Below are positions 1 through 39,394 of a DNA stretch of 39,394 nt, piece by piece. The stretch lies in contig JAYUUN010000062.1 of NCBI GenBank assembly GCA_043754535.1, positions 1 to 39,394 on the forward strand, read 5' to 3'. The notes beneath the pieces are model-generated. The model was not told where the DNA came from, did not search any database, and saw only the letters and a list, made by a program, of their open reading frames with translations. The position numbers and the translations under genes are program-made. The DNA comes from Chloroflexota bacterium (GTDB lineage: Bacteria; Chloroflexota; Chloroflexia; QHBQ01). Position 1 is the stretch's first letter, and every line of letters starts with the position of its first letter.

Positions 1-1
1 C

Positions 2-724
2 ACCCCGACTGTCACCCACACCGCGACCAGTACCGCGACTGGCAGCACCGGCAGCACGCCGACGCGCACCAGCACTGCCGCTAACACGGCGACGCGCACC
101 AGCACCGCCACGGCCACTGGCGCAGCAATCAGCACCAGCACTGCCACGCCAATCGGTACACCCTGCACGATTAGCTTCCCTGACGTGCCGCCTAGCTACA
201 TCTTCTACGGCGACGTACAGTTCCTGGCCTGTCGGGGGATAGTCAACGGCTACGGAGACGGCACCTTCCGCCCCAACAATCAGACCACTCGCGGCCAGTT
301 CGCCAAGATCGTCACCATCGGCTTCAACATCCCAGCTTTCACTCCAACCAGCGGCCAGACCTTCCGCGACGTGCCACCCAACTATATCTTCTACCCGTAC
401 ATCGAGGCTGCCGCCCACGCTGGCGCAATCAACGGCTACGCCAACGGCAACTTCCGCCCCGACTTCCAGATCAACCGCATAGAGACGGTGGTGATCATCC
501 AACGCATCCGCAACTACCCGGTTGCCACCCCGACCAGCCCGACCTTCAGCGACGTGCAGCCAGGTGACTTCGGCTACGCAGCGGTCGAAACCCTCTACAG
601 CCGAGGGATCGTCAGCGGCCAACTGTGCGCCAGTGGCAGCAGCCTCTGCTTCCGGCGTAGCGACTTCATCATCCGCGGCGAACTTGCCAAGATCGTGCAT
701 CGGGCCATCGAGCAGTTGCCCTAG
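2..724 (+). CDS. S-layer homology (SLH) domain surface protein, C-terminal part (5' end outside window)
   Basis: The frame is open from base 2. A Thr/Ser/Ala-rich linker is followed by three SLH-like repeats (FxDVP..FY, GIVNGYGDGTFRPN, TRGQFAK). Confidence 0.9.
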   Translation, partial: TPTVTHTATSTATGSTGSTPTRTSTAANTATRTSTATATGAAISTSTATPIGTPCTISFPDVPPSYIFYGDVQFLACRGIVNGYGDGTFRPNNQTTRGQFAKIVTIGFNIPAFTPTSGQTFRDVPPNYIFYPYIEAAAHAGAINGYANGNFRPDFQINRIETVVIIQRIRNYPVATPTSPTFSDVQPGDFGYAAVETLYSRGIVSGQLCASGSSLCFRRSDFIIRGELAKIVHRAIEQLP

Positions 725-745
725 CACAAGACGCACATTGTGGCA

Positions 746-774
746 AAGGGCCAGCCCGCTGTGGGTTGGCCCTT
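746..774 (+). terminator. Intrinsic terminator-like hairpin between convergent genes
   Basis: AAGGGCCAGCCC-gctgt-GGGTTGGCCCTT inverted repeat 22 nt after the stop codon. Confidence 0.6.
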
Positions 775-811
775 CGTTTCGCTGACTGCCGTGCTGTGGC
801 GGTAAGGCTGG

Positions 812-1924
812 CTAATCAGCCTGGAAGGTGGGAGCCGCGGCTCTGACCATCGCTGGCTCGGTGGGTGGGGGCAGGACTATCACCATCTCAGGGCCGGGGC
901 GGGTTACCTTAGTGGGTAGGTTTAGCTGCACGGGGCGGCCCTCGGCTGCCGACTGGTAGAGGGCTTCGATAATCAGCACATCGATCAGCCCTTCGTTGCC
1001 ATCTGGCTCTGGCTGCTGATCGTTGAGGATGCAGTCGGCGAAGTAGAGCAGTTGCGGGCCAAAAGCATCCTGGGCAGCAAAACTGCGCTCCTCAGTTTGG
1101 TCGCCGACGGTGATCCGCTGGCGCAGTTCGCCACCGCCAAAACCGGGGTCGGCTAGCAGTTGGCCCTGGGTGCCGGTTACCTGGTAGCTAGCGTTGAAGT
1201 AGGCACCGAAGCTGGTGGTGAAGCTCGCCAGCCGCTCGCCGGGGAAGCGCATGATCGCGCTCGTCATCTCATCTATCACGCCGAAACGCTCGTCCTGGCG
1301 TAGTCCCTTCATCGCCAGCACCTCGGTTGGTTCACTGCGAAAGAGGTAGCGGGCAGCATTGACGCAGTAGACACCAAGATCGTAGAGGGTGCCATCACCC
1401 AGCTTCGGGTCGAGGCGTACGTTACCAGCGGTAACCTGCTGGCTAAAGGTTGCGTTGTAGATGCGTGGCTCACCCAGCCTGCCGCTCTGCACCACTTCCA
1501 CCGCCGCCATGTTGGCCGCATCGAAGTGCAGGCGGTAGGCGATCATCAGCTTCACACCATGCTGCTCTGCCGCTGCGATCATCGCTCGGCAGTCCGCGCT
1601 GGTCACTGCCATCGGTTTCTCACAGAGGATATGTACACCCGCTGCTGCCGCCTGGATCGCCTGGGCCGCGTGTAGCGGATCGGGCGTGGCAATGTAGACA
1701 GCATCCACCGTGCCGCTCCGCAAGCATTCCTCATACTGCTCGTAGGAGTAGGTTGGTACACCGTATTGCTTGCCCAACTCATCGCGCTTGGCTGCGTCAC
1801 CGCTAACCAGGGCGGCCAATACTGCCTTCTCGCCAGCGTTGGCGAAGGCAGGCAGCATGGCAGCCTGCGCGATCCAACCGAGGCCAACTACCGCGAACCG
1901 TACTTTAGCTTGTTCTTCTGGCAT
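812..1924 (-). CDS. Gfo/Idh/MocA family oxidoreductase (glucose-fructose oxidoreductase-like)
   Basis: Rossmann motif AVVGLGWIA, plus YIATP, CEKPMA and DLGVY motifs. Start set at ATG 1924 after a G-rich RBS. Confidence 0.9.
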   Translation of the reverse strand: MPEEQAKVRFAVVGLGWIAQAAMLPAFANAGEKAVLAALVSGDAAKRDELGKQYGVPTYSYEQYEECLRSGTVDAVYIATPDPLHAAQAIQAAAAGVHILCEKPMAVTSADCRAMIAAAEQHGVKLMIAYRLHFDAANMAAVEVVQSGRLGEPRIYNATFSQQVTAGNVRLDPKLGDGTLYDLGVYCVNAARYLFRSEPTEVLAMKGLRQDERFGVIDEMTSAIMRFPGERLASFTTSFGAYFNASYQVTGTQGQLLADPGFGGGELRQRITVGDQTEERSFAAQDAFGPQLLYFADCILNDQQPEPDGNEGLIDVLIIEALYQSAAEGRPVQLNLPTKVTRPGPEMVIVLPPPTEPAMVRAAAPTFQAD

Positions 1925-2190
1925 CTTTGTTTCCCCCCATCGTTTGTTGCCCACATTATAGCAGAGTGAGAGCATCAGGTACAGAGGGGTGGGCAGCTAA
2001 CCGTGCGCACTTGAGACAACAAGTACCACTAGTGCAGCATGGAAGCAGATAAGCGAGTAGAAGCCGACAGCTTGCTGAAGTCAAGGGCGGCAGGTTAGTT
2101 GCTCATCAATAACCAACTGCACCGCCCGTTAGGCTAATCCAGTGGCAGATACCCGCTTCAAGCGCGAACACCCACACAGCCAGCACAACA

Positions 2191-3168
2191 CTAGCGCAGA
2201 TTAGGGCCAGCAGGAGAGTTGGTCTTGAAGGCGGTAGTCTGGCGGATCACATCATAGGGCTTGGCAATCACGATCAGGCGATGGGTGTCTACCTTGTAGG
2301 GCCAGCAGGTGATCAGGGTGAGGGTCTGGTCAGCAGTCTGGTTCATGTACTCAGCGTTGCGGATACGCTCCTCCAGTGGCACGTTCTCCTCGCGCACTCG
2401 CTCCATTTGGGTGACGACGTAGAGGTAGGCCGTCCCCTCCTCGTTGTAGACAGTGATCTCGTCACCTGGCTTGAGATGTTCGAGGTTCTTAAACACTTCG
2501 CCCTTCCAGTCGTCGTGACCAGAGAGAACGATGTTGCCCACCTGCCCTGGGTTTGCACTGCCCTGGTGGTGGCCTGCCGCAAACTCAGCTACATCCCAGA
2601 TCATAATCTCCGCTCCGCTTTTCTTATCTTTGCTCGCGTGCCAGCCGACATCTATCACCGAGGCATCAAGCGCGATGCTGGGGGCTGCCACCCGACGGAC
2701 GCGGCTGGTCACGGCTGGGGCAGCCGGGGCAGCCGGAGCGGCAGAGTTGAGGGGGGACAGAGTGAAGTTGCTAGCGACTGCAATCGGGGTGGGCGTGGCC
2801 GCAGCAGCCTGGGCCACTGTGGTCGGCTGGTCGGCTGCGTTCACTGGCGCAGGGGTAGCAGTTGCCAGCCCGCTAGCCGATAGGTAGGTAGTGGTTGGTG
2901 CGCCAGCCAGCACCACATTGCTAGGCGTGCTGTTCTCCAACCAATAGTAGTAGCCCTGGTAGCCAACAACATAGATTAGGATCAGTAGGCCGACAGCGAT
3001 CAACAGGTTGCTGCCAACGCGCAAGGTGCGGCCCGCTGCTAGTGGCGGTGGCAACTGCACCGGCTCCAGGCGGGCGGTAGGCGGGCGCAGCGAGCGGACA
3101 GGGGCCAGGCCAAACGCCGCCTCCTTCTCGCGCAGATGTTGCTTGATCCGCTGGTCTACTGCCGACAT
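2191..3168 (-). CDS. Sortase (class D/E-like)
   Basis: N-terminal TM segment, catalytic His in GNIVLSGH, TLTLITCWPY signature with Cys, and Arg in HRLIV. Confidence 0.9.
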   Translation of the reverse strand: MSAVDQRIKQHLREKEAAFGLAPVRSLRPPTARLEPVQLPPPLAAGRTLRVGSNLLIAVGLLILIYVVGYQGYYYWLENSTPSNVVLAGAPTTTYLSASGLATATPAPVNAADQPTTVAQAAAATPTPIAVASNFTLSPLNSAAPAAPAAPAVTSRVRRVAAPSIALDASVIDVGWHASKDKKSGAEIMIWDVAEFAAGHHQGSANPGQVGNIVLSGHDDWKGEVFKNLEHLKPGDEITVYNEEGTAYLYVVTQMERVREENVPLEERIRNAEYMNQTADQTLTLITCWPYKVDTHRLIVIAKPYDVIRQTTAFKTNSPAGPNLR

Positions 3169-3312
3169 AATCGTACCCTCATCATACACAACGTAGCTGC
3201 CACCCTGAATGTTGCGGCCTACACCTATCCCTACACCTATCCAGGTTTGACTAGCCCTGTCACGCGCGAGGCGCAGTCGTGTACTTCTTGCCAGCGGTGA
3301 GCTAGCCGCAGG

Positions 3313-4794
3313 CTACTTGCCAGTGGTCAGGAACTCGATGGCGCGGGTGGTCTGCACGTCCTGGTCAGCCAGCTTCGTACTCTTGGTATCCACGGTTGGG
3401 CCAGGGGTAGGGGTGGCATTGGGGTCGACGACGGGCAGCTTCACCAGGATATCGGGCTGGAGGCCGATGCCATCGATCTCGCGCTTCTTGGGGGTCAGCC
3501 AGTGAGCGACGGTGATCCGTGCGCTGCTGTTGTCGCTCAGGTTGTGGACGTACTGCTCCGACCCCTTGCCATAGCTCTTTTCGCCGATCAGCGTAGCGCG
3601 CGCAGCATCCTGCAAAGCACCCGCCGTGATCTCGCTAGCCGAAGCTGAACCACCGTTGATCAGCACTACCATCTTTGTCTTCTCGTCGCTGAACGCGCCC
3701 TTGATAATGTTCTTTGCATCGTCACCACTGGTGCCATTCTTACTAAACTTCTCGTAAAGAGCCACGCCACTGGGCAAGAAGCGACCGAGCATCTGCTGCG
3801 CCGCCGTCACGTAGCCGCCACCGTTGTTCCGCAAGTCGAGAATGATACCAGAGGGATTGGGGTACTTGGCTAGCTGCTGGTCAAGCTCTTGCACCGTCTG
3901 GTCGCCGAAGATTGTCACCTTGAGGTAGAGGATGTTGCCGTCCAACAGCTTGCCGGTGGTCGAAGCCACCCGGATCGCATCGCGGGTAACTGTCACATCA
4001 AACGGCTTCTCCACCCCCACCCGCTGCACGCTGAGCGTCACTGGGGTGCCACGCGGCCCCTTGATCTTGCTGATCACCACGTCTTGAGGCTGACCAATGA
4101 TACTCTCACCGTTGACCTTGATAAAGATGTCGCCCGCCTTGATCCCCGCCTTCTCTGCTGGGCTACCCTCGATTGGGTAGAGGACGACGATCTGCTTGTC
4201 GTTCTTTGCATCAATGTATACGCCGATACCATCGAACTGGCCCTTGAGGTCAGAGGTGATACTGGTGGTCTGGGCTGGGTTGGCAAAGGTGGTGTGTGGG
4301 TCGCCGAGTGCGTCCATCATGCCCTTCGTCGCCCCATAAATCATCTTCTGGCGGTCAACAGGGCGACCGTAATATTCCTTCTCCACCAGTTGCCATGCCT
4401 CCCAGAAGGTCTTCATCTGCTCGTCAAGTTGCTTGTCACCACTGCCAGTAGAAGGATCGCCAGGCTGCACTGCTCCCGCTTCAGCAGTGGGCTGGGGGCC
4501 GTTCATCGCCTTGTCAGTCGCGTCGCCAGAGATGTTGGGTGTAGCATTCGCATCGGGGCTAGGTGTGGCTTTGGGCAGACCAGCGGCGGCCAGTGGGGTG
4601 TTAGTAGCGATCCCTACTGGAACCGAGGCAACGGCCTGGCGGGCGGGGAAGGCATAGCGGTCGGTAACGATGCCAGCAACAAAGCCGAGGGTGAAGACGA
4701 CGACGAGCGCAAGGGTGAGCAATGCGGTGCGTTGGCCGCTGCTCATCCCTCCTCGTGGCGGGGTGGGTTTGTTTGAGTACTGCGGCTGATACAT
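3313..4794 (-). CDS. S41A carboxyl-terminal processing peptidase with PDZ domain
   Basis: N-terminal TM segment, LGDPHT, PDZ (GIGV..GSPAEKAGIKAGD), DLRNNGGG, SASASE and GEKSYGKG motifs; AAGGAG RBS. Confidence 0.95.
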   Translation of the reverse strand: MYQPQYSNKPTPPRGGMSSGQRTALLTLALVVVFTLGFVAGIVTDRYAFPARQAVASVPVGIATNTPLAAAGLPKATPSPDANATPNISGDATDKAMNGPQPTAEAGAVQPGDPSTGSGDKQLDEQMKTFWEAWQLVEKEYYGRPVDRQKMIYGATKGMMDALGDPHTTFANPAQTTSITSDLKGQFDGIGVYIDAKNDKQIVVLYPIEGSPAEKAGIKAGDIFIKVNGESIIGQPQDVVISKIKGPRGTPVTLSVQRVGVEKPFDVTVTRDAIRVASTTGKLLDGNILYLKVTIFGDQTVQELDQQLAKYPNPSGIILDLRNNGGGYVTAAQQMLGRFLPSGVALYEKFSKNGTSGDDAKNIIKGAFSDEKTKMVVLINGGSASASEITAGALQDAARATLIGEKSYGKGSEQYVHNLSDNSSARITVAHWLTPKKREIDGIGLQPDILVKLPVVDPNATPTPGPTVDTKSTKLADQDVQTTRAIEFLTTGK

Positions 4795-4987
4795 AAAACT
4801 AGTTCTCCTTCAGGGGCAAAGCGTTAGTCTGGATACTAGATTATAAGCAAGAGCCGACCAAAACGCAAACCTTGCTTGAGCCAACGAGTGGCAATATGGT
4901 TAGGATTCGGTTAAAATAGCACAGCGGCTTGCCACCACTTATGCCCAGCCGCTAAGCCAGCTAGCTAAATAGTTGCAGAGGATGGTT

Positions 4988-5986
4988 ATGAAAGAGATGA
5001 GCGAACGAAGGCCGCGCCTCGGCTTCCTGGGCGTGGGCTGGATTGGCAGGCACAGGATGCAGGCGATCTTGGACAGCGGACTGGCTACCGTAGCCGCTAT
5101 TGCTGACCTGCCAGCGGCGGCACAGGCAGCGGCGACCCTCGCCCCTGACGCAACCGTAGTAACCTCGTTGGCTGAGCTACTTGCGCTCGACCTTGCTGGC
5201 GTAGTGATTGCCACCCCCAGTGCGCTGCACGCAGAGCAGGCAATAGCAGTGCTGGAGGCGGGTTTGCCAGTATTTTGCCAGAAGCCGCTGGGCCGCAACG
5301 CTGACGAAGCGGCCCAGGTGGTGGAGGCCGCCCGCACTGCCAACCTACTACTTGGCGTAGACCTCTCCTACCGCTACACCAGCGGGATGCAACAGGTGCG
5401 CGACCTGATCGCGGCAGACGAGATCGGCGCAGTCTACGCTGCCGACCTGATCTTCCACAACGCTTATGGGCCAGACAAGCCCTGGTTCTACGACCGCCAG
5501 TTGGCAGGCGGCGGCTGCGTTGTAGACCTGGGCGTACATCTGGTAGACCTTGCGCTCTGGTGCCTGGGCTTCCCCGCCGTCAGCACAGTCAGCAGCCGCC
5601 TGTTCGCTGGCGGTAAACCGCTGCTAGATGACAGGGCTGTGGAGGATTACGCCCTCGCCCGTCTCGACCTGGTTAGTGGCGCAGCGGTACAGCTAGCCTG
5701 CTCCTGGAAGCTATCCGTAGGCAGGGATGCAAGGATCAGCGCAACCTTCTACGGTACAGGTGGTGGCCTCAGCTTCCACAATCTTGACGGTAGCTTCTAT
5801 CACTTCGCCGCCGAACGCTTCCAGGGGACGAGCCGCGAGTTGCTAACCAACGTGGAGGAGCAGTGGGGCGGGCGGGCCGCTGTTGCCTGGGCAGGCCGCG
5901 TGGCCGCTGGCGACCGCTTTGACCCAACCAATATAGAGCTAGTGGCCGTAGCCGAAGCACTGGATCGCATCTACGCCGGACACTAG
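4988..5986 (+). CDS. Gfo/Idh/MocA family oxidoreductase
   Basis: LGFLGVGWIG, IATPSALH, CQKPLG and DLGVHLVD motifs. Exact start uncertain (4988 or 4997). Confidence 0.9.
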   Translation: MKEMSERRPRLGFLGVGWIGRHRMQAILDSGLATVAAIADLPAAAQAAATLAPDATVVTSLAELLALDLAGVVIATPSALHAEQAIAVLEAGLPVFCQKPLGRNADEAAQVVEAARTANLLLGVDLSYRYTSGMQQVRDLIAADEIGAVYAADLIFHNAYGPDKPWFYDRQLAGGGCVVDLGVHLVDLALWCLGFPAVSTVSSRLFAGGKPLLDDRAVEDYALARLDLVSGAAVQLACSWKLSVGRDARISATFYGTGGGLSFHNLDGSFYHFAAERFQGTSRELLTNVEEQWGGRAAVAWAGRVAAGDRFDPTNIELVAVAEALDRIYAGH

Positions 5987-6037
5987 AAAGAGGGCGCAGG
6001 GTTGCGCCCCCTCATGCTGCCGCCAATCTATCTACGC

Positions 6038-6289
6038 TTACTTGAAGTAGATGGCGTTCAGCGGGATGAACTCCTTCCACTGATCCGGTACCTCATCTTC
6101 AGGGAAGATAGCGTCAACCGGGCATTCCGGCTCGCAGGCTCCGCAGTCAATACACTCGTTAGGGTCAATGAACAGTTGCTTTTCGCCCTTGTCCTCAGCG
6201 GTGCCTGGGTGGATGCAGTCTACAGGGCAAACGTCAATGCAGGCGCGATCCTTGACATCAATACAAGGCTCGGTGATCACGTAGGTCAT
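6038..6289 (-). CDS. 7Fe-type dicluster ferredoxin (FdxA-like)
   Basis: MTYVITEPCIDVKDRACIDVCPVDCIH and CIDCGACEPECPVDAI motifs; AAGGAG RBS. Confidence 0.95.
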   Translation of the reverse strand: MTYVITEPCIDVKDRACIDVCPVDCIHPGTAEDKGEKQLFIDPNECIDCGACEPECPVDAIFPEDEVPDQWKEFIPLNAIYFK

Positions 6290-6505
6290 GACTTACCTCT
6301 CCTTCTCTTTCTTGGTTGGGCTGGGCCGCTGTTGTCGCGGCTACACAGGACCGTCTTTGGTCAGCGTGGTGCGGCCAAATTGACTGGCTAATTTCTGAGC
6401 CCAATATAGCACAGCACTGCTATGCTGGTCAAGTAGCCCAACCGCAGTAGCTTTCAGGGCTGCGGCACGCCATCCTGCTATATAGAAGCGCATACTTACC
6501 AAGCG

Positions 6506-6531
6506 AAAGGCAGGGAGCGACTCCCTGCCTT
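6506..6531 (-). terminator. Terminator hairpin downstream of the small HTH gene
   Basis: AAGGCAGGGAG-cga-CTCCCTGCCTT perfect inverted repeat. Confidence 0.65.
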
Positions 6532-6552
6532 CTAGCAACCTGATCTTTGTGC

Positions 6553-6792
6553 TTAGTGTACTTCGTTGCTGTTGTGGTTACCCATGTGAGCGCGGCTCTC
6601 CTTGAGCTTCTCGACATCACCGCGATGCACACGAGTCCCCCACTTGTGGTTCTGGCTGTTGACCTTGCCCGTGCGCATCCCCTGACGGATCACACTTTGG
6701 CTAATGCCAAACTCCTTAGCGGCGGCACTGATGCTCATGAAATCGGCATCCTCCTGGTAGTCCGTGTTGCTGCTGGCTTCCTGCTGGTTCAT
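6553..6792 (-). CDS. Small MerR-like/excisionase-type (HTH_17, BldC-like) DNA-binding protein
   Basis: FMSISAAAKEFGISQSVIRQGMRTGKV...RVHRGDVEKL fits the pattern; GAGGAG RBS before ATG 6792. Confidence 0.7.
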   Translation of the reverse strand: MNQQEASSNTDYQEDADFMSISAAAKEFGISQSVIRQGMRTGKVNSQNHKWGTRVHRGDVEKLKESRAHMGNHNSNEVH

Positions 6793-7005
6793 CCTGGCTC
6801 CTCTTTCTAGCAAACTGCTGCTACGTTACCCTAACGTCACTTACGCTAGCCCTAGCTCGCGGTGCGTTGTGGTAGAAGATCACTAACAAGTTCCGTGCCA
6901 CTATTTAGCTGCACCTACCGTCATCTTGTGTTATATAGGCAGAGGTGGGCCAATCGCGGTGGCTTGGACGCACACCCTGCGAACAGGATTTGCATCTTCT
7001 ACTCT

Positions 7006-7034
7006 ATTTTCGCACAAAACAACTTCTTTGTCAA
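7006..7034 (-). promoter_or_regulatory. Sigma70-like promoter for the HTH gene and its leader RNA
   Basis: TTGACA-17 nt-(TGc)GAAAAT on the minus strand. Confidence 0.55.
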
Positions 7035-7226
7035 GGGTTTCAGCGTTAATTTCGGCACTTTCGCTAAGATTGCTTTAAGCATATCATCTTTGTTCCATTG
7101 CGTAGGCGACAGCTAGGGGATATTGGAGCGATCTGGTGAGGCACACAGAGGTAACAACTCGCCCACTCGGCTAGGGTAGGATACTAACTGCTGCCAGCCC
7201 TGTAGAGCCGCCTGGTTGCGCGGCCC

Positions 7227-7255
7227 TTGACGGCGGCGGCCAAAAGGGGTATACT
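7227..7255 (+). promoter_or_regulatory. Sigma70 promoter of tRNA-Pro
   Basis: TTGACG-17 nt-TATACT, 11 nt before the tRNA. Confidence 0.75.
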
Positions 7256-7266
7256 ACGCAGGTAAT

Positions 7267-7343
<77 letters not shown>

Positions 7344-7362
7344 TTTCCGCAGTATCCACAAT

Positions 7363-7399
7363 ATGTGGGGGTGATTGCCAAATCTACCCCCACATTTTT
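7363..7399 (+). terminator. Terminator after the tRNA
   Basis: ATGTGGGGGTGATT...AATCTACCCCCACAT stem followed by a T run. Confidence 0.65.
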
Positions 7400-7429
7400 G
7401 TGCCTTGCTCCTCTACATGAGAGCAGGAT

Positions 7430-7640
7430 TGTGAGCTACAACCACCTTATTTCTGTCCAAAGCCTTCCGAGTCGAGAGAGTTTGGCCTACTTTGTCGAGG
7501 GCTTTTTGCTCTACAAGGATGACCTTTCGTCCCGCACTCAGGAGTGGTATCTGTTGCTCTTGGCTGATTTCGCGTGGTACCTGTGCCAGTGTGTCCCCTT
7601 AACCCACCTTAAAGATGTTACAGCAGAGCTAGGCCGATGC
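7430..7640 (+). pseudogene. Remnant of a tyrosine recombinase/integrase N-terminal (SAM-like) domain
   Basis: SLAYFVEGFLLYKDDLSSRTQEWYLLLLADFAWYL..LKDVT resembles XerC/D N-termini. No catalytic domain follows, and it lies just 3' of a tRNA. Confidence 0.55.
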
Positions 7641-7659
7641 AGTAATACCTGCGCCAGCC

Positions 7660-7910
7660 ACAACCAAAGAGTCGGTTGGGCCACCGCCACTGCTCGTTCC
7701 AGGCAGCGTGTCACCAAGCCTTGACCCAGGTTGTCACGCAACTCCCACACTACAATGTAGCGGCTGTACTATTCCACCAGACTGAACAGGTACATCCAAC
7801 TGCCATCGGCCAGCGGGATGTAGGCTTGGGGATCACCCCCTTGAGCTTTAGCCGCCCTATCAGCCCTGCAACCCGCTTGTGGTTGAGCTTGTAGCTTCCC
7901 GCCGCACTAC
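7660..7910 (-). mobile_element. Degenerate IS3-family transposase (OrfB) fragment
   Basis: The minus strand reads KLNHKRVAGLI.. and then YIPLADGSWMYLFSLVE*YSRYIVVWELRDNLGQGLVTRCLERAV. This matches the IS3 NHKRV and TYI..W.YL..D.YSR.IV.W motifs, with an internal stop and a deletion. Confidence 0.7.
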
Positions 7911-8014
7911 ACCATCATGCGGCGCACAAGCGAGCGTAGCGGGTGGTGCAGGGCCGCTTGGCGGTTTGGTATAATTAGCCTGCTAATCCGAAGACACAAC
8001 TAAGAGGGGCTACG

Positions 8015-10069
8015 GTGGAAGAACGATTTGACGTGATTGTAGTTGGTGGCGGCCACGCAGGGTGCGAGGCAGCGTTGGCAGCGGCCAGAGTGGGGGCGCG
8101 TACTTTGCTGCTCAGCGGCAACCTTGACACCATCGCGCTGATGCCCTGCAACCCCAGCATTGGCGGCCCCGCGAAGGGCCACGTGGTGCGCGAGCTGGAC
8201 GCGCTTGGCGGCGCAATGGCCCGCATCACTGACGAAACTCTAATCCAGATTCGCACCCTCAACACGGGCAAGGGGCCAGCGGTGCAAGCCCTGCGCGCCC
8301 AGTTGGACAAACGGCTCTACGCCGCCGCCATGAAGCGCACCGTCGAGCAGCAAGCGAACCTCCACCTCCGCCAGGCGATGGTCACGGGTCTAATCGTTGG
8401 CGAGCAACAGGGTCAGCGGGTAGTCTTGGGCATTACCACCGCCAGCGGCAGCCGCTACTACGCGCAAGCTGTCGTGCTGACCACCGGCACCTTCCTGCGC
8501 GGGCGCACTGTGGTCGGCGAACAGACGGTCGCAGCCGGGCGGGTTGGCGAAGCCCCAGCGGTTGCCCTGGGTGAGAGCATAGAGAGCCTCGGCTTCAAGC
8601 TGCTGCGCCTCAAGACTGGCACCCCCCCGCGCGTGGATGCCCGCACTATCGACTTCAGCGCAACAGTGCCGCAGACTGGCAGCCCCACCCCCCTCTACTT
8701 TAGCCACTGGCCCACCCCCGTCACTGCCCTGGAGCCGCTAGCCGTCTACCCCCCCGCTGGCGGCAGCGAGTGGCGGCGGCAGATGTGTTGCTACGAGATA
8801 CACACCAACCCCGCTACCCACGCGGCCATCCGCGCCAATATCCACCGCGCTCCCATGTTCAGCGGCCTGATCGAGGGGGTCGGCCCCCGCTACTGCCCCT
8901 CCATCGAAGACAAGGTGATGCGCTTCGCCGACAAGCAGAGCCACCACCTCTACCTTGAGCCAGAGGGCTGGCAGACCCACGAGGTCTACGTGCAGGGGAT
9001 GAACACCAGCCTGCCAGAGGAAGTGCAGACGGCTATGCTCCGCTCCATCCCCGCCCTGCGTAATGCTGAGGTGATGCGCTTCGGCTACGCAGTCGAGTAC
9101 GATGCGGTGCAGGCGGATGAACTGCGCTCCACTTTGGAGAGCAAACGGGTGGGCTGTCTTTTCCTCGCCGGTCAGATCAACGGCACCAGCGGCTACGAGG
9201 AGGCGGCTGGTCAGGGTATCCTGGCTGGGGTCAACGCCGCAATCCGCGCCATCGGCCTGCCACCCCGCCCCCTGCCCTACCACCTGTTGCTTGCCGAGAC
9301 GCGGGCGGTAATTGAGCGGCTAGATGCTGGCGACCTGCTCATCCTCCCCCGCAGCCTCGCCTATATCGGGGTGATGGTCGACGACCTGACCACGAAGGAT
9401 TTGCGCGAACCCTACCGCCTGATGACCGCCCGCGCCGAGCATCGGCTGCTGCTCCGCAGTGACAACGCCGACCTGCGGCTAGCCCCCATCGGCTACCGCT
9501 TGGGCTTGCTAACCGAGCAGCAGTATGCCAGAGTGGAGGCCCGCCGCGCAATGGTACTCGCCAACCTTGAGCGGGTCAATCGCCAGCGGGTGGCCCCCTC
9601 TCCGCTGCTGAACGAGCGGCTGACCGCTGCGGGCTACCCTGCCTTGCAGAAGGGCAGCACCGTAGCCGAGTACCTGCGGCGGCAGGAGGTTGACTACCAC
9701 GCCCTGCCCTACCTCAGCGACCAGCCCCAGTCTAGCCCAGCAGACAGCCTGCGCGTGAATGAGGTAGAACATGGTATACTGTACGCAGACGTAGCCCAGC
9801 AAGTCGAAGTCAGCGTGAAGTACGAGAGCTTCATCGAGCGCGAACGCTGGCAGGTAGAGCGCATGCGTGGCATGGAGGAGCGGCGCATCCCCCCCGACTT
9901 CGATTACAGCACCCTGGCTGCCCTCCGCAATGAGGCGCGCCAGCAACTAACCCGTATGCGCCCTGCCACAGTTGGGCAGGCCACCCGCCTGGCCGGGGTC
10001 AACCCCGCAGACATCAGCGTGCTGTTGGTGCATCTGCAAAAGGCGGAACAAGCTACCAACGCAGTGTAG
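8015..10069 (+). CDS. mnmG: tRNA uridine-5-carboxymethylaminomethyl(34) synthesis enzyme MnmG/GidA
   Basis: DVIVVGGGHAGCEAA, CNPSIGGPAKG, KGPAVQALRAQ, RLKTGTPPR, GPRYCPSIEDK and AGQINGTSGYEEAAGQG motifs. Confidence 0.98.
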   Translation: MEERFDVIVVGGGHAGCEAALAAARVGARTLLLSGNLDTIALMPCNPSIGGPAKGHVVRELDALGGAMARITDETLIQIRTLNTGKGPAVQALRAQLDKRLYAAAMKRTVEQQANLHLRQAMVTGLIVGEQQGQRVVLGITTASGSRYYAQAVVLTTGTFLRGRTVVGEQTVAAGRVGEAPAVALGESIESLGFKLLRLKTGTPPRVDARTIDFSATVPQTGSPTPLYFSHWPTPVTALEPLAVYPPAGGSEWRRQMCCYEIHTNPATHAAIRANIHRAPMFSGLIEGVGPRYCPSIEDKVMRFADKQSHHLYLEPEGWQTHEVYVQGMNTSLPEEVQTAMLRSIPALRNAEVMRFGYAVEYDAVQADELRSTLESKRVGCLFLAGQINGTSGYEEAAGQGILAGVNAAIRAIGLPPRPLPYHLLLAETRAVIERLDAGDLLILPRSLAYIGVMVDDLTTKDLREPYRLMTARAEHRLLLRSDNADLRLAPIGYRLGLLTEQQYARVEARRAMVLANLERVNRQRVAPSPLLNERLTAAGYPALQKGSTVAEYLRRQEVDYHALPYLSDQPQSSPADSLRVNEVEHGILYADVAQQVEVSVKYESFIERERWQVERMRGMEERRIPPDFDYSTLAALRNEARQQLTRMRPATVGQATRLAGVNPADISVLLVHLQKAEQATNAV

Positions 10070-10089
10070 CGGTTAGCAAAGGAGTAATA

Positions 10090-10588
10090 ATGGGGCAGAT
10101 TGTTGAATGAAGATGATATGGAGGCCGTAATCAGGCTAATCGAGGCCAACCGTCCGCTACTAGTTGAGCAGATAGTCGAAGCGGACGCAGGCCTAACCGT
10201 CGCCTTCATTATGCAGGAAGCACCAGCATCCTGGCCGCAGGCAGAGCAGTCTGTGTAGCACACCATCAGCCTGGTCATTAGTTGGCTGCGCACACCACGC
10301 CCCTTGAATGGCGGAGATGTGGCTGCTGCCCTGGACATTCTGTTGCCGGATGGCGTTGTAGTCAACCCCGAATTGGCAATGGCGCGGGTGGACAGGACAA
10401 TGAACGCACTGATCGCTTTCGCGCACGACTGCCTGCCTGCCAAGCAGGTAGCAGCAACCGAGCGGCGGCTGCGTCACCTGGGCGCGGTCGCCCGCATGGT
10501 GCTGGCAAACGAGATCATGCAGCGCGCCAACCAGGCCGCCAACCCAGTGAGATCAAGAACAGGGAGCGATAATGATGAAAGACCCTGA
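10090..10588 (+). pseudogene. Disrupted paralogue of the downstream alpha-helical protein
   Basis: AAGGAG plus ATG at 10090 is one base out of frame (GGGG run), and there is an in-frame TAG at 10256-10258. The repaired translation aligns along its length with 10572..11054. Confidence 0.65.
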
Positions 10589-11054
10589 GCCACTAGCTGT
10601 ACCTGGGCCTGCTATCCAGCCGCTTGGCGCAGTCAGCCAGTTGATTGACCGTAGCCGTGAAGTGCTGACCCAAATGATATTCGAGCGCGACAACGGTGAA
10701 CACGGCCACACAGCCCAACCCAGCCCCGAAGTGTGGGCGTTGGTGCAGGAGGGGGTACGCCATGCCCTTGATGCAATCATCGCCATGCTTGACCACAGGC
10801 GCAGTATTACCGCTGAGGATGTGTTGATTGTGCTGGATGTCAACTTCGCCGACGGCAATAGTGCCAGTGCAGCAGAGGCCGTGCGGCGCATTGACCTGAC
10901 CATGGATGTGGTAATCGAGTTTGCTAGCCAACACTTGCCTGCGGATGTGGTGCAGGCAGCAGGGCTGCGCCTACGCAACGCCGCCGCCATCGCCCGCATG
11001 ATTGTCGCGGGCGATGTGCTACGCCGCTCCAACGAAGGCAAGCAGCCGCGCTAG
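10572..11054 (+). CDS. Hypothetical alpha-helical protein (possibly globin-like fold)
   Basis: 160-aa ORF with a GGGAG RBS, amphipathic helical pattern, and paralogy to the upstream disrupted ORF. Confidence 0.7.
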   Translation: MMKDPEPLAVPGPAIQPLGAVSQLIDRSREVLTQMIFERDNGEHGHTAQPSPEVWALVQEGVRHALDAIIAMLDHRRSITAEDVLIVLDVNFADGNSASAAEAVRRIDLTMDVVIEFASQHLPADVVQAAGLRLRNAAAIARMIVAGDVLRRSNEGKQPR

Positions 11055-11074
11055 TTGGCAGCGCAGCAAGTCAG

Positions 11075-11100
11075 AGGGGAGAGCCATCTGGCTCCCCCCT
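11075..11100. terminator. Hairpin between convergent genes
   Basis: AGGGGGAGAGCCA-tc-TGGCTCCCCCCT imperfect inverted repeat. Confidence 0.5.
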
Positions 11101-11119
11101 GCTATTGCGCCAAGCGGTG

Positions 11120-12334
11120 CTACTTCTTGACTGGCGTGGCTGGCAGAGCGGTGGGGGCAGCGGAGTCGATCACCTGGGCAGCCCTACCCTTCACCGCGTC
11201 AGGTAGCTTGACTGCTTGCTGGCCCGCGTAGTAGGTGTTGACGTAGAGCAGCGTCTTGGTCTGCTGCTTAATCGCAATCTCCTTGACTGTCTTACCCTCA
11301 GCAACCTGGAGGGCCAAGTCAGCAGCCTGCATCCCAGAGTCGCTATAATCCAGGCCATAGGCGGCCACCGCCCCTCGCCCAGCAGAGAGGAAGTCGTTGC
11401 CGAATAGCGGAATCTTTGGCTCGCGTTCGCCAGAGACCTTGGCGATACTGGGCAGGCGTTGCACTACGCTGTTGGTGGTAGAGACGAAGAAGACCTGCGC
11501 CCCCTTGTCAGCCAGCGCGTTGGCCGCCTGGCCGAGGTCGTCATTGGTCGCGGTGGTCTGCTCAATCAGGTTGAGGCCTAGGCTGGCGGCAGCAGAGCGA
11601 GCGAGGTCGGTGCTGTAAGTAGAGTTTGGCTCGCTGGGGTTCCAGAGCAAGCCGACGTTCTTCACGTTTGGCAGCACCTCAAGCACTAGCTTGAGCGCGT
11701 CCGTGACCGGCGGGCTGTCCTGGATGCCGGTGATATTAGCCGGGTGGTCAGTCGGTGACTTCACCCCGATGCCAGCCCCATAAGGGTCGGAAATAGCGAC
11801 GAAGATGATCGGCATGGCCGGGTTGGCCTTGCCCTCGTTGACTGCCGCCTTCAGCGCAGCAGTGCCGACCGCCAACACCATGTCGTAGCCCTTGCTGGGG
11901 TCGAAGAAGACGGTGGCAATCTGGCTGAGAGTGGCAGCGTCACCCGCCCCCTGCTTCACGTCGAAGCTGATGTTCGTCCCCTCAGTGTAGCCCTTCGCCG
12001 CAAACTGGTCCTTGAAGCCCTTAATGGCCGCTTCCAGTGCGGGCTGCACCGTCGTCTCAATCACCCCAACTTTGAGCGACTTCAGTGGGCCGCCCGTTGT
12101 GGTCATCATCGCGGTAGGTGACAGCATCGCCATCGCAGTGGGACTAACCATCATCGCGGTGCCGCTTGCCATTGCCATCGGCGTGCCAGGCGTGCCACTT
12201 GCGCGAGGCGAGGCCGCCGCCTGCGGGCCGGGGGTGGGGTTGTCGGGGCCACCACCAATCGCGCAGCCACTAGCCACCATTGTGACGAGCAGGGCCGTCA
12301 GTGCCACTGAGCCAAAGTGCCATTTCCTGTTCAC
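11120..12334 (-). CDS. ABC transporter substrate-binding lipoprotein (COG2984/ABC_sub_bind-like)
   Basis: Lipobox VASGC, PIIFVAISDP, NITG and NPSEPNS motifs; AAGGAGG RBS before GTG. Confidence 0.88.
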   Translation of the reverse strand: MNRKWHFGSVALTALLVTMVASGCAIGGGPDNPTPGPQAAASPRASGTPGTPMAMASGTAMMVSPTAMAMLSPTAMMTTTGGPLKSLKVGVIETTVQPALEAAIKGFKDQFAAKGYTEGTNISFDVKQGAGDAATLSQIATVFFDPSKGYDMVLAVGTAALKAAVNEGKANPAMPIIFVAISDPYGAGIGVKSPTDHPANITGIQDSPPVTDALKLVLEVLPNVKNVGLLWNPSEPNSTYSTDLARSAAASLGLNLIEQTTATNDDLGQAANALADKGAQVFFVSTTNSVVQRLPSIAKVSGEREPKIPLFGNDFLSAGRGAVAAYGLDYSDSGMQAADLALQVAEGKTVKEIAIKQQTKTLLYVNTYYAGQQAVKLPDAVKGRAAQVIDSAAPTALPATPVKK

Positions 12335-12363
12335 AGAGCATCCTCCTTTGTGCGTCCCTTGTG

Positions 12364-13155
12364 CTAGCCAAGTGCCATTCGGTCACTAACCAGCCCTTGC
12401 TTGTAAGCGTTGAATCGCTCAATCAATTGTGGTACGGTTGTTGTTGCACGTTGCGGGCCACTAATGTCCATCAACACCTGCCCCTGGTGCATCATCAGCG
12501 TGCGGCTACCCATTGCCAACGCCATGTTCATGTTATGTGTCACCATCAGGGTGGTGAGGCCCAGTTCAGCGACCAGCTTAACCGTCAACTCGTTAATCCG
12601 CTGTGAAGTAAGCGGGTCGAGCGCGGCAGTGTGTTCGTCGAGCAGCAGCACTGCGGGCCGCGCCATCGTCGCCATCAGCAGCGTGAGAGCCTGCCGCTGA
12701 CCGCCAGAGAGCAGGCCGACGCTGGTCGCCAACCGCTGCTCCAACCCCAGGCCCAGGGGGGCTAGCAGGTCGCGGAAGTCCGCCCGCTGCTTGCGCCCTA
12801 CCCCAGGGCCGAGGCCACGCCGCCCACCACGCACGCTAGCCAGGGCCAGGTTCTGCTCCACCGTCATCTGGCTGGCGGTGCCGAGCAGCGGGTCTTGGAA
12901 GACGCGCCCGACCAGCGCAGCACGCCGATGTTCGGCCAGGTTGGTCACGTCGCGCCCATCAATCTCCACCCGCCCCCTATCAGGGTAGAACAGCCCAGCA
13001 ATCAGGTTGAGCATGGTAGACTTACCCGCCCCGTTCGAGCCAATCAAGGTAATGAACTCGCCCGCACCCGCCTCAAACGACAGGCCGCTAATCGCCTGCA
13101 CCGCGTAGGGCGTGCCCTGGTTGAACACCTTGCTGACTGCTTGTAGCTTGAGCAT
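12364..13155 (-). CDS. ABC transporter ATP-binding protein (COG1101-like)
   Basis: Walker A GSNGAGKS, RVFQDP, LSGGQRQ and LLLDEHTAALDP. Confidence 0.93.
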   Translation of the reverse strand: MLKLQAVSKVFNQGTPYAVQAISGLSFEAGAGEFITLIGSNGAGKSTMLNLIAGLFYPDRGRVEIDGRDVTNLAEHRRAALVGRVFQDPLLGTASQMTVEQNLALASVRGGRRGLGPGVGRKQRADFRDLLAPLGLGLEQRLATSVGLLSGGQRQALTLLMATMARPAVLLLDEHTAALDPLTSQRINELTVKLVAELGLTTLMVTHNMNMALAMGSRTLMMHQGQVLMDISGPQRATTTVPQLIERFNAYKQGLVSDRMALG

Positions 13156-13158
13156 TGG

Positions 13159-14151
13159 CTAGCCCTCCAGCTTCCCAGCGGGCCGCTCGTCGTTCGCCGT
13201 CGCTTGCGTAGCTGCCACCCTGCTGCTGGCGAAACCCGGTAGCCGTCCGCGCAAGAGTGGCAGGGCCAGGGCTATTGCTACCAGCAAGGCGGTAATTAGC
13301 TGCTGATCGCTAGTCTCCAGGCTCTGGGCTAGCACCACGGCCAGCACCACACGGTAGATGATTGAGCCGACGAGCGTACCGAGGATCGCCCAGCCAATTA
13401 GCTTGCTACGTACCACTGCCTCACCGAGGATCAGCCCAGCCAAGCCGAACACTATTGCTCCCAGGCCAGCGTCGGCACTGGCATAGCCGTCGCGCTGGGC
13501 CAGCATTGCGCCGCTAATCGCCACGAGGCCATTGGCACAGGCGAGGCCAATTATCTTCATCAGGTCGGTGTCAATACCCACCGCACGGGCCATCTGCTCA
13601 TTGTTGCCAGTCGCTCGTACTGCTAGCCCAAGTTGGGTACTGAGCAAGCCCCACACCAGCAAGGCCAGCAGCCCACCGACCAGTAGGGCGACCAGGGAGA
13701 ACTTCTCTGGGTCTCTGAGCGGGAGGAAGCTGAGCAAGCCCTCAACTGCCTTACCCTTCTCCTCACTGACATAGAGCGTACCATTCGGCCTGCCCGCTGG
13801 CGAACCGAAGCCGAGCAGCCGCAGGTTGATGCTGTAGAGGCCAGTGGCGACCAGGATGCTCGCTAGCAGGCCGTTTATCTTCAGCTTGGTGGTCAGCAGG
13901 GCAGTGGTCAGGCCAGCGGTAGCCCCAGCCAGGAAGACCAGCGGTAGCGTCCATAGTGGCCCCCAACCGAAGCGTTCAAGCAGCAGGATGCTCATTGCCG
14001 AGCCGAGCGGTAGACTACCGTTCACCGTCAGGTCGGGGAAGTTGAGGACGCGGAAGGCAAGGAAGATGCCCTGCACCAGGCCAACATAAGCCAGGGCAAT
14101 CGCTACCGATGTAATTAGCGTGTAGTAGCTTGGGAAGCTCATTGGCACCAT
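13159..14151 (-). CDS. ABC transporter permease (COG4120-like)
   Basis: FRVLNFPDLTV, LYSINLR and GLAVRATGNN motifs; multiple TM segments. Confidence 0.9.
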   Translation of the reverse strand: MVPMSFPSYYTLITSVAIALAYVGLVQGIFLAFRVLNFPDLTVNGSLPLGSAMSILLLERFGWGPLWTLPLVFLAGATAGLTTALLTTKLKINGLLASILVATGLYSINLRLLGFGSPAGRPNGTLYVSEEKGKAVEGLLSFLPLRDPEKFSLVALLVGGLLALLVWGLLSTQLGLAVRATGNNEQMARAVGIDTDLMKIIGLACANGLVAISGAMLAQRDGYASADAGLGAIVFGLAGLILGEAVVRSKLIGWAILGTLVGSIIYRVVLAVVLAQSLETSDQQLITALLVAIALALPLLRGRLPGFASSRVAATQATANDERPAGKLEG

Positions 14152-14283
14152 TTCTGCGTGTTATGTCTATCTGCGGCTCCTGCTCATTATAGCGGCAAGC
14201 AACACAATTTGCAATAGGCCAGCCAGCTTTGGGGGCTGGCTGTTGCAGAGTTGCGCCTGGCGGCTTAGCTTGTAACGCCAACA

Positions 14284-16332
14284 TCATGGGGCAATCAGCA
14301 GCGCGTGGTGTACCACCTTGCTCGTCTCCCCCCGTGTACTCTTGGCACTGGGCAGGTAGCAGAGCCTGGAGCCGTCGCCACAAGGCCCGCCAGAGTTGAT
14401 GCCCTGCTGTACCAGGCTCTCGACTGCACTGTAGCCGAAAGCGGTGGGCGGCAAGTCGGCGAAGGTTGGCGCAGTTGGTGCATAGACTGGGTAGTGCCGT
14501 TCCCGCTGTACGATTACGGCTACTACGACGCGCGAAACTGGCAGGTCAGGGCCGTAACATGGCGCGGCTGTGCCTAGCTGCTGGCACTGGCTCGCCCCCA
14601 GCCCGTTGATCAAGCCTGCTGTGCTAGCCGCTTCGATGTAGGGGTAGAAGATATTGGTGGTGGGTACGTCGCTGAAGGCAGGCGCATTTGGTGGTGGGGT
14701 GTTGAGATTGAAGCTGAGAGCCATGATTTTGGCGAACTGGGCGCGAGTAATGCCGCTATCTGGCTGGAAGGCACCGCCAACAAAGCCGCTGACTAGCCCA
14801 CGACAGGCCAGGTACTGAATGTCGCTGTAGAAGATATTGCTGGCTGGCACGTCGCTGAAGCTGACCGTGCAAGCAGGAGTGGTTGCCGTCGGCGTAGCAG
14901 TTGGCACTGCCGTTGTACTGGCTGTGCTGCTGGCGGTGGCACTGTCCGCAACCGTTGCTGTCGGGCTGGCAGTGGCAGTGGCAGTGCTGCTGGCAGTAGC
15001 AGTGCTAGTGGGGCAACCACTGCCGTCGCGCTTCGTCCGACAGGGGGCTGCCACCTGCACCATCTGCTCCTCCGCAGGGTAGCCAGGCTCTCCCCCCTTG
15101 CTGCCAATCAGGGTCAGGTAGTAACTGCCATCGGGCGACGGCTCGAGCGGCAGGAAGGTGATACTCTCAACTGTGCTGACTGCCAAGCCCTGGTCATAGT
15201 TGCCGGGACTGGTTCCATACCGCAGCTCGTAGGTGCTGTCATCAGCTAGCACCCGGTGCCAGCTTGCGCTGATCGTGCCGTCGGGGTTGGCACTAGCGGT
15301 AAAGTTGGCGGGTGTGTTGCCGACGGTGATTGCTGGGTTGTCGCTACGTGAGGTAAAGTGGATCAGGTCAGTGCTGCTGGCGATGCCAATCATGCCCCAC
15401 CCGCCGCCCAGGTGACGGATGCCATTGTAGTACATACGGTAGCTACCATCATCAAGTGGGAGGATGAACACGCCATAGACCTGCTCGGCCTGCCAGGTGT
15501 TGGGCTGGCGGCTCAGAACGGGATTGCCCGCGTAGGTAGCGAAGTGTAGACCATCTATGCTGGTGGAGAGTTGTACATCCCCTGCGATGCGGTAGTAGAG
15601 GTAGTACGCGCCCTCTACCCGCAGGGCAAAGCAGGTGTAAATCTCCTGGTCGGAGGTGATGATCGGATTCTGGTCGTAGCGTTGCCAGCGCAGACCATCG
15701 AGGCTGGCAGCCAGGCCGATAGCCGTGTCGTAGCCCACCCCAGGGTCAGGATTACTGCTGCTGAAGGCATTGTAGTACATGAGGTAGAGTTGGGTGCTGG
15801 TTAGGGGCAGGTTGAGGGCTTGCAGCATGGTCGCAGCAGGGTTAGCGAGCTTGAGGATTGAGGGGCGCACCAGGTCGCCAGCATCCCAGCTACCAGCCGG
15901 GCCGGGGTCAAGCACTGGCTGAGGCTGGGCAAAGAAGTGGACTCCGTCTACGCTCTCGGCGTAACCAATGCGGTATGGTAGGCCACCACCGTACCACAGC
16001 TTGAAACGCCCGTCTTCGTAAAGGGCGAAGGGGAAGGCCTGTTGCTCTGACCAACCATCGTTGAGGTCAAGCAGCCCTTGCTTGTCGAAGTGGATGCCGT
16101 CTACACTGCTGGCGTAGTGCAGGAGCCAACTACAGCCGAAGCCGCTGTAGTAAGCATAGTAGAGGCTACCGACCTTGACCACAGCGGGGTACTCTGCATG
16201 GATGCTGTCACAGTAGAGGTTGGCGGGTGCAGAGCGGCTGGGCATTTTGGCGGCGTAGCTTACCTGCCAACCCCCAAACAACATAGTGAGGATGAGGATA
16301 GCGCAGAGGCCATGAACGAGCTTTAGGCGCAT
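14284..16332 (-). CDS. Secreted glycoside hydrolase-like beta-propeller protein (GH43/32/130 clan-like) with Fn3-like domain, Thr/Ala linker and three SLH domains
   Basis: Signal peptide, repeated 'Y..YY.G....IG.A.S.DG..F' blades, YGTSPGNY, and C-terminal FSDVP/SLH repeats. Start at ATG 16332 after AAAGGA. Confidence 0.8.
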   Translation of the reverse strand: MRLKLVHGLCAILILTMLFGGWQVSYAAKMPSRSAPANLYCDSIHAEYPAVVKVGSLYYAYYSGFGCSWLLHYASSVDGIHFDKQGLLDLNDGWSEQQAFPFALYEDGRFKLWYGGGLPYRIGYAESVDGVHFFAQPQPVLDPGPAGSWDAGDLVRPSILKLANPAATMLQALNLPLTSTQLYLMYYNAFSSSNPDPGVGYDTAIGLAASLDGLRWQRYDQNPIITSDQEIYTCFALRVEGAYYLYYRIAGDVQLSTSIDGLHFATYAGNPVLSRQPNTWQAEQVYGVFILPLDDGSYRMYYNGIRHLGGGWGMIGIASSTDLIHFTSRSDNPAITVGNTPANFTASANPDGTISASWHRVLADDSTYELRYGTSPGNYDQGLAVSTVESITFLPLEPSPDGSYYLTLIGSKGGEPGYPAEEQMVQVAAPCRTKRDGSGCPTSTATASSTATATASPTATVADSATASSTASTTAVPTATPTATTPACTVSFSDVPASNIFYSDIQYLACRGLVSGFVGGAFQPDSGITRAQFAKIMALSFNLNTPPPNAPAFSDVPTTNIFYPYIEAASTAGLINGLGASQCQQLGTAAPCYGPDLPVSRVVVAVIVQRERHYPVYAPTAPTFADLPPTAFGYSAVESLVQQGINSGGPCGDGSRLCYLPSAKSTRGETSKVVHHALLIAP

Positions 16333-16643
16333 GAGCTTTCCTTTTGGGGCAAGATTGACTACCTGGCACAAGGATTCGAGACACCTCGCCGCCACATTGT
16401 ACAGCAAACAGGTAACACCTGGATGATCTGCTGGTAAAATCTTTGTAAACTAGGTTAGATAGAGGCTGGCTGGACGATCAACAGCACCCCGCTGGCAGGC
16501 CAGGTTGCGCTAGCCGCTAGTTTGACCAACCCAGCCGTGCCAGCGGCGTTGACATAATAGGAGCAATAGTATTCGTAGGTGCAGTGGTGAAGGTGTGGCT
16601 GTACTTCTGCCAGGGGTTGGTGGGCCGAGGGCTAGCCGTTCAG

Positions 16644-17843
16644 CTAGCCCACGTAATAGACGAGGCCGGTGGCCGCATCCACGCGGATATTTATCTTGGT
16701 AAGGGCAACACGAGCTGGGCGGAGGGTGGCTGAGCCGTCGGCTGCGCTGAACAACGCGCCATGGCAGGGGCAGCGGAAGTTCGCCGCCGTGGGCTGATAG
16801 TTGACTTCGCAGCCCTCATGGGTGCAAAGCCCATTGTAGGCGAGGAAACTGCCGTCGGTTAGACGCACCAGCTTGCCGGGGATATTGCTGCCAGGGATGA
16901 TAAAGTCCAGTCCACCACCTGGGGCAATGTTGGCTACTTTGGCTATCACTTTGCCCACTATGGTGGCTGGTACTGCGGTCGCTGCTGGCGGGGCGGTGGT
17001 GTCAGTTGCTAGGGGTAGCGGCGTGTCAGTCGCTGCTGCCGGAGCAGTGGTGTCGGTTGCTAGGGGTAGTGGCGTGTCAGTCGCTACTAGCGGAGCTGTG
17101 GTGTCGGTTGCTAGGGGTAGCGGCGTGTCAGTCGCTGCTGGCGGAGCTGTGGTGTCGGTTGCTAGTGGTAGCGGCGTATTGGTTGGCACTGCGGGGGGCA
17201 GCATGGCACTGGGTTGGCTGCCTGCGCTGGCACTGCTCTTGCCGCGCTCGATGAAGCTGCCAGCCACGATGCCACCGCCAACCAGCAGGGCGATGCCTGC
17301 CGCTACCCCACCACCGACGCGGGCCAATGTCGTCCGACGGCCCAGGTCGGGCGCGTCAGCCAGCGGCCTGCGACTAGCTAGCAAGCCGTCTAGCGAGAAG
17401 ACTCCCGCGCCAGTCAAGATCAACGTCAGCCAACCGATCATATATGGCACGTCTGGGCCGGTATAGAAGGGGTAGGCGTTCCAACTAGCGGTTAGCCAGA
17501 AGCTAGTACTGAGTAGTAGGCCGAAGAAGGCCGCTGCCCGCGTCAGCAGACCAGCCATTACGCCGAGGCCAATGGCTACTTCGCCAAGAGCGACCACGAG
17601 GCCGAACAACTGGGCGTTGGGAATAACTAGCCCTGATAGCAAGCCACTGATCGGCGCATCCGCACTGACGTAGCCTGCCAGTTGCTTGCCTATATAGGTC
17701 GCGCCTTCTGGGTTGAGGAAGCCTGGGTCGGTCAGCTTCTCGATGCCTGCCGCCAGGAAGATCATTCCCAAAAAGAGGCGAAGCGGTAGTACCGCCCAGT
17801 TGGAGATCGCGGTGTGTGAATTGTCAACGGTGTTTTGCTTCAT
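16644..17843 (-). CDS. DoxX/DoxD-family membrane domain fused to a C-terminal Rieske [2Fe-2S] domain
   Basis: LRLFLGMIFLAAGIEKL, GEVAIGLG...GLLTR and GAGVFSLD (DoxX); CTHEGC and CPCHGALF (Rieske). Start at ATG 17843 after GGGAG. Confidence 0.88.
   Translation of the reverse strand: MKQNTVDNSHTAISNWAVLPLRLFLGMIFLAAGIEKLTDPGFLNPEGATYIGKQLAGYVSADAPISGLLSGLVIPNAQLFGLVVALGEVAIGLGVMAGLLTRAAAFFGLLLSTSFWLTASWNAYPFYTGPDVPYMIGWLTLILTGAGVFSLDGLLASRRPLADAPDLGRRTTLARVGGGVAAGIALLVGGGIVAGSFIERGKSSASAGSQPSAMLPPAVPTNTPLPLATDTTAPPAATDTPLPLATDTTAPLVATDTPLPLATDTTAPAAATDTPLPLATDTTAPPAATAVPATIVGKVIAKVANIAPGGGLDFIIPGSNIPGKLVRLTDGSFLAYNGLCTHEGCEVNYQPTAANFRCPCHGALFSAADGSATLRPARVALTKINIRVDAATGLVYYVG
16978..17183 (-). 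repeat. About four 51-bp coding tandem repeats (TDTPLPLATDTTAPPAA)
   Basis: Repeated GGTGTC(A/G)GTTGCTAG(G/T)GGTAG units on the plus strand. Confidence 0.85.
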
Positions 17844-17907
17844 TGCTGCTCCCTTACGTAGAATGGTTGTTCGTCCGCCAATGGACTGCTGGCCGTTACG
17901 TAGGTTC

Positions 17908-17961
17908 AGTATAGGGGGACAACATGAAAGCGAAATGAACAAAACATTAAGCTACCATTAA
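17908..17961 (-). promoter_or_regulatory. Four 11-bp-phased TT(A/C)AT boxes upstream of a TATACT -10 (OmpR/PhoB-type site)
   Basis: Plus-strand AT(G/T)AA at 17924, 17935, 17946 and 17957; -10 at 17908-17913. Confidence 0.55.
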
Positions 17962-18051
17962 GTTTCACCTGCACAGAGTAGCTAGATGGCAGGCAAATGG
18001 CGCAACCCAAAGCGGGACTGCGCCAGGTATAAGCCGTAGGTTGCCCGCTGG

Positions 18052-18858
18052 TTACTGGAACAGGAAGCGATCGGCCAACCAGCCGATGCTATAGACAGCA
18101 GTCGCGCCGACTGCACCGGTCAGCACCATCTCGGCCCCACTCTGCCACCACGCTTTGTGGGTGAAGCGCGACTTGAACGCACCAAAGGCGAACAAGGCCA
18201 GCATGGTGATCGCAATAGAGGCGAACAGCACGTTGTTGATTACCGTCGCATGGTTGGTCGGGTCGCGGTCAAGGTTGAAGACCTGGACTAGGACGTAGGG
18301 CAGCAGGGGGAACAGTGCGCCGATCACATAGGAGATGCCGACGATCACCCCGGTGCGGCGCGGGTCGTCGTTCTCAACCGCGCCGTAGCCAAGCTCCTCG
18401 TTCATCATCGCCGCTACCCAGCGGTCTTTGTCGGCGGTGATGCGGGCAACAACCATCTCCAACTCGTCGCCCTCAAAGCCCTTGCGTCGGTAGATAGTCC
18501 TAATCTCGTCGCGCTCAACCTCCGGTATCTCATCTACTTCACGGTACTCCTTCGTCCGTTCCTTCTGGTAAAGCTCCTGCTGGCTCTTGCCGCCCAGGTA
18601 GGCACCCAGGCCCATGCTGATCGCCCCAGCGAACATTTCGGCGAAGCCCGTCCGCAAGACCTGGTTGGAGTTCGCCAGCAAAGCGGTGCTGCCCGCCACA
18701 AAGGAGACAACCGTCACCAGGCCGTCGCTGATGCCGAGTACAAGATCACGCAGGTTGCTACCAGTGTCACCGCCCGCGTGCCATTGTTCAGTAGGTAGTG
18801 GGTTCTCAGCCGCCAGTTGGGTGTTGACCCGTGCCGCGTCCTGCAATTTGTCTGCCAA
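18052..18858 (-). CDS. VIT1/CCC1 family Fe2+/Mn2+ transporter
   Basis: LRDLVLGISDGLVT, AGAISMGLGAYL and MMNEELG motifs; five TM segments. Confidence 0.93.
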   Translation of the reverse strand: MADKLQDAARVNTQLAAENPLPTEQWHAGGDTGSNLRDLVLGISDGLVTVVSFVAGSTALLANSNQVLRTGFAEMFAGAISMGLGAYLGGKSQQELYQKERTKEYREVDEIPEVERDEIRTIYRRKGFEGDELEMVVARITADKDRWVAAMMNEELGYGAVENDDPRRTGVIVGISYVIGALFPLLPYVLVQVFNLDRDPTNHATVINNVLFASIAITMLALFAFGAFKSRFTHKAWWQSGAEMVLTGAVGATAVYSIGWLADRFLFQ

Positions 18859-18990
18859 ATCCTTGTTTCCCCCTCAAGTGATCTAACGGCCTTCTGGCAA
18901 GTAATGGGCCAACACTGTGTTGCTGGTACGATGCTTGCGTCGTGGCAGGAGGATAGGGCGGTTGTCAGTTTAGCTGCTAGTAGCGATGTG

Positions 18991-19161
18991 ATGATCGAAC
19001 AACATAACGACCACGACTACCCACATAACAATGACCATAAGCAACCCCACAACCATGAGCAAGTCCATAAACCACGACCAACTGCACGGACACGAAACGA
19101 ACATGGCAGCGGCCTGGTGGCAGGCCCACCCCATCACCTCGCACTCAAGTTCACCCAATAG
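18991..19161 (+). pseudogene. His/Asn-rich peptide, likely a decayed N-terminus of a metal transporter
   Basis: MIEQHNDHDYPHNNDHKQPHNHEQVH. The His pattern continues (HDQLHGHE) after a frameshift in the AAA run at 19069-19071. Confidence 0.35.
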
Positions 19162-19494
19162 CCTGGGCAGGTTGCCGTTTGCTCCCAACTTGTCAGCTGA
19201 GTTCACACCCTTATTATGTTCTGTAAGCTATTATAGGCTAAGCCACATAGCGATGCCCCGCCGTCGGCTCGTCCATAATCACGACGTGGAGGGCGTGTTG
19301 TTCGTTTTGACGATGCCAGCCAGACGTTTGAGAGTGTTCTTTGCTACTGACTACAAAGCCCAACGTGATCACCCAACAAAATCCAACATTTTCAGAGGGG
19401 CTGTGCAGTAGAATAGGTTAGGTTGAGTACGAACGCAGGGTCAGCGGACCCGCTCAGCGCGACCAATACCACACTACTCTACAGGAGCCTCTCA

Positions 19495-20301
19495 GTGAAT
19501 AATCGCTATTCCCATCTCAGTCGTCTTCTCGTCTCCATCGTCGCCATTGCCATTGTCGCTATCATCGGCAGTGGATCAGCTTTCGCTGGGCCGCCGCTCA
19601 CCACCACCCAGGTGTTCAGCACGCTCAACATCCCAGCGGGTAGTAGCTACCGGGTGTTCGTCGCCTGCCCACAGGGTAGCGTCGTTAGTGGGGGTGGCTG
19701 GAACAGCAGCAGCCCCACCGTTGATATTATGCTCAGCGAGTATAGCAGCAGCAACCTGTGGCTGATAATCGGCCACAATACTGATGCTGTCGCCCACAGC
19801 CTGACCGCCTACGCTATTTGTCTGAGCGGTATCCCCAGCCTGAACAACCAGAGTGCCGCCAAACAGGTTGTCGCCGCCAACAACGCTGGGACATCCACCA
19901 GCACCTGCAGCAGTGGTACCCTAACCGGCCCTGGCTTCGCTAAGTCTGTTGACGGCCTGTTCATCAACGCTACCGTGCCAAACGCTAACATCAACCAGGT
20001 AGTCGCGACCAACAACAGCCCGGCTCCGGCCTTTGCAACCTCGTTCAGCAACTGCGTCGGTTCACCAAACATCCTGCTCAACACGATTGTCGCAGCCAGC
20101 AACAGCGTTGGGGCAAATAGCGTGGCTAATGCAACGGCGGCCTGCCCGACCAACTATGTGGTCACTGGTGGTGGCTTCCGCGTTGAGCCTGGTATGTACA
20201 TCCTCAGCAGCTCAAAGATGGGCAACGGCTGGGACATTCGGGTGCTGAACAGTGGTGCCACCAACCCTGTCACCAGCTACGCAGTATGTCTACGCACGTA
20301 G
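19495..20301 (+). CDS. Secreted protein with three Cys-bracketed beta-rich repeats
   Basis: AGGAG RBS plus GTG 19495, signal peptide ending AFA, and repeats CPQGSVVSGGGW..AYAIC, CSSGTLTGPGF..SFSNC and CPTNYVVTGGGF..SYAVC. Confidence 0.8.
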   Translation: MNNRYSHLSRLLVSIVAIAIVAIIGSGSAFAGPPLTTTQVFSTLNIPAGSSYRVFVACPQGSVVSGGGWNSSSPTVDIMLSEYSSSNLWLIIGHNTDAVAHSLTAYAICLSGIPSLNNQSAAKQVVAANNAGTSTSTCSSGTLTGPGFAKSVDGLFINATVPNANINQVVATNNSPAPAFATSFSNCVGSPNILLNTIVAASNSVGANSVANATAACPTNYVVTGGGFRVEPGMYILSSSKMGNGWDIRVLNSGATNPVTSYAVCLRT

Positions 20302-20327
20302 TAGCCCACTGCGCCTGCCAGCAGCCT

Positions 20328-20360
20328 AAAGGGGTGGTGCCGACAGTGGCACCACCCCTT
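20328..20360. terminator. Bidirectional terminator hairpin
   Basis: AAGGGGTGGTGCC-gacagt-GGCACCACCCCTT between convergent genes. Confidence 0.75.
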
Positions 20361-20375
20361 CCTGTTTCGATCCCC

Positions 20376-20861
20376 TCAGATGCCGGGTGGTTGCAAGTCG
20401 GCTAGCAACTTTGCCAACCGCTCCATCTTCTGGTCGCCGTCCGCTTGCATCTCGCTCACCAACATAGCGTCACGATCCTCAATGCTCTGGAAGACGGAGG
20501 TGCTGGTTACTTTGGTGCCAGTCTCGTGATGCTCAAAGGTGACCGTCTCTAGTGAGACGTGGCCTGGCTGACCTTCCCATTCGTAGGTGTAGATGGTTTG
20601 TAGCGGCACTACAATGCTGTGATAGACCCCGTGGAAGGCCCATTCGTTGCCCTGCGTGTCATGTAGGAGGTATTGCCAGTTGCCGCCCGACCACGGCTCC
20701 ATCTTAGCGACGGTTAGGCTGAGGCTGGGCGGCCCCCACCACTGGGCGATGGTTTGGGGGTCGGTCATTAGCTTGAAGACGAGTTCACGGGGCGCGTTGA
20801 AAGTGTGGGTGATGACCATTGAGTGTTGCTGGGCGGCGGCGACCAGGCTGAGCTTTGCCAT
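20376..20861 (-). CDS. SRPBCC/AHSA1 (START-like) domain protein
   Basis: HTFNAPRELVFKLMTDP..QWWGP and FHGVY..YTYEWEG motifs. True start is ATG 20861 after AGGAG, not the ORF-track start at 21188. Confidence 0.9.
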   Translation of the reverse strand: MAKLSLVAAAQQHSMVITHTFNAPRELVFKLMTDPQTIAQWWGPPSLSLTVAKMEPWSGGNWQYLLHDTQGNEWAFHGVYHSIVVPLQTIYTYEWEGQPGHVSLETVTFEHHETGTKVTSTSVFQSIEDRDAMLVSEMQADGDQKMERLAKLLADLQPPGI

Positions 20862-20919
20862 CTTGTTGCTCCTTTGCTCAAGCAAGGTGCTGCGCCCTTC
20901 AGTGGGCGGGCGGTGGCTT

Positions 20920-21031
20920 GCGGCTAGCCCCTCAAATGCGGGGTGGTGGTTGCAATGAGACGGGCAATAGCCTCGGTGACCACTACGGCTTACGGTTTCG
21001 ATCCTCTCAAATGCGGAGTGGTGGTTGCAAT
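20920..21031 (-). CRISPR. Mini CRISPR array: two divergent 37-nt repeats and one 38-nt spacer
   Basis: Repeat 1 (21031-20995) ATTGCAACCACCACTCCGCATTTGAGAGGATCGAAAC; spacer (20994-20957) CGTAAGCCGTAGTGGTCACCGAGGCTATTGCCCGTCTC; 3'-degenerate repeat 2 (20956-20920) ATTGCAACCACCACCCCGCATTTGAGGGGCTAGCCGC. Confidence 0.85.
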
Positions 21032-21195
21032 GCCTACTAGGTGGGTTTAGGCACGATTTGCGAGAGGCAACCACAACAGGCTTATTATAGCACACTTTTC
21101 GCCGTTGTGAATACCTGGTGCTGACCAATTTGGGCCTATTTGTCGCCGCGAGAGGCGCAGCTGTAGCCCGCCACGCCGCCGCTCGCACAAACCAG
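21032..21195 (-). promoter_or_regulatory. Leader and promoter of the mini-array
   Basis: TTCACA-16 nt-(TGc)TATAAT at 21111-21084, and GCGAGCGG/CCTCTCGC/CCTCTCGC motifs homologous to the main leader. Confidence 0.8.
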
Positions 21196-21206
21196 CGGTC
21201 TTGCCA

Positions 21207-22028
21207 TTACGCCCCCCTCTCTGGCAGCAGCCGCGCCTGACCCATGCCCATCGTCGTCTTGTAGCCTACCCCGCTGTAGCGAGCAAACTCAGCCAGCATC
21301 GCCAACCGCTCCGCGCACTCCCCTTCCCCGCGCACCTGGTAGGTACAGCGTCCGCTAAAGCCCTTCTGCGAGTACTTGGGGAAGTGCAGGGTGGTAGTCC
21401 GCAGTTCATAATCGGCAAGCACTACCTGGCTCTCGGCAAACTCGCCGATCACCTGCTTGTCCAGGTGTAGGGCCGCAGGAGCAAAAATGTTCCACGACCT
21501 TGCCAGGCTCTCGAACACCCACTTGGGGTCAGGGAGCAGGTGGAACAGCTTGTCGCCCCGATTGAAGGCGGTAGGGGAGGAGAACTCCAGGGTAAGGTAG
21601 CGGCTGGCGGGGGTGGCGGCCAGCGTCTGCCAGTCGGCATAACCAGCCCAGCCGCTTGGCTCAGGCGTAGCGAGGGTACGTAGCAAGGTGAAGTGGTCGT
21701 TGTCGAGGCGCACGCTGAGTTTGCCACGCAAGAACTGCTGGCTGAGGCAGGCCCAGATGCGTCCGCCATCCAGCAGGGTAAAGCGTAGGCGGCAAGTCTC
21801 GCCAGCTGGGATCACAATCTGCTCACCGCGTAGTCTACCACCAGTCAATGGAGAGACGGTGAAGGGGCGGGCTGCCTGCCCCTCATGCAGTGTGGCAGAG
21901 AGGTCAGGGTCAACCTGCTGCACAAGGGCAAGCAGGAGAGCGTGCGCCTGGTGGCCCATCGTGCGGGGCAGGGTGGCAGGAGCGGTGGGGGCGAGTTCGA
22001 GAACGATAGAGTGGAGCAGGTTGGTCAC
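21207..22028 (-). CDS. cas6: CRISPR-associated endoribonuclease Cas6
   Basis: RPFTVSPL, LEFSSPTAF and the C-terminal G-rich loop YSGVGYKTTMGMG. Confidence 0.95.
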   Translation of the reverse strand: MTNLLHSIVLELAPTAPATLPRTMGHQAHALLLALVQQVDPDLSATLHEGQAARPFTVSPLTGGRLRGEQIVIPAGETCRLRFTLLDGGRIWACLSQQFLRGKLSVRLDNDHFTLLRTLATPEPSGWAGYADWQTLAATPASRYLTLEFSSPTAFNRGDKLFHLLPDPKWVFESLARSWNIFAPAALHLDKQVIGEFAESQVVLADYELRTTTLHFPKYSQKGFSGRCTYQVRGEGECAERLAMLAEFARYSGVGYKTTMGMGQARLLPERGA

Positions 22029-22726
22029 TGGCCTACCTCCGCACCGAAGTAGCTCATCTCGGCAGGCAGGTAAAGGGCATTCTTGTCGTCCTTGCCGCTA
22101 GCCCCAACGTTGTAGCAAGGTTGTTCGGTGGCAGCATTGATCAGCAAACTGACTGGCGGCATATGCACAATGTCATAGGCCAGCAAGTGGGCTGGTTGGT
22201 AGTCGAGTGGGTTGAGCGGAGCAGCTAGAACGACTGACTCACGCGGCTTCTGTGCTGCATATTCACCCTCGCGCAAGACGCGCAACTCCGCCTTACTCAT
22301 CCACTTGCCGAGGCGCAACCAGCGGGGCAGCTTCAGGGCGGCGTTGCTCAGAATGTAGAACTCGAAGCGCGACCCGACCGCCAACTCCTTAGCCCGACCA
22401 TACACAACCGCATTGCGCGTTCCACGCTCAGTCAGGCTGTAGTAAGCCGGGTCGCCCAGCTTGAAGGTGTTAAAGACGAAGCTATACTCAAGCGGGCGGG
22501 CGGGCGTGACGTAGATGCCGCCTTGAGCCAGCCCGCTCAAGTCCTCCCTATAGGTCGGCACCTGGCTAGCGTTGAAGTAGTGAGGGGCAAGGCCCAGCGT
22601 CAGGCCGAGCGCATAGCTAAGGCCGTAGTTGTGCAGGTAACGCTCAGTCTCATACAGCCTGCCCATCTCACGGCTGGCGTAGAAAAGGTTGTCGTGCAAG
22701 GTTAGCTGACAGGTAGCTATGTACAT
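22025..22726 (-). CDS. cas5: Type I-D Cas5 (Csc1)
   Basis: LHDNLFYASRE, LHNYGLSYALG, IYVTPA and LPRWLRLGKWMSKA motifs. Confidence 0.93.
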   Translation of the reverse strand: MYIATCQLTLHDNLFYASREMGRLYETERYLHNYGLSYALGLTLGLAPHYFNASQVPTYREDLSGLAQGGIYVTPARPLEYSFVFNTFKLGDPAYYSLTERGTRNAVVYGRAKELAVGSRFEFYILSNAALKLPRWLRLGKWMSKAELRVLREGEYAAQKPRESVVLAAPLNPLDYQPAHLLAYDIVHMPPVSLLINAATEQPCYNVGASGKDDKNALYLPAEMSYFGAEVGQ

Positions 22727-22747
22727 GGCTTACGCTCCAATCGTCTG

Positions 22748-23785
22748 CTATTTACCCTTCAGCCCCCGGTTAACCCCGTAGCTGTTGGCATAAGCCACAC
22801 ACTCGTCCGCGGCCTGGGCAAGCAACTGACGCAACCGATCCTCGCTGCTGGTCAGGTCGCGCATCTCGCGCCGCAGGTCTGACCCCGCAATCGTCTCGTA
22901 GACCAAACCATCCTCGCGCAGCAGTTCAGCAGCAGCTTCGCCAGCCGCCGCCAGCACCCGCTCGGTCGCCAGCGGTTGACCAATCTGGGCCAACTCCTCA
23001 CCATCATCGCTGTAACCCACTGCATCGTAGAGCCGCTGTGTCAACTTGAGGTTGCTGAAGATTTCGCCGTTGCTGAACACCGCTGCAACTAGATGGTTCT
23101 CGACCGTGCCGGTGCGCGTCGTCTGCGCTCCATAGCGGCGGGTCTGCAAGATGTTATTCAACACGTAGAGAAACTCAGCCTCGGTTGGGTCTTTAATCGT
23201 AATCACGGCGGGGAAGAAGGTTTGCGGCAGAACATGATCCTGCTCACCAATGCTGCTCCGCACCACCGTGCCACGACTCATCGTGCCGCTCTCGTAGGGG
23301 GCGTTGAAGGTCATACTCTGGTGCGACACATCGAAGGGAGCAAGGGAGAAGGCACTGTCGCTCAACACCTTCGCCCGCTCACTGCCAGAGCCGCCAATGG
23401 CATAGCCGTAGTAGATGCAGTCAGGGCAGACCTTGCAAAAATCGGCACTGTTGTACTCGCAGAAGTAGGGGCGGGTGGTATCGGCCTTCTTGCCATCGCC
23501 CTTCTGCAGTTTGGCCTCAGCAACGGTGATTTCGTAGCGGCGCAGCAGTTCACGACCATGCAACCGCTCGGCGGTGATCTGCTTGCGCTTGAACATCACG
23601 ATCCGCGCCTTCGTTTCCTGATGAGTCAGCCCAGCCCTGACATAAGCCGTGTTCAACTCGCCGTCGGTTTGGAACAGGGGGAACGAGTTGGTCTCGCGCA
23701 CGAGGATCAGGTGGGCATAGCGGCCCATCGGTAGTTCAGGCACGGCAACGTGGAAGTTGTCTTGGTTGAGGATGTTGAGGAACAT
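22748..23785 (-). CDS. cas7: Type I-D Cas7 (Csc2)
   Basis: FKRKQITAERLHGRELLR, C..CPDCIYYGYA and RYGAQTTRTG motifs. Confidence 0.95.
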   Translation of the reverse strand: MFLNILNQDNFHVAVPELPMGRYAHLILVRETNSFPLFQTDGELNTAYVRAGLTHQETKARIVMFKRKQITAERLHGRELLRRYEITVAEAKLQKGDGKKADTTRPYFCEYNSADFCKVCPDCIYYGYAIGGSGSERAKVLSDSAFSLAPFDVSHQSMTFNAPYESGTMSRGTVVRSSIGEQDHVLPQTFFPAVITIKDPTEAEFLYVLNNILQTRRYGAQTTRTGTVENHLVAAVFSNGEIFSNLKLTQRLYDAVGYSDDGEELAQIGQPLATERVLAAAGEAAAELLREDGLVYETIAGSDLRREMRDLTSSEDRLRQLLAQAADECVAYANSYGVNRGLKGK

Positions 23786-23817
23786 GGGTGGTCTCCTTCT
23801 TTACTCTTGGGCTAGCT

Positions 23818-24309
23818 TCAGGCAGATGCGGCTTCGGTCTGATCCATTATAGTATCGCCAGGCGTGGCTTCGCCTGGGGCAGACTTCTTGCGCCACCTGC
23901 GCCAGTTGAGGCTGTAATAAGCTTCGCAGCCGCTCTTGAGGTTGTTGAGACGGCTACGTAGTAGACCAAGCTCGCCCCGGCAGTAGCCCTTGAACACCTT
24001 GTCGTAGAAGAAGTCAGCAAAGTTAGCCAGGGCAGGAGCTTCCTGTTCGCTAATCGCCCGACCGTAGAACATCGCCCGCCCACTGCCTTCGCTGTTACGG
24101 ATGCGGTCGAGCCAGCGCATCAACTCGCCCTGGATCATCAGCTTGATGTCGGCGGCGTACTCAGCCTCACTCTGCACCCCCTTGTCGTAGGGGCGGGCCA
24201 GCAGCAGCTTGGCCGTACTCTCCAGCGGACGCACGATGCTGGCTGACGCGCCCAAGTCTGGGCTGTAGAAGATAGCGTAACGATCCACCAGCCCGCTAAC
24301 AACCTCCAT
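23818..24309 (-). CDS. cas11d: Internally translated small subunit Cas11d (163 aa)
   Basis: In-frame ATG at 24309 with AAGGAG 8 nt upstream, inside the 3' region of cas10d. Confidence 0.75.
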   Translation of the reverse strand: MEVVSGLVDRYAIFYSPDLGASASIVRPLESTAKLLLARPYDKGVQSEAEYAADIKLMIQGELMRWLDRIRNSEGSGRAMFYGRAISEQEAPALANFADFFYDKVFKGYCRGELGLLRSRLNNLKSGCEAYYSLNWRRWRKKSAPGEATPGDTIMDQTEAASA

Positions 24310-27093
24310 TGGGTGTTCTCCTTTCGCCCCTGACGGGGCATCTACCAGTTTGAGGGTAGTGCTGCTATCGTCGTTGACGACGCGCACCTTGTACTTGCCG
24401 CCCAGCACCTCGCATAGCCCATTCCAGATATCAGCGTAGGCTTGCATATAGCGGGCGCATCGCTCCGGCCAGTAGCCGAAAGCCAACGATTTCGCATCTT
24501 CTTTGCGGGCCTGCCGCACCAGGTATGCAAACACGTTGAGCGGATCGCTACGCAGGGCGCGGGCAGTGCGATTGATCATCTGCCACTTGGGGTCGCGGGG
24601 TTCGCCATAGGTGTCGTAGTTGATGAAGTAGGCACGACTGACGAGGCGCAGCTTATCCATCACCCGATCAATACGGATGCGCCCGCTGGGACTCATGCCA
24701 GGCTCCGGCGGCTTCCTGGCTTTGGCGGCCTGCTCATTGGTCAGCCACTCGCGGTCGGCGGGTAGCAAGTAGCTGAGGAAGGGGTGGGGTGCGTCAAGGA
24801 CGACCGTCTCCTTGAAGTCCTCGCCGCTGGCAAACAGCGGCAGATAGTTGTCGCTGACCACTACCTTGCAGCCGAGGACGAGGGGCAGCATCAAGCCGAG
24901 GATCGCAGGGGTCGTCCACCGTTCGCTGGCGGTCGGTTCGTTGCCGAGGGCTTGCAGGCCGAAGAAGGTCAGCCCTTGCACCTCGTTTGCGGCATAATCC
25001 ATGTTGTAGTAGCCACGGCGGGGGTTGTCTTCCTCATCGTAGTCGCTGGTGTCAAACATCGGCAGGTCGAGGTAATCTAGTGGGGTTAGCTTGGTCTTCG
25101 CCAGCCGCTTATTAGCCTCATGAACGCTAAAATTGGTCATCTTGCCAACGATAGTGCCGACCAACGCTGCCGTCTCGGTGGTAAAGAAGTAGCTGGGGTA
25201 GAGGTAGATGAACTTGCGCTGCACCTCCTCAAAATCCTTGCCGATCAGCCGCTTCTTGTCACGCTGCAACAACTGGCGCAGCATCATCTCCAGCAGACAT
25301 ATAGCGCAGATGCCACCTGCGTTCTCGGCGGCGTTGAGCGGCAGACGGTTCTTGTAGACGTAGGGTTGAAAGATGGTGGCCGCTTCGTTCTGCGCCTGAG
25401 CCTGGCCTTCGCTGTCCTTGACCAGATAGCTGGAATTGCAGACGGTGCATGGCAGGCTGGCCGCCCGCCCTCGCTTGGCAGCGGTGTAGGCTTGCAACTC
25501 GGCGGCGAAGTCAGGCGCAGGGATAGCGGGCTGGTTGAAGCCACCAAAGCTGAGGTGGTCGCTGAGGTAGCGGCGCAGTTGGGGCAGCAAGACCCCCTGC
25601 CAGCTTGCCACTAGCTGGGTGCTGAACAGCGGGCTGGCTTCGTTCACAAAGCGACGCAGGAAGTGGGTGAGGCTACCTTCATCCTCTCCTTCAGTGGCGA
25701 GGCCAGGGGTACGACTGAGGAACTGGGCGGCCAGCCAAAAGTAGCGGAAGTCAAGGCCTCCCCTGGATGGAATTAGCAGGGCGGTCGCCAGTTCCTCCTT
25801 GCTGAAGCCGAAGGTCGTCTGCATCAACAGGCGCAGAGCGGCTCCGGCCTCTTTGTCAGTCTGCTCCACCTTCTCAACGATCAGGCGGTCGAAGTTGCGT
25901 AGGAAGCGGCCAACACTGGCGATCCGCTCGTCTGCCGGGTTGTAGTTGGCGAAACTGACGCTGCTGGGCAGGCGATCCTTCTCGCGGGGGGGGTTGGTTT
26001 GCAACTTCTGCATCGAAGCAAGGGTACTCTCGGTCACGTTCGCCTTCGTCCGCAAGCATACTGGGATCATGGCAGCGACGAACTGCTCTGGCCGCAACAG
26101 GTCGTAGAAGTAACTGGGGAACTTGAGGATGCTCTTGTTGTCGAAGCCAAAGCCGGGTGTGTTTTCATTGATGCGGCTCAGATGGGGGTCGTCGTTAACA
26201 CAAACTGTCTTCAGTTTGTTTTCGACTGCCACCCACACCGCATTGGGGCTGCTGTCCGACTGCACTTGGCGGTCGGTCTTGAGGTAGACGGTGCCGTTGG
26301 GGAAATAGAGGTAAGGGAGCAGGTCAGTGGGTTCGTCAGTCGCATCCGGGCGGGTCAACTGCTCCTTGACCCCGTTGTTGACCAGGTTGGTTAGCAGCCC
26401 GCGCACATCGCTAAACTGATGATAGACAAGGCTAAACTGCTTGTCGCTGACGGCATCCACCACGCGGGTCAGGGTCTTCGCTGCATCGCCATGCAGCACA
26501 TCCGCCGGACTCTTGACCAGGAAGGATAGGCAGTCGGAGTAGGTACAGAGGTCACGGGCGCGGGAACGTTCGCGCTCGTCATGTACCAGACCGGGGAATT
26601 GATAGGTACTCAGGTTTACGCCACTGACTAGCTGGGTGTTGATGACAAGAAAGAGGATGTCCTCCAAATAATCGGCGTAGCCAGGGAAGAAGGCGGCAGC
26701 GTTGACCCTTGCCAACTCCTCAGCCAGCATAGCAAGCGCAGCTTGTACCTGCTGACGATTGGCAGTGCCGACCTCATCCATCATGCCCTTGATCTTGTTC
26801 AGATCGTGCATGGCGTAACCGAGGATGTAAAGCCTCTGTCCCGTTTCGCTGAGGTAGGGGCGGCTACGCTGGAGGTCGGCTTGGGCCAGCAGGCGCATGG
26901 TAGGGAAGATGCCATTGAAGATATGAGCGACCATGCTCTGATCCTGGTTCTTGCCAAAGTAGTGGTGGGTGCTGCCCTTTGCAGGGGTGAGGGTATGAGT
27001 GGCGATGAACGGCTCGGCCATCGTCTGTACGAACTCGGCCAGCACCTTCTCCTCTGGCAGGACAGCCCGGTTGAGTAGTTGCGCGAGGATCAT
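23818..27093 (-). CDS. cas10d: Type I-D large subunit Cas10d (Csc3) with N-terminal HD nuclease
   Basis: AKG..DQSMVAHIFNG..HDLNK HD domain, RGLLTNLVNN, Zn-finger CTVC..ICAICLLEMMLRQ, and YLYPSYFFT. Confidence 0.95.
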   Translation of the reverse strand: MILAQLLNRAVLPEEKVLAEFVQTMAEPFIATHTLTPAKGSTHHYFGKNQDQSMVAHIFNGIFPTMRLLAQADLQRSRPYLSETGQRLYILGYAMHDLNKIKGMMDEVGTANRQQVQAALAMLAEELARVNAAAFFPGYADYLEDILFLVINTQLVSGVNLSTYQFPGLVHDERERSRARDLCTYSDCLSFLVKSPADVLHGDAAKTLTRVVDAVSDKQFSLVYHQFSDVRGLLTNLVNNGVKEQLTRPDATDEPTDLLPYLYFPNGTVYLKTDRQVQSDSSPNAVWVAVENKLKTVCVNDDPHLSRINENTPGFGFDNKSILKFPSYFYDLLRPEQFVAAMIPVCLRTKANVTESTLASMQKLQTNPPREKDRLPSSVSFANYNPADERIASVGRFLRNFDRLIVEKVEQTDKEAGAALRLLMQTTFGFSKEELATALLIPSRGGLDFRYFWLAAQFLSRTPGLATEGEDEGSLTHFLRRFVNEASPLFSTQLVASWQGVLLPQLRRYLSDHLSFGGFNQPAIPAPDFAAELQAYTAAKRGRAASLPCTVCNSSYLVKDSEGQAQAQNEAATIFQPYVYKNRLPLNAAENAGGICAICLLEMMLRQLLQRDKKRLIGKDFEEVQRKFIYLYPSYFFTTETAALVGTIVGKMTNFSVHEANKRLAKTKLTPLDYLDLPMFDTSDYDEEDNPRRGYYNMDYAANEVQGLTFFGLQALGNEPTASERWTTPAILGLMLPLVLGCKVVVSDNYLPLFASGEDFKETVVLDAPHPFLSYLLPADREWLTNEQAAKARKPPEPGMSPSGRIRIDRVMDKLRLVSRAYFINYDTYGEPRDPKWQMINRTARALRSDPLNVFAYLVRQARKEDAKSLAFGYWPERCARYMQAYADIWNGLCEVLGGKYKVRVVNDDSSTTLKLVDAPSGAKGEHPMEVVSGLVDRYAIFYSPDLGASASIVRPLESTAKLLLARPYDKGVQSEAEYAADIKLMIQGELMRWLDRIRNSEGSGRAMFYGRAISEQEAPALANFADFFYDKVFKGYCRGELGLLRSRLNNLKSGCEAYYSLNWRRWRKKSAPGEATPGDTIMDQTEAASA

Positions 27094-29264
27094 ACGCTCT
27101 CCTTCTGATAGTCAAAGTAGGCTCCTACATCGCTGGGGTTCTTGCGCCACCACAGTAGCGAGTCGAGCAGCAGGGCTTGCTTGCCGAAGGCGACGCAGTA
27201 TTCTTCGCGGCCATTGTTGTCGCTGAGGGGATGGATCGGGAACTGGAAGGGGAGACTAAGCACGCGCCGCGCCTGGTCGGGCTTGCCACCAAACTCGTTG
27301 GTGATCGTGCAGACGAGCCGCTGTTTGGTGAGCGCGGTGTTGACTTCTTCGCAGTTGTAGGCCCGCAACCGCTCGATGCGGAAGCCTTTTTGGGCGATGG
27401 CGTGGTTTAGCTTGTCGCGGTGTGGGCCGTGCAGGTTGAGGGTGGGTAGGCTGAAGCCAAAGCTATCGGCTTCGGGCAGGTATTCCAACACCTTGAGGTA
27501 AAGCAGTTGATAGCGGTAATCATACTCGTTGTAACCGGGGCGGCGGTTGACCTCGGCCATAAACTCAGCTTCACTGACGATCTCGAAGCGGCTGTTGGCG
27601 AGGATGTAGAGCAGGCTGTAGGTCTTGAGTGCGCCGTCAGTAGTGTCCCACACGCCGCAGCCAAGTGAAGTGCCGCGAAAGCTGTTGATCTCGGCCAGCA
27701 GTGCCTTGCCTGGCTCATCCTTCAGCAGTTCCTCGTACTCCTTGATCGCGCCCCAAAGCGAACCTTCACCTTTGAGGCCGAAGCTACGGACGAATTGAGC
27801 TACCGTTTCCTGCTTTTGCTCGACATAGTTGGCGGCATCAGTCTGGCGTTTGCTACTCAGGTTGAGGATGAAAGGAGCGGCCTGCTTCAACCCCCAGCGG
27901 TTGGCGTAGGCCGCGAACTGCTGGCGATTGGGGTAGACAGTGCTAATTATGCTGTTGAAGGCCGCCCGGTTGACGGGGGTGCTGAAGCGTGCTTCGTCGG
28001 CTGCACCTTGCTGCTCAACAAGGGCGGTGGCGATCCGTTCGCAGACAAAGCGGGGGCAGAGGGCGTAGGCCCGATAGCTGGTTGGCTCGAAGGTGTGGGA
28101 GCTACCATCCTGGGTGTAGCCTTCGTGACGACCGAGCCGCCCAAAGCGTTGCAGGAAGTCGGCGGCACTTCCTGCCTCAAAAATCAGCAGGTTGATCTGG
28201 AAGTCTACGCCAACATCTACGGTTGAAGTGCCTATCAGCAGGTGCTTCTTGAACGACTCTACCTTTGTGGCTTTGTCGGTCAGCCCCGTGTTCTCGCCTA
28301 CAGTTAGATTCTCAGCCTCAAACAGCGGCTTTAGCCTGGCGACGAGGCGGCGGGCGGCGGCCACCGAGTTGACAATGATTGCGCCTTTGCTGTTGGGGTA
28401 CTGCTTGTAGAAGGCGATCAGTTCGTCAACATGGTCATTCACCCACTGCTCGGCCTTGTACTCGCCGCTGGTGGCAGCCAGGTTGAGGGTGCAGGGGGCG
28501 AGGATGCGCCGGTAGTTGGGTAGCAGTTCGTCGCTGTACTCACCCACGATTTGCTTGAGGTTGAGGCCGCTAGCCGTCAGCATCTTGGTCATCAGATCGT
28601 CGGGGGTGGCTGAGAGGAAAATGAACTTGCGCTTCATCGCTGCGTAAGCCATGTTGCGCCGCTCAACCGCGACTGCATTGATGATGTTCATGATTGAGAT
28701 TACCTGCGGCGGGCCGAAGATGTGGAACTCGTCGAAGATGTAGTAGTGGAAGAAAGATTGCAGACGATAAACCAGTTCGCGGCGTTGCAGGTAGCCGTAG
28801 TTGAAGCTCATTAGTAGGTGGAAAAGGTCGGGGTTGGTCAGTAGCAGATCGGCATCGTCGAGTAGCCGCTTGACTTCCTCGGCGCGGTTGGTTTCACCGC
28901 TCTCCGACATGAGGCGGCTGATCTCGCTGCCATTCATCGGGCGGATGTTGAGGCGGCGGCTGAACTCGGCTACCTTTGCGCCGACGCTACGCTGCTGGTC
29001 GCGAATCAGTTCGTTGGTGGGGTAGGTCGCGCAGGCGCGGCGGTCGTCAAGCAGGGCTGGCAGGTAGGCCGCGAGGGTCTTGCCGTCACCGGTCATGGCG
29101 GTGTTGAAGATGATGTCCACGTCGGGGTCACGGTAGGCAGCGAGGGTAGCGATCTGATGGCGACCAAGGCGCAAGCCCGCTGGTGCGCCGAGGGCGGCAC
29201 TCTCCTCCGCACTGGCCTCCGCCGAGTAGACTGGCTTGATCGCAAGGCTGAAGTTGTCCACCAC
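27090..29264 (-). CDS. cas3: Type I-D helicase Cas3' (no HD domain)
   Basis: Walker A AMTGDGKT, YPTNEL, DEFH, SAT, STVDVGVDF and QRFGRLGRH motifs. Start at GTG after GGAGG. Confidence 0.95.
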   Translation of the reverse strand: MVDNFSLAIKPVYSAEASAEESAALGAPAGLRLGRHQIATLAAYRDPDVDIIFNTAMTGDGKTLAAYLPALLDDRRACATYPTNELIRDQQRSVGAKVAEFSRRLNIRPMNGSEISRLMSESGETNRAEEVKRLLDDADLLLTNPDLFHLLMSFNYGYLQRRELVYRLQSFFHYYIFDEFHIFGPPQVISIMNIINAVAVERRNMAYAAMKRKFIFLSATPDDLMTKMLTASGLNLKQIVGEYSDELLPNYRRILAPCTLNLAATSGEYKAEQWVNDHVDELIAFYKQYPNSKGAIIVNSVAAARRLVARLKPLFEAENLTVGENTGLTDKATKVESFKKHLLIGTSTVDVGVDFQINLLIFEAGSAADFLQRFGRLGRHEGYTQDGSSHTFEPTSYRAYALCPRFVCERIATALVEQQGAADEARFSTPVNRAAFNSIISTVYPNRQQFAAYANRWGLKQAAPFILNLSSKRQTDAANYVEQKQETVAQFVRSFGLKGEGSLWGAIKEYEELLKDEPGKALLAEINSFRGTSLGCGVWDTTDGALKTYSLLYILANSRFEIVSEAEFMAEVNRRPGYNEYDYRYQLLYLKVLEYLPEADSFGFSLPTLNLHGPHRDKLNHAIAQKGFRIERLRAYNCEEVNTALTKQRLVCTITNEFGGKPDQARRVLSLPFQFPIHPLSDNNGREEYCVAFGKQALLLDSLLWWRKNPSDVGAYFDYQKESV

Positions 29265-29323
29265 TTTCCACCTCCATAGTTTGCTGATTGGATTGTAGCA
29301 CGAGAGCGTTGCCGCAACTGAGG

Positions 29324-30316
29324 CTACACTGCGTCGGTACAATACATTTTGTAGAGTGCAGCGGCACTGGCCCGCATCCGGGCAACCAGGATGGGTGGCT
29401 CAAGGACGATGACCAACTCGTGGTAGGAGGAGAGTAGTCGCTCGGCGGCCAACAGGTCGCTGACTGCTGCGGTGACAGTGGCGGAGCCGTCGGGCTGTTG
29501 CACTACCTGCTGGTTGGGGAAGTGGTCACTGACTCCACCCCGTGCGATCTCAGCGGCGAGGTGGTAGCGCAGACGGTGGGTGGGGGCTGCTGGGCGGCTT
29601 GGCTGGCTACTGCGCCCCACCAGGGCAGCGGTGCCAGGGCGGATGCGATCAAGCCGGAAGCGTAGCTCCTTCTGCTTGCGGATACTCCAACCGTACAGGT
29701 AAACATGGCCTTCTTCATAGACCAGTGGACGCGGCTCAACGAGGTGGTTACGCTCCTTACCGTCGCGGGGGGTGCAGTAAAGGAACTCCAACTGGCGGCC
29801 TAGCCGAATAGCTTGCTCGATCTGGCTGAGGTTGTGACCATCGGCGTTGCGGTAGTCGGTTGTCTCACCCAGATTGAGGGTGAAGGTCGGCGGACGGTTT
29901 AGCTTCTGCCGTTGAGCAGCGGGAAGGAGAGCGGCCAGATGACTGAGCAGGATGCTGATGTCGTGGGCGTGGATGGTGTGGCTGTCTCGGAAGCTGGTTT
30001 GCAGGGTGGCAAAGGTGACTAGCTGCTCGTCACTGAGGGAGAGGCCAAAGGGGGACTGGTACAGGGCGTATCCACCATAATCGGGTTGATGTTCTATTAC
30101 GTACTTTAGCTGGCGCAAAGCAGCAATGTCACGTTGGAGGGCGCGAGGCAGTTCACGTGCGCTGCTGAATTGTGTTTTGTCGTACGCAAGCTCAAGCAGG
30201 CCATCAGCATTCAGCATAGTGGCAAGCTGGCTGTAGGTCTGGGGGCCACTGTGTAGCAGCACGAGTATCCGCAGACGACGGCGGAAGGCTCGTTCTGTAT
30301 TAGTATCTGTTTTCAC
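29324..30316 (-). CDS. HTH-WYL-WCX domain transcriptional regulator
   Basis: LQRDIAALRQ (wHTH) and VEPRPLVYEEGHVYLYGW..FRLDRI (WYL). Start at GTG 30316 after GAGG. Confidence 0.9.
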   Translation of the reverse strand: MKTDTNTERAFRRRLRILVLLHSGPQTYSQLATMLNADGLLELAYDKTQFSSARELPRALQRDIAALRQLKYVIEHQPDYGGYALYQSPFGLSLSDEQLVTFATLQTSFRDSHTIHAHDISILLSHLAALLPAAQRQKLNRPPTFTLNLGETTDYRNADGHNLSQIEQAIRLGRQLEFLYCTPRDGKERNHLVEPRPLVYEEGHVYLYGWSIRKQKELRFRLDRIRPGTAALVGRSSQPSRPAAPTHRLRYHLAAEIARGGVSDHFPNQQVVQQPDGSATVTAAVSDLLAAERLLSSYHELVIVLEPPILVARMRASAAALYKMYCTDAV

Positions 30317-30359
30317 ACCACACCTCTCATCAAACCCGCGGACATGATGCCCTGTGATG

Positions 30360-30388
30360 ATGATAGTACAGAGTGAGGTAGTTGTCAA
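30360..30388 (-). promoter_or_regulatory. Sigma70 promoter of the WYL-interference operon
   Basis: TTGACA-17 nt-TATCAT on the minus strand. Confidence 0.7.
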
Positions 30389-30474
30389 TGGCAAAACAAG
30401 ATCATCTTGCCGTTCATAACAAGTTTGTGCTTGCTCTTATTGTTTTGGTAAGGTTTTGGTAAGGAGGCTAGCAG

Positions 30475-31149
30475 ATGGATGAGCGATGGGAGGAGCCGGA
30501 GTACGTCCCCATCTCCCGCTTGAATGCTTACAGTTACTGTCCTAGAAGGTTCTACTACGAAGTAGTTCTAGCAGAGATGATCGTTAATGAACACGTGCTT
30601 GAGGGGGAGCTTGCTCATCACCGGGTGGATCAGCCTGGCTATGGCACGCGTGGGGAGAAGCTGCAACTGCGCCGCGTCTACCTGGCTGCCCCAGTGCTGG
30701 GGCTGATCGGCTACTGCGACCTGGTCGAGGCGGAGGGGGCGGTGGGTGACGATCTGCGGCTGCTCGCGCTGGCGGGCAAGCTCTACCCGGTCGAGTACAA
30801 GAAGGGGAAGCTGGGTAAGTGGGTCAACGACCAGGTGCAGCTTTGCGCCCAGGCGTTGGCCCTGGAGGAGACTCTGGCGGTGCCAGTGGGCAGTATCGGG
30901 CGTGGCTATCTCTACTATTTTGGCTCGGCCAGGCGCGACGAGGTAGAGTTGGGGCTTGGCTTGCGGCAGCAGACCTTGACGCTGCTGGCCGAGGCCAAGC
31001 TGGTGGCGACTTTGCCCCAGCCTCCGCCGCCGATTGACAGCAAGCGTAAGTGTCGGGATTGTTCGTTGGAACCGCTCTGCTTGCCCCGTGAGGTGCTGGC
31101 GATGCGGGCCGGAAAGGTGAGGCGTGATGGCGATCTTTTATCTGACTGA
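30475..31149 (+). CDS. cas4: CRISPR-associated exonuclease Cas4
   Basis: YCPRR, GYCDLVE, PVEYKKG, QLCAQA and KCRDCSL..LCLP (Fe-S Cys) motifs; AAGGAGG RBS. Confidence 0.96.
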   Translation: MDERWEEPEYVPISRLNAYSYCPRRFYYEVVLAEMIVNEHVLEGELAHHRVDQPGYGTRGEKLQLRRVYLAAPVLGLIGYCDLVEAEGAVGDDLRLLALAGKLYPVEYKKGKLGKWVNDQVQLCAQALALEETLAVPVGSIGRGYLYYFGSARRDEVELGLGLRQQTLTLLAEAKLVATLPQPPPPIDSKRKCRDCSLEPLCLPREVLAMRAGKVRRDGDLLSD

Positions 31150-32248
31150 ACAGCAGGCGTGGGTGGGGCGTGAGGGCGAGTGCCTGGTTGTCCACATCCC
31201 AGAGCGCGACGAGGCAGGCAAGCCGACTAAGAAGGAGCGCAAGAGGCCGATCCCGCTTTTCAAGCTGGAGGACGTGGTCGTGCTGGGCGACATTACGATC
31301 ACCACGCCTGCACTGGCTGCCCTGCTTGAGGCGAAGGTGGCGGTGACATTCTTTACGCGCTACGGCAAGTATCTGGGCAACCTCAGCCCAGAGTTGAGCA
31401 AGAACAGCATCTTGCGGCTGGCCCAGCACGCGGCTCATGCTGACCCCAGGCGACGGCTGGCGGTGGCACGGGGCTTTGTGATAGGCAAGCTGCGCAATAT
31501 GCGGACGGTCTTGCTGCGCTATGGCCGTAGTGAGGGTGACCCGCTGTTGGCGGCGGCGGCGGCCAGTATCAAGCGGTGTGTTGGGGCGGCGCAGGATGTT
31601 GATCTCAAGCTGGTGGCTGAGGAGATTGAGGAGAGCGAGGTGGTGCGTGACCCTGAGCTTGAGCCGGGCGAGTTGGTGGCGGGGCGGATGAACGGGCTGG
31701 GGCCGCTGCTGGGCTGTGAGGGGGCGGGCAGCGCGGCTTACTTTGGCGTGTTTGCCAACCTGATCAAGGTGGGCTGGGCGCATGGCTTCACGAAGCGGGC
31801 GCGGCGGCCACCGACTGACCCGGTGAACGCGATGCTGTCCTATGGCTACACGATCCTGAGTGGGCAGGTGACGAGCGCGGTGGCGGGGGTGGGCCTTGAC
31901 CCGTACATCGGCTACCTGCACTCGTCGCGCTATGGCAAACCGGCTCTTGCGCTGGATTTGTTGGAGGAGTTCAGGCCGATCATTGTGGACTCGGTGGTGC
32001 TGGGCTTGCTCAACAACCGGCAGGTGAGCGCGGCAGACTTTGAGCCGGAGCTAAATAGCTGGCGGATGAAGGATGCGACGCGGCGGCTGTTCTTGGAGAA
32101 GTTTGAGGAGCGGATGCAGGAGCCGATCAGCCATCCGCACTTTGAGTACAAGGCGACTTATCGACGGTGTATCGAGTTGCAGGCGCGGCTGCTGGCAAAG
32201 TACCTGACGGGTGAAGTGGGCGAGTACCTGCCGTTCGTGGTGCGTTGA
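31127..32248 (+). CDS. cas1: CRISPR-associated endonuclease Cas1
   Basis: EGAGSAAYF, RRPPTDPVNAMLSYGY, GLDPYIGYLH and ALDLLEEFRP motifs. Confidence 0.97.
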   Translation: MAIFYLTEQQAWVGREGECLVVHIPERDEAGKPTKKERKRPIPLFKLEDVVVLGDITITTPALAALLEAKVAVTFFTRYGKYLGNLSPELSKNSILRLAQHAAHADPRRRLAVARGFVIGKLRNMRTVLLRYGRSEGDPLLAAAAASIKRCVGAAQDVDLKLVAEEIEESEVVRDPELEPGELVAGRMNGLGPLLGCEGAGSAAYFGVFANLIKVGWAHGFTKRARRPPTDPVNAMLSYGYTILSGQVTSAVAGVGLDPYIGYLHSSRYGKPALALDLLEEFRPIIVDSVVLGLLNNRQVSAADFEPELNSWRMKDATRRLFLEKFEERMQEPISHPHFEYKATYRRCIELQARLLAKYLTGEVGEYLPFVVR

Positions 32249-32257
32249 GGAGGGGGT

Positions 32258-32575
32258 ATGGCAGAGCGGTTGCAGGGGAAGGTGCGGGGAGAGCGGGACA
32301 GCACGATGTTTGTGGTGGCTTACGACATCCCCGACGACAAGCGGCGCACGCAGGTGCATAAGTTGCTGAAGGGCTTTGGCACCTGGACGGAGTATTCGTT
32401 GTTCGAGTGCTGGCTGACGAAGAAGGAGATGTTGCAGTTGCGGGACAAGCTGGATAGGCATCTAAATGGGGAGCGGGATCGGGTGCGGATTTACAGCTTG
32501 TGTGCGAACTGTGTGGAGAAGGTAGAGACGGTGGGGCTGCCTGCGCCGCTGGAGGAGACGAGCTATTTGGTATGA
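32258..32575 (+). CDS. cas2: CRISPR-associated endonuclease Cas2
   Basis: VVAYDIPDDKRR, YSLFEC and DRVRIYSLC motifs. Confidence 0.96.
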   Translation: MAERLQGKVRGERDSTMFVVAYDIPDDKRRTQVHKLLKGFGTWTEYSLFECWLTKKEMLQLRDKLDRHLNGERDRVRIYSLCANCVEKVETVGLPAPLEETSYLV

Positions 32576-32758
32576 GGTTTGCGAGAGGCGACGGTGTGGC
32601 GGCTTGAGGCGGAGCCTCTCGCGGAAAAGCTGAGTACAAAACGGGGGATAGGGGGTTGACAAATGGAGAAAAGGGTGCTAGAATGGGTTTATTGCAGGAG
32701 CCTCTCGCAAAAAGGTGCCTTCAGGCACCAGCGACCACGCCCAACGTGGGGCGAGGGG
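32576..32758 (+). promoter_or_regulatory. CRISPR leader with promoter
   Basis: TTGACA (32656)-17 nt-(TGc)TAGAAT (32679); motifs GCGAGAGG at 32581 and CCTCTCGC at 32615 and 32701. Confidence 0.88.
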
Positions 32759-33666
32759 GTTGCAGCAACGGTAATCGCGACTGAGCGATTGAAACGTTGA
32801 AGGGCGCGGGTATGGTGGAGCAACTAGCCGAGTTGCAGCAACGGTAATCGCGACTGAGCGATTGAAACTGTACGATCCAGGATGTAGCGCACGCGGCTAA
32901 TATCGTTGCAGCAACGGTAATCGCGACTGAGCGATTGAAACAAGTTATCATTGAGCATCTGATCTAGCGCGCCTGGGAGGTTGCAGCAACGGTAATCGCG
33001 ACTGAGCGATTGAAACTTGCCTGAGGTTAGCGTAGGCGGTCATACGCGGGCGGGTTGCAGCAACGGTAATCGCGACTGAGCGATTGAAACGGATGCTTCC
33101 TCCCTGCTCATCCCATCGGCAGGGGCGTTGCAGCAACGGTAATCGCGACTGAGCGATTGAAACAGGTCGTTTACAAGCTGGCCCATGAGCCGTTCGATAG
33201 TTGCAGCAACGGTAATCGCGACTGAGCGATTGAAACGGCTTCTAGTTTGGGGTTCGAGGTGTGCAGCTAGAGTTGCAGCAACGGTAATCGCGACTGAGCG
33301 ATTGAAACTACGCGGATCAGGGGCGTGACTTTGTCCGCCCGGGTTGCAGCAACGGTAATCGCGACTGAGCGATTGAAACAGCAGTTCGCAGGCATCTTTA
33401 GCCTCCACATCGCGTTGCAGCAACGGTAATCGCGACTGAGCGATTGAAACAATTGCAGCTGCCAGTGCAGCAGCCACTAGGTGGGTTGCAGCAACGGTAA
33501 TCGCGACTGAGCGATTGAAACGTGCCAGCTACCCGCTTGTAGCCCGCCCCTTCCAACGGTTGCAGCAACGGTAATCGCGACTGAGCGATTGAAACGCCGC
33601 TTCGGGGGCTGAGGCGGCAACCCAACCGCGTTGCAGCAACGGTAATCGCGACTGGCTGCCAGCCGC
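32759..33666 (+). CRISPR. Type I-D CRISPR array, 13 repeats (last degenerate) and 12 spacers of 34-38 nt
   Basis: Repeat GTTGCAGCAACGGTAATCGCGACTGAGCGATTGAAAC at 32759, 32832, 32905, 32980, 33054, 33127, 33200, 33272, 33343, 33414, 33485 and 33559; only the first 25 nt are conserved at 33630. AATCGC/GCGATT stem and ATTGAAAC 3' end. Confidence 0.99.
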
Positions 33667-33704
33667 TTGCTCGTTGTGGCAGCCTATCTTGCTGAGGAAC
33701 CATC

Positions 33705-33776
33705 ATGACCGAACTTGAACTCCAAGCCTGGGCTGGCTCCTTTGCCAGCTTTACTGCTCGTTTCACGCATCTCTAC
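33705..33776 (+). mobile_element. Probable IS701-family transposase N-terminal remnant
   Basis: RBS plus MTELELQAWAGSFASFTARFTHLY resembles IS701 transposase N-termini (recognised from memory); similarity then stops abruptly. Confidence 0.45.
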
Positions 33777-33783
33777 AGAGGCC

Positions 33784-33814
33784 TTGACATAAACTCATAT
33801 GTTTGTGCTATAAT
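33784..33814 (+). promoter_or_regulatory. Promoter of the STAND regulator gene
   Basis: TTGACA-19 nt-TATAAT with an extended TGn -10. Confidence 0.6.
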
Positions 33815-33875
33815 CCTGGGTGCTGCATGATAAGTGGGATCAGACCAGGCAAGGTTAGCGAGGAGGCAAACAGAG

Positions 33876-36470
33876 ATGGGTGACCTCAAAACCTTCCGTG
33901 AGCGAGTACAAAGTCTTTACCACAGCGTCCGTCCTTTTGCTCATGACCGTCGCCCCACCGTAGATGATCTGGCTCACGCCATCGGCCTCAGCCGTGCTGA
34001 ACTAAGTAGGCGGCTGAACGGTAGCGGTAAGCTGCCGCTAACTTGTGCTAATGCTCAAGCAATCCTGCGTACCCTCGCAAAGTGGGGTGCGCTACAAACG
34101 CAAGCTCAAGCAGTTGACCTCCTGGTTTTGCTCGGCTGTGCGCCCTTTGCGCCTCAAGAGTGGCAGTCCCCACCACTCGACCAGCTTGCCCGCAGCAGCC
34201 CGGCAAGTCAGGCAAGGTTTGAGCAGGGTGGCAACAATCTACCGCTCCAAACAACCAGCTTCGTTGGCCGCGATGAGGAGCTTGCCACACTTGCCGAATT
34301 GTTGGCAAGCACCCCGCTTTTGAGCATCGTCGGTGCCGGGGGCATGGGCAAGACCAGACTGGCGATTGAACTGGCGGTCAAACTGCTGCCTGCTCACCCT
34401 GATGGCTGTTGGCTGGTCAGTCTTGCGCCGCTAACCGAAGGCTATCGAGTGGCAAGTGCGGTTGCGAATGTACTGGGCCTGCGCGAGGAGGCGGGGCAAC
34501 CAACCAGTGCTGCCCTGGTTGATTACCTGCGCTCCCGCAAGCTGCTGTTGGTGCTGGACAACTGCGAACACCTGCTGGCCGCCTGCGCCGATTTGGTCAA
34601 GCTGCTGCTGGCCGCCTGCTCCCACCTCCGCATTTTGATCACCAGCCGCGAACCGCTCGGCATCACAGACGAAACCGAGTGGCGGCTATCTCCGCTGCTA
34701 CTGCCTGGCGCAAGGCAACTCAGCCCGGTGCAGGCGCAGGATTATGCAGCGGTTGCCCTATTCGTCAACCGGGTACAAGCTGCCCTGCCCCGTTTCAGAC
34801 TGGACGAGCGTAACACGCCCAGCGTGGTACAGCTATGCCAGCAGCTTGAGGGCATCCCCCTGTCTCTTGAACTGACCGCCCCCCTAGTCAAGGTTCTCAG
34901 CCCCGCCCAACTAACCAATCGTCTTGATGGTCGCCTGCGGCTGCTGCGCAGCAGCGATCCGACCACGCCCAGCCGCCAACACACCGTCCGTGCCTCAATG
35001 GAGTGGAGTTATGACCTGCTGGATGAGGCGGAGCGCACCCTCTTGCGTCGCCTGGCGGTCTTTGCTGGCGGCTGGAGCCTGGAAGCTGCGGAAGTAATCT
35101 GCTCTGCTGCGCCGTCCACCAGCCAGCAGCCACAACCTGTAAGCGACGATCTACAAGCAATGGACGTGCTGAGGGGTCACATTCAACTGGTGAACAAGTC
35201 GTTGGTGCAGGCGGGCGAGCAGGCTGGCGTAGTCCGCTACACCATGCTGGAGGTGGTGCGGCAATTTGCTACCGACCTGCTGGCGAAAAGTGGCGAGGAG
35301 GTGTCACTGCGCCAGCGGCACGCCCACCTGTACCTGGCCCTGGCCGAACAAGCAGAGCCGGAATTGCGTACTGGGGAGCAGGCATTGTGGCTGGCCCGGT
35401 TGGATGCGGAACACAACAACTTGACCGCCGCACTGGGCTGGTTGCTGCAACACGAGCCGGAGGCGGCCCTGCGCCTGGCCGGTACGCAGTGGTTGTTCTG
35501 GTTGATGCGTAGCTACATCAGCGAAGGGCACCGTTGGTTGGTGGCGGCACTGGCTCAAAGTGAAGCCGCCAGTCTGGCTACGCGGGCCAAAGTCACTCAT
35601 GGTATGGCGGTGATGACCTATGAACAGGGCGACACCACCCTGGCGCGTACTCTGCTCGAAACAAACCTGGCCGTGAGCCAGCAGTTGAAGGACGACAGTG
35701 GGGTTGCGGCAACCCTGTTCAACCTGGGAATAATTATCTTTGAGCAAGGGGATTACCAGACTGCCGGGGTACATTTTGAACAAGCCCTCAGCATCAGGCA
35801 GCGGTTGGACGATAGATGGGGCATAGCCGCTTGTCTTAGCCGACTAAGTGCGGTGTTCTATGCTCAGGGTGATCAGGTGGCAGCGAGTGCATACCTTGAG
35901 CGGGGCATGGTCATTGTCCGTGAACTGGGTGAGCAGTCGCTACTGGCTGAATTGCTGATGTTCAAGGGAGAGCGGGCGCGGCACAAGGGCGACTACTCGA
36001 CGGCGGAGGCCGCGCTGCGAGAATGTCTGACCATCAGCCAGACCCTGGGCAACAAGGTGTGGACAGCAGCCGCCCTCGTTACGCTGGGCCGGGTTGCCAG
36101 GGACAGGGGAGACTACCCCGCCGCCCACGACCTGTTCAGCCAGTCTATTCGTACCAAGCAGGCGGCGGAAGAGACGCTGTGGGTGGCACCCCACCTGGAG
36201 GCTTTCGCCTCGCTCGCTGCCGCCCAGAACCAGGCTCAAGCGGCTGTACAGTTGTTGGCTGCCGCCACCGCTTTGCGCCAGGCGGTAGGCAGTACAATGA
36301 AGCCCTTCGAGCGTGAGCAGTACGAACGCACCACAACAGCGGCACGAGCGCAACTCAGCGAGGCGGAGTTCGAGATCGCCTGGGCCGTAGGCAGTAGGAT
36401 GAGTGCAGACCAGGCCATTACTTACGCCCTCAACTTGCGTGTTCCCAGCGACACGATAGTGTCACCTTGA
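33876..36470 (+). CDS. XRE-like HTH + STAND (NB-ARC-like, COG3903) ATPase + TPR regulator
   Basis: N-terminal DDLAHAIGLSRAELSRRLNG, TSFVGR, Walker A GAGGMGKT, LLVLDNCEH, LEGIPL, WSYDLL and C-terminal TPRs. AGGAGG RBS before ATG 33876. Confidence 0.9.
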   Translation: MGDLKTFRERVQSLYHSVRPFAHDRRPTVDDLAHAIGLSRAELSRRLNGSGKLPLTCANAQAILRTLAKWGALQTQAQAVDLLVLLGCAPFAPQEWQSPPLDQLARSSPASQARFEQGGNNLPLQTTSFVGRDEELATLAELLASTPLLSIVGAGGMGKTRLAIELAVKLLPAHPDGCWLVSLAPLTEGYRVASAVANVLGLREEAGQPTSAALVDYLRSRKLLLVLDNCEHLLAACADLVKLLLAACSHLRILITSREPLGITDETEWRLSPLLLPGARQLSPVQAQDYAAVALFVNRVQAALPRFRLDERNTPSVVQLCQQLEGIPLSLELTAPLVKVLSPAQLTNRLDGRLRLLRSSDPTTPSRQHTVRASMEWSYDLLDEAERTLLRRLAVFAGGWSLEAAEVICSAAPSTSQQPQPVSDDLQAMDVLRGHIQLVNKSLVQAGEQAGVVRYTMLEVVRQFATDLLAKSGEEVSLRQRHAHLYLALAEQAEPELRTGEQALWLARLDAEHNNLTAALGWLLQHEPEAALRLAGTQWLFWLMRSYISEGHRWLVAALAQSEAASLATRAKVTHGMAVMTYEQGDTTLARTLLETNLAVSQQLKDDSGVAATLFNLGIIIFEQGDYQTAGVHFEQALSIRQRLDDRWGIAACLSRLSAVFYAQGDQVAASAYLERGMVIVRELGEQSLLAELLMFKGERARHKGDYSTAEAALRECLTISQTLGNKVWTAAALVTLGRVARDRGDYPAAHDLFSQSIRTKQAAEETLWVAPHLEAFASLAAAQNQAQAAVQLLAAATALRQAVGSTMKPFEREQYERTTTAARAQLSEAEFEIAWAVGSRMSADQAITYALNLRVPSDTIVSP

Positions 36471-36530
36471 GGTGAGTCAACAGTCCACCCGGCCAACCCT
36501 CTCCTGAAGGGTGCTTTTTGTTGCCTGGCA

Positions 36531-36604
36531 CACAAAAACGCACAGAACAGCGCACAAAACGGCGTACAAAACCCCTTCCCCTTATTACTGGTTGTCCTTA
36601 TAAT
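36531..36604 (+). promoter_or_regulatory. Four direct repeats (C/T)ACA(A/G)AA upstream of a TATAAT -10
   Basis: Units at 36531, 36541, 36553 and 36565; TATAAT at 36599-36604. Confidence 0.45.
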
Positions 36605-36697
36605 AGATACAGGTAGATACAGGTGCGGCGGCCTGCCGTCCCTAACCAACCAGCCCCACTATAGGGCTGATAGCGTAAGTCTTGAAAGGACACCAAC

Positions 36698-37363
36698 ATG
36701 AGAGCTATAAGACTAACCTACCTGCTGGCAGCCGTGCTGGCAATGATCCTGATTGCAGGCTCAACCAGCTCAACCAGCGCGACCCCGCTCAAGCAGGCGA
36801 CCGACCCTGCATCGGTGGTAACGGCCTTCGAGGGGATGATCGGCAACGCCCAGGACATCGACGCTGCGTTGGCCCTGTACGCCGACAATGCGGTGGAAAA
36901 GATCATTCCGGCTCCGCAAGGCACCTCCGGCACTTACACAGGGAAGACGGAGATACGGCAGGGGTTGGAGTACGCTGTGACCCACAAGGTGCAACATACT
37001 CTCAACGGCACTCCGCAGGTGAATGGGAACACGGTTACGCTGTCGGCAATGGTGACGAACGATGTCTTCCAACGCTTGGGGGTCGCCCCCGTAGAGTTCC
37101 AGATCGTTGCTGTGGTTGCGGATGGGAAGATGACCTCCTACACCGCGACCATTCTGCCTGCCGAGGGACGCAGGGTTGCTGCTGCTGCCGCTGCCGCTCA
37201 AGGCGCACAGAGCAGTGGCGCGGGCCAGCCGGTGCTGCCGCGCACCGGCGGTGCGCCTGACAAGCCTGGCAGCTGGTGGCTGATCGCTGGCGCATCCACC
37301 CTCGCACTTGGGCTGCTGCTCTCGCAGCGGCGGCGGCAAAGTAGGCGCACTACCAGCCGCTAA
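36698..37363 (+). CDS. Secreted NTF2/SnoaL-like domain protein with LPXTG sorting signal
   Basis: Signal peptide, DIDAALALYADNAV..YTGKTEIR (SnoaL-like), then LPRTG, a TM segment and an RRRQSRR tail. Confidence 0.85.
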   Translation: MRAIRLTYLLAAVLAMILIAGSTSSTSATPLKQATDPASVVTAFEGMIGNAQDIDAALALYADNAVEKIIPAPQGTSGTYTGKTEIRQGLEYAVTHKVQHTLNGTPQVNGNTVTLSAMVTNDVFQRLGVAPVEFQIVAVVADGKMTSYTATILPAEGRRVAAAAAAAQGAQSSGAGQPVLPRTGGAPDKPGSWWLIAGASTLALGLLLSQRRRQSRRTTSR

Positions 37364-37385
37364 CCACTAACCACTAACCACTAAC
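37361..37385 (+). repeat. Heptamer tandem repeat (TAACCAC) x 3.5
   Basis: TAACCACTAACCACTAACCACTAAC overlapping the stop codon. Confidence 0.8.
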
Positions 37386-37667
37386 GCAAAGACCGGCGTG
37401 CCAGCGGATGCTGGTGCGCCTGTTTGCGGAACAGCACTGTGTTGTACTACAAGCAGCGGTGGCAGGCAGCCGATGACGCGGCTGCCAACTGCGAGTCTGT
37501 TGCCGCGCAGTTGAAGGGAATCTGGCGTGGAGGTACTACTATTGGTAGAGCTACGCCAGCAGGGGCGGCTGCTGAACCTTGCCCCCACGGCTTATGCGGG
37601 CCATTAGATTAACCCCTGGCCCGCCCCTCTTGCTACGGTGCTGTTTAGATCAGGAAAGGATACTACG

Positions 37668-39394
37668 ATACAGACGAACAAGCGAACGCGGCTTTGGTCG
37701 CAAGTTGGGTTGGCGATCATGCTGCTCACCAGCCTGCTGGGGGCGACCCTCAGCAGCAGCAACCTATCGGTCATGGCCCAGGCAGATCGGCAAGCGAACA
37801 AGCTAGTGGCAGCCAGGTCCAGCAATCACCCCGCCGTTTACCAGCCCGTCGCTCCCGCCCTCTGCGGCCCGCTCGGCTTCAGCAACACCAGCTATCAGGT
37901 AGGTAACTACCCTCACGACGTCGTGGTCGGCGAGTTCAACAACGATGCTCCCCTCGACCTGGTGACTCTGAACGCTGGCACCAGCGGCAGTGTATCGGTC
38001 CTACGCGGGGTTGGCAACGGCACATTCCTGAACTCAGTGTCCTACACTGCCGGTAGCTACCCCCAGTCGTTGGCCGTTGGTGACTTCGATGGCGACCGCT
38101 ACGACGACTTGATGATCGCCAATGCCGTTGTGAATCAGGTGTCAGAGTTGCAGAACCTGGGGGATGGCACTTTCGCGGCCCCCTATGGCTACAATGTGGG
38201 CAATAGCCCCGCTGGGGTGGCAACTGGCGACTTCAACGGTGATGTTTACCTCGATGTGGTGAGTGCGAACTATAACTCAAACAACCTGTCAGTGTTAATC
38301 AACAGTGACATGGGTTTCTCGGCGGCGGTCAACTACAACACGGGTGTGCAACCAGCAGCAGTCACGGTTGGCGACTTCAACCACGACGGCAAAGCCGACC
38401 TCGCCGCCGTGAACACTGGCTCGAACAATGTATCGGTGCTGCTCGGTAATGGCAACGGCACCTTCCAGAACCCGGTCAACTTCGGCGCAGGCACTTACCC
38501 TCGCTCCCTGGTGGTTGGTGACTTCAACCATGATGGCAACCGCGACCTTGCTGCCGCCAACCAATCCTCAAACAACGTGTCGGTGCTGCTTGGTAATGGC
38601 GATGGCCTCTTTCAGGCAGCGGTCAATTTTGGGGTGGGCACCTATCCCAACCAGGTGGCGGTTGGCGACCTCAACAGCGACGGCAATCTTGACCTGGTGA
38701 CGGCGAACGAAGACTCGCACAACCTGTCGGTGCTGCGCGGCAACGGTGACGGTACTTTCCAGCCCGCACTCAACTTCAGCGGCGATAACCCTGTTTCGGT
38801 CGCGGTTGGCGACTTTAATGGCGACGGCAAGCTAGACCTTGCCAGCACTAACTATAACTCGCATAGCGTGTCGGTGCTGCTGAACACCTGCGTGTCAGTA
38901 CCTAACACGCCCACGCCACCTGTGACCAACACGCCGACCCGCACCCGCACGCCAACCAACGCGCCTGCATCCCCGACCAACACTGCCGCACCCAGCCAGA
39001 CCCCTGGCGGTGCGACCGCCACCCCCAACTGCACGACCTCATTCACCGACGTTGGTACGAGCAACATCTTCTATGCCGACATCCTGTTCCTCGCCTGCCG
39101 GGGCGTGATCAGCGGCTTCCCCAATGGCGACGGTACGTTCCGGTTTGAGCCGAACAGCAACACGACACGGGGGCAGTTCGCCAAGATCGCCACGCTCGGC
39201 TTCGCCCTACCTGCGTTTACCCCAGCCACGCCCACCTTCAGCGATGTGCCATCAAACAACGTCTTCTACCAGTTCGTGGAAGCAGCCGCCCACGCGGGCG
39301 CAATCACCGGCTTCAGCGACAGCACCTTCCGCCCCAACCAGAACGTGACGCGGGCGCAGGTGGCGATTATTACCCTGCGGGCTAGAGGCTATAC
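37668..39394 (+). CDS. Secreted FG-GAP/VCBS seven-bladed beta-propeller protein with Pro/Thr linker and SLH domains (3' end outside window; missing from the ORF track)
   Basis: Open frame with seven GDFNxDGxxDL-type repeats, a Pro/Thr linker, and CTTSFTDV..FYADILFLACRG SLH repeats. The apparent start is ATA 37668, with in-frame alternatives TTG 37710 and ATG 37719. Confidence 0.9.
   Translation, partial: MQTNKRTRLWSQVGLAIMLLTSLLGATLSSSNLSVMAQADRQANKLVAARSSNHPAVYQPVAPALCGPLGFSNTSYQVGNYPHDVVVGEFNNDAPLDLVTLNAGTSGSVSVLRGVGNGTFLNSVSYTAGSYPQSLAVGDFDGDRYDDLMIANAVVNQVSELQNLGDGTFAAPYGYNVGNSPAGVATGDFNGDVYLDVVSANYNSNNLSVLINSDMGFSAAVNYNTGVQPAAVTVGDFNHDGKADLAAVNTGSNNVSVLLGNGNGTFQNPVNFGAGTYPRSLVVGDFNHDGNRDLAAANQSSNNVSVLLGNGDGLFQAAVNFGVGTYPNQVAVGDLNSDGNLDLVTANEDSHNLSVLRGNGDGTFQPALNFSGDNPVSVAVGDFNGDGKLDLASTNYNSHSVSVLLNTCVSVPNTPTPPVTNTPTRTRTPTNAPASPTNTAAPSQTPGGATATPNCTTSFTDVGTSNIFYADILFLACRGVISGFPNGDGTFRFEPNSNTTRGQFAKIATLGFALPAFTPATPTFSDVPSNNVFYQFVEAAAHAGAITGFSDSTFRPNQNVTRAQVAIITLRARGY

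Follow-up and report, generated by a model that had tools for sequence, protein, structure and literature searches.

Does a single spacer flanked by two divergent repeats, lodged behind cas6 in a type I-D CRISPR-Cas locus, encode a regulatory guide RNA, or is it a product of ordinary CRISPR anatomy? The question arises from a 39,394-nt stretch of Chloroflexota DNA (hereafter, the window), corresponding to contig C62 of a 3.87-Mb assembly that is distributed over 132 contigs and 88.9% complete. A first-pass annotation made from the letters of the window had proposed either a CreR/CreA-like guide of the I-D system or a frozen ancestral or second-family array. Elements of the former kind have been described for type I systems, I-D included. 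In the I-D loci described by Shmakov et al. (2023, PMC10120712), crlRNA mini-arrays lie between cas3 and cas10d and have a predicted target in the cas10d promoter, and Liu et al. (2023, bioRxiv 10.1101/2023.03.10.532045) define elements of the CreR type through partial complementarity with cas promoters. Here we analyze the unit in the context of the whole assembly, of related genomes and of strains sampled in other studies.

Anatomy of the mini-array and its leader

The assignment of the locus to type I-D is borne out by a full set of I-D genes together with Cas4-Cas1-Cas2. Genes for a WYL regulator, Cas3 helicase, Cas10d/Csc3, Csc2, Csc1 and Cas6 occupy the minus strand, with cas3 and cas10d overlapping, and those for Cas4, Cas1 and Cas2 occupy the plus strand, followed by a 13-repeat array. 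These products were recognized by I-D profiles (TIGR03174, 1.2e-88; PF18320, 2.9e-106; TIGR03159, 1.7e-48) and, for Cas3, Cas6, Cas4, Cas1 and Cas2, by Pfam. Directly after this main array (33834-36470, plus) the window encodes an 878-aa STAND NTPase with TPR repeats, a possible defence-island neighbour. Other repetitive sequences in the window include five tandem 51-nt units (16927-17232) inside an ORF on the minus strand (16644..17942), six ~147-nt repeats (38069-38880) in the ORF at 37638..39392, which we take to be FG-GAP-like by their GDFNGDG motif, and related repeated coding segments at the two window ends (1-560 and 38927-39338), ~38.8 kb apart.

The repeat-spacer-repeat unit reported on the minus strand after cas6 was confirmed at 21031..20920, and every checkable particular of its description proved correct (Table 1). 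Its leader-proximal repeat (R1) reproduces the reported ungapped identity of 16/37 to the repeat of the I-D main array (family 1), and the stems of the two repeats are unrelated, as claimed, with CCCC/GGGG in the family of R1 (family 2) and AATCGC/GCGATT in family 1. The 37-nt repeats and 38-nt spacer yield a period of 75 nt; the periods of other arrays span 71-79 nt. R1 and the terminal repeat (R2) agree at 30/37 positions, with mismatches concentrated in the last 8 nt of R2 and a single mismatch over the first 26 nt (whole-genome BLAST, E 5e-6). R2 breaks off after GAGGGG into its degenerate end, and a similar break-off, into ..GCCAGCCGC, characterizes the terminal repeats of the array on contig C112 and of the I-D main array. 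Homology among the trailers is convincing only in part: a short motif, ..AGCCGC, is the sole sequence common to the trailers of the mini-array, the C112 array and the main array, and the C112 array and the tail of the array on contig C27 have a trailer and terminator in common. Rfam models at gathering thresholds detected nothing at the mini-array and only a tRNA in the whole window.

Table 1. Positions of the mini-array, its flanking features and the I-D main array in the window.
Feature	Position	Strand	Description
GC-rich hairpin	20328..20358	minus	11-bp stem, 6-nt loop, then TTT; read from sequence
R3, solitary family-2 repeat	20397..20364	minus	3-nt deletion; 30/34 to consensus; genome-wide E 2e-4
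SRPBCC/AHSA1-family gene	20376..20861	minus	161 aa, intact; PF08327, E 1.9e-20; downstream of array, same orientation
Trailer/junction	20879..20919	minus	41 nt; between R2 and start of homology to the ArsR-AHSA1 operon of relatives
R2, terminal repeat	20956..20920	minus	ATTGCAACCACCACCCCGCATTTGAGGGGCTAGCCGC; first 29 nt equal the family-2 consensus, last 8 nt degenerate (CTAGCCGC)
Single spacer	20994..20957	minus	38 nt; read from sequence
R1, leader-proximal family-2 repeat	21031..20995	minus	ATTGCAACCACCACTCCGCATTTGAGAGGATCGAAAC, 37 nt
Mini-array leader	21032..21200	minus	Promoter and two GCCTCTCGC motifs; ~150 nt homologous to other array leaders
cas6 of the I-D operon	21207..22028	minus	PF10040, PF19308, TIGR01877; directly upstream of leader
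I-D main array	32759..33666	plus	13 family-1 repeats, last degenerate

Relative to the consensus kept in R2, R1 has undergone C>T and G>A changes in the stem and a T>C change in the 8-nt handle, which reads ATCGAAAC in R1 and ATTGAAAC in the family. The predicted hairpin is correspondingly weaker (-2.8 kcal/mol for R1 versus -7.8 kcal/mol for the family-2 consensus). In CRISPR arrays the repeat next to the leader serves as the template for each new one; the changes in R1 are therefore younger than the single spacer, and no spacer has been added since.

The leader (170 nt) begins directly after the stop codon of cas6, at 21207. A promoter scan recovered the extended -10 promoter previously attributed to the unit, TATAAT with an upstream TG, as a predicted promoter of the form TTCACA-16-TGnTATAAT on the minus strand (21111..21084) with 11/12 matches; this is the only promoter-like site in 20200-21300, for which shuffled sequences gave a mean of 0.3. 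We aligned the 200 nt located 5′ of the first repeat in the mini-array, in the arrays on contigs C50, C27, C94 and C43, and in the I-D main array. About 150 nt of the mini-array leader are homologous to the four other family-2 leaders (77-80% BLAST identity over about 230-270 nt; 78-80% for those of C50 and C27) and also to the I-D main leader, in which a 23-nt insert is the main difference. The six leaders have in common a -35 box, an extended -10 box, a GCGCCTCTCGC motif (in the form GAGCCTCTCGC in the I-D main leader) and a second motif, GCCTCTCGCAA; in the five family-2 leaders the first of these motifs is followed by CAAATAGGCCCAAATTGGTC. The sequence of the extended -10 box is GTGTGCTATAAT in four family-2 leaders, that of the mini-array among them, and one or two substitutions set the C43 and main leaders apart. 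The leader closest to that of the mini-array is the one on C50, down to the junction of leader and repeat (..TAGTAGGC joined to ATTGCAAC). One leader type is thus common to all of these arrays, the I-D main array included. Since it has the leader of its family and a degenerate terminal repeat like those of the family, the mini-array is a complete minimal array, made up of leader, one full repeat, one spacer, degenerate terminal repeat and short trailer, and not a fragment of repeat-like sequence.

The repeat family across the genome

Family 2, with consensus GTTGCAACCACCACCCCGCATTTGAGGGGATTGAAAC, is the most numerous repeat family of the genome, and its abundance lies outside the window, from which alone the repeat had looked merely divergent. 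BLAST and profile searches located over 60 copies, in arrays spread across five further contig groups, bearing out the suggestion of a second-family array. With R1 as BLAST query, array copies number 26 on C27 and 25 on C50 continuing into C119, and the smaller arrays on C94, C43 and C112 contribute 3, 3 and 5, respectively. R1 is identical to the C27 repeat at 33/36 positions, and a family-2 profile run over the 3.87-Mb genome recovers R1 (E 3e-10), R2 (E 1.5e-7) and a third copy in the window, R3 (E 2e-4), described below. Exact-pattern counts gave 25 instances of GTTGCAACCACCACCCCGCATTTGAGGGGATTGAAAC, 23 of ATTGCAACAACCACCCCGCCTTTGAGGGGATTGAAAC, 12 of the I-D repeat and 9 of a third family. 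A TTGCA start and the ATTGAAAC handle are common to all repeat families in the genome, and the latter ends every full-length repeat in the pattern count with the exception of R1. The third family, GTTGCACCTGCCCTTCGGGGTGGGTGGGGATTGAAAC, is found on contig C31 (minus) in nine copies that likewise start with TTGCA and end with ATTGAAAC.

The family-2 array of C27 is located at one contig end and adjoins a type III-B operon, Cmr1-Cmr6; the genome also encodes type III-A genes, Csm1-Csm5, on C46 and C75. Given the fragmentation of the assembly, linkage between array and cas operon is known only for C27 and C62. Only one Cas1, that of the I-D locus, was recovered from this 88.9%-complete genome; the type III operons lack a cas1 of their own, and the I-D proteins have no paralogues in the genome. 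Type III systems are known to borrow the adaptation machinery and the crRNAs of type I systems.

Profile matches to Cas6 occur in three places: the I-D cas6, a stand-alone 358-aa gene on C90, and a 64-residue remnant on C112, corresponding to the C-terminal part of the protein, that adjoins the family-2 array of that contig. The C90 Cas6 is 61% identical to this remnant, whereas a BLASTP comparison with the I-D Cas6 gave nothing significant (E 0.12). By neighbourhood, family 2 appears to go with the C90 type of Cas6.

The mini-array shares several traits with the secondary or orphan arrays of genomes in which type I and type III systems make use of one adaptation module, namely related leaders, a common ATTGAAAC handle, a lone cas1 that is absent from the type III operons, and a terminal repeat that is degenerate. 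It departs from them in holding one spacer, in its mutated R1 handle and weakened R1 stem, and in lying inside the I-D locus even though its repeat family is found beside the Cmr operon. These observations call for caution in the reading of isolated loci: the window alone makes a one-spacer unit with odd repeats beside cas6 resemble a CreR/CreA regulator, and the whole genome reveals a stray copy of its dominant, type III-linked array family. They further show one leader type serving at least two unrelated repeat families in a genome in which a single cas1 was found.

Targets, relatives and strain variation

The 38-nt spacer occurs once in the genome. Its best ungapped match as a self-target is 25/38, and the maxima for 30 shuffled spacers range from 24 to 28, so that the host genome offers no target, whether partial or with seed and PAM, beyond chance. 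Within the window, three sites other than the spacer itself agree with it at 10 or more of its first 12 positions, compared with a mean of 3.8 in 200 shuffles; none of the three is preceded by a GTN PAM, and none is located at the promoter of a cas gene. The first-pass annotation, which had seen no convincing PAM-flanked target in the window, was right on this point. Phage and plasmid collections returned short spacer matches only, at E values of at least 0.5, and no protospacer. A pattern allowing codon wobble had 0 matches among viral contigs, and a metagenome scan with N at the three polymorphic sites of the spacer retrieved two contigs, both of them the same locus and neither a protospacer. 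The annotation had named long arrays of this repeat with a cognate cas operon, together with a perfect viral protospacer match, as grounds for rejecting a regulatory role. The former are present, one of them beside the Cmr operon, and no viral protospacer was found.

The reverse complement of the spacer can be read as coding sequence (ETGNSLGDHYGL), which had been thought to favour a captured protospacer. Three paralogous secreted proteins with QMGNIGQHYYDWR are found among the 25/38 and 24/38 matches; the similarity falls within the range of the shuffles, and this candidate was dropped.

The distribution of the unit was analyzed using positions 20250-21300 as query against 40 relatives. The leader and array part matches only the own genome and arrays of G001, a member of the same genus. 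Behind cas6 the mini-array is absent from all three of the closest relatives that have this cas6 (G001, and G002 and G003 from the same family), which does not support its description as an ancestral array. G001 is close to the window in cas6 (90%), Csc1 (95%) and Cas1 (96% amino-acid identity), and in this relative the ORF after cas6, which overlaps the cas6 stop, encodes 585 aa with NERD and helicase domains. The peptide MA(R/K)MYP(Q/E) opens a long post-cas6 ORF in all three relatives (the Pfam scan covered the G001 copy). In G003 the start of this similar ORF overlaps the cas6 stop, and in G002 the ORF opens ~110 nt past the end of the cas6 match and is preceded by a second, short, stop-interrupted copy. 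The NERD-helicase ORF of G001 was not found in the genome under study. The array located 3′ of cas2 on the I-D contig of G001 consists of the family-1 repeat with 1 nt different, and a flank of the ancestral junction is located on another G001 contig. Since the I-D locus of G001 has family 1 and the relatives lack the mini-array, family 1 appears to travel with I-D, and the family-2 unit would be a later arrival in the lineage of the species.

Ten DNA runs contain most of the stretch, six of them from studies other than its probable source. Variation within the species was assessed on four of those from other studies and on two metagenome contigs. Single contigs from two runs span 20200-21400 with 3 and 4 differences, a contig from a third run bridges the whole mini-array, and those from the fourth are interrupted within it; over 19757-22032 the two metagenome contigs show 99.3-99.4% identity to the window. 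All five bridging contigs (three from runs, two from metagenomes) present the same one-spacer layout at >99% identity, with no sign of spacer turnover, and in this sense the array is frozen, as had been proposed. Eight sites vary in 1201 nt, and three of them fall in the 38-nt spacer (binomial P 0.0016), at positions 8, 13 and 22, the first of which belongs to the seed. The remaining variable sites are located in the leader (2) and in the downstream AHSA1 ORF (3), with none in R1 or R2. Given the excess of variable sites in the spacer and the fact that all three in the AHSA1 ORF are synonymous, the spacer evolves as unconstrained sequence and the neighbouring gene is under purifying selection. 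Such drift is expected of an idle spacer and not of a guide whose seed pairs with a fixed promoter. The invariance of R1 and R2 against this variation means that the repeats could still be under selection.

In the I-D operon, the two metagenome contigs are unrelated to the window upstream of the cas6 start (22032), where the window has csc1, and Csc2 is 65% identical between this genome and G001, compared with 87-96% for the other I-D proteins compared. On this evidence the operon has the look of a mosaic whose breakpoint falls between csc1 and cas6.

The adjoining gene and the competing readings

Downstream of the mini-array, an intact gene of the SRPBCC/AHSA1 family is preceded by a ribosome-binding site and has no promoter-like site of its own in the scan of 20200-21300. 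Orthologues at 70-76% nucleotide identity occur in 11 relatives, and in ten of these (nine of ten without the unpublished G034) the AHSA1 gene comes after one for an ArsR-type HTH protein, with an overlap of a few bases; the ArsR-type assignment comes from Pfam for three of the ten relatives. Homology to this operon starts at position 20878, only 17 nt ahead of the ATG, and the place of the ArsR-type regulator is taken by the array. At the other end of the gene lies R3, which had escaped the first-pass annotation and is located 560 nt further downstream of the mini-array. R3 reads CTTGCAACCAC(-3 nt)CCGGCATCTGAGGGGATCGAAAC, matches the consensus at 31/34 positions in other strains, where 20379 reads A, and is predicted to fold into a weaker stem. 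It supplies the last five codons and the stop of the AHSA1 gene. The C-terminus is ..LLADLQPPGI*, compared with ..LLAKLQ* or ..AKMHAGS* in orthologues, and homology to these stops where R3 begins. At the junction stands TTGCA, a sequence that starts the repeat and at the same time represents the Leu-Gln codons at the end of the G004 orthologue. R3 ends in GATCGAAAC like R1, and this otherwise unique ATCGAAAC ending, confined to R1 and R3, suggests that both come from one former array. The hairpin that follows R3 has only three T and fails a strict terminator scan; it is probably the terminator of the array-AHSA1 unit.

Related fusions occur elsewhere in the genome. On C27 (5319-5430, plus), a second one-spacer unit, comprising repeat, 40-nt spacer, degenerate terminal repeat and terminator but no leader, is fused to the end of a truncated Cmr2/Cas10 ORF, opposite the intact Cmr1-6 operon. 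On C71 (10251-10274, minus), a 19/20 match to the family-2 core (CCCTGCCTTTGAGGGGATTG; genome-wide E 0.01) lies inside a 20-residue C-terminal extension of a glyoxalase/VOC-family gene. We read R3 and the C27 and C71 fusions as recombination scars, which hint at repeated recombination between gene ends and the tails of arrays in this lineage. On this view, whole leader-array units or tails alone have entered several places: behind cas6, into cmr2 and onto the ends of small enzyme genes. As a single repeat without a partner, R3 is reminiscent of the phage SRUs/Racrs described in PMC10651486; unlike these elements, as there described, it is chromosomal, fused to the 3′ end of a host gene and located beside an array of the same family, and nothing about it points to a mobile element or an anti-CRISPR role.

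Taken together, the evidence favours the view, to which we assign a probability of about 80%, that the mini-array is an ordinary array, frozen with its one spacer, from the type III-linked repeat family of this genome. A leader-array unit may have landed behind cas6 by recombination or duplication in the lineage of the species, displacing the sequence that follows cas6 in relatives together with the ArsR partner of AHSA1, and may have kept its single spacer since arrival. The leader promoter would transcribe R1, spacer and R2, and Cas6 would cut R1 8 nt before the spacer, giving an RNA that begins with AUCGAAAC followed by the spacer. The C90 enzyme is a more likely cutter than the I-D Cas6, because a remnant of its kind lies beside a family-2 array. 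A type III complex could then load the RNA composed of handle and spacer and trim its 3′ end, in which case the degenerate R2 need not matter. The weakened R1 stem, altered handle and drifting spacer leave the odds between a working crRNA and a silent relic about even, and either outcome would be ordinary CRISPR anatomy and not a regulatory guide. Three observations count against the ordinary-array reading: R1 and R2 are invariant among strains in which the spacer varies, the array lies exactly at the cas6 end, which is a known position of CreA-type elements in I-B systems, and a plain array does not explain R3 or the gene between R2 and R3.

A CreR/CreA-like crlRNA would lead the I-D Cascade, by partial pairing, to a cas, toxin or defence promoter and repress it. 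Like the crlRNA, CreR and CreA elements described in PMC10120712 and 10.1101/2023.03.10.532045, the unit has two repeats and one spacer, its own predicted promoter and a place beside cas6 in a type I locus; its repeats differ from the main repeat of that locus and are invariant among strains. In those accounts, however, the repeats are degenerate copies of the locus's own, whereas here they are ordinary representatives of a family that counts over 60 copies, in long arrays under the same leader. The I-D mini-arrays there described sit between cas3 and cas10d, genes that overlap here. Of four defining traits, the unit shows location beside a cas operon and lacks the other three, namely a degenerate copy of the locus's own repeat, a partial target and conservation: self-matches and seed sites remain at shuffle level, the loci of the three relatives compared have no counterpart and the spacer varies at seed position 8. 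No toxin candidate was recognized, in contrast to the elements as described, and the gene next to the unit is a common SRPBCC gene whose orthologues form part of an ArsR operon. We consider a regulatory guide highly improbable. A second array of the I-D system itself, in which the I-D Cas6 would cut both families and the I-D Cascade would use the crRNA for DNA interference, fits the adjacency to I-D cas6, the start and handle common to all repeat families, and the shared leader type and single Cas1. It is decidedly unlikely in view of the unrelated stems, the linkage of family-2 arrays to a different type of Cas6, an R1 handle unlike that of every other full-length repeat, and the I-D contig of G001, which carries only a family-1 array and no mini-array behind cas6. 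The remaining alternative concerns the gene bracketed by repeats, the only part of the unit that we deem worth a further look. Here the leader promoter would drive AHSA1, and R1/R2 and R3 would allow Cas6 to trim both ends of the mRNA, tying the expression of the gene or the stability of its mRNA to CRISPR activity. Such a reading accommodates the substitution of the array for the ArsR-type gene that precedes AHSA1 in 10/11 relatives, the onset of homology 17 nt before the ATG, the sole promoter-like site in the region, an intact gene with synonymous polymorphisms only, the last codons and stop provided by R3 with the hairpin next to them, and a layout fixed in strains sampled elsewhere. Read-through from cas6 or a weak unrecognized promoter would nonetheless be equally sufficient; cleavage is doubtful at R2, which has no 3′ handle, and at R3, with its 3-nt deletion and weaker stem; and the arrangement may be a by-product of recombination, given the similar array tail on the truncated cmr2 of C27, where a function is implausible. 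We therefore hold this exaptation to be unlikely, and assign the same outside chance to the capture of a host gene in a CRISPR transcription unit, with an mRNA made from the leader promoter, bracketed by Cas6 sites and with R3 fused at the TTGCA microhomology. If true, it would constitute a natural cellular mRNA under a CRISPR leader and Cas6 sites, coupling the expression of a cellular gene or the ends of its mRNA to CRISPR RNA processing.

Judged by position, a unit on contig C51 (10040-10153, minus) is more promising as a hidden regulatory mini-array than the post-cas6 one. This strongly degenerate two-repeat unit (weak profile E-values of 0.34 and 3.9) has a 39-nt spacer and an upstream TTGACG..TGTTAGAAT promoter, and lies just before the gene for a 742-aa double ABC ATPase (Pfam ABC_tran) that we take to be UvrA-like.
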